Virus record (IMG/VR): IMGVR_UViG_3300006169_000164
Location: 1-39,512 of that record
Reading direction: 5' to 3' (one strand)
Source of the DNA: a virus
Taxonomy: Duplodnaviria; Caudoviricetes
DNA: 39,512 bases
The notes under the pieces were generated by a model. The model had not been told where the DNA came from. It saw nothing but the letters and a program-made list of their open reading frames with translations, and made no database searches. The translations under genes and the position numbers were made by a program. Shown one piece after another: positions 1 to 39,512 of this stretch (its first letter is position 1; each line of letters starts with the position of its first letter).

Positions 1-231
1 ATGGCTGGCGACGAAGTACGGCGGTTCCCCTTGCCCTGGACGATCGACGGCAACGAGCGCGCGTTCTGGGTGGTCGACGCCGCGGGCAAGCGGTTCGGCT
101 TCACCTACTACCGCTCCGACGACAGCGGGCCGATCGGCTCCGGCTACGGGCTCGAGCTGACCCGGCGCGAAGCGCTGCGGATCGTGCGCAACATCGCGAA
201 GCTGCCCGACTTCCTGCAGCGTGAGCGCTGA
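1..231 (+). CDS. Small conserved hypothetical protein (RRFPxPW...LTRxEAxRIxxNIAKLP type)
   Basis: 76-aa ORF with coding-like codon usage; resembles a widespread alphaproteobacterial hypothetical family (recognition only). Confidence 0.7.
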   Translation: MAGDEVRRFPLPWTIDGNERAFWVVDAAGKRFGFTYYRSDDSGPIGSGYGLELTRREALRIVRNIAKLPDFLQRER

Positions 232-284
232 TCCAAGCCGGAACAGGTGGTTGCAGGCCCTTTCCCCGCCCATGCTCTTGTGGC

Positions 285-626
285 TTGGTGCACGCGATGG
301 ACCTGGGCGACGATCCTCCCCGGCCGCCGTCGGGCAGGCCGCCACCGTTCTGGTGCACCGGCTACCTATACGTCGCCGACGAGGCGGGTTACGAGATCGC
401 CGGCTCGCGCCGGTCCCTGTCGCGGTGCCGGTCGAAGGCGGAGTACGCCGAATTGCATCGCCAGCTCGAGCGGGCGATGGGCGAGGATTGCATGGTCAAG
501 CACAGCGCCGCCGGCCCGCCCGGCCCGCGTCAGATCGACAAGCTCGTCGGCCTCGCCGCGATAGGGGGCTTTTGGGCCTGGCTGCTCGCCGGCTCGCTGG
601 ACGGCCTGCTCGGGGCGATGCCCTAG
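285..626 (+). CDS. Hypothetical protein with C-terminal hydrophobic segment
   Basis: ORF ends LVGLAAIGGFWAWLLAGSL; stop shares CTAG with the convergent dam stop; start may be ATG 297. Confidence 0.45.
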   Translation: MVHAMDLGDDPPRPPSGRPPPFWCTGYLYVADEAGYEIAGSRRSLSRCRSKAEYAELHRQLERAMGEDCMVKHSAAGPPGPRQIDKLVGLAAIGGFWAWLLAGSLDGLLGAMP

Positions 627-1441
627 CCGCCTCCCGTGATGATCAGCTCGCCGGCGACGCGCCCGTTGTTGCTGGAGAGCGAATAGGTCACCTGCTCCTC
701 GCGAAAATCGAAGCCGGAGAATATCCTCCGAACCTCGGGATGATCGTTCAGAGAAAGGACGAACCGTCCTCGCAGGGACCGCAGCCGCGCGGCCATCAGC
801 TCGAACTGGCCGCGGTCGAACAGCTCGACGCCGTAGTCGCCCTCGGAGCCGAAATAGGGCGGGTCGAGGTAGAACAGCGTCCCCGGCCGATCGTACCGCT
901 CGATGAACGTCGCCCACGGCAGCCGCTCGAGTACGACGGGCGCCAGGCGCTCCCACGCCGCCTCCAGCAATGGGGCGAGCTTGGTCACGTCGAAGCGCGC
1001 CGGCGCATCGTAGATCGCGCCGAAGTTGCGGCCGGACACCCTCCCGCCAAACGCCAATCGCTGGAGGTAGAGGAAGCGCGCCGCGCGCTGCAGGTCGGTC
1101 AGCGACGTAGGGTCCTGTCGCGCCAGCTTCTCGAAGTTGGCGCGGCTCGTGATCTGGAACCGAAGCATGTCGAGGAAGGCGACGTAGTGGTGCTGCAGCA
1201 CCCGGAAGAACGTCGACACGTCCTCCGACCAGTCATTGATCACCTCGCCCTTGGGCCGCTTCGTGCGGCGGAAGAAGACCCCGCCCATGCCGACGAAGAC
1301 TTCGGCGTAGGTGGTATGCGGGATGCTCTCGATCAGCGGCACCAGGCGCTTGGCGAGGTTGCGCTTGCCGCCGACGTAAGGCGCCAGTGGCCGCACCGGA
1401 TCGACCGGCTCCAGATCGGTTGCATTGGGATTCGACTCCAT
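623..1441 (-). CDS. dam: DNA adenine methyltransferase, D12/Dam class
   Basis: PYVGGK, YAEVFVGMGGVF (motif I), EVIND, FYLDPPY (motif IV); start set at ATG 1441 (MESNPN). Confidence 0.92.
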   Translation of the reverse strand: MESNPNATDLEPVDPVRPLAPYVGGKRNLAKRLVPLIESIPHTTYAEVFVGMGGVFFRRTKRPKGEVINDWSEDVSTFFRVLQHHYVAFLDMLRFQITSRANFEKLARQDPTSLTDLQRAARFLYLQRLAFGGRVSGRNFGAIYDAPARFDVTKLAPLLEAAWERLAPVVLERLPWATFIERYDRPGTLFYLDPPYFGSEGDYGVELFDRGQFELMAARLRSLRGRFVLSLNDHPEVRRIFSGFDFREEQVTYSLSSNNGRVAGELIITGGG

Positions 1442-1448
1442 CACGTTT

Positions 1449-1463
1449 GTTCCACTACTGTTC
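1449..1463. promoter_or_regulatory. Alphaproteobacterial LexA (SOS) box upstream of dam
   Basis: GTTC-cactact-GTTC, an exact GTTC-N7-GTTC, separated from the dam ATG by 7 nt. Confidence 0.7.
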
Positions 1464-1587
1464 CGCTTGCCGAGTCGGCAGGCGGGATGGTCCCGAGGCG
1501 GGACCGATTGGGATCGTGACGAGGAGCATTCGTCGGGCAAGGGGCGTTGGCGCGCCCCGCGTCCCCCGCCTTTCGACGGGGTGAAGG

Positions 1588-2640
1588 TCAGCGAGCCTGG
1601 TTGGCGTGAAGGCGCCGCCCGGTGGCGATCTCGATCTGGTCGCCGTTGGTGCAGGCGTAGTTGCGGAAGGCGAGCAGATCGAGCCCGAAGAAGGTGTTCA
1701 TCCGGAGCATGCGCTGGGCGAGCGGCACGATCTCGACGATGAAGAAGTTGTCGAGCGCCTCGTCGACCTTGCCGAACCCGCCGTTATTGGTCGGGATGAT
1801 GCCGATGAGCTGCGGCGGCACCCGGTGCGCGGCGAGCAAATCGTCGCGGCTGATGTTCTTGACGTTGCTGAACTCGTCCTTCGCCGCGACTTCGCCGATC
1901 GGGATCAGTTGCACCCCGTCCTTCTTCCCCTTCGGGATGTGCAGCAGCATGTTCTTGAAGTTGCCGACCCCCTTGGCGTTCTTCATCGCCTGCTCGAGCT
2001 TCTTCGCGGTCTCGTTGTCGGCGAGCGGCTCGTTGAGGTAGAGGATGAACCCCGCGTGGGCGCCGTTGAGGTAGTAGCGGCGCCGGAACAGCGTCGCGTT
2101 CTCGTTGAGCAGCCCGCTCTGGAGCGCCGAGAGCCATTCGGGCAGACCGTAGATTTCCTGCGCCACGTCGGGCTGCTGCAGGTGGAACACGCTGCCCGGC
2201 CGGAATTCGTGGTCCTGGTGCCCGAGCTGGCCGACGAACCAATAGACGTCGTCCTTGACGCCGCGGCGGGTATGGCGCGCCGGGGTGTGATCGGCGAGCG
2301 CCAGGCGTCCCGCCATGTTGGGCACGAATTCGAGGTAGCCGTTGCCCATCTGGATGAAGTCGAGCGCGAACCGCTCGAAGTCGTCGGGCTGGAGCCACCG
2401 GCTCGGCTGCTGGTGCGCCACCAGCAAGTTGATCTTGAGCGCCACCGCGCTGCGGTGATGCGGGCTCATGTTGAAGGCGGCGGAGAGCCGGTCCATCGGC
2501 AGCGGCGGCTCGTACCAGCGGCCGTTGTGCCAGATCTCGAAGTATTGCGTCAGCTCGCGCCGGTCGAGCACGCTCTCTGGGTCACCGAAGGTAAATACCA
2601 TCGGCCCGCCCCCCTGCTCGGTCTTGGCAATTGCGTTCAT
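1588..2640 (-). CDS. Q: Portal protein, P2 gpQ/PBSX family
   Basis: FTFGDPESVLD, QEIYGLPEWL, ATLFRRRYYLNGAHAGFI, AAHRVPPQLIG. Confidence 0.95.
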   Translation of the reverse strand: MNAIAKTEQGGGPMVFTFGDPESVLDRRELTQYFEIWHNGRWYEPPLPMDRLSAAFNMSPHHRSAVALKINLLVAHQQPSRWLQPDDFERFALDFIQMGNGYLEFVPNMAGRLALADHTPARHTRRGVKDDVYWFVGQLGHQDHEFRPGSVFHLQQPDVAQEIYGLPEWLSALQSGLLNENATLFRRRYYLNGAHAGFILYLNEPLADNETAKKLEQAMKNAKGVGNFKNMLLHIPKGKKDGVQLIPIGEVAAKDEFSNVKNISRDDLLAAHRVPPQLIGIIPTNNGGFGKVDEALDNFFIVEIVPLAQRMLRMNTFFGLDLLAFRNYACTNGDQIEIATGRRLHANQAR

Positions 2641-2665
2641 CGTCGGGGTCCTTTCGCTGGCCCGG

Positions 2666-4555
2666 TCAATCGGAGAACACCACCCGACCGCCGCCGCCCT
2701 CGTGGGCGGTGCCGGCGTCGAGCGGTTCGTTGGAAAGTGCGTTGAGAATCGCCCAGGCGATGTCGGCGTGGCCGACCAGGCCGTTGCGCTTGGCGACGTA
2801 GGTGACGCCCCGGCCGCTGCCGGTCAGCGCCGGGCGGATCGCCATCAGTGCCTGCATCACGTCGGTCCACCCGGCGTCGAACTCGAAGCGCTGCGCGCGG
2901 AACACGTTCTGCGCCTTGATGACCAGCGCAGTCTTGCTCGCCAGCGAGTATTCGATCTTGCGCACCAGCGGGAACCACGCGCTGACCAGCTCGTGCACCG
3001 CCAGGCCGTGCCCCGTGGTGTCGATCGAGATGTCGGTGACGTTGTAGCGGTCGGCGATCTCTTCGATGAAATCGGCCTGGCCGCGAAAGTCGCGGCCGTT
3101 GAGGCGGTGCTTCTCCAGCAGCCGGAACTTGCCGACGCCGAGCTGCTCGGGCGGCGCCAGCACCGCCAGCGCGGCATCGTCGCGGCCTTGCTTGTTGGGA
3201 TCGTAGCCGAGCCAGACCGCGTTCTCGTCGAACGGCCTCGCGCCGGGAATGTCGATCAGCGCCGGCTTGAAATCGCGCCACTTCAGGAAGCTGTCGACCC
3301 GCGCCGGCGCGAGCAGCGCCCACGGGAAGCTGCTCTCGCTATCATCGACGAACTCGCAGCCGTAGAGGTTGCGGAACTCTTCCTCGGTGCACTCGTCGCG
3401 CAGCTCGTCGGCGTCGATCAGGTTGCCCATGCCGCCCGCGATGGCGTCGTCGAGCGTGACCATCTGCCGCCAGGCGCCGTCGGGGCCGAGCGCGCCCGTT
3501 TTCAGCTTGGCATGGCTTAGCTCGAAGGTTCGCTGCGCCTCCCGCTTGCGCCCGCGGTTCCAGTCCTCGCCGCTCCAGAAGCCGAAGGCCTCGTGCGTCT
3601 TGGTCGACGGCGTCGAGAAATAGGTCCGCTTGTAGATCGTGTGCGTGGCCATCGCCGCGGCGACCTTGCGCAACGTGGCGAAGCCGCTGACCCAGAAGAA
3701 CTCGTCGAAGTAGAAGTCGCCGCTTTCGCCCTGGGCGGTGTTCGAGTTGGTCGACAGCGGGTAGAGACCGACTGGCTCGAGGCGGAGTTCCTCCTCGCCG
3801 TCCTCGTCGGCATGCAGGCCGCCGAAGTCGAGCACGATGATCTTGCCTTTGAGCTCGACCCCGGTCACGCGCTGGACCCAGCCCACGATCTCGCGCCGGA
3901 ACTTGAGCGCCTGACGCTCGCTGGCGGAAAGGAATATCTGGTTGCGCGGCTGCTCGCCGGCAATCGCGGCCTCGGCGATCTTGGCCATCGCCTCGCGGGC
4001 GAAGTACCATGTCGCGCCGATCTGCCGGCTCTTGAGGATGCGGCGGTCGCGCTGCTCGCGCTGCGCCCACCACCCGGCCTGATGCGCGAAGTTCTTGTCG
4101 TGGAAGTCGTCGAGCAGCGCCTGCCACTGTTCGACGGTCAGGAAGTTCTTGCGCTTCTCCGCCCGCTTGGCCTTCGCCGCGTCGTCGTTGCGGTTGGCGA
4201 CCTTGGCGTTGAGATCGCCTTCCTTGCCGCTCTCCCCGTATTTGCGGATGCGCGCGGCGCGCTCCATCTGCCGCATCAGGAAGTCGACGCGCTTCATGTC
4301 GCCTTCGTCGAAGCGGTCCTTGTCGAGATAGGTGGCGATCTTCGCCTCGAGGCGGTCCTCGACCACGGTCAGCGGCGCGGCATCGTCCCACTTCCCGCGC
4401 CGCTTCCAGCTCGCCAGCGTCGAATAGTTGACGCCCAGCTCGTCCTCGATCTGCGCGAGCGACCAGCCCCGCCAGTAGAGCGAGCGCGCCTGGCGGCGCA
4501 GGTGCTCGGCTGCGAGCTGCGCTTCGTCGGGGTTCGGGGCTTCAGCCGGGTGCAT
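2666..4555 (-). CDS. P: Terminase large (ATPase) subunit, P2 gpP-like
   Basis: ILKSRQIGATWYFAREA, NQIFLSAS, YFDEFFW, GYDP, HADIAWA; start 4555 favoured by its spacing from the late-promoter palindrome (4570 is the alternative). Confidence 0.95.
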   Translation of the reverse strand: MHPAEAPNPDEAQLAAEHLRRQARSLYWRGWSLAQIEDELGVNYSTLASWKRRGKWDDAAPLTVVEDRLEAKIATYLDKDRFDEGDMKRVDFLMRQMERAARIRKYGESGKEGDLNAKVANRNDDAAKAKRAEKRKNFLTVEQWQALLDDFHDKNFAHQAGWWAQREQRDRRILKSRQIGATWYFAREAMAKIAEAAIAGEQPRNQIFLSASERQALKFRREIVGWVQRVTGVELKGKIIVLDFGGLHADEDGEEELRLEPVGLYPLSTNSNTAQGESGDFYFDEFFWVSGFATLRKVAAAMATHTIYKRTYFSTPSTKTHEAFGFWSGEDWNRGRKREAQRTFELSHAKLKTGALGPDGAWRQMVTLDDAIAGGMGNLIDADELRDECTEEEFRNLYGCEFVDDSESSFPWALLAPARVDSFLKWRDFKPALIDIPGARPFDENAVWLGYDPNKQGRDDAALAVLAPPEQLGVGKFRLLEKHRLNGRDFRGQADFIEEIADRYNVTDISIDTTGHGLAVHELVSAWFPLVRKIEYSLASKTALVIKAQNVFRAQRFEFDAGWTDVMQALMAIRPALTGSGRGVTYVAKRNGLVGHADIAWAILNALSNEPLDAGTAHEGGGGRVVFSD

Positions 4556-4602
4556 GGCCAAGCCATGCACCCCCGCAACGGCCGATCGACCAGCGGCGGG
4601 GC

Positions 4603-4623
4603 GGGTAACGCGCCGAGTTACCC
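4603..4623. promoter_or_regulatory. Late-promoter palindrome 1 (putative Ogr site) between divergent P and O
   Basis: GGGTAAC-gcgccga-GTTACCC; same motif at 9702 and 18332. Confidence 0.75.
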
Positions 4624-4727
4624 CGCGCCCGCGTGGACAGGTAGCCGGTCGGTGGGCCTTGGTGCTCCTGTCAACGCGCGGGGCTCTGGATCGGTCCCGA
4701 CAGCGGCAACTCGACGGGAGCTAACCG

Positions 4728-5585
4728 ATGAAGACCAAGTCCTTCCTTCTCGCCACTGCCGGCTCGACGGTCGACGGCCGCGTGATCGACGACAAGATGC
4801 TCGACGAGATGGCCGCGGGCTACGATCCCAAGACTTACGGCGCCCGGCTCAATATCGAGCACATCCGCGGCATCAGCGGCGACAAGCCCTTCCGCGCCTA
4901 TGGCGACGTGCTGGAACTGTCGGTCGCCGAGGTCGACGTGAAGTTCCACGACAAGACCGAGAAGCGCAAAGGGCTGTTCGGCGTCTTCGACGTGACCGAG
5001 GATGCCAAGGCGCTCAACAGCGCCGGCCAGAAGGTCTATCCGTCGATCGAGATCGAGCCCAACTTCGCCGGCAAGGGCAAGGCCTACCTGATGGGCTGCG
5101 CGCTGACCGACAGCCCCGCCTCGATCGCCACCGAGCGGCTTCAGTTCAACCGGCAGATGCCGGGCACGATCATCCTTTCGCGCGGCGCCGATGGCCAGGG
5201 CAGCGAGCCCGGCGCGCTGGAGTTCGCCGACGTGACCGAGGGTCAGGGCGGCGAAGGGTTCCTCGCCGGCCTCAAGGGAGTGCTCGACGGCTTCGCAGCC
5301 AAGTTCTCCCCGGCCAAGCCGGCCGAGGACGCCCCGAAGGAGCCGGCGGGTTCGAAGCCGCCCGCGTTCGACTTCGCCGAAATGCGCCCGCTGTTCGAGC
5401 AGCTCGGTCAGACCTTCTCGGCCTCGCTCGACGGCCTGCGCACCGAGCTGCGCGGCGAGGTCGACGGTCTCTGCGTCAAGCTCAAGAAGCTCGAGGACGC
5501 GCGCGAGGCAACCCCCGCGCCCGGCTACACCGCCCGGCCGCCCGCAAACGGCAGCAACGGCCAGTATTCGAAGACCGACTGCTAA
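4728..5585 (+). CDS. O: Capsid scaffolding protein/protease, gpO
   Basis: GSTVDGRVI, YGARLNIEH, AYGDV, QKVYPSIEI, YLMGCALTDSPAS. Confidence 0.95.
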   Translation: MKTKSFLLATAGSTVDGRVIDDKMLDEMAAGYDPKTYGARLNIEHIRGISGDKPFRAYGDVLELSVAEVDVKFHDKTEKRKGLFGVFDVTEDAKALNSAGQKVYPSIEIEPNFAGKGKAYLMGCALTDSPASIATERLQFNRQMPGTIILSRGADGQGSEPGALEFADVTEGQGGEGFLAGLKGVLDGFAAKFSPAKPAEDAPKEPAGSKPPAFDFAEMRPLFEQLGQTFSASLDGLRTELRGEVDGLCVKLKKLEDAREATPAPGYTARPPANGSNGQYSKTDC

Positions 5586-5645
5586 CCGCCCCGCCCACCA
5601 ACCGCCAAGCCCGCCTCGCACTACTTTCGGACAAGGACTCACCCG

Positions 5646-6776
5646 ATGCGCAACGAGACCCGCGCCCTCTTCAATGCCTACGTGTCGCAGATCGCGCTGC
5701 TCAACGGCGTCCCCGACGCGACCACGATGTTCGCGGTCGCGCCGGCGGTCGAGCAGAAGCTCGAGCTGCGGATGGCCGAAACCAGCGAGTTCCTGCAGGC
5801 GATCAATATCGTCCCGGTGACCCAGCAGGTCGGGCAGAGCCTCGGCATCGGAACCACGCGCACGATCGCCGGCCGCACCGACACCTCGGGCGGCGACAAG
5901 CGTAACCCGACCGATCCGACCGACAATTCCGAGCGGAACGCCTATCACTGCCGCCAGACCGATTACGACTGGGCGCGCAGCTACGCGGCGATGGACGCCT
6001 GGCGGCATCGGGCCGAGTTCGAGACCATCACTCGCGACGCAATCCTGCGCCAGCAGGCACGCGACCGGATCATGGTCGGGTGGCACGGCGTCGAGGCGGC
6101 GGTCGAGACCGACCGCGTCGCCAACCCGCTGCTGCAGGACGTCAACGAAGGCTGGCTGTTCAAGATTCGCGACCGCGCTCCCGAGCAGGTGTTTGACGAC
6201 GGCAGCCTGACCGTCGAGACCGACGGCACCGACAACGCGGCGCTCAAGGCGATCTACGTCAAGGCGGGCGTCGAGCTGTTCGACGCCAACGCCGCCTACA
6301 ACGCCACGGGCGGCTCCGCGAGCGCCGATGCCGACTACAGCTCGCTCGACGCGCTGGTGCTCGATGCCAAGCGGTTGCTGCCCGAATGGCACCGCGGCGA
6401 CACCGAGCTGGTGGTCATCGTCGGCCACGACCTGGTCGACGACAAGTACTTCAACATCGCCCAGGCGACCGGCGCCACCGCCACCGAGGTCGAGGCCACC
6501 GATCGCATCATCCGCTCGACCAAGCAGATCGGCGGGCTTCCCGCTGTGCGCGTGCCGTTCTTCCCGGCCGACGGGCTGCTGATCACCCGGCTCGATAACC
6601 TGTCGATCTACTGGCAGGAGGGCACCCGCCGCCGGATGCTGAAAGACGAGCCCGAGGCGAACCGCATCGCCAACTACGAGAGCGTCAACGAAGACTACGT
6701 CGTCGAGGACTACGACGCGGTCGTTCTGGTCGAGAACATCGTCGTCGGCGGCGCCCCGGCCCGCCCGGCACCGTAA
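5646..6776 (+). CDS. N: Major capsid protein, P2 gpN family
   Basis: MRNETRALF, IAGRTDT, NPLLQDVNEGWL, LDNLSIYWQEGTRRR, YESVNEDYVVEDY. Confidence 0.96.
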   Translation: MRNETRALFNAYVSQIALLNGVPDATTMFAVAPAVEQKLELRMAETSEFLQAINIVPVTQQVGQSLGIGTTRTIAGRTDTSGGDKRNPTDPTDNSERNAYHCRQTDYDWARSYAAMDAWRHRAEFETITRDAILRQQARDRIMVGWHGVEAAVETDRVANPLLQDVNEGWLFKIRDRAPEQVFDDGSLTVETDGTDNAALKAIYVKAGVELFDANAAYNATGGSASADADYSSLDALVLDAKRLLPEWHRGDTELVVIVGHDLVDDKYFNIAQATGATATEVEATDRIIRSTKQIGGLPAVRVPFFPADGLLITRLDNLSIYWQEGTRRRMLKDEPEANRIANYESVNEDYVVEDYDAVVLVENIVVGGAPARPAP

Positions 6777-6914
6777 TACCCCCCGAGGGGCTGTGAAGCC
6801 GGAGCTGGCGTGAGGGCCGGCGAAGGCGGAGCCGGACGAAACTGGCGGGGGACCTCACAGATCCCGCCACACCTTTCGCCCCCGCAGCTCGGCGCGGGAA
6901 CAGGAGACCGCCCG

Positions 6915-7694
6915 ATGTTCAGCCCCGCCCTCCGCAATCGCCAGCGCGTTCTCGCCCGCCAGGCCGCCGCAGCGGCCAAGAAGCCGCGCGGCGGCAAGGC
7001 CCGAGAGCGCCTGCGCGCCGATGCCGCGCCGTGGGCGCCGGCCCCCGCCGAGAATGGCGCCCCGGCCAGCGAATACGCGGCGCTGCTCGCGGTGCTGCAC
7101 GAGAACCTGCGCGCGCTCTCCGACATCCAGAGCCACGAGCAGCGTCTGCCGAAGAAGGCGGAGTACGCTCGCCAGTTCGACGCCTGGGTCGCCGGCCTGC
7201 TCGCGGCCGACGAACCGGTGCAGGACGAAATCCTCGTTACCATGATGATCTGGGCGATCGATCGCCGCGACTGGCCGCGCGCGCTCGAGCTGGCCGGCTT
7301 CGTGCTTCACCACGGCCTAGACCTTCCCGAGCGCTACAGCCGCACGGCCGCATGTTTCATCGCCGAGGAAATCGCCGAGGCGGCTCTCGGCGACGCCGGC
7401 CTGGTGCCGCACAGCGTGCTGCTCGGAGTGATGAGCTACACCGCCGAGAGCGACATGCCCGACCAGGTCCGGGCAAAGCTTCACAAGGCGATCGGGCGCG
7501 GCTTCGCGGTCAAGGCCGAGGACTTCGACCCGGCGTCCGAAAACGCTCCGGCCGGCGGCAAGGCCGCCTTCGTGGCCGAGGCCGTCGCGCACCTGCGGCG
7601 CGCGCTCGCTCTCGATGAGAAGGCGGGCGTGAAAAAGGACATCGAGCGGCTCGACCGCGAGCAGCGGAAGCTCGCCGAAGAAGCCGCGCAGTAG
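6915..7694 (+). CDS. M: Terminase small/endonuclease subunit, gpM
   Basis: AGGAG RBS then MFSPA; QDEILVTMMIW, DMPDQVRAKLHKA, GVKKDIERL; follows N. Confidence 0.9.
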   Translation: MFSPALRNRQRVLARQAAAAAKKPRGGKARERLRADAAPWAPAPAENGAPASEYAALLAVLHENLRALSDIQSHEQRLPKKAEYARQFDAWVAGLLAADEPVQDEILVTMMIWAIDRRDWPRALELAGFVLHHGLDLPERYSRTAACFIAEEIAEAALGDAGLVPHSVLLGVMSYTAESDMPDQVRAKLHKAIGRGFAVKAEDFDPASENAPAGGKAAFVAEAVAHLRRALALDEKAGVKKDIERLDREQRKLAEEAAQ

Positions 7695-7712
7695 AGATCG
7701 CCCCACGGCGCT

Positions 7713-7778
7713 CGGGGGGCGGAAGGAACGGGTCCGGCAGGCTTGCCTCGCTCTGTCCCGGTTCTTCCCCACCCCCCG
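7713..7778 (+). other. Long imperfect GC-rich stem-loop after gpM
   Basis: CGGGGGG(7713)/CCCCCCG(7772) and GGAAGGAACGGG/CCCGGTTCTTCC arms; no U-tract. Confidence 0.5.
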
Positions 7779-7795
7779 TAAAGGATCGCTTGTCG

Positions 7796-7865
7796 GCGCT
7801 ACCGCGCTTCGCGCTACTTGAGCGCCGGTAGCCAGTCCCGTCCTCAAGTAGCGGAGCGATAGGAC
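7796..7865. repeat. Family A palindromic repeat, inverted pair (M-L spacer)
   Basis: GCGCT-ACC-GCGC-TTC-GCGC-TACTTG-AGCGC (7796-7825) and inverted GTCCT-CAAGTA-GC-GGA-GC-GAT-AGGAC (7840-7865). Confidence 0.85.
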
Positions 7866-7871
7866 GAAGGC

Positions 7872-8363
7872 GTGTCTGGACTGATTGCCCCACCGGACGG
7901 CACCGACCCTGACGATGCCGAGGTGGCGGCCGATGGCTGGTTTCCGCCCGTCGCGCTCGCCGGCATCCGCGACACCATTCGCCTCGGCGAAGGGGTGGTG
8001 CCGACCTCCCGTCTGATCGCCGCGATCGAGGGCGCGATCCTCACTTCGTTGCGCGCTCTCGCCGCCTGGCGCACGGCCCACGCGCTGGAAGGCGCCGCCG
8101 CCCTGGCCGACGTGACCGACGACGAAGTGGCCGGCGCGAACAAGGCCGTGCTGCTCTGGCAACGCGCCGTCCGCTATTACGCCGCCGCCGAGCTGGCCGA
8201 CCAGCACCGCGACCTGACCGCAACCGACGATGGCCTCGACCGGGCGGAGGAGAAGTCGGAAACCGCCGACGACTACCGCCGTCTCGCCTACGCCGCGGTC
8301 GCCGACCTGCTGTCGATCGGCGCCGAGGAGCCGGAGCCGCGCAACCGGGTGTCGCTGGTGTGA
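7872..8363 (+). CDS. L: Head completion/stabilisation protein, gpL
   Basis: DGWFPPV, WQRAVRYYAAAEL, RNRVSLV C-terminus; synteny. Confidence 0.88.
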   Translation: MSGLIAPPDGTDPDDAEVAADGWFPPVALAGIRDTIRLGEGVVPTSRLIAAIEGAILTSLRALAAWRTAHALEGAAALADVTDDEVAGANKAVLLWQRAVRYYAAAELADQHRDLTATDDGLDRAEEKSETADDYRRLAYAAVADLLSIGAEEPEPRNRVSLV

Positions 8364-8467
8364 CGACTGTCGGCATGACTCTGTTCGGCTTCGCGCTGGG
8401 CTGGGCCACGTCGGCGCTGATGCGCCGCATCGACGCGCGCCGGCAGCGGATCGGGCGCGCGCCGTGA
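8360..8467 (+). CDS. 35-aa mini-ORF bridging L and X
   Basis: GTG overlaps the L stop (GTGA) and its TGA overlaps the X start; VTTVGMTLFGFALGWATSALMRRIDARRQRIGRAP. Confidence 0.45.
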   Translation: MTTVGMTLFGFALGWATSALMRRIDARRQRIGRAP

Positions 8468-8673
8468 TCGTCACCGCCCGCGCCGGCGAGACCATCGACG
8501 AATTGTGCTGGCGCGCGCTCGGCCGGACGCAGGGCGTGACCGAGCAGGCGCTCGAGCTCAACCGCGACCTCGCCGACCTCGGCCCGCTGCTGCCCGCCGG
8601 AACCGAGGTGGTGCTGCCCGATCCCACCGCCCTGATCCCGGCCACCCGCGAAGTCGTCAAGCTGTGGGATTGA
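8464..8673 (+). CDS. X: Tail protein X (LysM-like)
   Basis: ARAGETIDELCWRALG...LELNRDLADLGPLLPAGTEVVLP...VKLWD. Confidence 0.9.
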   Translation: MIVTARAGETIDELCWRALGRTQGVTEQALELNRDLADLGPLLPAGTEVVLPDPTALIPATREVVKLWD

Positions 8674-8686
8674 AGGGAGGCTGACC

Positions 8687-9178
8687 GTGCAGAAAGCCAA
8701 GTCGCTGCGCGCCGCTATCGAGATCGCCCTGCCCGAGCTGAAGCGCGAGCCCGGCCGGCTCAAGGTCTGGGCCGAGGACGGCGTCGGCTTGAGCCGGCAG
8801 ACCGACAGCCTGTCGTTCGGCTTCAGATACCGCCTGACAGTGCTGGTCGAGGAGCTTGCCGCCGACATCGCGCTGCTCGCGCTGGCGCTGTTCCGCTGGT
8901 TGCGGGTCAATCAGCCCGACCTGCTGGCGCCAGGCGCGCAGGGCTTCGCCTTCGATGTCGACTTTCTCGACAACCGCACCGCCGACGTGGCGATCCAACT
9001 CGCTCTGACCGAGAACGTCTCGGTCAGCGAGCGCGAGGAAGGCGGGTGGCAGCTCGACTATCTGGCCGAGCCCGACCCGCTGTTCCTCGACGACGTGCCG
9101 CAGCCGCCGCTGCCGGCGGACCTCTCCGAAATCCCGGTGGTCACCGAGGTCGTTACCCAGGCCGAGCTGGATCTGTGA
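8687..9178 (+). CDS. R: Tail completion protein, gpR
   Basis: MQKAKSLRAA, SFGFRYRL, WLRVNQPDLL, LTENVSV. Confidence 0.88.
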   Translation: MQKAKSLRAAIEIALPELKREPGRLKVWAEDGVGLSRQTDSLSFGFRYRLTVLVEELAADIALLALALFRWLRVNQPDLLAPGAQGFAFDVDFLDNRTADVAIQLALTENVSVSEREEGGWQLDYLAEPDPLFLDDVPQPPLPADLSEIPVVTEVVTQAELDL

Positions 9179-9211
9179 CCTGCCCTCGATCAGCGCAGCG
9201 GTAGAGCGCCG

Positions 9212-9697
9212 ATGCCGTCTTACGATTCGGACGCGCTCGCCGGGTTCGACGAATTCTTCGGCCGCATCCTCGCCGGATTGACCCCGGCCGCGCGGCGGAG
9301 AGCATCGCTCAAGCTCGGCCGTCTGCTGCTGCGCAGCAATCTCAAGCGCATCGCCGCCAACGTCGAGCCCGAGGGTGGCAGGATGGAAGCGCGCAAGCCA
9401 AGGCTCGACCGTCGCGGGCGGCTGCGCAAGAACCGCGGCGGCAAGATGTTTCGCCGCTTGCGCCTGGCCGGGCTGTGGCGGGTCGACGCACAAGCCGACA
9501 GCGTCGAGATCAGGCTGAAGAAGGGCGACCGTGTCGCCGCGACGCATCACTTCGGCGAGAAAGGCTTCGTCGGCCGCGCGCCGGACGGGCGCCCGATCCG
9601 CGCCCGCTACGCCGAGCGCCGCCTGCTCGGCTTTTCGAAGGACGATGAGCAGCTGGCGCTCGATGTGGCGGCCGAGCTTCTGGAGTCCGGGCGGTGA
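9212..9697 (+). CDS. S: Virion morphogenesis protein, gpS
   Basis: RIAANVEPEG, KMFRRLR, AATHHFG, YAERRLLGF. Confidence 0.88.
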   Translation: MPSYDSDALAGFDEFFGRILAGLTPAARRRASLKLGRLLLRSNLKRIAANVEPEGGRMEARKPRLDRRGRLRKNRGGKMFRRLRLAGLWRVDAQADSVEIRLKKGDRVAATHHFGEKGFVGRAPDGRPIRARYAERRLLGFSKDDEQLALDVAAELLESGR

Positions 9698-9701
9698 TGC
9701 C

Positions 9702-9722
9702 GGGTAACGGGGGGCGTTACCC
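9702..9722. promoter_or_regulatory. Late-promoter palindrome 2 upstream of J
   Basis: GGGTAAC-ggggggc-GTTACCC, 47 nt before the J ATG. Confidence 0.75.
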
Positions 9723-9769
9723 GTCCCACCGCTTCCCGATCCGCGCGCGCGACGGGTAGGTCCATCTTC

Positions 9770-10672
9770 ATGGCTGACAGCACCGCCACTTCGACCGCCG
9801 TCGACCTGTCGCGGCTCCCCGCGCCCGACGTGGTGGAGGCGCTCGATTACGAGACGATCCTCGCGGCACTGACCGCCGACCTCGCCGCGCGCCTGCCCGA
9901 CTTCGACGCGTTCCTCGAAAGCGACCCGGTCATCAAGCTGCTCGAGATCGTCGCCTATCGCGAGGTGCTGCTGCGCCAGCGGGTCAACGACGCCGCCCGC
10001 GCCAACATGATCGCCTATGCGCTCGGCGGCGATCTCGACAACCTCGCGGCGCTGTTCGGCGTGACCCGCCTCGAGCTGGCGCCGGCGGTTCCGGAGACCG
10101 GCACCGCGGCGGTGCTGGAGTCGGATGCGGATTTGCGCCGCCGCGTCGTGCTGGCGCCCGATTCCTATTCGGTCGCCGGTCCCCGCGCCGCCTACGTGTT
10201 CCACGCGCTCTCGGCCGACGGCGACGTGCTCGACGCGTCGGCGACCAGCCCGGCGCCGGGCGAGGTGGTGATCTCCGTGCTGTCCCGCGACGGCGACGGC
10301 ACCGCCGGCGCGCCGCTGCTCGCCACGGTCGCGGCGGTGGTCAACGCCGACGACACTCGCCCGTTGACCGACCTGGTGACCGTCCAGTCCGCCGGGATCG
10401 TCAGCTTCGCGGTCGAGGCCACGCTCACGCTCTACTCCGGCCCCGACCCCGCGCTGGTGCTTGCCAATGCGCAGACGGCGGTGACCGCCCTTCTCGCCTC
10501 GCAGCGCCGGGTCGGCCGCGACGTGACTCGATCGGCGCTGATCGCCGCGCTCCACACCGGCGGAGTCCAGAACGTCGCGCTGATCTCCCCCGCGGCGGAT
10601 GTCGCGATCGGCGAGACCGAGGCCGCATGGGCGGAGACGGTCGAGATCACGGTCGCGGGGATCGCGGAATGA
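9770..10672 (+). CDS. J: Baseplate assembly protein J
   Basis: VDLSRLPAPDVVEALDYETIL, ESDPVIKLLE, SVAGPRAAY, RPLTDLVTV. Confidence 0.95.
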   Translation: MADSTATSTAVDLSRLPAPDVVEALDYETILAALTADLAARLPDFDAFLESDPVIKLLEIVAYREVLLRQRVNDAARANMIAYALGGDLDNLAALFGVTRLELAPAVPETGTAAVLESDADLRRRVVLAPDSYSVAGPRAAYVFHALSADGDVLDASATSPAPGEVVISVLSRDGDGTAGAPLLATVAAVVNADDTRPLTDLVTVQSAGIVSFAVEATLTLYSGPDPALVLANAQTAVTALLASQRRVGRDVTRSALIAALHTGGVQNVALISPAADVAIGETEAAWAETVEITVAGIAE

Positions 10673-11304
10673 GCTTGCTGCCTCCCAACGCTTCCGGCCT
10701 GGAAACCGCCGTCGAAGCGACGGTCGGGCGGCTGTCGGACGTGCCGATGCCGATCCGTACGCTGTGGAACCCCGCTACCTGCCCGGCCGAGCTGCTGCCC
10801 TGGCTCGGGTGGGGTGTGTCGATCGACTTCTGGGACCCGGCCTGGACGGTGCCGGAGAAGCGCGCGGCCATCGCCGGCGCGATCGACGCGCAGCGCCGCA
10901 AGGGAACGCCGGCGAGCCTGCGCGCCGTGCTCGATCGCTTCGACCCGCTGCTCGGCATGGTCGAATGGTTCGAGGACCGTGACGTGATGGCGCCGCACAC
11001 GTTCCGCCTCGAGATACCGCTCGCGGCCGAAAGCGACGTTGTCTACGACGCGGAGCTGGTCGCCAACCTGCTGCGCGACATCGCCGCGGTGAAGCCGCTG
11101 CGCAGCCACATGCAGGCGGTCCACAAGCTCGCGCTCGAGGCCAAGGGCTGGTTGCTGTCGGGCGCGATGCTGGCCGGCTTCGAACGCCACGACGCCGTGG
11201 TCGACCTCGACACCCCCGACGATCCGGTCTGGGCCGATTACCTGCAGACCGAGTATGGCGAGCCGGTGTCCGGCCCCGACGGCGAGCTGCTGGAGACGTC
11301 CTGA
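10669..11304 (+). CDS. I: Tail/baseplate protein I
   Basis: MSLLPPNAS, LWNPATCPAELLPWLGWGVSID, RRKGT; ATGA overlap with J. Confidence 0.93.
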   Translation: MSLLPPNASGLETAVEATVGRLSDVPMPIRTLWNPATCPAELLPWLGWGVSIDFWDPAWTVPEKRAAIAGAIDAQRRKGTPASLRAVLDRFDPLLGMVEWFEDRDVMAPHTFRLEIPLAAESDVVYDAELVANLLRDIAAVKPLRSHMQAVHKLALEAKGWLLSGAMLAGFERHDAVVDLDTPDDPVWADYLQTEYGEPVSGPDGELLETS

Positions 11305-11390
11305 TGGCCCTACCGCCTGTCGTCTACATGAGGGCCGTCCTGATGCGCCCTATTGCCTTTCGGCTGCTTGAGGGCCGGCGCTGATGGCCC
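11301..11390 (+). repeat. Two tandem family A units flanked by a 10-bp direct repeat CTGATGGCCC
   Basis: Units at 11307-11335 and 11347-11375; CTGATGGCCC at 11301-11310 and 11381-11390. Confidence 0.8.
11304..11384 (+). CDS. 26-aa mini-ORF bridging I and H
   Basis: TGATG overlaps at both ends; MALPPVVYMRAVLMRPIAFRLLEGRR. Confidence 0.4.
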   Translation: MALPPVVYMRAVLMRPIAFRLLEGRR

Positions 11391-12634
11391 CGCTCTCGCT
11401 CATCATCTCCGACGCCGGCCGCGACGCGCTGGTCGACGCCGAGAACGGCGACACCGACCCGATCGTGATCGCGGAGATCGGCCTGTCCGAAGCCGCGGTG
11501 GTCGCCGCGCCGACGCTCGAGCTGCTCAACGGCGAGTTCAAGCGCATCGACACGTTCGCCGGCCAGTCGATCTCGCCCACGGTCATCCACATGACCGCGC
11601 AGGATGTCAGCGACGACGCCTACGAGCTGCGCTCGATCGCGCTCTACCTCGCCGACGGGACGCTGTTCGCGGCCTATGGCCAGGACGATCCGATCTTCAC
11701 CAAGGTCTCGATCGCGGTGTTCCTGGTCGCCTTCGACGTGGCCTTCAACGCCGACGTGGCCGCCAGCATCGAGTTCGGCGACGCAAGCTTCCTCTACCCG
11801 CCCGCCACCGAGACGATCAAAGGCGTCGCCGAGCTGGCCACGCAAGCGGAGACCGACGCCGGCGCCGACGATCAGCGCACCGTCACGCCCCTCAAGCTCA
11901 AGGTCCGGCTCGATGCCGCGCTGGCGGCGCTCTCGGCGACGCTGACCGCCGCGATCGACGCGGTCGAGGCCGCCGCCACCGCCGCGATCGACGCGCTGTC
12001 GACCGCCACCACCAACGCCCTCAACACCTTGGCCGCGCGGACGATCACCGGCGGCGGCCTCGCCACCGGCGGCGGCGACCTGTCGGCCAACCGGACGATC
12101 ACGGTCGCCGCCGCCAGTCTGGCCGAGACCGATGCCGGCGCGATCGGCGACAAGGCGGTGGTGCCGTCCGCCCTCGCCAACATCCTCGCCAACATCGCGG
12201 CGCTACTTGCGCGCACGATCACCGGCGGCGGCCTGGTCACCGGCGGCGGCGACCTCTCGGCCAACCGGACCTTGACCGTCACGGCCGCCAGCGGCGCCGA
12301 GATCGCCACCGGCACCGAGAACGGCAAGGCCGTGACGCCGGCGGCCATCGCCGGGGTGCCGCAGAGCGCCAGTCAGCACATCGGCCTCGGCGGTGCCATC
12401 GTGAAGATGGGCACCGTTTCGACGGCAGCGAGCGCGACCACGCCGGTGACGTTTCCGGTCGGCTTCCCGACCGCCTGCGACCAGGTGCTCTGCACTCCGC
12501 TCGGCGACGAGGACAACGGCGACGAGCCGGACGAGACCTGGTGGCGCAGCGCGATGAGCTCGACCGGCTTCTCGATCTCGCGCCAGGGCGATGGGCCGAC
12601 GATCAGCTTCGCCTGGGTGGCGTGGGGGCGGTGA
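11384..12634 (+). CDS. H: Tail fibre protein, gpH-like
   Basis: N-terminal anchor (IALYLADGTLFA), ATETIKGVAELAT, two TITGGGL.TGGGDLSANRT repeats, C-terminal TFPVGFPTAC...WVAWG domain. Confidence 0.88.
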   Translation: MAPLSLIISDAGRDALVDAENGDTDPIVIAEIGLSEAAVVAAPTLELLNGEFKRIDTFAGQSISPTVIHMTAQDVSDDAYELRSIALYLADGTLFAAYGQDDPIFTKVSIAVFLVAFDVAFNADVAASIEFGDASFLYPPATETIKGVAELATQAETDAGADDQRTVTPLKLKVRLDAALAALSATLTAAIDAVEAAATAAIDALSTATTNALNTLAARTITGGGLATGGGDLSANRTITVAAASLAETDAGAIGDKAVVPSALANILANIAALLARTITGGGLVTGGGDLSANRTLTVTAASGAEIATGTENGKAVTPAAIAGVPQSASQHIGLGGAIVKMGTVSTAASATTPVTFPVGFPTACDQVLCTPLGDEDNGDEPDETWWRSAMSSTGFSISRQGDGPTISFAWVAWGR

Positions 12635-12636
12635 GC

Positions 12637-13095
12637 ATGCGGATTTTCTACAGCCCTTCGCTGCGGGGCTTCTTCGGCCCAGACGTGCACGATCCGATGC
12701 CGGTGGATGCCGTCCACCGCGTCACGACGAAGCGCCATGCGGAACTGCTCGCCGGCCAGGAACAGGGCGCGCGCATCGTACCGGGGCCGAAGGGCGCGCC
12801 GGTGCTCGAATGGCCCGATCGCAGCGCCGCCGCGCAGCGCGCCGAGCTGGCGCGGGCGATCAAGCGCGAGGCGCGCCGCCGCATCAACGCCTTCGCCCCG
12901 GCGTGGCGCCAGCTCAACGACTTGCGCGAGCCCTCTCCGGCGGGCGCGGCGCGCTTCGCGGCGGTCGACGCGATCCGTTCAGCCTCGGCCGCGCTCGAAG
13001 CGATCGTTGCCGACCTCCCGGCCGGCGCGCTCGCCGCCTTCGACACGGCGCGTCACTCGGCGTGGCCCGCCGTCAGCTTCGAGGACCCCGCCTGA
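12637..13095 (+). CDS. Tail fibre assembly chaperone-like protein
   Basis: MRIFYSPSLRGFF...MPVDAV...HAELLAGQEQGARIV..GAPVL; follows the fibre gene; GTG 12631 is an alternative start. Confidence 0.75.
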   Translation: MRIFYSPSLRGFFGPDVHDPMPVDAVHRVTTKRHAELLAGQEQGARIVPGPKGAPVLEWPDRSAAAQRAELARAIKREARRRINAFAPAWRQLNDLREPSPAGAARFAAVDAIRSASAALEAIVADLPAGALAAFDTARHSAWPAVSFEDPA

Positions 13096-15902
13096 TGGCC
13101 AAGATCACCGCCCTTCCCGCCGCCGATCCGCTGGCGATCAACGGCACCGAGGTCGTGCCGATCGTGAAGGGCGGCACGATGCAGCAGGCCACGCTCGCGC
13201 AGCTGACCCAAGCGGCGGTCGCGCAGGCCGAAGCCGCCGCCGCCGCTGCCATCGCGCTCAACAACTATCGGCCCACCTTCGATGCAGCGACTGCAGACTT
13301 CGCCATCGGCGAATACTTCACTTGTGACGAAGACGGCGGCTTGAACGCCTATGAGCGCATTGCCGACGCGCCCGGTTACGAGCATCGTCCGGCGCTCGAT
13401 CCGGTCACACGCGCCGACCTCGGCATCGTGGTCCGCGGCACCGGCGACGCCGACGCCGACACGGCGCGCCTCCAGGCCGCCGCGGTCGCCGTTGAAGATG
13501 GGGGCCGCATCCGGCTGATCGGCGAGTTCGTGCTCAACGCGCAGACCGCGTTCGTCGGACGCGACGAGATCAAGATCGTCTGCGAGCCCGGAGTCGCCAT
13601 CACCATCGCGGACGTGGCCTGGCCGGCGAACACGCCCGCGATCCTGTTCCGCGACTGCACCCGCTGCGGTGTGCTCGGCATGCCGAGGATCGACTGCAAC
13701 CTGCAGGACACCGTCGCCGTCATGGCCATTTCGACGGACGCGACGGGGTGGACGGCGCTCGAGGACATGGGCAGCGCCGATTTCACCGTCGAGGTCGAAA
13801 TTCGCAACTGCGCCACGCGCGGCGTGGCGGTGCGCGGCGTCAAGGGGGTGAAGGCCCGCGTCGTCGGGCGATTCAAGAACGACGACTGCCATTTCGTTGA
13901 GATCGCGCGCAGCGACGATGTGGATGTCTGGCTCGATCTCGACGGACTGCGGCCCGACGGAACGATGGCTCCAGGCACCGACAACGGTGGCAGCGGCATC
14001 TGCGTTTCCCCTGGCATCTGGGGCGGCGAGTTCGCCACTGGCGCCGGCATCAACTTCCTTTACCCGACCACCTTCAACGACGCCTGCCGGCGAACCGCGC
14101 CCGTCGCCGCCGCGGCCACCAACGTCGCGACGTTCAGCTTCCTTGGCGACGACTACCCGGCGACGATCGTCCCCTATCCCGCGCATGCCACGTTCGAGGA
14201 CCACACCTGGCGCTTTCACATCGTCGAGCAAGGCCCCGGCGGACGGGACATCCGCCCGAAGCAGATCACGGTGACGGCGGTCGACAGTGTCGCCAAGACG
14301 ATCACGGTCGCGTTGGTCGGCATGGACGGCGTCACGCCCCAAAACTGGGACGGGGAGGTGCTCTACCTCTACGGCTTCCTCGAGAGCCACATGTGCAATC
14401 GGGTCCGAGTGACCGGCACCGTGGTCAACACTTCCGGCGCCGGCAGCTTCCTGCTCGCCTGCAAGGGCGGCGTCAACGACCGCCTGGTCACCAAGAACAA
14501 CCGCGACATCGGCTCTGACATCGAGTGGGGGGTGGATTGCGGCAACCTGTACCCGGTCGACCTGACCGACGACGACTTCGCCGCCAACGCGTCCGCCGCG
14601 GTGCTCTACAGCCTCGGCGACAATTACAACATCGGAGGGCGCGGCAAGAAGCGCACGATCGTGCTCGGCTCGGGCGAAATCGGCGGGAAGGTGACGATCA
14701 GCGACACCAATACCCCGATCAGCGTAGGGACGAACCGCGCCCTTCCCTGCCTGATTGATCACCTGGTGATCGAAAATTGCCAGCCTCCCGCGGGCGTCAA
14801 CGGGTTCGTCATTTACCCTGCAGGCGTCACGCTAGGCGAGGGCGGTGGTGGCGAGAGCGGTGTCAAAAACTGCATCAAGCTTCTCGACGTCGAAGGCTGC
14901 CACTTCTCCGGCCTGTCCCAGAACGGCCTGCTCCTGCAGGCGGTCGGCTACACCCGCATCCACAATTGCACCGCGGATGGCATCGGCCTGCGCCTGGTCA
15001 ATATCCGGGGCACGGCGGGCCAGGACGGCGGCGGCGAAGTGGTCAACTGCCGTTTGCGGGAGTTTACCCGGGTCTGGATCGGCAACCCCCTCGTGCGCTT
15101 CGGCTCGGCCGCCGCCGCTCCGACTTGGTACTTCGAGAACATCGACCTCGCCGATGCCGGCGTCGACAGCGTCGGCGGGACGATGACCGCGCGCGCGGCG
15201 CTCTACCGCAACTCGGCAGGCACGATCCTGCCGTCGCCGCGCCGTCCGAACAGCGCCACCGGGGCGATGATCGGATCGAACAATCTCTCGGAGATCACCA
15301 CCCCGGCCACGGCGCGCACGAACCTCGGGCTGGGATCGACCGCGACGCTCAACACGGGAACGAGCGGCGGCACGGTGGCCTTGTGCAACGGCGCCAACAA
15401 CTGGAGCGCCAACAACACGTTTTCGGCCTCGCTGATCGCGACGGGCGGGACGATCTGGCTTAACGGGGCCGGGGCCAGCAATCTCCTGATCTTCAATACC
15501 AGCGGCACCGGCGCTCCGACGTTCACGACGCGCAGCGCGGGAACCAAGATCACGATCTATCCGTCCCTGACCGGCGCGGCGGTGGACTACGGCATCGGTG
15601 GCGAGGCGGGCGCGCTCTGGTTCTCCACGCCGACCAACACGAGCGCACACAGCTTCAAGTTCTACGGCGGCACCACCGCCATCGCGACCTTGCGCGGCGA
15701 CGGGCAGCTTTCGATCGCCGGCGCGGTCATCCCCGGCTCATTCACTGTCGCCACCATGCCCGCTTCGAACGATGGGGCCATCGCCTTCGCCACCAACGGG
15801 CGCAAGGGCGCCGAAGGGGTCGGAGCCGGAACCGGCGTCATGGCCTATCGCGATGGCGGCGCCTGGTATCGCATGTCCGACGACACCGTTCTTGCCGCCT
15901 GA
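13095..15902 (+). CDS. Large tail spike / second receptor-binding protein, probably beta-helical (935 aa)
   Basis: TGATG coupling; MAKITALP anchor; DADTARLQAAA entry motif; Gly/Asn/Val-rich repeats; NNLSEI...ARTNLGLG fibre motif near the C-terminus. Confidence 0.7.
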   Translation: MAKITALPAADPLAINGTEVVPIVKGGTMQQATLAQLTQAAVAQAEAAAAAAIALNNYRPTFDAATADFAIGEYFTCDEDGGLNAYERIADAPGYEHRPALDPVTRADLGIVVRGTGDADADTARLQAAAVAVEDGGRIRLIGEFVLNAQTAFVGRDEIKIVCEPGVAITIADVAWPANTPAILFRDCTRCGVLGMPRIDCNLQDTVAVMAISTDATGWTALEDMGSADFTVEVEIRNCATRGVAVRGVKGVKARVVGRFKNDDCHFVEIARSDDVDVWLDLDGLRPDGTMAPGTDNGGSGICVSPGIWGGEFATGAGINFLYPTTFNDACRRTAPVAAAATNVATFSFLGDDYPATIVPYPAHATFEDHTWRFHIVEQGPGGRDIRPKQITVTAVDSVAKTITVALVGMDGVTPQNWDGEVLYLYGFLESHMCNRVRVTGTVVNTSGAGSFLLACKGGVNDRLVTKNNRDIGSDIEWGVDCGNLYPVDLTDDDFAANASAAVLYSLGDNYNIGGRGKKRTIVLGSGEIGGKVTISDTNTPISVGTNRALPCLIDHLVIENCQPPAGVNGFVIYPAGVTLGEGGGGESGVKNCIKLLDVEGCHFSGLSQNGLLLQAVGYTRIHNCTADGIGLRLVNIRGTAGQDGGGEVVNCRLREFTRVWIGNPLVRFGSAAAAPTWYFENIDLADAGVDSVGGTMTARAALYRNSAGTILPSPRRPNSATGAMIGSNNLSEITTPATARTNLGLGSTATLNTGTSGGTVALCNGANNWSANNTFSASLIATGGTIWLNGAGASNLLIFNTSGTGAPTFTTRSAGTKITIYPSLTGAAVDYGIGGEAGALWFSTPTNTSAHSFKFYGGTTAIATLRGDGQLSIAGAVIPGSFTVATMPASNDGAIAFATNGRKGAEGVGAGTGVMAYRDGGAWYRMSDDTVLAA

Positions 15903-15913
15903 AGGATACCATC

Positions 15914-16309
15914 ATGGCCCGCCGCCTCGAAACCTGCCTCTACGAAATCCTGCTCCGCTTCGACGCCGATGGCCTGCGCGGCGCTCATGTTCAGGACCTC
16001 GACCGCATCCTCGACGGCGACGAAGTCGTCTCGGAAATCCCGAGCCCGGCCCGCGCTGTCACGGTCGCGGAAGTGGGCGACCTGCTCGGTAAAGAGAACG
16101 TCGAGTTCATCGGGAAGGCTGTCGAGCATCGCGAGGCCGTCGAGCAGGCCCGGGATCGGGCAGCGGAGGCCGAGGCTCGCGCTTCGCAGCTTGCGACCCA
16201 GCTTGAGGCCATGGCCGGTCAGCTCGCCGATGCGCAGGCGCAGGTCGCCGCGCGTGAAAGCCAGCTCGAGGCTCTCGCCGCCCAGTCCAACTCGCCGGTC
16301 CCGGCATGA
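15914..16309 (+). CDS. Hypothetical protein with C-terminal coiled coil
   Basis: AAGGA RBS; LYEILLRFD..GAHV; Ala/Glu/Gln heptads; ATGA overlap with the endolysin. Confidence 0.75.
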   Translation: MARRLETCLYEILLRFDADGLRGAHVQDLDRILDGDEVVSEIPSPARAVTVAEVGDLLGKENVEFIGKAVEHREAVEQARDRAAEAEARASQLATQLEAMAGQLADAQAQVAARESQLEALAAQSNSPVPA

Positions 16310-16932
16310 ACCGCAAGCCGATCTTCGACGCCGTCCGCCGCTTGCTCGGGCGTGGCTTCACCCCTGCCGACGTGGCCGCGATCGACGCCGCGATCGAGGC
16401 TGGGCTCAAGCCGGCCAGCGCGGTGCCCGATGCGCCGAGCGAGGCCGAGCGGGCCGGCAATCCCGAACGGGTCGGCGACGAAGGGATCGCGCTGGTCAAG
16501 CGCTTCGAAGGGTGCGCCAAGCGCCGGTCCTCCGATCTGTTCGAAGCCTATCCGGACCCCGGCACCGGCGGCGCGCCGTGGACCATCGGATGGGGCGCGA
16601 CCGGCCCCGGCATCGGCCCGGGCACCGTGTGGAGCCAGGCGCAGTGCGACGCGCGGCTCGAGCAGGATCTGGCGCGCCATGCCCGCGACGTGGTGAACGC
16701 GCTCGGCGGCGCGCCGACCAGCCAGGCGCAATTCGATGCGCTGGTCAGCTTCCACTACAACACCGGCGCGATCGGCCGCGCGACCCTGACCCGCCGGCAT
16801 CGTGCCGGGGACTTCGAAGGCGCGGCGCGCGAGTTCGCCAAATGGAATCGTGCCGGGGGGCGCGTGCTCGCGGGATTGGTGCGGCGACGGGCCGCGGAAG
16901 CCGCGCTCTACCGGGAAGGGATCGCAAAATGA
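16306..16932 (+). CDS. Endolysin, GH24 lysozyme
   Basis: KRFEG, AYPDPGTGGAPWTIGWG, QFDALVSFHYNTG, GLVRRRAAE. Confidence 0.95.
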   Translation: MNRKPIFDAVRRLLGRGFTPADVAAIDAAIEAGLKPASAVPDAPSEAERAGNPERVGDEGIALVKRFEGCAKRRSSDLFEAYPDPGTGGAPWTIGWGATGPGIGPGTVWSQAQCDARLEQDLARHARDVVNALGGAPTSQAQFDALVSFHYNTGAIGRATLTRRHRAGDFEGAAREFAKWNRAGGRVLAGLVRRRAAEAALYREGIAK

Positions 16933-17237
16933 CTCCGTGGATCGAGGCGCTCGGCGCCAAGTACGGGTGGATATTCATCGGGCTGACCTTCGGCCTGGCC
17001 GCCAAGTATGCGTTGCTGATCAAGCGCGGTGTGCGCGTTCGTCCGGCGCTGATCGCGGCCGATGCGCTGCTGCTGCCGATGGTGGCGCTGATCTCCTATT
17101 CGATCGTGCTGCAGCTCGGCGCGACGGGCGAGATTGCGGCCCTGCTGACCGCGCTCGGCACCGTCGGCGCCGACCGCCTGGTCAAGCTCTATACCGAGCG
17201 CTTCTTCGCCCAGGTCGACAAGAGCACCGCGCTGTGA
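16929..17237 (+). CDS. Probable holin
   Basis: 102 aa with about three hydrophobic segments, between the endolysin and the spanins; ATGA overlap. Confidence 0.7.
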   Translation: MTPWIEALGAKYGWIFIGLTFGLAAKYALLIKRGVRVRPALIAADALLLPMVALISYSIVLQLGATGEIAALLTALGTVGADRLVKLYTERFFAQVDKSTAL

Positions 17238-17605
17238 GCTGGCTGTCCGCCAAGGCGCTGTTCGGCCTCGCGCGGGGGTGGTGGCTGCTGATCGTCCTCG
17301 CCGCCGCCATCGCGCTCTGGCTGTGGCTGGGCGCCGCGGAACGGGCCGACGATGCGGTCAACCGTGAGATCGGCGCCGCCGGCGCGGTCGTCGCCGGCCA
17401 GAACACCACTCTCGACCAGGTAGGAGCGGCCCATGAGGCAGGTAATCAGGTTCGCGGTGATCGCAGCCGCGCTAAGTTTGACCAGTGCATGCGCGACGCG
17501 GCAGAAGGATTCGCCGGCAGCTGCGAGCGATATCGCCCGCTCGAGCCTGTGCCTGATCGACCGCAAGATTCCGCTGCGACCGGCGCCGGAGGCCGGCGCC
17601 GCTGA
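17234..17605 (+). CDS. Inner-membrane spanin (Rz-like)
   Basis: GTGA overlap; N-terminal TM WWLLIVLAAAIALWLWLG; overlapped by a lipoprotein ORF. Confidence 0.7.
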   Translation: MSWLSAKALFGLARGWWLLIVLAAAIALWLWLGAAERADDAVNREIGAAGAVVAGQNTTLDQVGAAHEAGNQVRGDRSRAKFDQCMRDAAEGFAGSCERYRPLEPVPDRPQDSAATGAGGRRR

Positions 17606-17693
17606 TCCGGGCAACCGCTTCGACAGCGACGAAACGACCGATGCGCTCGCGGAGCACAACGCGCGCTTCGACGCCGCTTGCCCTCCAGCCTGA
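17433..17693 (+). CDS. Outer-membrane spanin lipoprotein (Rz1-like)
   Basis: Signal peptide with lipobox (LTSA-C), out-of-frame overlap with Rz, ends FDAACPPA. Confidence 0.75.
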   Translation: MRQVIRFAVIAAALSLTSACATRQKDSPAAASDIARSSLCLIDRKIPLRPAPEAGAADPGNRFDSDETTDALAEHNARFDAACPPA

Positions 17694-17705
17694 CGGGGCG
17701 AGCCG

Positions 17706-18320
17706 ATGAAGCGCCAGGAAGACATCCCCGCCGACATCGCCGAGCTGGTGCGGCTCGGCACTGTGATCGAGGTCGATCTCGCCGAAGCGCGCTGCCGCGT
17801 TCGCTACGGCGATCCCGACAGCGACGACGAGCCCGCCGCGTCGGGGTGGGTGCGCTGGCTGACCGGGCGCGCCGGCGAGACGCGCACCTGGTCGCCCCCA
17901 AGCGAGGGAGAGCAGGTGGTCCTGCTCTGCCCCGACGGTCAGCTCGGCGCCGCGGTGGCGCTGTGCGGCATCGTGCAGGACGCGTTCCCTGCCGTGGGCG
18001 ACAGCGTGACCGAGCTGATCGAGTGGAGCGATGGCGCGAGGATCAGCTACGACCCCGACGGGTCCGAGCTGCGCGCCGAGCTTCCCGCCGGCGCGACGGT
18101 CACCGTGATCTCGCCGGGCGGCGTGACGATCGAGGCCGAGGACGGCGTGTCGATAGTCGGGCCGGTCTCGATCGAGGGAGACGTGACGATCGACGGCGAT
18201 GTGGCCGTGACCGGCAGGATCGAGGCCGAGGGCGACGTGACCGCCGCCGGGGTCAGCCTCGAAACCCATCGCCATCCGGGCGTGACCGCCGGCGGCGCCC
18301 AGACCGGACAGCCTGTCTGA
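17706..18320 (+). CDS. V: Baseplate spike protein V
   Basis: LVRLGTVIEVD, RAGETRTWSPPSEGEQV, DGARISYD, SLETHRHPGV. Confidence 0.93.
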   Translation: MKRQEDIPADIAELVRLGTVIEVDLAEARCRVRYGDPDSDDEPAASGWVRWLTGRAGETRTWSPPSEGEQVVLLCPDGQLGAAVALCGIVQDAFPAVGDSVTELIEWSDGARISYDPDGSELRAELPAGATVTVISPGGVTIEAEDGVSIVGPVSIEGDVTIDGDVAVTGRIEAEGDVTAAGVSLETHRHPGVTAGGAQTGQPV

Positions 18321-18331
18321 AGCCGGGCATC

Positions 18332-18352
18332 GGGTAACGGCCCGCGTTACCC
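18332..18352. promoter_or_regulatory. Late-promoter palindrome 3 upstream of W
   Basis: GGGTAAC-ggcccgc-GTTACCC, 45 nt before the W ATG. Confidence 0.75.
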
Positions 18353-18397
18353 GGCCGCGCACTGGAGGTTTTCGCCCGCGCGCGTTTCAAGCAGCGC

Positions 18398-18772
18398 ATG
18401 CAAGGCATGAGCGCCACCGCCGGCACGGCCCTGTCGGGCAATGCGCACCTCGCGCAGTCGGTAGCCGACATCCTCACCACGCCGCTCGGTCGCCGGCTCA
18501 TGCGCCGCGACTACGGTTCGCTGCTGTTCGACCTGCTCGACCAACCCATCAACGGTGCGCTCAAGATGCTGCTGCGGGCGGCGACGGCGGTCGCGATCAA
18601 GCGGTGGGAGCCGCGTCTCGCGCTGACCCGCGTCACGATCGACGGCGAGCCCGAGCGGGGCCGCCTGGCGCTGACGATCGAGGGTCAGCGCACCGACTTG
18701 CCGCAGGCGAACGCCAGCGTCGTCCTGTCCATCCCGATCCGCACCGGCGGCGCTTCGCCGCAAGCCGCTTAA
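18398..18772 (+). CDS. W: Baseplate wedge protein W (gp25 family)
   Basis: HLAQSVADILTTPLG.RLMRRDYGS, RWEPRL. Confidence 0.93.
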   Translation: MQGMSATAGTALSGNAHLAQSVADILTTPLGRRLMRRDYGSLLFDLLDQPINGALKMLLRAATAVAIKRWEPRLALTRVTIDGEPERGRLALTIEGQRTDLPQANASVVLSIPIRTGGASPQAA

Positions 18773-18785
18773 CCAGGAGCCTCTC

Positions 18786-19955
18786 ATGCACGGCCTGACC
18801 ATCACCGAATCCGCGAGCGGCGCGCGCTCGATCGTCCCCGCCAGCCTGGCCGTGATCGGCCTGATCGCGACCGCGACCGCGGAGGCTGGCGCGGCGACCG
18901 AGGCGCTCGACGCCGCCTTCCCGATCGACACCCCCGTGCTGATCGCCGGCAACGTCGACGCCGCGGCGGTCACCGCCGGCACCGGCGGCACCCTGCGTCC
19001 CGCGCTCGAGGCGATCGGAGACCAGGCGAGCCCGATCGTGGTGGTGGTGCGCGTCGCCGTCGCCACCGGCGATGCCGAGGACCCGACCCAGGACGATCTG
19101 GTCATCGGCGCGACCGACGGCAACGTCTACACCGGCCTGCAGGCGTTGCTCGCGGCAGAGGCGCGGGTCGGCGTGCGCCCGCGCATCATCGGCTGTCCCG
19201 GCCTCGACACCGCGCCGGTCGTCGCCGAGGCGGTGGTCGCGGCGCAGAAGCTGCGCGGCATGGTCTACGCCGCGGCGACAGGCGACGACGTGGCCGCCGC
19301 GATCACCTATCGCGAGACTTACGGCGCGCGCGAGCTGATGTTGATCTGGCCGGGCACCGACGAGGACTTCACCGGCGACCTGATCGCCCGCGCGCTCGGC
19401 CTGCGCGCTCGCATCGACGAGCAGCAGGGCTGGCACAAGACGATCAGCAACGTGGCGCTCGGGGGTGTCACCGCGCTGGCCAAGGACGTTCACTTCGACT
19501 TGCTCGACCCGTCGACCGAAGCCGGGGTGCTCAACGACGGCCAGGTCACCACCGTGATCCGCCAGAACGGATTCCGCTTGTGGGGCAATCGCACCTGTGC
19601 CGACCCGGAAGCCGCGCCGCAGTGGTCGTTCGAGAGCGCCGTGCGCACCAGCCACGCGCTGCAGGACGAGATCGCCAGCGTGGTCGCCCCGTTCCTCGAC
19701 CAGCCCATGACCATCGGCCTGATCAAGGACCTGCTGGAAACCGGCAATGCCCGGTTCCGCCAGCTCGCCGCGGAAGGGCGGATCGTCGGGGCGGAGATGT
19801 TCTTCGACCAGGACGAGAACACACCGCAGGAACTGGCGGCCGGCCGCCCGCACTTCCGCATCCAGTTCACCCCCGCCGCGCCGCTGGAAAACCCGCAGGT
19901 CGCCCTGGTCATCACCGATTTCTACTACACCGGCTTCGCGGATTTGCTGGTGTGA
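18786..19955 (+). CDS. FI: Tail sheath protein FI
   Basis: MHGLTITE, YTGLQALL, RARIDEQQGWHKTISNV, GFRLWGNRT, FESAVRT. Confidence 0.95.
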   Translation: MHGLTITESASGARSIVPASLAVIGLIATATAEAGAATEALDAAFPIDTPVLIAGNVDAAAVTAGTGGTLRPALEAIGDQASPIVVVVRVAVATGDAEDPTQDDLVIGATDGNVYTGLQALLAAEARVGVRPRIIGCPGLDTAPVVAEAVVAAQKLRGMVYAAATGDDVAAAITYRETYGARELMLIWPGTDEDFTGDLIARALGLRARIDEQQGWHKTISNVALGGVTALAKDVHFDLLDPSTEAGVLNDGQVTTVIRQNGFRLWGNRTCADPEAAPQWSFESAVRTSHALQDEIASVVAPFLDQPMTIGLIKDLLETGNARFRQLAAEGRIVGAEMFFDQDENTPQELAAGRPHFRIQFTPAAPLENPQVALVITDFYYTGFADLLV

Positions 19956-19960
19956 TTTAC

Positions 19961-20060
19961 GCGCTACCGCTTCGCTACTTGAGCGCGAAAATGACGCGCA
20001 AGTAACGGCAGCGGCGGCGAAGGAACAACCGCCCTCAAGTAGCCCAAAGGGCGATAGGGC
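19961..20060. repeat. Family A palindromic repeat, inverted pair (FI-FII spacer)
   Basis: GCGCT-ACC-GC-TTC-GC-TACTTG-AGCGC (19961-19986) and GCCCT-CAAGTA-GCCC-AAA-GGGC-GAT-AGGGC (20031-20060). Confidence 0.85.
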
Positions 20061-20077
20061 CGACAAGGAGTCTCGAT

Positions 20078-20587
20078 ATGGGTCTGCCGCGCAAGCTGAA
20101 GAACCTCAACGCCTTCGTCGATGGCGCCAGCTATCTTGGCGTCATCGCCGAATTCGAGGAGCCCAAGCTGGCCATCGCGACCGAGGACTGGCGCGGTGGC
20201 GGCATGCCCGGGTCGATCAAGATCGACATGGGCCTCGAGCCGATGGAGGCGAAGCTCAAGATGGGCGGCCACGAGGTCGAGCTGATCCGCCGCTTCGGCA
20301 CCACGCGGGTCGACGGGGTGCGCCTGCGACTGGTCGGCGCCTACCAGCGCGACGACGGCGGCGCCGCCCAGTCGGTGGAAGTCTACATCGGCGGCCGCTT
20401 CACCGAAATCGGGCTCGGCACCAGCAAGGCGGGCGACGACACCGAGCACGAATACACGGTGGCGCTGTCGTACTACCGCCGCGAGGTCGACGGCCGCACC
20501 GAGGTGGAGATCGACATGGTCGCCGGTACCTTCGTGGTCGACGGGGTCGATCGCTACGCCGAGATCATGGCGATCATCTCCGCCTGA
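20078..20587 (+). CDS. FII: Tail tube protein FII
   Basis: MGLPRKLKNLN, WRGGGMPG, GAYQRDD, VDGVDR. Confidence 0.95.
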   Translation: MGLPRKLKNLNAFVDGASYLGVIAEFEEPKLAIATEDWRGGGMPGSIKIDMGLEPMEAKLKMGGHEVELIRRFGTTRVDGVRLRLVGAYQRDDGGAAQSVEVYIGGRFTEIGLGTSKAGDDTEHEYTVALSYYRREVDGRTEVEIDMVAGTFVVDGVDRYAEIMAIISA

Positions 20588-20594
20588 CGGCGGC

Positions 20595-20661
20595 GCGCTA
20601 TCGCCTCCGGCTACTCGAGCGCGGCGGGAACACCTGCCCTCAAGTGGCGGAGCGGTAGGAC
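20595..20661. repeat. Family A palindromic repeat, inverted pair (FII-E spacer)
   Basis: GCGCT-ATC-GCC-TCC-GGC-TACTCG-AGCGC (20595-20622) and GCCCT-CAAGTG-GC-GGA-GC-GGT-AGGAC (20636-20661). Confidence 0.85.
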
Positions 20662-20781
20662 AAGAATTGCTATCACCGCCCGGTCCTTTGCGGGGCGCCG
20701 GGCGGAAGGATGGCGGGCCGGGGGTTGCGCTCTCTTCACCCGGCCCGTTTCCCCGCCCCGCAGTGCACAGGAGCCCCGCAC

Positions 20782-21147
20782 ATGGCCGACGCCGAAAGCG
20801 ATAGCGTGACGACAAGCGCCCTTCCCGCCAATCCCGAGTTCGCCAGCATCGCGCTGGCCACGCCGATCGCGCGCGGCGAGACCTCGATCGACACCCTCCA
20901 GCTCCGCAAGCCCAAGGCCGGCGAGCTGCGCGGGTTGTCGCTCCAGGACGTGATCACCAGCGACATCACCGCGCTGCTGACTCTGATCCCGCGCATCAGC
21001 AATCCGCCCCTGACCGGCCCCGAGGCCGACGCCCTCGACCCCGCCGACCTCGCCGAGATCGGAGGTGTGGTGCGCGGTTTTTTTATGACTTCGGCGGAGC
21101 GTCAGGTGCTCGACGCGATGATCGCGGAACAACGGCCGAGGAGCTGA
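20782..21147 (+). CDS. E: Tail assembly chaperone gpE
   Basis: AGGAG RBS; LRKPKAGELRGLSL, LIPRISNPPLT, LDPADL. Confidence 0.9.
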   Translation: MADAESDSVTTSALPANPEFASIALATPIARGETSIDTLQLRKPKAGELRGLSLQDVITSDITALLTLIPRISNPPLTGPEADALDPADLAEIGGVVRGFFMTSAERQVLDAMIAEQRPRS

Positions 21148-21275
21148 TGGCAGAGATCGCCGGCGTCTTCCACTGGCCGCTCTCCGAGCTGCAAGCGCTG
21201 TCGATCCCCGATCTGCTCGACTGGCGCGAGCGCGCGGTCACGTGGTGGAATCGCGTTCACGGTGACGGGAAATGA
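21078..21275 (+). CDS. gpE' extension produced by -1 frameshift (E+E')
   Basis: T7 run at 21078-21084 (GGT TTT TTT ATG); the -1 frame is open to TGA 21275 and encodes MAEIAGVFHWPLSEL...DWRERA. Confidence 0.85.
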   Translation, partial: FFYDFGGASGARRDDRGTTAEELMAEIAGVFHWPLSELQALSIPDLLDWRERAVTWWNRVHGDGK

Positions 21276-21421
21276 CCCGCGCGGTGCTCTCGATCAGCGA
21301 GAATGGGACCAGGATCGGCACCGCGGACGGCGGTGTCGCAAGCGCGAACGCGCGCCGGCCGGTCAGGCCGAAGCCAAGCGGCCCGGATGGGCCGCGCCCG
21401 GCGTTTGAGGGCGCAAGATAA
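21272..21421 (+). CDS. 49-aa mini-ORF bridging E' and T, containing family B repeat
   Basis: ATGA overlap with the E' stop and TAATG overlap with the T start; ...ASANARRPVRPKPSGPDGPRPAFEGAR. Confidence 0.5.
   Translation: MTRAVLSISENGTRIGTADGGVASANARRPVRPKPSGPDGPRPAFEGAR
21337..21414 (+). repeat. Family B 78-bp structured repeat, copy 1
   Basis: Near-identical to 24244-24321; ends 6 nt before the T start codon. Confidence 0.9.
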
Positions 21422-23607
21422 TGTCCTCCAACAAGCTCTCGCTGCTGGTCAACTTCGTCGCGGTCGACAAGCTGTCGGGCTCGCTGAAGAACATCGTCGC
21501 GCTCGGCAAGAAGGGCTCGCAATCGCTCGGCGCCCTGCGCGGCGAGGGCCGCAAGCTGGAAAGCCAGCTTCGCGCCGTGCGCAAGGAGCTGGCCAACTCC
21601 AGCGGCAACGTGACCGCGCTGATCGACCGCGAGCGCCAGCTCGAGCGCGCGATCGAAGACACCAACCAGCAGCTCGAGCGGCGCAAGCGGCTGAACGCGA
21701 TCGAGGCCGACCGGGCGCGGATGGCGGCGCGCGGCGAGGATCTGAAGCAGCGCGGACGCGAGCACGTTGCCGAAGGCGCGGCGCTGGCCGCGCCGCTGAT
21801 CCTCGCGACCGCGGCGGCGGCGCAGTTTTCCAGCGGCATGGTCGACATCCAGCAGAAAGCGGGTTTGACCAACGAGCAGGCCGACCGGCTTGGCCGGCGG
21901 ATCGTGACCATGGCGCGCGACGCCCGGCAGATGCCCGAGGACATCCGTGCCGGACTCGACCTGTTGCTCGCCAAAGGTCTGGGCCTCGACGCCGCTACCG
22001 CCGCGATCGGCCCCGCCGGTCGCCTCGCCACGGCCTACAAGGTGGAGATTCCCGACGCCGCCGACGCCGCGTTCGCCAGCCTCAACAACCTGAAGGTCGC
22101 CGCGGCGGACACCGCGCGAATTTTCGACGTGATGGCCGCCGCGGGCAACGAAGGCGGCTTCGAAGTGCGCGACATGGCGCGGCACTTCCCCGCTTTGACC
22201 GCGCAGATGCAGGCTCTCGGCAGCAAGGGCATCCCCGCCGTCGCCGACCTCTCGGCCGCGCTGCAAGTGGCGATGAACACCGCCGGCAGCGCCGACGAGG
22301 CCGGCAACAACATCGTCAACCTGCTCGCCAAGATCAACGCGCCGGGCACGATCCGCGCGTTCAAGAAGAACTTCGGCATCGACCTGCCGGCGGCGATGAA
22401 ACGGCTGACCGACCAGGGCTACAGCGCGATGGAAGCCATCGCCATGATCACCGGGAAGGCGACCGGCGGGGACATGAAGCGGCTCGGCTTCGCGTTCGAG
22501 GATCGCCAGGCGCAGATGGGCTTGCTGGCGATCATCCAGAACCTCGAGGAATATCGCCGCATCCGCGCGGCGGCGCTGACCAGCGGCGGCACGGTGGACC
22601 GCGCCTTCGACCAGCGCGTGGCGCGCGACGCGATGGTGCAGTGGAACGCCTTCAAGTCGAGCGTCTCGCAGCTCGCGATCACGCTCGGCGCGACGCTGCT
22701 GCCGGTCGCCGACCAAGTGCTCGGCATGGTCTCGGCGGTCGCCGGAAAGGTGGCCGCATGGGCGCAACGCAACCCCGAGCTGGCGGCGACGATCACGAAA
22801 GTCGTCGCCGGCCTAATCGCGTTCAAGATCGGCCTCGGCGCGGTGATGCTCGTCGCCGGCAGCATCCTCGGCCCGCTCTCGACCGGGATCGCCCTGTTCA
22901 TGAAATGGCGCGCGCTCGGCTCGCTGGCGGCGGTGTTCCCCAAGGTCGCCACCGGCATGCGGATGCTCGGCCTGGCGCTGCGTTTCATGATGGGGCCCAT
23001 TGGTTGGATCATCACCGGGGTCGGCCTGCTCGCCTATGCGGTCTATTCCAACTGGGACACCATCAAGGCCGCGTTCAATGGCGGGGTGGCCTGGGTCAAG
23101 AGGCTGCTAACCGGCCTGCCCGACTGGCTCAAGCGCGTCGGGCGGCTGATGATGCAGGGCCTGCTGCTGGCGATCAATCCGTTCGCGCTCGGCGCCAAGC
23201 TGATCAACATGGCGAAGAACGGCATCACCGCCTTCAAGAACTATCTGGGAATCAAGAGTCCGAGCCGGCTGTTCATGTCGCTCGGGCGGCACATGACCGA
23301 GGGCCTGACCCAGGGTATCGACCGCGGCGGCCGACGCGCCGTCGGCGCCATGGGCCGCGTCGCCGCCGGCGCCGCGGCGGCCGGCTCCTTCGCCCTGACG
23401 CCTCTTGCGGCTGCGAACGCTGGAGGGCCGCCTGGCGACGGACGGCCGCAGGCCGGCGGCGCGAGCCCGTGGGCGGGGCTGTCGCTGACCATCCACATCA
23501 ACCAGCAGCCCGGCGAAAGTGCCGACGCCCTGGCCGACCGCGTGGTACGCATCATCGAGCGGAAAGCCGGTGTGGCCGGGCGGCGGACGTACGAGGATGA
23601 CGCCTGA
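21421..23607 (+). CDS. T: Tape measure protein T
   Basis: 728-aa Ala-rich helical protein after E/E'; GGFEVRDMA core, hydrophobic segments, LGIKSPSRLF motif. Confidence 0.93.
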   Translation: MSSNKLSLLVNFVAVDKLSGSLKNIVALGKKGSQSLGALRGEGRKLESQLRAVRKELANSSGNVTALIDRERQLERAIEDTNQQLERRKRLNAIEADRARMAARGEDLKQRGREHVAEGAALAAPLILATAAAAQFSSGMVDIQQKAGLTNEQADRLGRRIVTMARDARQMPEDIRAGLDLLLAKGLGLDAATAAIGPAGRLATAYKVEIPDAADAAFASLNNLKVAAADTARIFDVMAAAGNEGGFEVRDMARHFPALTAQMQALGSKGIPAVADLSAALQVAMNTAGSADEAGNNIVNLLAKINAPGTIRAFKKNFGIDLPAAMKRLTDQGYSAMEAIAMITGKATGGDMKRLGFAFEDRQAQMGLLAIIQNLEEYRRIRAAALTSGGTVDRAFDQRVARDAMVQWNAFKSSVSQLAITLGATLLPVADQVLGMVSAVAGKVAAWAQRNPELAATITKVVAGLIAFKIGLGAVMLVAGSILGPLSTGIALFMKWRALGSLAAVFPKVATGMRMLGLALRFMMGPIGWIITGVGLLAYAVYSNWDTIKAAFNGGVAWVKRLLTGLPDWLKRVGRLMMQGLLLAINPFALGAKLINMAKNGITAFKNYLGIKSPSRLFMSLGRHMTEGLTQGIDRGGRRAVGAMGRVAAGAAAAGSFALTPLAAANAGGPPGDGRPQAGGASPWAGLSLTIHINQQPGESADALADRVVRIIERKAGVAGRRTYEDDA

Positions 23608-24203
23608 TGCTCCCGCCGTTCCGCGTCCCGCGACCGCCGCAACTGCCCGACATCCCTGGCCTTCCCGGCGTGACCGGGCTTCGCGATGCGGGCGGGCGGG
23701 CGGCATCGGTGGTGTTGCGCGCGCCGTCCGCGCCGCCGCGGCTGTCCGATCTGACGCTGCCGGGCGTGGCCGGGCTGCGCGATGCCGGCCCGGGCGGAAC
23801 GATCGCGCAAGCCGATTCCTCGCGCCGTCAGCTCATGACCCTCGGTCTGTTCGTGTTCGGCATGGACACCCTGCCCTACCAGGCATTGCGCCACGCGGTG
23901 GAATGGCGCCACGGCGCGACCGAGCGGCACCAGGCGCGGCCGGCGGCACAGTACCTCGGTCCCGGCGCCGAGACGATCACGCTTTCCGGCCTGCTCGTGC
24001 CCGAGATCGCGGGCAGCTTCGGTGCCTTCGACCGCCTGGTCGAGATGGGCGATAGCGGCGAGGATTATCCGCTTATGGACGGCACCGGCCGGGTGTTCGG
24101 CCACTTCCGAATCGTCAAGCTCGACCGCGACCATCACAATCCGATGGCGGGCGGTGTACCGCGGCAAGTCGGCTTCACGCTGGATCTGGAGCGCGCCGAG
24201 TGA
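23607..24203 (+). CDS. U: Tail protein U with N-terminal extension
   Basis: LMTLGLFVF, QYLGPGAETITLSG, LMDGTGRVFG; TGATG coupling to T. Confidence 0.88.
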   Translation: MLPPFRVPRPPQLPDIPGLPGVTGLRDAGGRAASVVLRAPSAPPRLSDLTLPGVAGLRDAGPGGTIAQADSSRRQLMTLGLFVFGMDTLPYQALRHAVEWRHGATERHQARPAAQYLGPGAETITLSGLLVPEIAGSFGAFDRLVEMGDSGEDYPLMDGTGRVFGHFRIVKLDRDHHNPMAGGVPRQVGFTLDLERAE

Positions 24204-24328
24204 CGAGCCACGGAGACAGGCGTTGGAACGGCCCTGCAGGGGCCGCAAGCGCGAACGCGCGTCGGCCGGTAGGCCGGAAGCCAAGCGGGCCGGACGGCCC
24301 GCGCCCGGCGTTTGAGGGCGCTAACTGA
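24200..24328 (+). CDS. 42-aa mini-ORF bridging U and D, containing family B repeat
   Basis: GTGA overlap with the U stop and TGATG overlap with the D start; ...ASANARRPVGRKPSGPDGPRPAFEGAN. Confidence 0.5.
   Translation: MTSHGDRRWNGPAGAASANARRPVGRKPSGPDGPRPAFEGAN
24244..24321 (+). repeat. Family B 78-bp structured repeat, copy 2
   Basis: Four substitutions and two compensating 1-nt indels relative to copy 1; ends 6 nt before the D start codon. Confidence 0.9.
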
Positions 24329-25323
24329 TGCCCGCGAATATCGCCGGAGTGCGGCTGTCGATCGAGGGCGGCGCCGACCTGGCCGACAAGGTCGATCCGC
24401 GCCTGGTCGAGCTGACGCTGTCCGAGAAGCGCGAGGCCGAGGCGGATGAGCTGTCGGTCACGTTGCAAAACCACGATGGCCGGCTCGCGATGCCCGAGCC
24501 CGGCGTCTCGCTGCTGCTGGCGCTCGGATGGACGAGCGGCGCGGACGTGCCTGTCGGCCTCGTCGACAAGGGCAGGTTCACGGTCGACGAGGTGGGCGCC
24601 TCCGGCCCTCCCGACGTGGTGACCATTCGCGCCCGCTCGGCCGATCTCACCGGGCTTTATCGCCAGCGCCGCACGAAGACGTGGCGCGATACGAACCTCG
24701 GTTCGGTCCTCGGCCAGATCGCCGCTCGCCACGGCCGAGGGGCGCGCATCGCCGGTGGGCTCGCCGACAGGCCGATCAAGGCGCTCGAGCAGGAAGGCAA
24801 GAGCGACATGGCCTTCGTGCGCGACCTCGGCCGGCGCTACGACGCCATCGCCACGTGGAAGGCGGGCATGCTGCTGTTCGCGCCGATCGGCCTCTCGGCG
24901 AGCTTGAGCGGGGCCGAAATGGACTCCTTCGCGCTGACCAGGCGCGACGGGTGGAGCTGGACCTTCACGCAGGCGGAGCGCGAGGCTTACGACGGCGCCG
25001 AGGCCCAGTGGCACGATCAGGGCGGCGCGCGGCGCCGGACGGTCGGCACCGGGGGCGAGAACCGCCGCAAGCTCAAGCGCGTCTATGCCAGCGAGGCCGA
25101 CGCGCGTCAGGCCGCCGAAGCCGCCGCCTCGCGCGACAAGCGGCGCCCCTATGGCTTCGAGTACGAGCTCGCGGTCGCAGATCCCGCGCTGCAGCCCGAC
25201 CAGCGCATCGCGCTGCAGGGATGGGGCGCCAAGATCGACGGCATCGAATGGCTGGTGGAAAGCGTCGAGACCACGCTCGGCGCGGGCGGATTGACGCAGC
25301 GGCTCGTGCTGGAGAGCGCTTAG
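24328..25323 (+). CDS. D: Baseplate hub / late control protein D
   Basis: EADELSVTL, LVDKGRFTVDEV, GPPDVVTIRARSAD, SDMAFVRDL. Confidence 0.92.
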   Translation: MPANIAGVRLSIEGGADLADKVDPRLVELTLSEKREAEADELSVTLQNHDGRLAMPEPGVSLLLALGWTSGADVPVGLVDKGRFTVDEVGASGPPDVVTIRARSADLTGLYRQRRTKTWRDTNLGSVLGQIAARHGRGARIAGGLADRPIKALEQEGKSDMAFVRDLGRRYDAIATWKAGMLLFAPIGLSASLSGAEMDSFALTRRDGWSWTFTQAEREAYDGAEAQWHDQGGARRRTVGTGGENRRKLKRVYASEADARQAAEAAASRDKRRPYGFEYELAVADPALQPDQRIALQGWGAKIDGIEWLVESVETTLGAGGLTQRLVLESA

Positions 25324-25736
25324 GGAACGTCCAACTTACGGTCTTCCGGCGTCGATATTGTGCTGGGCCCGGGGCCAGCGCGCATTCGTGCGACCGAACA
25401 TGTATCGGGATCGAAATCGCCCGACGCCGTGACCAGCGATCCGTCGGTCAGCCTTAGCCGCAAGATCGCTTCGCGCGGCCTGTTCGGGGCAGCGTCCGTC
25501 ACGTTAAAGTCGTAGAACGTCGCGACGGCGCGCTCGTCGAGCGGCAGCACTTCCCGGACGCGGTCCATCAGTTTCACAAGGAACTCGGCGTCGCGGTGCC
25601 GGCAGAGATCGCGCGGAACTTCAAGCCACATGTCGTCGAGACTTATCCCAAAGCCCGTCGGCTCCGGTGCAGGCTCGGCGGGGCCACCGCAGGATGTGAG
25701 AACCGCCACAGCTCCCAAGGCCGCCAGTCGCTTCAA
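25320..25736 (-). CDS. Lipoprotein coupled to the repressor (candidate superinfection exclusion)
   Basis: TTG overlaps the cI stop (TTGA); MKRLAALGAVAVLTS-C lipobox; 138 aa. Confidence 0.7.
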   Translation of the reverse strand: MKRLAALGAVAVLTSCGGPAEPAPEPTGFGISLDDMWLEVPRDLCRHRDAEFLVKLMDRVREVLPLDERAVATFYDFNVTDAAPNRPREAILRLRLTDGSLVTASGDFDPDTCSVARMRAGPGPSTISTPEDRKLDVP

Positions 25737-26458
25737 ACTCTTCGCCCTATCCAGATCACCCGGCCGATGACGTGCATCTCCTCGTCGGCGGCTTCGATCG
25801 GCGTCACCGCGGGATTGTCGCTGTTGATCTGCACTGTCCCGCCGGGCAGCACGCGCGCCCGTTTGATCATCCCGAGATCGCCGAAGGACAGGCACCACAG
25901 CCGGTCCTGCTGGCGGATTTGCTTCTGCGCGGTGTCGACGATGACCAGGTCGCCGTCGAGTAGCGTTGGAACCATCGAATCGCCCTCGCCGCGTGCGACG
26001 AACAGATCCGCGAAGGTCCCGCCGATCAGCGGGCGCAGCCACTCGCGCGGAAACGGCACCATCGCAGTGGCCTGGTATTCCTCGAACACCGACCCGCCGC
26101 CCATCGAATAGCCCACCTCGAGCTGCGGCAGCATGACCGTTGCGAGGTCGGCGCTATCCTTAGAACGATAGTCCGATCTCTGGTCGGTAACGACTTGCGC
26201 CAGGTCCTCGAGGTCGCGCCCGGTCCCTCGGAATTCGATCACCCCAGCGTCATCGGTTTTGCCGTAAAGGTAATCGACGGTCGTAAAGAGCGCTTCCGCG
26301 AGCTGGTAAAGGTGCCGCGGATCGCGCGTGTCGCCGTCCTCGATGCGGCTGATAGTCGACTGGCCGACGCCGATTTTTCGCCCCAAATCGGTCTGCGAAA
26401 GGCCGATCGCCTTGCGCAGCGCGATCATTCGCTCCGGCCTGAAACCTGTCCCGTCCAC
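25733..26458 (-). CDS. cI: CI-like repressor (XRE HTH plus S24 peptidase)
   Basis: GLSQTDLGRKIGVGQSTISRIE HTH; GEGDSM (Ser) and IKR (Lys) dyad; start uncertain (GTG 26476 or 26458, ATG 26428). Confidence 0.92.
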   Translation of the reverse strand: MDGTGFRPERMIALRKAIGLSQTDLGRKIGVGQSTISRIEDGDTRDPRHLYQLAEALFTTVDYLYGKTDDAGVIEFRGTGRDLEDLAQVVTDQRSDYRSKDSADLATVMLPQLEVGYSMGGGSVFEEYQATAMVPFPREWLRPLIGGTFADLFVARGEGDSMVPTLLDGDLVIVDTAQKQIRQQDRLWCLSFGDLGMIKRARVLPGGTVQINSDNPAVTPIEAADEEMHVIGRVIWIGRRV

Positions 26459-26469
26459 GACGCGACAAT

Positions 26470-26551
26470 TATCCACATTCGGATATTCGCGCCTCATGCG
26501 AAAAGGCATTGACTGGATATTCATTGCTGGATATTTATGCAGCCATGAATG
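26470..26551. promoter_or_regulatory. cI/cro switch with three operator-like boxes and a rightward promoter
   Basis: TATCC-N6-GGATA (26470), TATTC-N6-GGATA (26518), TATGC-N6-GAATG (26536); TTGACT(26509)-N17-TATTTA. Confidence 0.65.
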
Positions 26552-26895
26552 ACGGACTGTCCCGCTATGAGGCACTGATCGCCTGCCGCGACAAGGCTGG
26601 GTCCGATACCCAGATGGGACGTGACCTCGGCATCACGCAGCCGACCATGTGGCGCATCATCAACCAGACCAAGCAACTGCCCGACGTTCATGTTCTGCCG
26701 GCAGAACGCCTTTACGGCGTCTCCCGCCACGACCTGCGCCCTGACCTCTATCCGCGCGAATCCTGCGTCTGCAGCGCTTGCTGCGAAGCGATGGTCGACC
26801 GGGCCGCGGGCCTCCGTTTCCAGGGCATCGACCGCCGCGCGCGTAGCCGCGCCGACCGCCGGGTGATCGCCGAACGCTACGCGAGCGGGGGCTGA
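26545..26895 (+). CDS. cro: Cro-like (YdaS-type) HTH regulator
   Basis: GSDTQMGRDLGITQPTMWR HTH; GVSRHDLRPDLYP; divergent from cI. Confidence 0.85.
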   Translation: MNDGLSRYEALIACRDKAGSDTQMGRDLGITQPTMWRIINQTKQLPDVHVLPAERLYGVSRHDLRPDLYPRESCVCSACCEAMVDRAAGLRFQGIDRRARSRADRRVIAERYASGG

Positions 26896-27026
26896 CCCAT
26901 GCGGGAGGGGCTCGACCAATTCCGGCATTTTCCCCGTCAGGTGACCGTTGGCCGCGCCCTAGCGGCGCCGGTCGCCGAGTCACGCGGGAGCGCGTCTATG
27001 TCCTGTTTCGGGACGGGAGCGCGCAG

Positions 27027-27395
27027 ATGAACGCCACGCCGATCATCCGTGGACCGCTGATCGAGGCCGAGCTCGAGTTTCGCCTGCGCAGCGGCGGCGG
27101 GCCGGCGAAGGACAGCGCCTTCGTCACCTGCCCGAAGTGCGAGGCGCCATGCTTCATCCGCAAGTCGATGCGGATCACCGTGACCACCAAGCACCTGATC
27201 GCGCACTGCACCAATTCCGGGTGCGGCCACACCTTCAAGGCCGAAGTCGCGTTCATCCACTCGCTGGTCGAAGGCAACATCGCCCGGCCCGACCTCGACC
27301 TGCCGGTCTGCCCGCGCGAGCAGGTGCCGCACATCCTGCCGCCGGCGCGCGACGGACCCGACCCCGATCAGACCACCATGTTCGGCCCCGGCTGA
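27027..27395 (+). CDS. ogr: Ogr/Delta-like zinc-finger late activator
   Basis: CPKC...CTNSGCGHTF. Confidence 0.88.
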   Translation: MNATPIIRGPLIEAELEFRLRSGGGPAKDSAFVTCPKCEAPCFIRKSMRITVTTKHLIAHCTNSGCGHTFKAEVAFIHSLVEGNIARPDLDLPVCPREQVPHILPPARDGPDPDQTTMFGPG

Positions 27396-27470
27396 AATCG
27401 CCGGGGCCACAGCCCCGCCTCACCTTCCCGCAACTCCAGAACGGCCGCGCTCCGGCCGAGGAGGAAACGC

Positions 27471-27632
27471 ATGCCCGACGATCCCGACCATCGCCCCGTT
27501 CCCTTGGAGAACGCCCGCCCGGCCGCGATCGGCCACCTGCTGTTTGTCGGCGGCGCGGTGATGCTCGTGGTGGGCGCGTTCCTGCGGGGCGTCCACGACT
27601 TGTTCCTGGCGCTCTCCGAGGCGTTGTCGTGA
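27471..27632 (+). CDS. Small membrane protein (53 aa)
   Basis: GAGGA RBS; HLLFVGGAVMLVVGAFL TM; first of a chain of overlapped ORFs. Confidence 0.55.
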   Translation: MPDDPDHRPVPLENARPAAIGHLLFVGGAVMLVVGAFLRGVHDLFLALSEALS

Positions 27633-27721
27633 GGGCGCGGCAATTCGCCATCGTAGGCGGGCTGCTCGCGCTTTCCGCGCTCGGGTGGATCGTGACGCTG
27701 ACGCTGGCGGCGATCCGCTGA
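27629..27721 (+). CDS. 30-aa membrane peptide
   Basis: GTGA and TGATG overlaps; FAIVGGLLALSALGWIVTLTLAA. Confidence 0.5.
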   Translation: MRARQFAIVGGLLALSALGWIVTLTLAAIR

Positions 27722-27951
27722 TGGCCCACGACCCACTGCCTCGTGCGGTTCGCGACGTGCTGGACGAGTTCCCCGGCACCAGCGTGGTCCGCGCCCATCA
27801 GGTGGCGCGCGACCGCAAGCTGATGCGCGCCAAGGCCGCCCGGCAGGCGCGCCGCAACCTGTTCGGCGAGCTGCCCGCCGGCGGCATCGGCGAGCGCGCC
27901 CACGCGCTTCTCGCGAGCTTCGACGCGCTGGCACCCGGAGAAGGTCTTTGA
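27721..27951 (+). CDS. Hypothetical protein
   Basis: Coupled at both ends; MAHDPLPRAVRDVLDEF... Confidence 0.55.
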   Translation: MAHDPLPRAVRDVLDEFPGTSVVRAHQVARDRKLMRAKAARQARRNLFGELPAGGIGERAHALLASFDALAPGEGL

Positions 27952-28433
27952 CCACCGCGGCGCTTTGCCCCGGCTGCTCGACCGTCGCGCCGCTCGTCGC
28001 CACATTCGCGAACGGCAGGGGGTGGCGCGACCTGTGTCGTCCGTGCGGCGACGACGGCGCCGCGGGAGCCGCGCGCGCCTACACCGGTCCTAATCCGCTA
28101 TTGCCGCGCCGCCCGATCGTCATCGGCGTGGACCTCGCCGGCGGGCCTGACTTGCACGTCGAAGCGCTCATCGATGCGGGCGGGATCGTCGCGCTCGAGG
28201 AAGCCGAGGCCGCTGCTCCCGTCCCCGCGCCGCCGCCTCCGCGCCCCGCTTCGCCGCCATTGCCCGCACCGCCGCCGCCTCCGCGCCCCGCTTCGCCGCC
28301 ATTGCCCGCACCGCCGCCGGCTCCGGCTCCTCGCGCCGAGGGCATGTCCGTCCAGCGCCGCTGCCCCTCCTGCCGCCATTGGCGCGTGACCGCCTGCGAA
28401 TATTCGCGCTGCCCGCTGAAGGTGCCCGCCTGA
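27948..28433 (+). CDS. Cys-rich protein with proline-rich linker
   Basis: CPGC..CRPC, poly-Pro duplication, CPSC..C..C; TTGA and TGATG overlaps. Confidence 0.55.
   Translation: MTTAALCPGCSTVAPLVATFANGRGWRDLCRPCGDDGAAGAARAYTGPNPLLPRRPIVIGVDLAGGPDLHVEALIDAGGIVALEEAEAAAPVPAPPPPRPASPPLPAPPPPPRPASPPLPAPPPAPAPRAEGMSVQRRCPSCRHWRVTACEYSRCPLKVPA
28230..28313 (+). repeat. Exact in-frame 42-bp tandem duplication
   Basis: ccgccgcctccgcgccccgcttcgccgccattgcccgcaccg x2 (PPPPRPASPPLPAP). Confidence 0.9.
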
Positions 28434-28642
28434 TGGCCGACGACGTGGACCTGACCAACGAGCGGATCGAATCCGAACGCGGAGTAGCACTCTCTGCCGC
28501 ATCGGCGGCGGCCGCGGCGATCCCCGCCGGCGCGCCCGGCGAATGCGACGAGTGCGGCGACTTCATGCCGCGCCTGGTCAACGGCCGCTGCGCGCCGTGC
28601 CGCGATGGGCGCGCCCGCGCCTTCTCGACGGAGGCCCGGTGA
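28433..28642 (+). CDS. TraR/DksA-like C4 zinc-finger protein
   Basis: MADDVD N-terminus; CDECG...CAPC. Confidence 0.75.
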   Translation: MADDVDLTNERIESERGVALSAASAAAAAIPAGAPGECDECGDFMPRLVNGRCAPCRDGRARAFSTEAR

Positions 28643-31314
28643 ACCTCGAAGCCGAAATCCTCAAGGGCCTCCAGGACCGCTTCAAGTTCCGCAAAACGCG
28701 GGGCGAGTGGCTGCAGGAAGGTCAGTGCCCGCAGTGCCAGAAGTGGGAACTGTTCGCCGCGGCGAAGGACCCCAAGATCATCCGCTGCGGCCGGAGCGAC
28801 CGGTGCGGTTGGGAAGACACCGTCCGCAACCAGTTGCCCGACTTGTTCGAGGACTGGTCGAAGCGCTTCCCACCCGACGACGATAACCCGACCGCCGCCG
28901 CCGACGCCTACATGCTCCACGAGCGCGGGCTCGACCTCCGCTACTTGCGCGGCACTTACTCGCAAGAGCTGTTTCGGGACCGTGACAGCGGCCAGACCTC
29001 GGCGACGATCCGCTTCCCGATCGGCGACCCGATCAACGGCGCGTGGTGGGAACGCATCATCGACCGGCCCGGCCGGTTCGACCGCAAGGCGCACTTCAAA
29101 CCGAAGGCGAGCTGGAGCGGCCACTGCTGGATTCCGAACACCGTCACTATCGACACGTTGGCCAAGGCCGACGAAATCTGGATCACGGAGGGCATTTTCG
29201 ACGCAGCGGCGCTGACGCAAGTCGGGCTGGATGCGGTGTCGAACATGTCGACCAACCCCTATCCCGAGCACTTCCTCGCCGATTTGCGCGCAGCCTGCGC
29301 GGCCCAGAAGCGCGCCGACCGCCCCCGCCTGGTGTTCGCGTTCGATGTCGGCGCCGCCGGCGTCTACTACAGCAAGAAGCACATCGCTCGCGCCCGTCGG
29401 GAAGGGTGGGACGCCACTTGCGCCCAGGTTCGCCCGGACGGCGAAGGGACCAAGCTCGACTGGAACGACCTGCTGCTGCGGCACCAGGCGTGGAAGGGCG
29501 AGCCCGAGGGCGCGCCGCTTAGCGAGACCCAGCTCGAGGAGTACCTTCACAACGGCGCGTTGACGATCGCCGAGACGCCGATCGAGAAGGCGCGCCTGAT
29601 CGTCGACCGCGCCGAAAAGCAGGTGCGCCGCCTGATGGGCTTCGACTTCCGCCACGGCAACCGGCTGTGGTGGTGCTCGGTCAAGCCCGACGACGACGGC
29701 GGGCGGCAGCTCGACATTCGCGAGATCGCCAACTGCGCGTTCCGCCTGCTCTACCGCGAGCGCGACGAGATCGCCGACGAGACCCACTACTACCTGCAGA
29801 TCGATTTCCCGTTCGAGCAGGACACGGTCAAGGCGCGCTTCTCCAACGCCGCCTGCGCCAACTCGGCCGAGTTCAAGAAGCGGCTGATGGCCTTCGCCGG
29901 CATGTGGGCGGGCAGCGGCGAGCAGCTCGACCGGATCATGCGCGGCCAGACCCGGCGGCTCAAGAAGGTGGAGCCGATCCCCTTCACCGGCTACTCGGCC
30001 AAGCACCGCTGCTGGCTGCTCGGCGACCTGGCCGTTCACGGCGGCAGACTGATCAAGGCCAACGCCGAGGACTATTTCGACATCGGCCGCGCCGCCGTGA
30101 AGCTGCGCAGCGCCGAGCGCATGCTCGAGGTCGACTACGACGCCGATCGCATCGAGTTCAAATGGCTCGAGGATGTCTGGACCGCTTACGGGCCGAAGGG
30201 CCTCGTCGCCCTCGCCTTCTTCGTCATGTCGCTGTTCGCGGTGCAGATCCGCGAAAAGCACAAGTCGCTCGGCTTCCTCGAGATCACCGGCGACCCGGGT
30301 TCGGGCAAGTCGACGCTGATCGAGTTCCTGTGGAAGCTGCTCGGCCGGGCCGGGCACGAAGGCTTCGATCCGAACAAGGCCACCCGCGCCTTCCTTGCCC
30401 GCAGCCTGGTCAAGGTCTCGAACCTGCCGGTGGGGCTGATCGAGGGGCGGCGCGACGACGACGCCGGCCACGCCCGCCAGTTCGACTACAACGAACTGCT
30501 GGTGCTGTTCAACGGCCGCTCGCCGCGCGGCATCGGCCGCAAGAGCGGCGGCTTCGAAACCGACGAGCCGCCTTTCCTCGGCTCGATCTACCTCATGCAG
30601 AACGAGCGGATCGACGCGATACCGGCCGTGCTGGAGCGCCTGATGTCGATGAATATCGACAAGGCGCGCTGGAACGCCGCGACGCGCGCTTCGGCGGTCA
30701 AGCTGGAAGGTTGGCCGCTGGAGGACTTGTCGGGGACCATCGTCCACGTCGTCCGCAACGAGGCCAAGTACCTCCCCTTCTTCTTCGAGCGGTTCAACTA
30801 CCACGACGAGAACATGCCGAAGCGGGTCGAGGGTCTCTACAACGCCCGCCCGATCAAGTGCCACAGCCAGCTCGCCGCCGGCGTCGAAGCGCTGGCGCAC
30901 CTGTTCCCCGGCTGCCGGCAGGACTGGATCGACGAGACGCTCGAGCTGGTCGACCGCATGGCGATCGACCGGCAGCAGGCGGTCGGCGGCGATCATCCGC
31001 TGGTCGCGGACTTCTGGGAAAAGTTCGACTTCCTGCTCGGGCGCGAGGACGAAGCCACCCATGGCGAGGGCAAGAGCGTCAACCAGCACCGCAAGCGCGA
31101 AAGCCTGATCGCGGTCAACCTGCCCCACTTCGAGAGCCGCTGCCGCAGCGCCGGCCTCAACCCGCCGCAGATCGACAAGCTCCGCAAGCTGCTGCGCAAC
31201 AGCCAGTCGCGCAAGTGCGTCGGCGCGAACGCCTCGGTCAACAACCCCGCCGGCGTCACCGCCCGCTGTTGGGTCTTCGAACAGCCCCGGCGGGCGGAGG
31301 AACCCCTGATATGA
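28639..31314 (+). CDS. Zn-finger/TOPRIM primase fused to a P-loop helicase
   Basis: CPQC..CGRSDRC, ITEGIFDA, FAFD, DWND, Walker A GDPGSGKST. Confidence 0.9.
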   Translation: MNLEAEILKGLQDRFKFRKTRGEWLQEGQCPQCQKWELFAAAKDPKIIRCGRSDRCGWEDTVRNQLPDLFEDWSKRFPPDDDNPTAAADAYMLHERGLDLRYLRGTYSQELFRDRDSGQTSATIRFPIGDPINGAWWERIIDRPGRFDRKAHFKPKASWSGHCWIPNTVTIDTLAKADEIWITEGIFDAAALTQVGLDAVSNMSTNPYPEHFLADLRAACAAQKRADRPRLVFAFDVGAAGVYYSKKHIARARREGWDATCAQVRPDGEGTKLDWNDLLLRHQAWKGEPEGAPLSETQLEEYLHNGALTIAETPIEKARLIVDRAEKQVRRLMGFDFRHGNRLWWCSVKPDDDGGRQLDIREIANCAFRLLYRERDEIADETHYYLQIDFPFEQDTVKARFSNAACANSAEFKKRLMAFAGMWAGSGEQLDRIMRGQTRRLKKVEPIPFTGYSAKHRCWLLGDLAVHGGRLIKANAEDYFDIGRAAVKLRSAERMLEVDYDADRIEFKWLEDVWTAYGPKGLVALAFFVMSLFAVQIREKHKSLGFLEITGDPGSGKSTLIEFLWKLLGRAGHEGFDPNKATRAFLARSLVKVSNLPVGLIEGRRDDDAGHARQFDYNELLVLFNGRSPRGIGRKSGGFETDEPPFLGSIYLMQNERIDAIPAVLERLMSMNIDKARWNAATRASAVKLEGWPLEDLSGTIVHVVRNEAKYLPFFFERFNYHDENMPKRVEGLYNARPIKCHSQLAAGVEALAHLFPGCRQDWIDETLELVDRMAIDRQQAVGGDHPLVADFWEKFDFLLGREDEATHGEGKSVNQHRKRESLIAVNLPHFESRCRSAGLNPPQIDKLRKLLRNSQSRKCVGANASVNNPAGVTARCWVFEQPRRAEEPLI

Positions 31315-31811
31315 GCGCGACGAGCGTCTGGCAGGGCATTGCGTCCGAACACCCGCCGTGCCTGCGGCTCGACTATCCCGAGCTGCTGGAAATGGCGGAA
31401 GCGCTGGTTGAGAGTCGCCGCAAGCGCTTCCCCGACCTGGTACGCCGCCACGAGCTGTCCGCCCCCGAGGCCGCCCGCCAGCTCGCGCTGTTCGAGGAGA
31501 TCGCGGCCGACTGGCGCTGGATATGCACCGGCGAAGGCGAGCCGGCGGCTTACGCCACGATCGAAGCAAGGCGCGAGGCGCTCGACGAGAGCTTGCGCAC
31601 GGTCGCCGGAATTGCGCGCGGCCAAGGTGGCTTCGACGCGAAGCTCGAGCACCAGGCCCACTGCCTGATTGCGTTGCGCTGGCACCTCGAGCCCGAGCGG
31701 ATGACCCACGCGCTCGCCCGCCTCACTCACCAGTGCCGCGCTGCTGCGCCCGATCGGGTCGCTCCGAAAGCCCGTCCAGAGCCTGTCGAAGGAGAGACTG
31801 TCGATGCCTAA
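31311..31811 (+). CDS. Hypothetical protein
   Basis: ATGA overlap with the primase; RRKRFPDLV...IAADWRW. Confidence 0.7.
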   Translation: MSATSVWQGIASEHPPCLRLDYPELLEMAEALVESRRKRFPDLVRRHELSAPEAARQLALFEEIAADWRWICTGEGEPAAYATIEARREALDESLRTVAGIARGQGGFDAKLEHQAHCLIALRWHLEPERMTHALARLTHQCRAAAPDRVAPKARPEPVEGETVDA

Positions 31812-31950
31812 CATCCACCCTATCGCCTGCGGCTGCAAAGCATGCCGAGGACCCGATCGCGGCGCGCCGATCGCGCCCCGGCCCGACCGCCCCTTCCTGC
31901 TGCTGTCCGCCTTCGCGCTCGTCCTCGCGACGATCGCCGCGATGCTTTGA
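31804..31950 (+). CDS. 48-aa protein with CxCxxC and a C-terminal TM
   Basis: GGAG RBS; HPIACGCKAC; FLLLSAFALVLATIAAML. Confidence 0.55.
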   Translation: MPNIHPIACGCKACRGPDRGAPIAPRPDRPFLLLSAFALVLATIAAML

Positions 31951-31960
31951 GGAGCTTGCG

Positions 31961-32149
31961 ATGAAAACCGCCCCGCACACTTGGATTTGCGCGAAGTGCG
32001 ACAAGCACTTCCTCGGCACCGCTGCGTCGCCGCCGCCCGGATGGAAATGGCGCGGCGAGCTGCTGCTCTGCGACGACTGCTCGGCTCCGACGCCGCGCAG
32101 TGCGCCACGGCCAGCGGCCCTCGCGCAGATCGATGCGGTCGCGGCATGA
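31961..32149 (+). CDS. Small zinc-finger protein
   Basis: GAGGAG RBS; CAKC...PPGW...CDDC. Confidence 0.6.
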   Translation: MKTAPHTWICAKCDKHFLGTAASPPPGWKWRGELLLCDDCSAPTPRSAPRPAALAQIDAVAA

Positions 32150-32400
32150 ACGCCGCGATGCCGCCCGCCGATCGCCTCGATCCGGCCAACCTCGCGGCCG
32201 AACTCAACCCGGCCGAACGTGCCGTTCTGCTCGCCATGCCCGTCGATGAATGGGCCAAGGCGCCGGCCTTCGCCGAGACTCAATCGCTGCTGTTCGATCA
32301 CGGCATCCCGCTGATCGCCGCGAACGGAGACTGGGTCCGCACCACCCGCATCGGCTCCCGCGTCCAGCGCGAGCTGCAATCAGAAGGAAGCCCCGCATGA
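32146..32400 (+). CDS. Hypothetical protein
   Basis: ATGA overlaps at both ends. Confidence 0.55.
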   Translation: MNAAMPPADRLDPANLAAELNPAERAVLLAMPVDEWAKAPAFAETQSLLFDHGIPLIAANGDWVRTTRIGSRVQRELQSEGSPA

Positions 32401-32996
32401 CCCGGATTACGAATGCCGTTCGCGAACGCATGTGCACCGACCTGCTGAAGCGGCGCTTCGCGTCGGCCGGCGAGGCCCTCGGGCAAGAGAGCATGAACTT
32501 GTTTCAGCGCGTCTACGAGGACCGATACGACGACGAAGCGCGCCGGTTGATGGCGAAGCTAAAGCGCAAGTACCGGGATGCGTTCGCCCACAATCGGATG
32601 ATCGAGTGCCGAGCCGCAGGGTTTCGCGTCGATGTTGGCGCCGTGCGGCTCGGTCACGAGAAGGTTACGTTCACACCGAACGTGGAGCCGCGCCCGTTCC
32701 TCAATGGATGCGGCCGTGGCGACGGGTTCAAGTTCGCCGACTGCGAGATCAGCCAGGCTCTCCAGGACTTCGCCGCGCAGCAAGTCGCCTTCGTGAATGA
32801 CATCAAGGCGGCCCAGCGCGAGCTGATGGGTGCGCTCTCGGCCGTCAACACCGACCGGCAACTGGCCAAGCTTTGGCCGGAAGTGATGCCTACGCTCTCG
32901 CAGCACATGCCAGTGGCGTCCGGCTCCAACCTGCCCGCGGTGCAATTCTCGAAGCTGACCGAAGCCTTCGGGCTGTCGGCGGAGCCCGCGTCGTGA
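32397..32996 (+). CDS. Nmad5-like (nucleotide modification-associated domain 5) protein
   Basis: MTRITNAVRERM start and T.RQL...WPE...LPAV...L...FGL end resemble the Nmad5 family (recognition only). Confidence 0.6.
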   Translation: MTRITNAVRERMCTDLLKRRFASAGEALGQESMNLFQRVYEDRYDDEARRLMAKLKRKYRDAFAHNRMIECRAAGFRVDVGAVRLGHEKVTFTPNVEPRPFLNGCGRGDGFKFADCEISQALQDFAAQQVAFVNDIKAAQRELMGALSAVNTDRQLAKLWPEVMPTLSQHMPVASGSNLPAVQFSKLTEAFGLSAEPAS

Positions 32997-33514
32997 AGGC
33001 GCTGACCATCTGGCAGCCGTGGGCCTCGCTGATCATGGCTGGCGCCAAGCCGTACGAGTTTCGAGGTTGGCGCGCGCCGCGATCGATCGTCGGACAGCGG
33101 ATCGTCATCCATGCCGCCGCACACAAGATCGACCAGCGCGAGGTCGCCGATCTCGACGACTTGCTCCGCTTTTTCGACCGGGACGACGCGGTGGGAGCGG
33201 CCCTCGCCGCCGAGACGTGCCTGCATGCCAGCAAAGCGATCCCCATTCTAATCGCAGCGGCGAAGGGCGAGCTTCCGATGTCCGCCGGCCTCGGCACCGC
33301 CGTCCTCGGCGAGCCCCGCAACGGCTTCGACATCGCCGCCGAGTTCGGCGTCACCCGCGCCAACGACAGCGACCGGCACGAGCATGCCAATTGGGGATGG
33401 CCGCTGGCCGAGATCGAGGTCTGGCCGGAGCCGATCCCGATGCGCGGCGCGCAGGGCTTCTGGAATTGGCCGGAGCCGTCCGATGCGTTGTTGCTCGGAG
33501 CGGCGGGTGCATAG
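32993..33514 (+). CDS. ASCH domain protein
   Basis: KALTIWQPWASLI..GAKPYEFRGW, IVIHAA, PIPMRGAQGFW. Confidence 0.88.
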   Translation: MKALTIWQPWASLIMAGAKPYEFRGWRAPRSIVGQRIVIHAAAHKIDQREVADLDDLLRFFDRDDAVGAALAAETCLHASKAIPILIAAAKGELPMSAGLGTAVLGEPRNGFDIAAEFGVTRANDSDRHEHANWGWPLAEIEVWPEPIPMRGAQGFWNWPEPSDALLLGAAGA

Positions 33515-33516
33515 CG

Positions 33517-33762
33517 GTGACGACGCGCCACCATCGCTGCGACGTGCCGGGCTGCGAACGGCCGCGCAAGCGGTGGCAGCGGCTGTGCGAGCGGTGCTTC
33601 TCGACCCTGCCGCGCGACATCCGCGCCGGCATCCTCGAAGCGTACCAGCAGCGCCGCTTTCGGGATCACCGCGCCGCTTGCCGGCGGGCGAGGGATCACT
33701 TCGCGGAGATCGAGCAGCGCAACGCCGAGCCCCGGCCCCAACAGTGGTGGCAGCGGGACTGA
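33517..33762 (+). CDS. Small Cys-rich protein
   Basis: HRCDVPGC...LCERCF..LP. Confidence 0.55.
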   Translation: MTTRHHRCDVPGCERPRKRWQRLCERCFSTLPRDIRAGILEAYQQRRFRDHRAACRRARDHFAEIEQRNAEPRPQQWWQRD

Positions 33763-33767
33763 ACGCC

Positions 33768-33899
33768 ATGCTCGACTTCCTCGCCGACCGCCCCCGCCTC
33801 CTCGCCGCCGCCGGCCTCGCCGCCGGCGCCCTTCTCGCGCTCGTGCTCGGCCCCGGCCTCGCCGAGCTCATCGCCCACACCGTCGGAGCCCCCGCATGA
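33768..33899 (+). CDS. Small membrane protein (43 aa)
   Basis: LLAAAGLAAGALLALVLG; ATGA overlap with dcm. Confidence 0.5.
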   Translation: MLDFLADRPRLLAAAGLAAGALLALVLGPGLAELIAHTVGAPA

Positions 33900-35671
33900 C
33901 CCCTCGTGTTCAAATGATTCTCGATCGTCCTGGTTTGATCGTCGACAACTTCGCCGGCGGCGGCGGTGCGTCGACCGGGATCGAGGCGGCGATCGGCCGC
34001 TCCGTCGACATCGCCATCAATCACGATCCCGAAGCCATCGCGATGCACAAGGCCAACCACCCGAACACCCGGCACTACTGCCAGGACGTGTGGGAGGTCG
34101 ACCCGGTCGAGGCGACCCGCGGCGACGATGGGCGCCCGCAGCTCGTGCGGCTCGCGTGGTTCAGTCCGGACTGCAAACACTTCTCCAAGGCCAAGGGCGG
34201 CAAGCCCCGCGAGAAGAAAATCCGCGACCTTGCCTGGGTCGTTCACCGATGGGTCGAGGCCCTCCGGCCCTACGACGCCCACCCCGTCGTCATCATGCTC
34301 GAGAACGTCGAGGAGTTCCGCACCTGGGGGCCGCTGCTCGACGACGGCAAGCCCTGCCCGGCGCGCAAGGGCGAGACCTTCGCCGAGTGGTGCCAGCAGC
34401 TCCGCGATCACGGCTACGCGGTGCAGTGGCGGGAGTTGAAAGCTTGCGACTACGGCGCCCCGACGAGCCGCAAACGCCTGTTCCTGATCGCCCGCCGCGA
34501 CGGGGAGCCGATCGTCTGGCCCGAGCCCACCCACGGCCCGCTGCGCAGCCACCGCTACCGCACCGCCGCCGACATCATCGACTGGTCGCTGCCGTGCCCG
34601 TCCATCTTCGAGCGCGCCCGGCCGCTCAAAGATGCCACCTGCCGGCGCATCGCCACCGGCATCATGCGCTACGTGATCAACTGCCAGCGGCCCTTCATCC
34701 TCCCGATCACCCACACCGGCGGCGAGCGCGTCCACTCGATCGACGAGCCGCTGCGCACGATCACGACGGCCCAGCGCGGCGAGCTGGCTCTGATCTCCCC
34801 GCATGTCAGCACGATGCGAAATAGCGGGAAGCCGACCACCGCGGCCGGCGAACCGATGCACACGATCGTCGCCGACGGCGCGCACAAGACGCTCGTCTCG
34901 GCGGCGCTGGTGGGCGTCGGCGGAAGGCGCGGCCAGTCGGCACCGGCCGATGTAGAGCGGCCCTATCCCACCATCACCGCCAAAGCCGACGGCGCCATCG
35001 CGTCGGCGACATTGATCCAGACCGGTTACGGCGAACGCGAAGGGCAGCAGCCACGCGTTCCCGGCCTCGGCAAGCCGCTCGGCACGATCGTCGCCGGCGG
35101 CGGCAAGCATGCGCTCGTCGCCGCGTTCATGGCGCAGCACAACGCCGGCAACACGCCGAGGCCGAAGCGGATGGACGAGCCGGTCAGCACCATCACCGGC
35201 CGGGGAACGCAGCAGCAGCTCGTCACCAGCAACCTGATCAAGCTGCAGAACAACCAGGACGCCAAGCCGGTCGACGCGCCGATCGACACCGTTCTCGCCG
35301 GCGGCCAGCACTACGCCGAAGTCCGCGCTTTCCTGATCAAGTACTACGGCAACGAGCGCGACGGCCACACCCTGTTCGGCCCCCTCGGCACCGTCACCAC
35401 CCGCGACCGCTTCGGCGTCGTCACGGTCACGATCGACGGCGTCGACTACGCGATCTCGGACATCGGCATGCGCATGCTGACCGCCCCCGAGTTGTTCGCC
35501 GCACAGGGTTTTCCGTCTGATTACACGATCGACTTCGACTTCAACGGCAAGCCGCTGACCAAGACCGCGGCCGTCCGGATGGTCGGCAACAGCGTCTGCC
35601 CGCCGCTCCCGTCGGCCTTGGTGCGCGCCAACCTGCCGCAACTCTGTGAGCCGGAAAGGGTCGCGGCGTGA
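33896..35671 (+). CDS. dcm: C5 DNA cytosine methyltransferase
   Basis: DNFAGGGG (I), FSPDCKHFS (IV), ENV (VI), RKRLF (VIII), GNSV (X). Confidence 0.95.
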   Translation: MTPRVQMILDRPGLIVDNFAGGGGASTGIEAAIGRSVDIAINHDPEAIAMHKANHPNTRHYCQDVWEVDPVEATRGDDGRPQLVRLAWFSPDCKHFSKAKGGKPREKKIRDLAWVVHRWVEALRPYDAHPVVIMLENVEEFRTWGPLLDDGKPCPARKGETFAEWCQQLRDHGYAVQWRELKACDYGAPTSRKRLFLIARRDGEPIVWPEPTHGPLRSHRYRTAADIIDWSLPCPSIFERARPLKDATCRRIATGIMRYVINCQRPFILPITHTGGERVHSIDEPLRTITTAQRGELALISPHVSTMRNSGKPTTAAGEPMHTIVADGAHKTLVSAALVGVGGRRGQSAPADVERPYPTITAKADGAIASATLIQTGYGEREGQQPRVPGLGKPLGTIVAGGGKHALVAAFMAQHNAGNTPRPKRMDEPVSTITGRGTQQQLVTSNLIKLQNNQDAKPVDAPIDTVLAGGQHYAEVRAFLIKYYGNERDGHTLFGPLGTVTTRDRFGVVTVTIDGVDYAISDIGMRMLTAPELFAAQGFPSDYTIDFDFNGKPLTKTAAVRMVGNSVCPPLPSALVRANLPQLCEPERVAA

Positions 35672-35907
35672 TTGGAAGGCGGGCCTGGGATCGTGCAGTT
35701 TTCGTGCCGTCGGCAGGCGGCAAGCTTGCGCTGGTGGCGTCGGGAAATTGGCATAGCGGGCTTCCTCGCGAATCGAGCGAAGCCCTCATAGATACGCACC
35801 CGACTAAGGCTTCAATCAACATTCGCGGCCGCCGGTGCGCATTTCGGCTTCACGAGTCGCGTAGGCAACACACCCCTCCCGCGTTACCGCCGTCAGGTAG
35901 CGACTGA
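35668..35907 (+). CDS. Hypothetical protein
   Basis: GTGA and TGATG overlaps; atypical codon usage. Confidence 0.4.
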   Translation: MIGRRAWDRAVFVPSAGGKLALVASGNWHSGLPRESSEALIDTHPTKASINIRGRRCAFRLHESRRQHTPPALPPSGSD

Positions 35908-36524
35908 TGATCGCCTACGCGTCTCGCACGGGCACCCGCCGCAATCTCGACGCTCTGCGCAAGGCAGGCTGGCGCTTGATGGTTTCAGCTCGCGGGGTGC
36001 TTCGTACCGAAGGCTTCCGCTACGCGCTCGACAACGGAGCGTGGACCGCCTTCCAGCGCGACGAGCCCTTCGACGTTGCTGCATTTGAGCGCGCGGTCGC
36101 CATGCTCGGCGACGGCGCGGACTTCATCGTACTGCCCGATATTGTGGCGGGCGGCCTGGACAGCCTCACCATGTCGGTTCGGTGGTGGCGACGGCTCCGC
36201 ACCTTGCCGGGTGGGGGCAAGGCGCCATTGCTCGTTGCGGTCCAAGACGGGATGCAACCACACGATCTCCGCTGCCTGGTCGGCCCGCATCTGGGAATTT
36301 TCGTCGGCGGCTCCACTGCTTGGAAGCTTCGGACCCTCCACCGTTGGGGAGAGTTCGGCCGCGCGAAGGGCGCCTACGTCCACGTCGGCCGCGTGAACAC
36401 GGTCAAGCGAGTTAATCTCTGCGGCTTTGCCGGCGTCAGTAGCTTCGACGGCTCCGGGCCCTCGCGCTTCGCCGACGAGCTGGCGCGTCTCGACAACGCG
36501 CGCCGCCAGGCGGTGCTCGTATGA
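35907..36524 (+). CDS. Compact TGT-fold (DpdA-like) protein
   Basis: ALDNGAW, LPDIV, AVQDG, FVGGS..WK, VHVGRVN, SSFDGS occur in the order of tRNA-guanine transglycosylase motifs. Confidence 0.55.
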   Translation: MIAYASRTGTRRNLDALRKAGWRLMVSARGVLRTEGFRYALDNGAWTAFQRDEPFDVAAFERAVAMLGDGADFIVLPDIVAGGLDSLTMSVRWWRRLRTLPGGGKAPLLVAVQDGMQPHDLRCLVGPHLGIFVGGSTAWKLRTLHRWGEFGRAKGAYVHVGRVNTVKRVNLCGFAGVSSFDGSGPSRFADELARLDNARRQAVLV

Positions 36525-36643
36525 GCTTCCCCGACGCCGTCGTCGCGCTGTTCTGCGCCCGCTCACTGCGCGCGCTCCGCCGACACTTGCGCTACGCGGT
36601 GGTCAACGCGGCCAACGACAACGCGCGCGAGGCTGCAGCGTGA
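36521..36643 (+). CDS. 40-aa peptide ending in an ssrA-like tag
   Basis: ATGA overlap; ends AANDNAREAAA-stop. Confidence 0.5.
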   Translation: MSFPDAVVALFCARSLRALRRHLRYAVVNAANDNAREAAA

Positions 36644-36648
36644 CCGCG

Positions 36649-36945
36649 TTAGTCGCCTCTACCGGCCGCGAGCCGCTCCCACATGGGCCACTCCGTGAGG
36701 TCGCGCAGCAACGGGGCGTCGGCACGGTCCTTCTCGTCGTCGGAATTATCAAGCCGGCCGACGCAGTCGATGATCTTCGACCGAACGTCTTGGGCAAACT
36801 CCGGTCCGAACCGCTCGGTGAGAACTTGCAGCGTGGCCACCGCGATCTCGGTGCCCGGATTAATCATCGGTTGGTAGGGCAGCTTGGCAAGGTCATCTCT
36901 AATCTGCTGCCGAAACGCTTCTTCGTCGAACCCCTTGATCGCCAT
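36649..36945 (-). CDS. Hypothetical protein on the opposite strand (moron-like)
   Basis: GGAG RBS; MAIKGFDEEAFRQQIRDDL..., 98 aa. Confidence 0.6.
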   Translation of the reverse strand: MAIKGFDEEAFRQQIRDDLAKLPYQPMINPGTEIAVATLQVLTERFGPEFAQDVRSKIIDCVGRLDNSDDEKDRADAPLLRDLTEWPMWERLAAGRGD

Positions 36946-37007
36946 ACTTCCGCTCCCTTGCTGGTCGGGCGTCAGCATCTGGGCGACTGTCGCGCGGAAT
37001 CAAGGGC

Positions 37008-37769
37008 GTGACCGGCCGCACCTCCACCGCCGTGATGCAGCGCCGCGAAGCGACCAGCGACGATCGTCGCGGCCCGCGCGGATTCCGCACCAGCCTGGAT
37101 TACTTTCCGACGCCCCCTTGGGCGACGCGGGCAGCCTGCGAGTTTCTGACCAACGAGCTCGGCGAGGATCTGCGCGGTCAAACTTGTTGGGAGCCGGCCT
37201 GCGGCGAGGGGTTCATGCCCCGCCCGCTTCGCGAGTCATTCGGCACCGTCGTCGCTAGCGACGTGCAGCGTTACGGTGACGATCACGAAATCTTCGATTT
37301 CGCCCTGCCCGGCCCGCCGCTCTGGCTTGCCGACTGGATCTTCACCAATCCGCCATTCCAGCTCGCCGCCGACTTCGTGAAGCGCGGGCTCGAGCGAGCG
37401 AGCCGCGGCGTCGTGATGTTCGTCCGCGGCGCCTTCACCGAGGGTGACGGCCGCTACCGCGAGCTGTTCGCCCCCGATGTCCGGCCGGCCTACGTGGTGA
37501 CCTATTGCGAGCGCGTCGTCCTGTTGCGCGATCGGCTGATCCGCGACCAGGCCATGGACCCCTTCAACCTGGACGGCGACGCCAATCCCCGCAAGGCGTC
37601 GAGCGCGACCAGTTATGCCCTGATGATCTGGCGGCGCGGCGAACACGATACCCGGCATCGCTGGATCGAGAAGTGCCGCCGCCGCCTCGAGCGCGACGGC
37701 GATTACCCGCTCTATCCCGAGCAGTGGGCCACGATCGCACCCGAGGCGGTGCTCGGGTCGCTCCTATGA
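37008..37769 (+). CDS. Amino (N6-A/N4-C) DNA methyltransferase
   Basis: DYFPTPPW, WEPACGEG (SAM binding), IFTNPPF (motif IV). Confidence 0.85.
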   Translation: MTGRTSTAVMQRREATSDDRRGPRGFRTSLDYFPTPPWATRAACEFLTNELGEDLRGQTCWEPACGEGFMPRPLRESFGTVVASDVQRYGDDHEIFDFALPGPPLWLADWIFTNPPFQLAADFVKRGLERASRGVVMFVRGAFTEGDGRYRELFAPDVRPAYVVTYCERVVLLRDRLIRDQAMDPFNLDGDANPRKASSATSYALMIWRRGEHDTRHRWIEKCRRRLERDGDYPLYPEQWATIAPEAVLGSLL

Positions 37770-37933
37770 CGGTCGTCCGACGCGCTGTAGATCCCGCGCT
37801 CGCCGATCTGGTGAAGGCCCTTGCGCGCACCGCGGCGCGGAGGGACAACCGGCTAGGCGGGTCGGGGGATTCGAGGCGAGGAAACCATGCGGACACTGAT
37901 CTACGCCCGCTTCTCCAGTCGCCTCCAGAATAG
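37766..37933 (+). CDS. Small ORF overlapping the integrase start (candidate directionality factor)
   Basis: ATGA overlap; DPALADLVKALARTAARRD helix; function inferred from position only. Confidence 0.45.
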   Translation: MTVVRRAVDPALADLVKALARTAARRDNRLGGSGDSRRGNHADTDLRPLLQSPPE

Positions 37934-39512
37934 CCTGTCGATCGACCAGCAGGTGACGGCCTGCCGCGAGCGCGCCGAGCGCGAGGGCTGGACCGTGATC
38001 GAGGCGTTCACCGATTACGCCATCAGCGGCGGCGCCGGCACGGGCGAAGCGCAGCGGCCCGGCCTTGCTGCCATGCTGGCCCGCGTCGAGCAGGGCGACA
38101 TCGAACAGGTGCTTGTCGACACCAGCAGCCGCATCGCCCGCAACCAGGGCGACGCCCACTACATCCGCGACCGTCTCAATCACCATGGCGCGCGCCTGTT
38201 CACGCTCGGCGACGGCGAGATCGACCGCTTCAAGGGCGCGTTCAAGGCGCTGGTCGACGAGCAGCAGCGCGTCGAGCTGCGCCACAATATCAAGCGCGGG
38301 CAGGCCGGCACCGTCCGGCAGGGCCGCTCGCCGGCCGGGCTGGCCTATGGCTATCGCACCGCCAACCGTATCGACGCCGGCGGGCGGCCTGTTCGCGGAC
38401 TGCGCGAGGTCGATCCCGAGCAAGCGGCGATCGTCGAGCGTATCTTTCGCGAGTACGCCGGCGGCGCGAGCCCGGTGGCCATCGCGCGCGGCCTCAACGC
38501 CGCCGGGATTCCCGGCCCGCGCGGCTCGCGCTGGCGCGCCACCACGATCCGCCCCGACCGGACGCGCGGGAACGGCATGCTTTCGAACAGGCTCTACGTC
38601 GGCGAGTTGGTGCACAACCGCACCAGCAAGGTGACGGACCCGGTCACCCGCGCGACGCTGATCAGGCCGAACCCGGAAAGCGCTTGGATCGTCGAGCCCG
38701 TCCCGCACCTGCGCATCATCGACGATGGCCTCTGGCGGGCCGTGCAGGCCGAAATGGAGCGCAATCGACTGGACACCGCGCCGGTCAGGATGCGGCGCCC
38801 TGCGCACATCCTCTCCGGTCTCGGCATCTGCGGCACATGCGGCGGCCCCTGGAACGTCATCAACAACGGCTTTTGGGGCTGCGGGGCGCGGCGTGAAGGC
38901 GGTACTTGCGGAAACAACCGCAGCATCTCGACCGAGAGCTACGAGCGGCGCGTGATCGACGGACTCGAGCGGTCGATGCTCGACCCCGATCTGGTGGCCA
39001 TCTACGTCCGCGAATATCACGAGGAGCGAACGCGCCTCGCGGCCGACGAGCGCCGTCGGCGCGCGCGGCTGACCCGCCAGCTCGCCGAAAGCACGGCGCG
39101 CGTCGACCGCCTGGTCGCTGCGATCGGCGACGGCGGTCTCGACTTCGCCGAGGTCCGCGAGGCGCTCGCGGTCGCGCGCGCGGAGCGCGCCGAGGCCGAG
39201 CTGCAACTCGCCGAGTTGGCCGCCGCGCCGGTGGTGGCGCTGCACCCGAACGTGATCGCGGACTATCGCCGGCAGGTCGCCAGCCTGCACGAAGCGCTCG
39301 CCGATCCTGACGCCCGCCCCGACGCGGTGCCCGCGCTGCGCTCGTTGATCGACCGCCTCGTGCTTTCGCCTAACCCGCATGGCCGTGGGGTCACGATCGA
39401 GATCGAAGGCCGCCTCAACGCGATCCTAGCGCTCGCTACCGGCCAAGCCCCGCCTGCGCCGCCACTATCGCCAAAGGTGGAGCGGGTGAAGGGAATCGAA
39501 CCCTCGTCGTAA
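37887..39512 (+). CDS. int: Large serine integrase
   Basis: IYARFSS catalytic motif, SRIARN, recombinase domain YGYR, Zn ribbon CGTCGG..CG..C, coiled coil. Confidence 0.95.
   Translation: MRTLIYARFSSRLQNSLSIDQQVTACRERAEREGWTVIEAFTDYAISGGAGTGEAQRPGLAAMLARVEQGDIEQVLVDTSSRIARNQGDAHYIRDRLNHHGARLFTLGDGEIDRFKGAFKALVDEQQRVELRHNIKRGQAGTVRQGRSPAGLAYGYRTANRIDAGGRPVRGLREVDPEQAAIVERIFREYAGGASPVAIARGLNAAGIPGPRGSRWRATTIRPDRTRGNGMLSNRLYVGELVHNRTSKVTDPVTRATLIRPNPESAWIVEPVPHLRIIDDGLWRAVQAEMERNRLDTAPVRMRRPAHILSGLGICGTCGGPWNVINNGFWGCGARREGGTCGNNRSISTESYERRVIDGLERSMLDPDLVAIYVREYHEERTRLAADERRRRARLTRQLAESTARVDRLVAAIGDGGLDFAEVREALAVARAERAEAELQLAELAAAPVVALHPNVIADYRRQVASLHEALADPDARPDAVPALRSLIDRLVLSPNPHGRGVTIEIEGRLNAILALATGQAPPAPPLSPKVERVKGIEPSS
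39478..39512 (-). tRNA. 3' part of tRNA-Gly (probable att site), cut by the window edge
   Basis: Reverse complement TTACGACGAGGGTTCGATTCCCTTCACCCGCTCCA gives a T-arm, acceptor strand, U73 discriminator and CCA. Confidence 0.85.

Follow-up and report, generated by a model that had tools for sequence, protein, structure and literature searches.

Two copies of a five-hairpin intergenic repeat of Alphaproteobacteria at tail-gene boundaries of a P2-like phage

The closest described systems are the REP, BIME and REPIN sequences, which the available text of the sources (PMC3733652, PMC6006769) presents as intergenic, GC-rich hairpins of patchy distribution, found as single units, head-to-head heterodimers and arrays, with occasional in-frame intragenic copies; the repeat described below is alike in each of these respects. 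According to the same partial texts, the CGTC REPs of Alphaproteobacteria come without a dedicated transposase (PMC3733652, PMC6006769), and no mobiliser is known for the REP-like repeats of this class, in the available portion of PMC3733652. Complex folded single-stranded DNA motifs are considered rare, at least in the accessible part of PMC5737381.

The window, by which we mean the whole 39,512-nt stretch of phage DNA analysed, contains two members of an intergenic repeat of Alphaproteobacteria, about 100 nt long and with five hairpins (Table 1). As the original prediction had it, two 78-nt copies lie at 21337-21414 and 24244-24321, differ by four substitutions and two 1-nt indels, and stop 6 nt short of the ATGs at 21421 and 24328. 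A search with the family model turned up no further copy in the window. A 5′ hairpin that had been overlooked, P0, stands ahead of each copy, so that the element measures about 100 nt and not 78; in full it is this hairpin plus a core of 72-75 nt. P0 is variable, and those of copies 1 and 2 are unrelated. The predicted 6-bp GCGCCC/GGGCGC stem is present in the window, where two bases are borrowed from the preceding hairpin, but the family keeps only 3-4 bp, and the 6-bp form of the P4 stem occurs in 9 of 104 copies. Similarly, both forms of P3 that were read as a compensatory swap are there, but both are common alleles in host chromosomes. The small ORF ahead of copy 1 (21147..21275) is, we presume, E′-like in the sense of phage P2.

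Table 1. Features of the tail-gene region that carries the two copies
Feature	Position	Strand	Remarks
Small conserved ORF after tail chaperone gene	21147..21275	+	tblastn hits in related phages; gene finder
Mini-ORF 1, 49 aa, between ATGA and TAATG overlaps	21272..21421	+	exact protein forms a cluster of one
Copy 1, hairpin P0, variable	21317..21337	+	
Copy 1, GCAA linker and hairpin P1 (loop GAAC)	21338..21353	+	
Copy 1, hairpin P2 (loop GGTCA)	21356..21370	+	
Copy 1, conserved linker GAAGCCAA	21370..21377	+	
Copy 1, hairpin P3 (loop GGAT)	21378..21395	+	
Copy 1, hairpin P4, conserved loop GGCGYYTGA	21396..21412	+	TGAGG at 21406-21410, 10 nt before T start
Tape measure gene (T)	21421..23607	+	PHROG 28
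Tail gene, U-like, start approximate	23835..24203	+	PHROG 76
Mini-ORF 2, 42 aa, between GTGA and TGATG overlaps	24200..24328	+	exact protein absent from protein collection
Copy 2, hairpin P0, sequence unlike copy 1 P0	24230..24244	+	
Copy 2, GCAA linker and hairpin P1	24245..24260	+	
Copy 2, hairpin P2 (loop GGTA)	24263..24276	+	
Copy 2, linker GAAGCCAA	24277..24284	+	
Copy 2, hairpin P3 (loop GGAC)	24285..24302	+	
Copy 2, hairpin P4	24303..24319	+	TGAGG at 24313-24317, 10 nt before D start
Tail gene, D-like	24328..25323	+	PHROG 52

A scan of species genomes matched 56 stretches, nearly all from Sphingomonadales as judged by title. Five sphingomonad genomes, with 150 candidates scored in each, gave 47, 40, 15, 8 and 19 model matches; a phylum-wide sample had matches in 12 of 141 genomes, and three Azospirillaceae replicons were matched at 41-55 bits. 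The distribution is patchy, since 16 of 151 genomes in an order-level sample were positive by pattern. Family copies also occur in GTA clusters and other phages. The viral pattern scan gave 112 stretches, the first 80 loci of which were looked at, chance matches in coding DNA (L370, L382, L385) included, and 50,697 annotated phage records held no match. Each window copy scores nearer to a host copy (L022) than to its sister copy. At an orthologous host site represented by 15 loci, the element is intact in six, decayed in three, replaced in three and empty in three. When the window and 15 loci were compared with Rfam 15, no family reached its gathering threshold over an element. The best Rfam hit, the Rhizobiales-2 RNA motif (RF01723) on copy 1 read from the minus strand, was set aside as not significant, since it scored 18.6 bits where the cut-off is 40 and had an E of 3.2. 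We found no published description of the repeat family, though subscription papers, figures and supplements could contain one; it may already sit in REP consensus figures, species-specific repeat lists or the RepRanger tables.

The suspicion of a small, structured and probably mobile cassette is supported, and the stems covary strongly. P3 is 97.8% paired, with 7/7 pairs changed on both sides, and P1 is 98.6% paired, while slid controls give 38-50%; the covariation counts take no account of kinship among copies. Paired indel counts for P4 are 73/4/2/19. P2 was read from a per-copy parse, since the model alignment misaligned it (53% paired), and it has 102 G·A cells, with tandem G·A. G·T cells amount to about 1% (9/827 in P3, 4/508 in P1). 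On the plus strand, cGNABg loops close 97 of 110 P1 hairpins, a count inflated by the inclusion of that loop in the first search pattern, and 100 of 111 P3 hairpins, while the minus strand has none. The available text of PMC2275088 gives GNA/GNAB loops closed by C-G as stable in DNA. Of 121 cells at the fourth position of the P3 loop, one holds A, so that the RNA-stable GNRA form is avoided, and cUNCGg loops are absent from both strands of the family copies. The rarity of G·T, together with DNA-stable loops on one strand only, is a sign of single-stranded DNA and not of RNA, and the repeat likely folds in that form, contrary to the idea that RNA is the selected molecule. The low G·T could also mark young GC-rich repeats.

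Selection at the level of RNA, with the element serving as a signal for mRNA stability, processing or termination at gene ends as has been reported for ERIC in Yersinia, is nevertheless worth weighing, and ERIC influences mRNA stability according to the accessible part of PMC2229807. The 3′ ends bunch near convergent stop codons, at distances of up to about 12 nt, and the neighbours are mostly housekeeping genes, tRNAs and GTA genes, all of which would suit such a signal. Yet the element faces both ways relative to transcription, its 3′ end pointing towards an opposite-strand gene in 63 copies and a same-strand gene in 38, and the loop preferences and the lack of an Rfam match speak against it as well, so that we hold this explanation to be unlikely. 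A translational rheostat for tail genes is likewise unsupported, given that 110 of 111 copies lie between genes, facing either way and mostly next to housekeeping genes; homologous copies do occur in other frames and positions, an outcome that the original prediction had named as one that would refute it.

A site in DNA useful to the host, kept close to core genes and taken over by phages, would agree with the DNA-type loops, the tandem G·A and the clustering of copies on part of one contig in genome G002. Examples are the primosome-assembly or single-strand initiation signals, to which we take the element to bear a resemblance. However, the patchy occurrence, the decay or replacement at the orthologous site and the lack of a leading- or lagging-strand bias among 53 single-orientation loci make such a role highly improbable.

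Where copies are paired, 26 of the 32 pairs are head-to-head heterodimers; single units are common, and so are tandem arrays. In dimers the outer ends are inverted, imperfect and variable, and monomers lack terminal inverted repeats. It might be asked whether the head-to-head dimer is an ERIC-like, TA-targeting MITE, mobilised by a DDE transposase that works on the outward ends, with the singles as remnants. Stops abutting the element are TAA or TAG in 21 of 28 cases, against 70 of 181 in the background, which would suit TA targeting, but this set holds orthologous sites and highly expressed genes. The one in-frame protein insertion found, in a family otherwise nearly all intergenic, is a stretch of 39 aa in a YaiI-family (DUF188) protein (P0001) relative to five orthologues; it opens with Tyr, and a further Tyr comes directly after it, which at the level of the protein would fit a TA duplication. 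The order of motifs recalls the E. coli repeats in loci L232 and L233, which we take to be ERIC, but 25 and 108 of 200 shuffles equal the similarity and the family model gives no more than 1.8 bits over the E. coli stretch, so homology with ERIC is rejected. With ends that vary in length and sequence and with so many singles and arrays, we consider the MITE reading unlikely.

Both mini-ORFs are open from overlap to overlap and encode the peptides given in the original prediction, which took the repeat for a cassette constrained as RNA and as peptide and tuning the translation of low-copy tail proteins. The four substitutions between the copies are all synonymous and the indels cancel; the P0001 insertion has the same frame, and GAGG is predicted to be paired in the mRNA folds of both copies. 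Across the family, by contrast, 61 same-length copies yield 38 peptides, and constraint on the peptide is not supported. Of the codon changes in the peptide frame across 146 close pairs, 152 are synonymous and 265 non-synonymous, two other frames being no worse, and 8 of these pairs are all-synonymous. The window's register is the rarest, kept in 16 of 111 copies. CsrA, considered with regard to the GGA loops, is absent from the five carrier genomes. Strict bridging of the junction is seen in both window spacers and in 2 of 29 others; with both overlaps fixed, the chance that both mini-ORFs bridge is about 0.16 × 0.19, or about 0.03. This double bridging, which also counts in favour of the RNA-and-peptide cassette, suggests that selection probably retained the insertions that left T and D translated. 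Double bridging in the shared rarest register is something that a pure by-product explanation does not fully cover. All in all, joint constraint on RNA and peptide is very unlikely; judged from the sequence comparisons, the shared short peptide is likely a by-product, and mini-ORF 1 is likely one too, kept for preserving coupling.

The element is nearly absent from related phages, with 1 of 139 tail loci carrying it (0 of 70 significant, and 1 of 69 in a further set). That one, L268, has it at the same U-D junction with no bridging mini-ORF or peptide, a further point against the peptide. The SD-like placement of TGAGG held up, being 10 nt ahead of a start codon in all three phage insertions (two in the window, one in L268). 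At these junctions, related phages have overlapping or abutting genes. Entry into coupled junctions is supported by those gene arrangements and by double bridging that is somewhat unlikely by chance, but a role specific to coupled tail genes is not supported.

We propose, with a probability of about 0.72, that the element is a non-coding, five-hairpin host repeat that probably takes its fold as single-stranded DNA and probably came into this P2-like phage twice, through separate insertions at gene boundaries. As with REP/BIME units, the folded DNA strand would be recognised and copied by a strand-transfer enzyme acting in trans. The right end of the element would lie about 10 nt beyond TGAGG and would land at the borders of genes, with TA as the probable target; on the 5′ side, however, both window copies lack TA, and a near-identical empty site did not turn up. 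Since the tail operon is essential and coupled, survival would be limited to insertions leaving T and D translated, a filter that would explain both the orientation that sets GAGG ahead of the ATG and the bridging frames being open here. The peptide would then be an automatic translation of conserved DNA. As for the enzyme, a Y1 HUH gene (PF01797) occurs in one of five carrier genomes, all drafts, and is unflanked by the element; no DUF559 or GIY-YIG gene lies beside the listed matches in these genomes (the nearest GIY-YIG is 1.8 kb off), and 134 neighbour genes include no transposase or nuclease of a mobilising kind. These negative results, like the lack of a strand bias, weigh against the proposal. 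It is tempting, though improbable, to go further and see an undescribed class of mobile single-stranded DNA, more elaborate than a plain hairpin, with five hairpins, a conserved recognition loop and P1-mismatched heterodimers, delivered with precision to gene boundaries by a host or phage enzyme, with GAGG keeping the next gene translated. If true, this would be a possible alphaproteobacterial counterpart of ERIC and a route to how enzyme-less repeats move.

A story of a dual RNA-and-peptide rheostat is thereby replaced by a repeat family. The case also illustrates how repeats of the host can lodge among essential phage genes that overlap and give rise to spurious calls of small proteins. Among described repeats, as far as the accessible texts go, ERIC/IRU (RU-1) MITEs are alike in their 100-130 nt, their adjoining of gene ends, their gene-fusable open frames and their TA bias (PMC2229807, PMC2759123), and by eye in the order of short motifs; our repeat differs in being GC-rich, with no single terminal stem in the monomer and no fixed TA termini. 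Caulobacter CIR1-4 are similarly about 110 nt, intergenic, alphaproteobacterial and of multi-arm fold (PMC2229807, in its available part), but by their description they conserve GANTC, found here in 0/111 cores and in 12/111 with P0. Rickettsia palindromic elements, in the partial account available, likewise insert in frame into conserved proteins, as in P0001, but form one long stem in place of several short hairpins, and here there is one protein case while nearly all copies are intergenic. REPs, finally, are single palindromes of 20-40 nt, against about 100 nt and five hairpins, and carry a GTAG/CGTC tag at the foot of the hairpin, whereas 9 of 111 copies here have either tetramer within the first 14 columns; GTAG families have a TnpA-REP gene flanked by the repeat, and none so flanked was found in the five draft carrier genomes. 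Its strong covariation, DNA-type loops, heterodimers and insertions into phage and GTA operons make the family a tractable handle on REP-like mobilisation.

Re-reading the sequence recovered the two 78-nt copies, with their four substitutions, two cancelling 1-nt indels and 6 nt to the ATG, and both bridging mini-ORFs, exactly as in the original prediction. Its interpretation, a cassette constrained as both RNA structure and peptide that bridges coupled tail genes, is only partly supported. The window takes in the whole of a 39.5-kb virus record; PHROG matches identify P2-like genes for head, tail and primase, and we assign the letters E', T, U, D, FI, FII, M and L on the assumption of P2 synteny. 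The covariance model, run over the window, finds no third copy.

The element belongs to a family of host repeats. Searching for the shared part as an exact pattern gave 56 stretches across the species-genome collection, almost all of them Sphingomonadales going by record title, and 3 among viral contigs; the covariance model was built on 55 copies, with L030, a chance pattern match, excluded. With 150 candidates scored per genome, five genomes gave 47, 40, 15, 8 and 19 model matches, which are not exact copy numbers; most of the 40 in G002 cluster on its contig C3, at about 685-1177 kb. Within the order, 16 of 151 genomes contain the 3'-half pattern; within the phylum, the model picks out 12 of 141 genomes, and it scores three Azospirillum/Niveispirillum replicons at 41-55 bits. 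Among 134 neighbouring proteins scanned, the genes are chiefly housekeeping (rpmH-rnpA, obgE, der-bamB, ffh, purQ, rpoA-rplQ, aminoacyl-tRNA ligases), with HK97-type capsid clusters also present. tRNA genes directly adjoin copies at seven loci (L009, L036, L043, L239, L244, L251, L257), and some copies seemingly lie in rRNA spacers. Of 112 stretches from a viral scan, some are chance matches; many lie between genes for virion proteins, and some form tandem arrays. A diverged form makes arrays of 2-5 units, with a period of about 108-170 nt, at L355, L375, L378, L399 and, on a single 47.9-kb viral contig, L326, L327, L394-L396 and L400; at L375 it sits between the genes for sheath and tube in another P2-like phage.

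The unit runs variable hairpin P0, GCAA, P1, P2, GAAGCCAA, P3, P4 (loop GGCGYYTGA) and an A-rich tail. Over 128 distinct copies, in a fitted alignment with no kinship correction, pairing reaches 97.8% in P3, where each of the 7 pairs shows changes on both sides, and 98.6% in P1, where 2 of 4 do, against 38-50% in slid controls. In P4, three C go with at least three G in 73 copies and two C with two G in 19, with 6 mixed. This paired indel indicates that the last stem originally proposed does exist, at 3-4 bp; only 9 of 104 copies have the 6-bp form, which competes with P3.

Is the fold one of RNA or of DNA? In P3, 9 of 827 cells hold G·T pairs, and in P1, 4 of 508; A·C cells (G·U on the opposite strand) number 5 and 0. 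In the 111 best distinct copies (the top 114 of 131 matches, duplicates dropped), cGNABg loops cap P3 in 100/111 and P1 in 97/110, the P1 loop having been part of the initial search pattern. P0 loops are often cGNAg (22/105), cGNNAg (15/105) or cGNNNAg (6/105), and P2 holds 102 G·A cells. The minus strand of these copies has none of these classes, and cUNCGg loops occur on neither strand. The passages of PMC2275088 on such loops describe GNA and GNAB loops closed by C-G as DNA-stable, and those of PMC2864571 on loop type offer a precedent for separating RNA from DNA motifs in this way. Wobble pairs may in any case be missing from repeats that are young and GC-rich. Still, DNA-type loops on one strand, together with the few G·T pairs, suggest that selection acts on a folded single DNA strand.

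The peptide varies across the family. The 3' half of 61 same-length copies encodes 38 distinct peptides; across 146 close pairs the window frame shows 152 synonymous versus 265 non-synonymous codon changes, much as two other frames do, and only 8 pairs are wholly synonymous. Both halves share one frame in only 16 of 111 copies, and core length modulo 3 is spread 44/29/38. The mini-ORF 1 protein is a cluster of one in the protein collection, where mini-ORF 2 has no entry. The one longer protein with the element peptide, P0001 (YaiI/DUF188), carries it in a 39-residue in-frame insertion missing in five orthologues. This insertion, an RPE-like event in a frame free of stops, spans residues about 58-96, with Tyr at its bounds.

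Among related phages, 42 of 52 distinct U-D junctions are overlaps of 4 or 1 nt, and 19 of 23 E'-T spacers measure -8 to +4 nt. Across 70 viral loci the model detects no significant copy; among 69 further loci it detects a single carrier, L268. This independent phage, whose D is 64% identical, has an element dimer at U-D and, as in the window, TGAGG 10 nt before the ATG. Its hairpins differ from the window's, and it has neither the bridging ORF nor the common peptide. A single duplication within the window seems less likely than two insertions, since each window copy is closer to a host copy, L022 (scores 70 and 66), than to the other (64), and their P0 hairpins differ. Both window spacers are bridged, versus 2 of 29 other co-directional spacers, and the chance of this with overlaps fixed is about 0.16 x 0.19, which counts against pure chance. 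Bridging would reflect which insertions can survive in an essential operon rather than a property of the cassette, and the overlaps may be relics of the ancestral junctions with the stop codon duplicated (copy 2 exact, copy 1 with one mismatch). Because GAGG is paired in both predicted window mRNA folds and open in L268, re-initiation by a coupled ribosome may matter at the window junctions.

A simple codon-score gene finder places 110 of 111 copies between genes; at their 3' ends, 63 face a gene on the opposite strand and 38 one on the same strand, and the distance from TGAGG to the faced gene peaks near 10 nt. The 53 loci with a single orientation show no bias towards the leading or lagging strand. 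Head-to-head pairs combine both P1 types in 26 of 32 distinct cases, and in 6 of 7 found without the P1 pattern; heterodimers are typical of REP families too, according to the part of PMC3733652 that treats them. At one orthologous chromosomal site, 15 loci have the element intact (6), decayed (3), replaced by other repeats (3) or absent (3). We put at about 0.5 the probability that the element spreads by a REP/BIME-like route, in which a trans-acting enzyme would work on the folded strand. A search beside the listed matches for Y1 HUH, DUF559 and GIY-YIG genes found no such mobilising enzyme. The main alternative is a TA-targeting MITE route; stops abutting the element are TAA/TAG in 21 of 28 cases versus 70 of 181 in the background, orthologous sites included.

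The window also holds a second family of hairpin repeats (CTCAAGTAGC, GAA-type loop, GCGRTAG, variable closing stem, A-rich tail), with 5 exact matches versus 0 in 100 shuffles, rising to 6 when the pattern is loosened. Of 131 related phage loci, 10 carry this family, several at E'-T or U-D, and genome G005 has it five times. There, about 380 bp separate a tandem pair (L436, G005:C1:413332-413979) from a GIY-YIG gene, a possible mobiliser lead; two other copies (L439, L440) appear within coding sequence. The GGGTAACG-n5-CGTTACCC palindromes of the window (2 exact versus 0 in shuffles) are presumably late-promoter activator sites, as far as P2 is a guide.

Repeats, palindromes and bridging ORFs in the window
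Feature	Position	Setting
Element copy 1	21337-21414	before T (tape measure, start 21421)
Element copy 2	24244-24321	before D (start 24328)
Mini-ORF 1	21272-21421	E'-T junction
Mini-ORF 2	24200-24328	U-D junction
Second-family head-to-head dimer	7799-7862	M-L junction
Second-family head-to-head dimer	19964-20057	FI-FII junction
Second-family head-to-head dimer	20598-20658	FII-E junction
Palindrome GGGTAACG-n5-CGTTACCC	9702-9722	upstream of late operon
Palindrome GGGTAACG-n5-CGTTACCC	18332-18352	upstream of late operon
Same palindrome, degenerate	about 4603	upstream of late operon
Perfect 42-bp tandem duplication	28228-28311	

Rfam has no match to the element, and the literature searched holds no description of the family, which supplements and figures, outside that search, may list. 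Two E. coli repeats (L232:456-583, L233:323-450) resemble it by eye in short-motif order and a tandem G·A central hairpin, a likeness that is not significant. The element works like REP/BIME, ERIC and CIR repeats, yet departs from the definition of each: from REP in size and tag; from ERIC (PMC2229807, PMC2759123) in homology and seemingly in the fixed TA ends; and from CIR, as the review PMC2229807 describes it, in the GANTC. It is probably an undescribed variant among the small structured repeats of bacteria.
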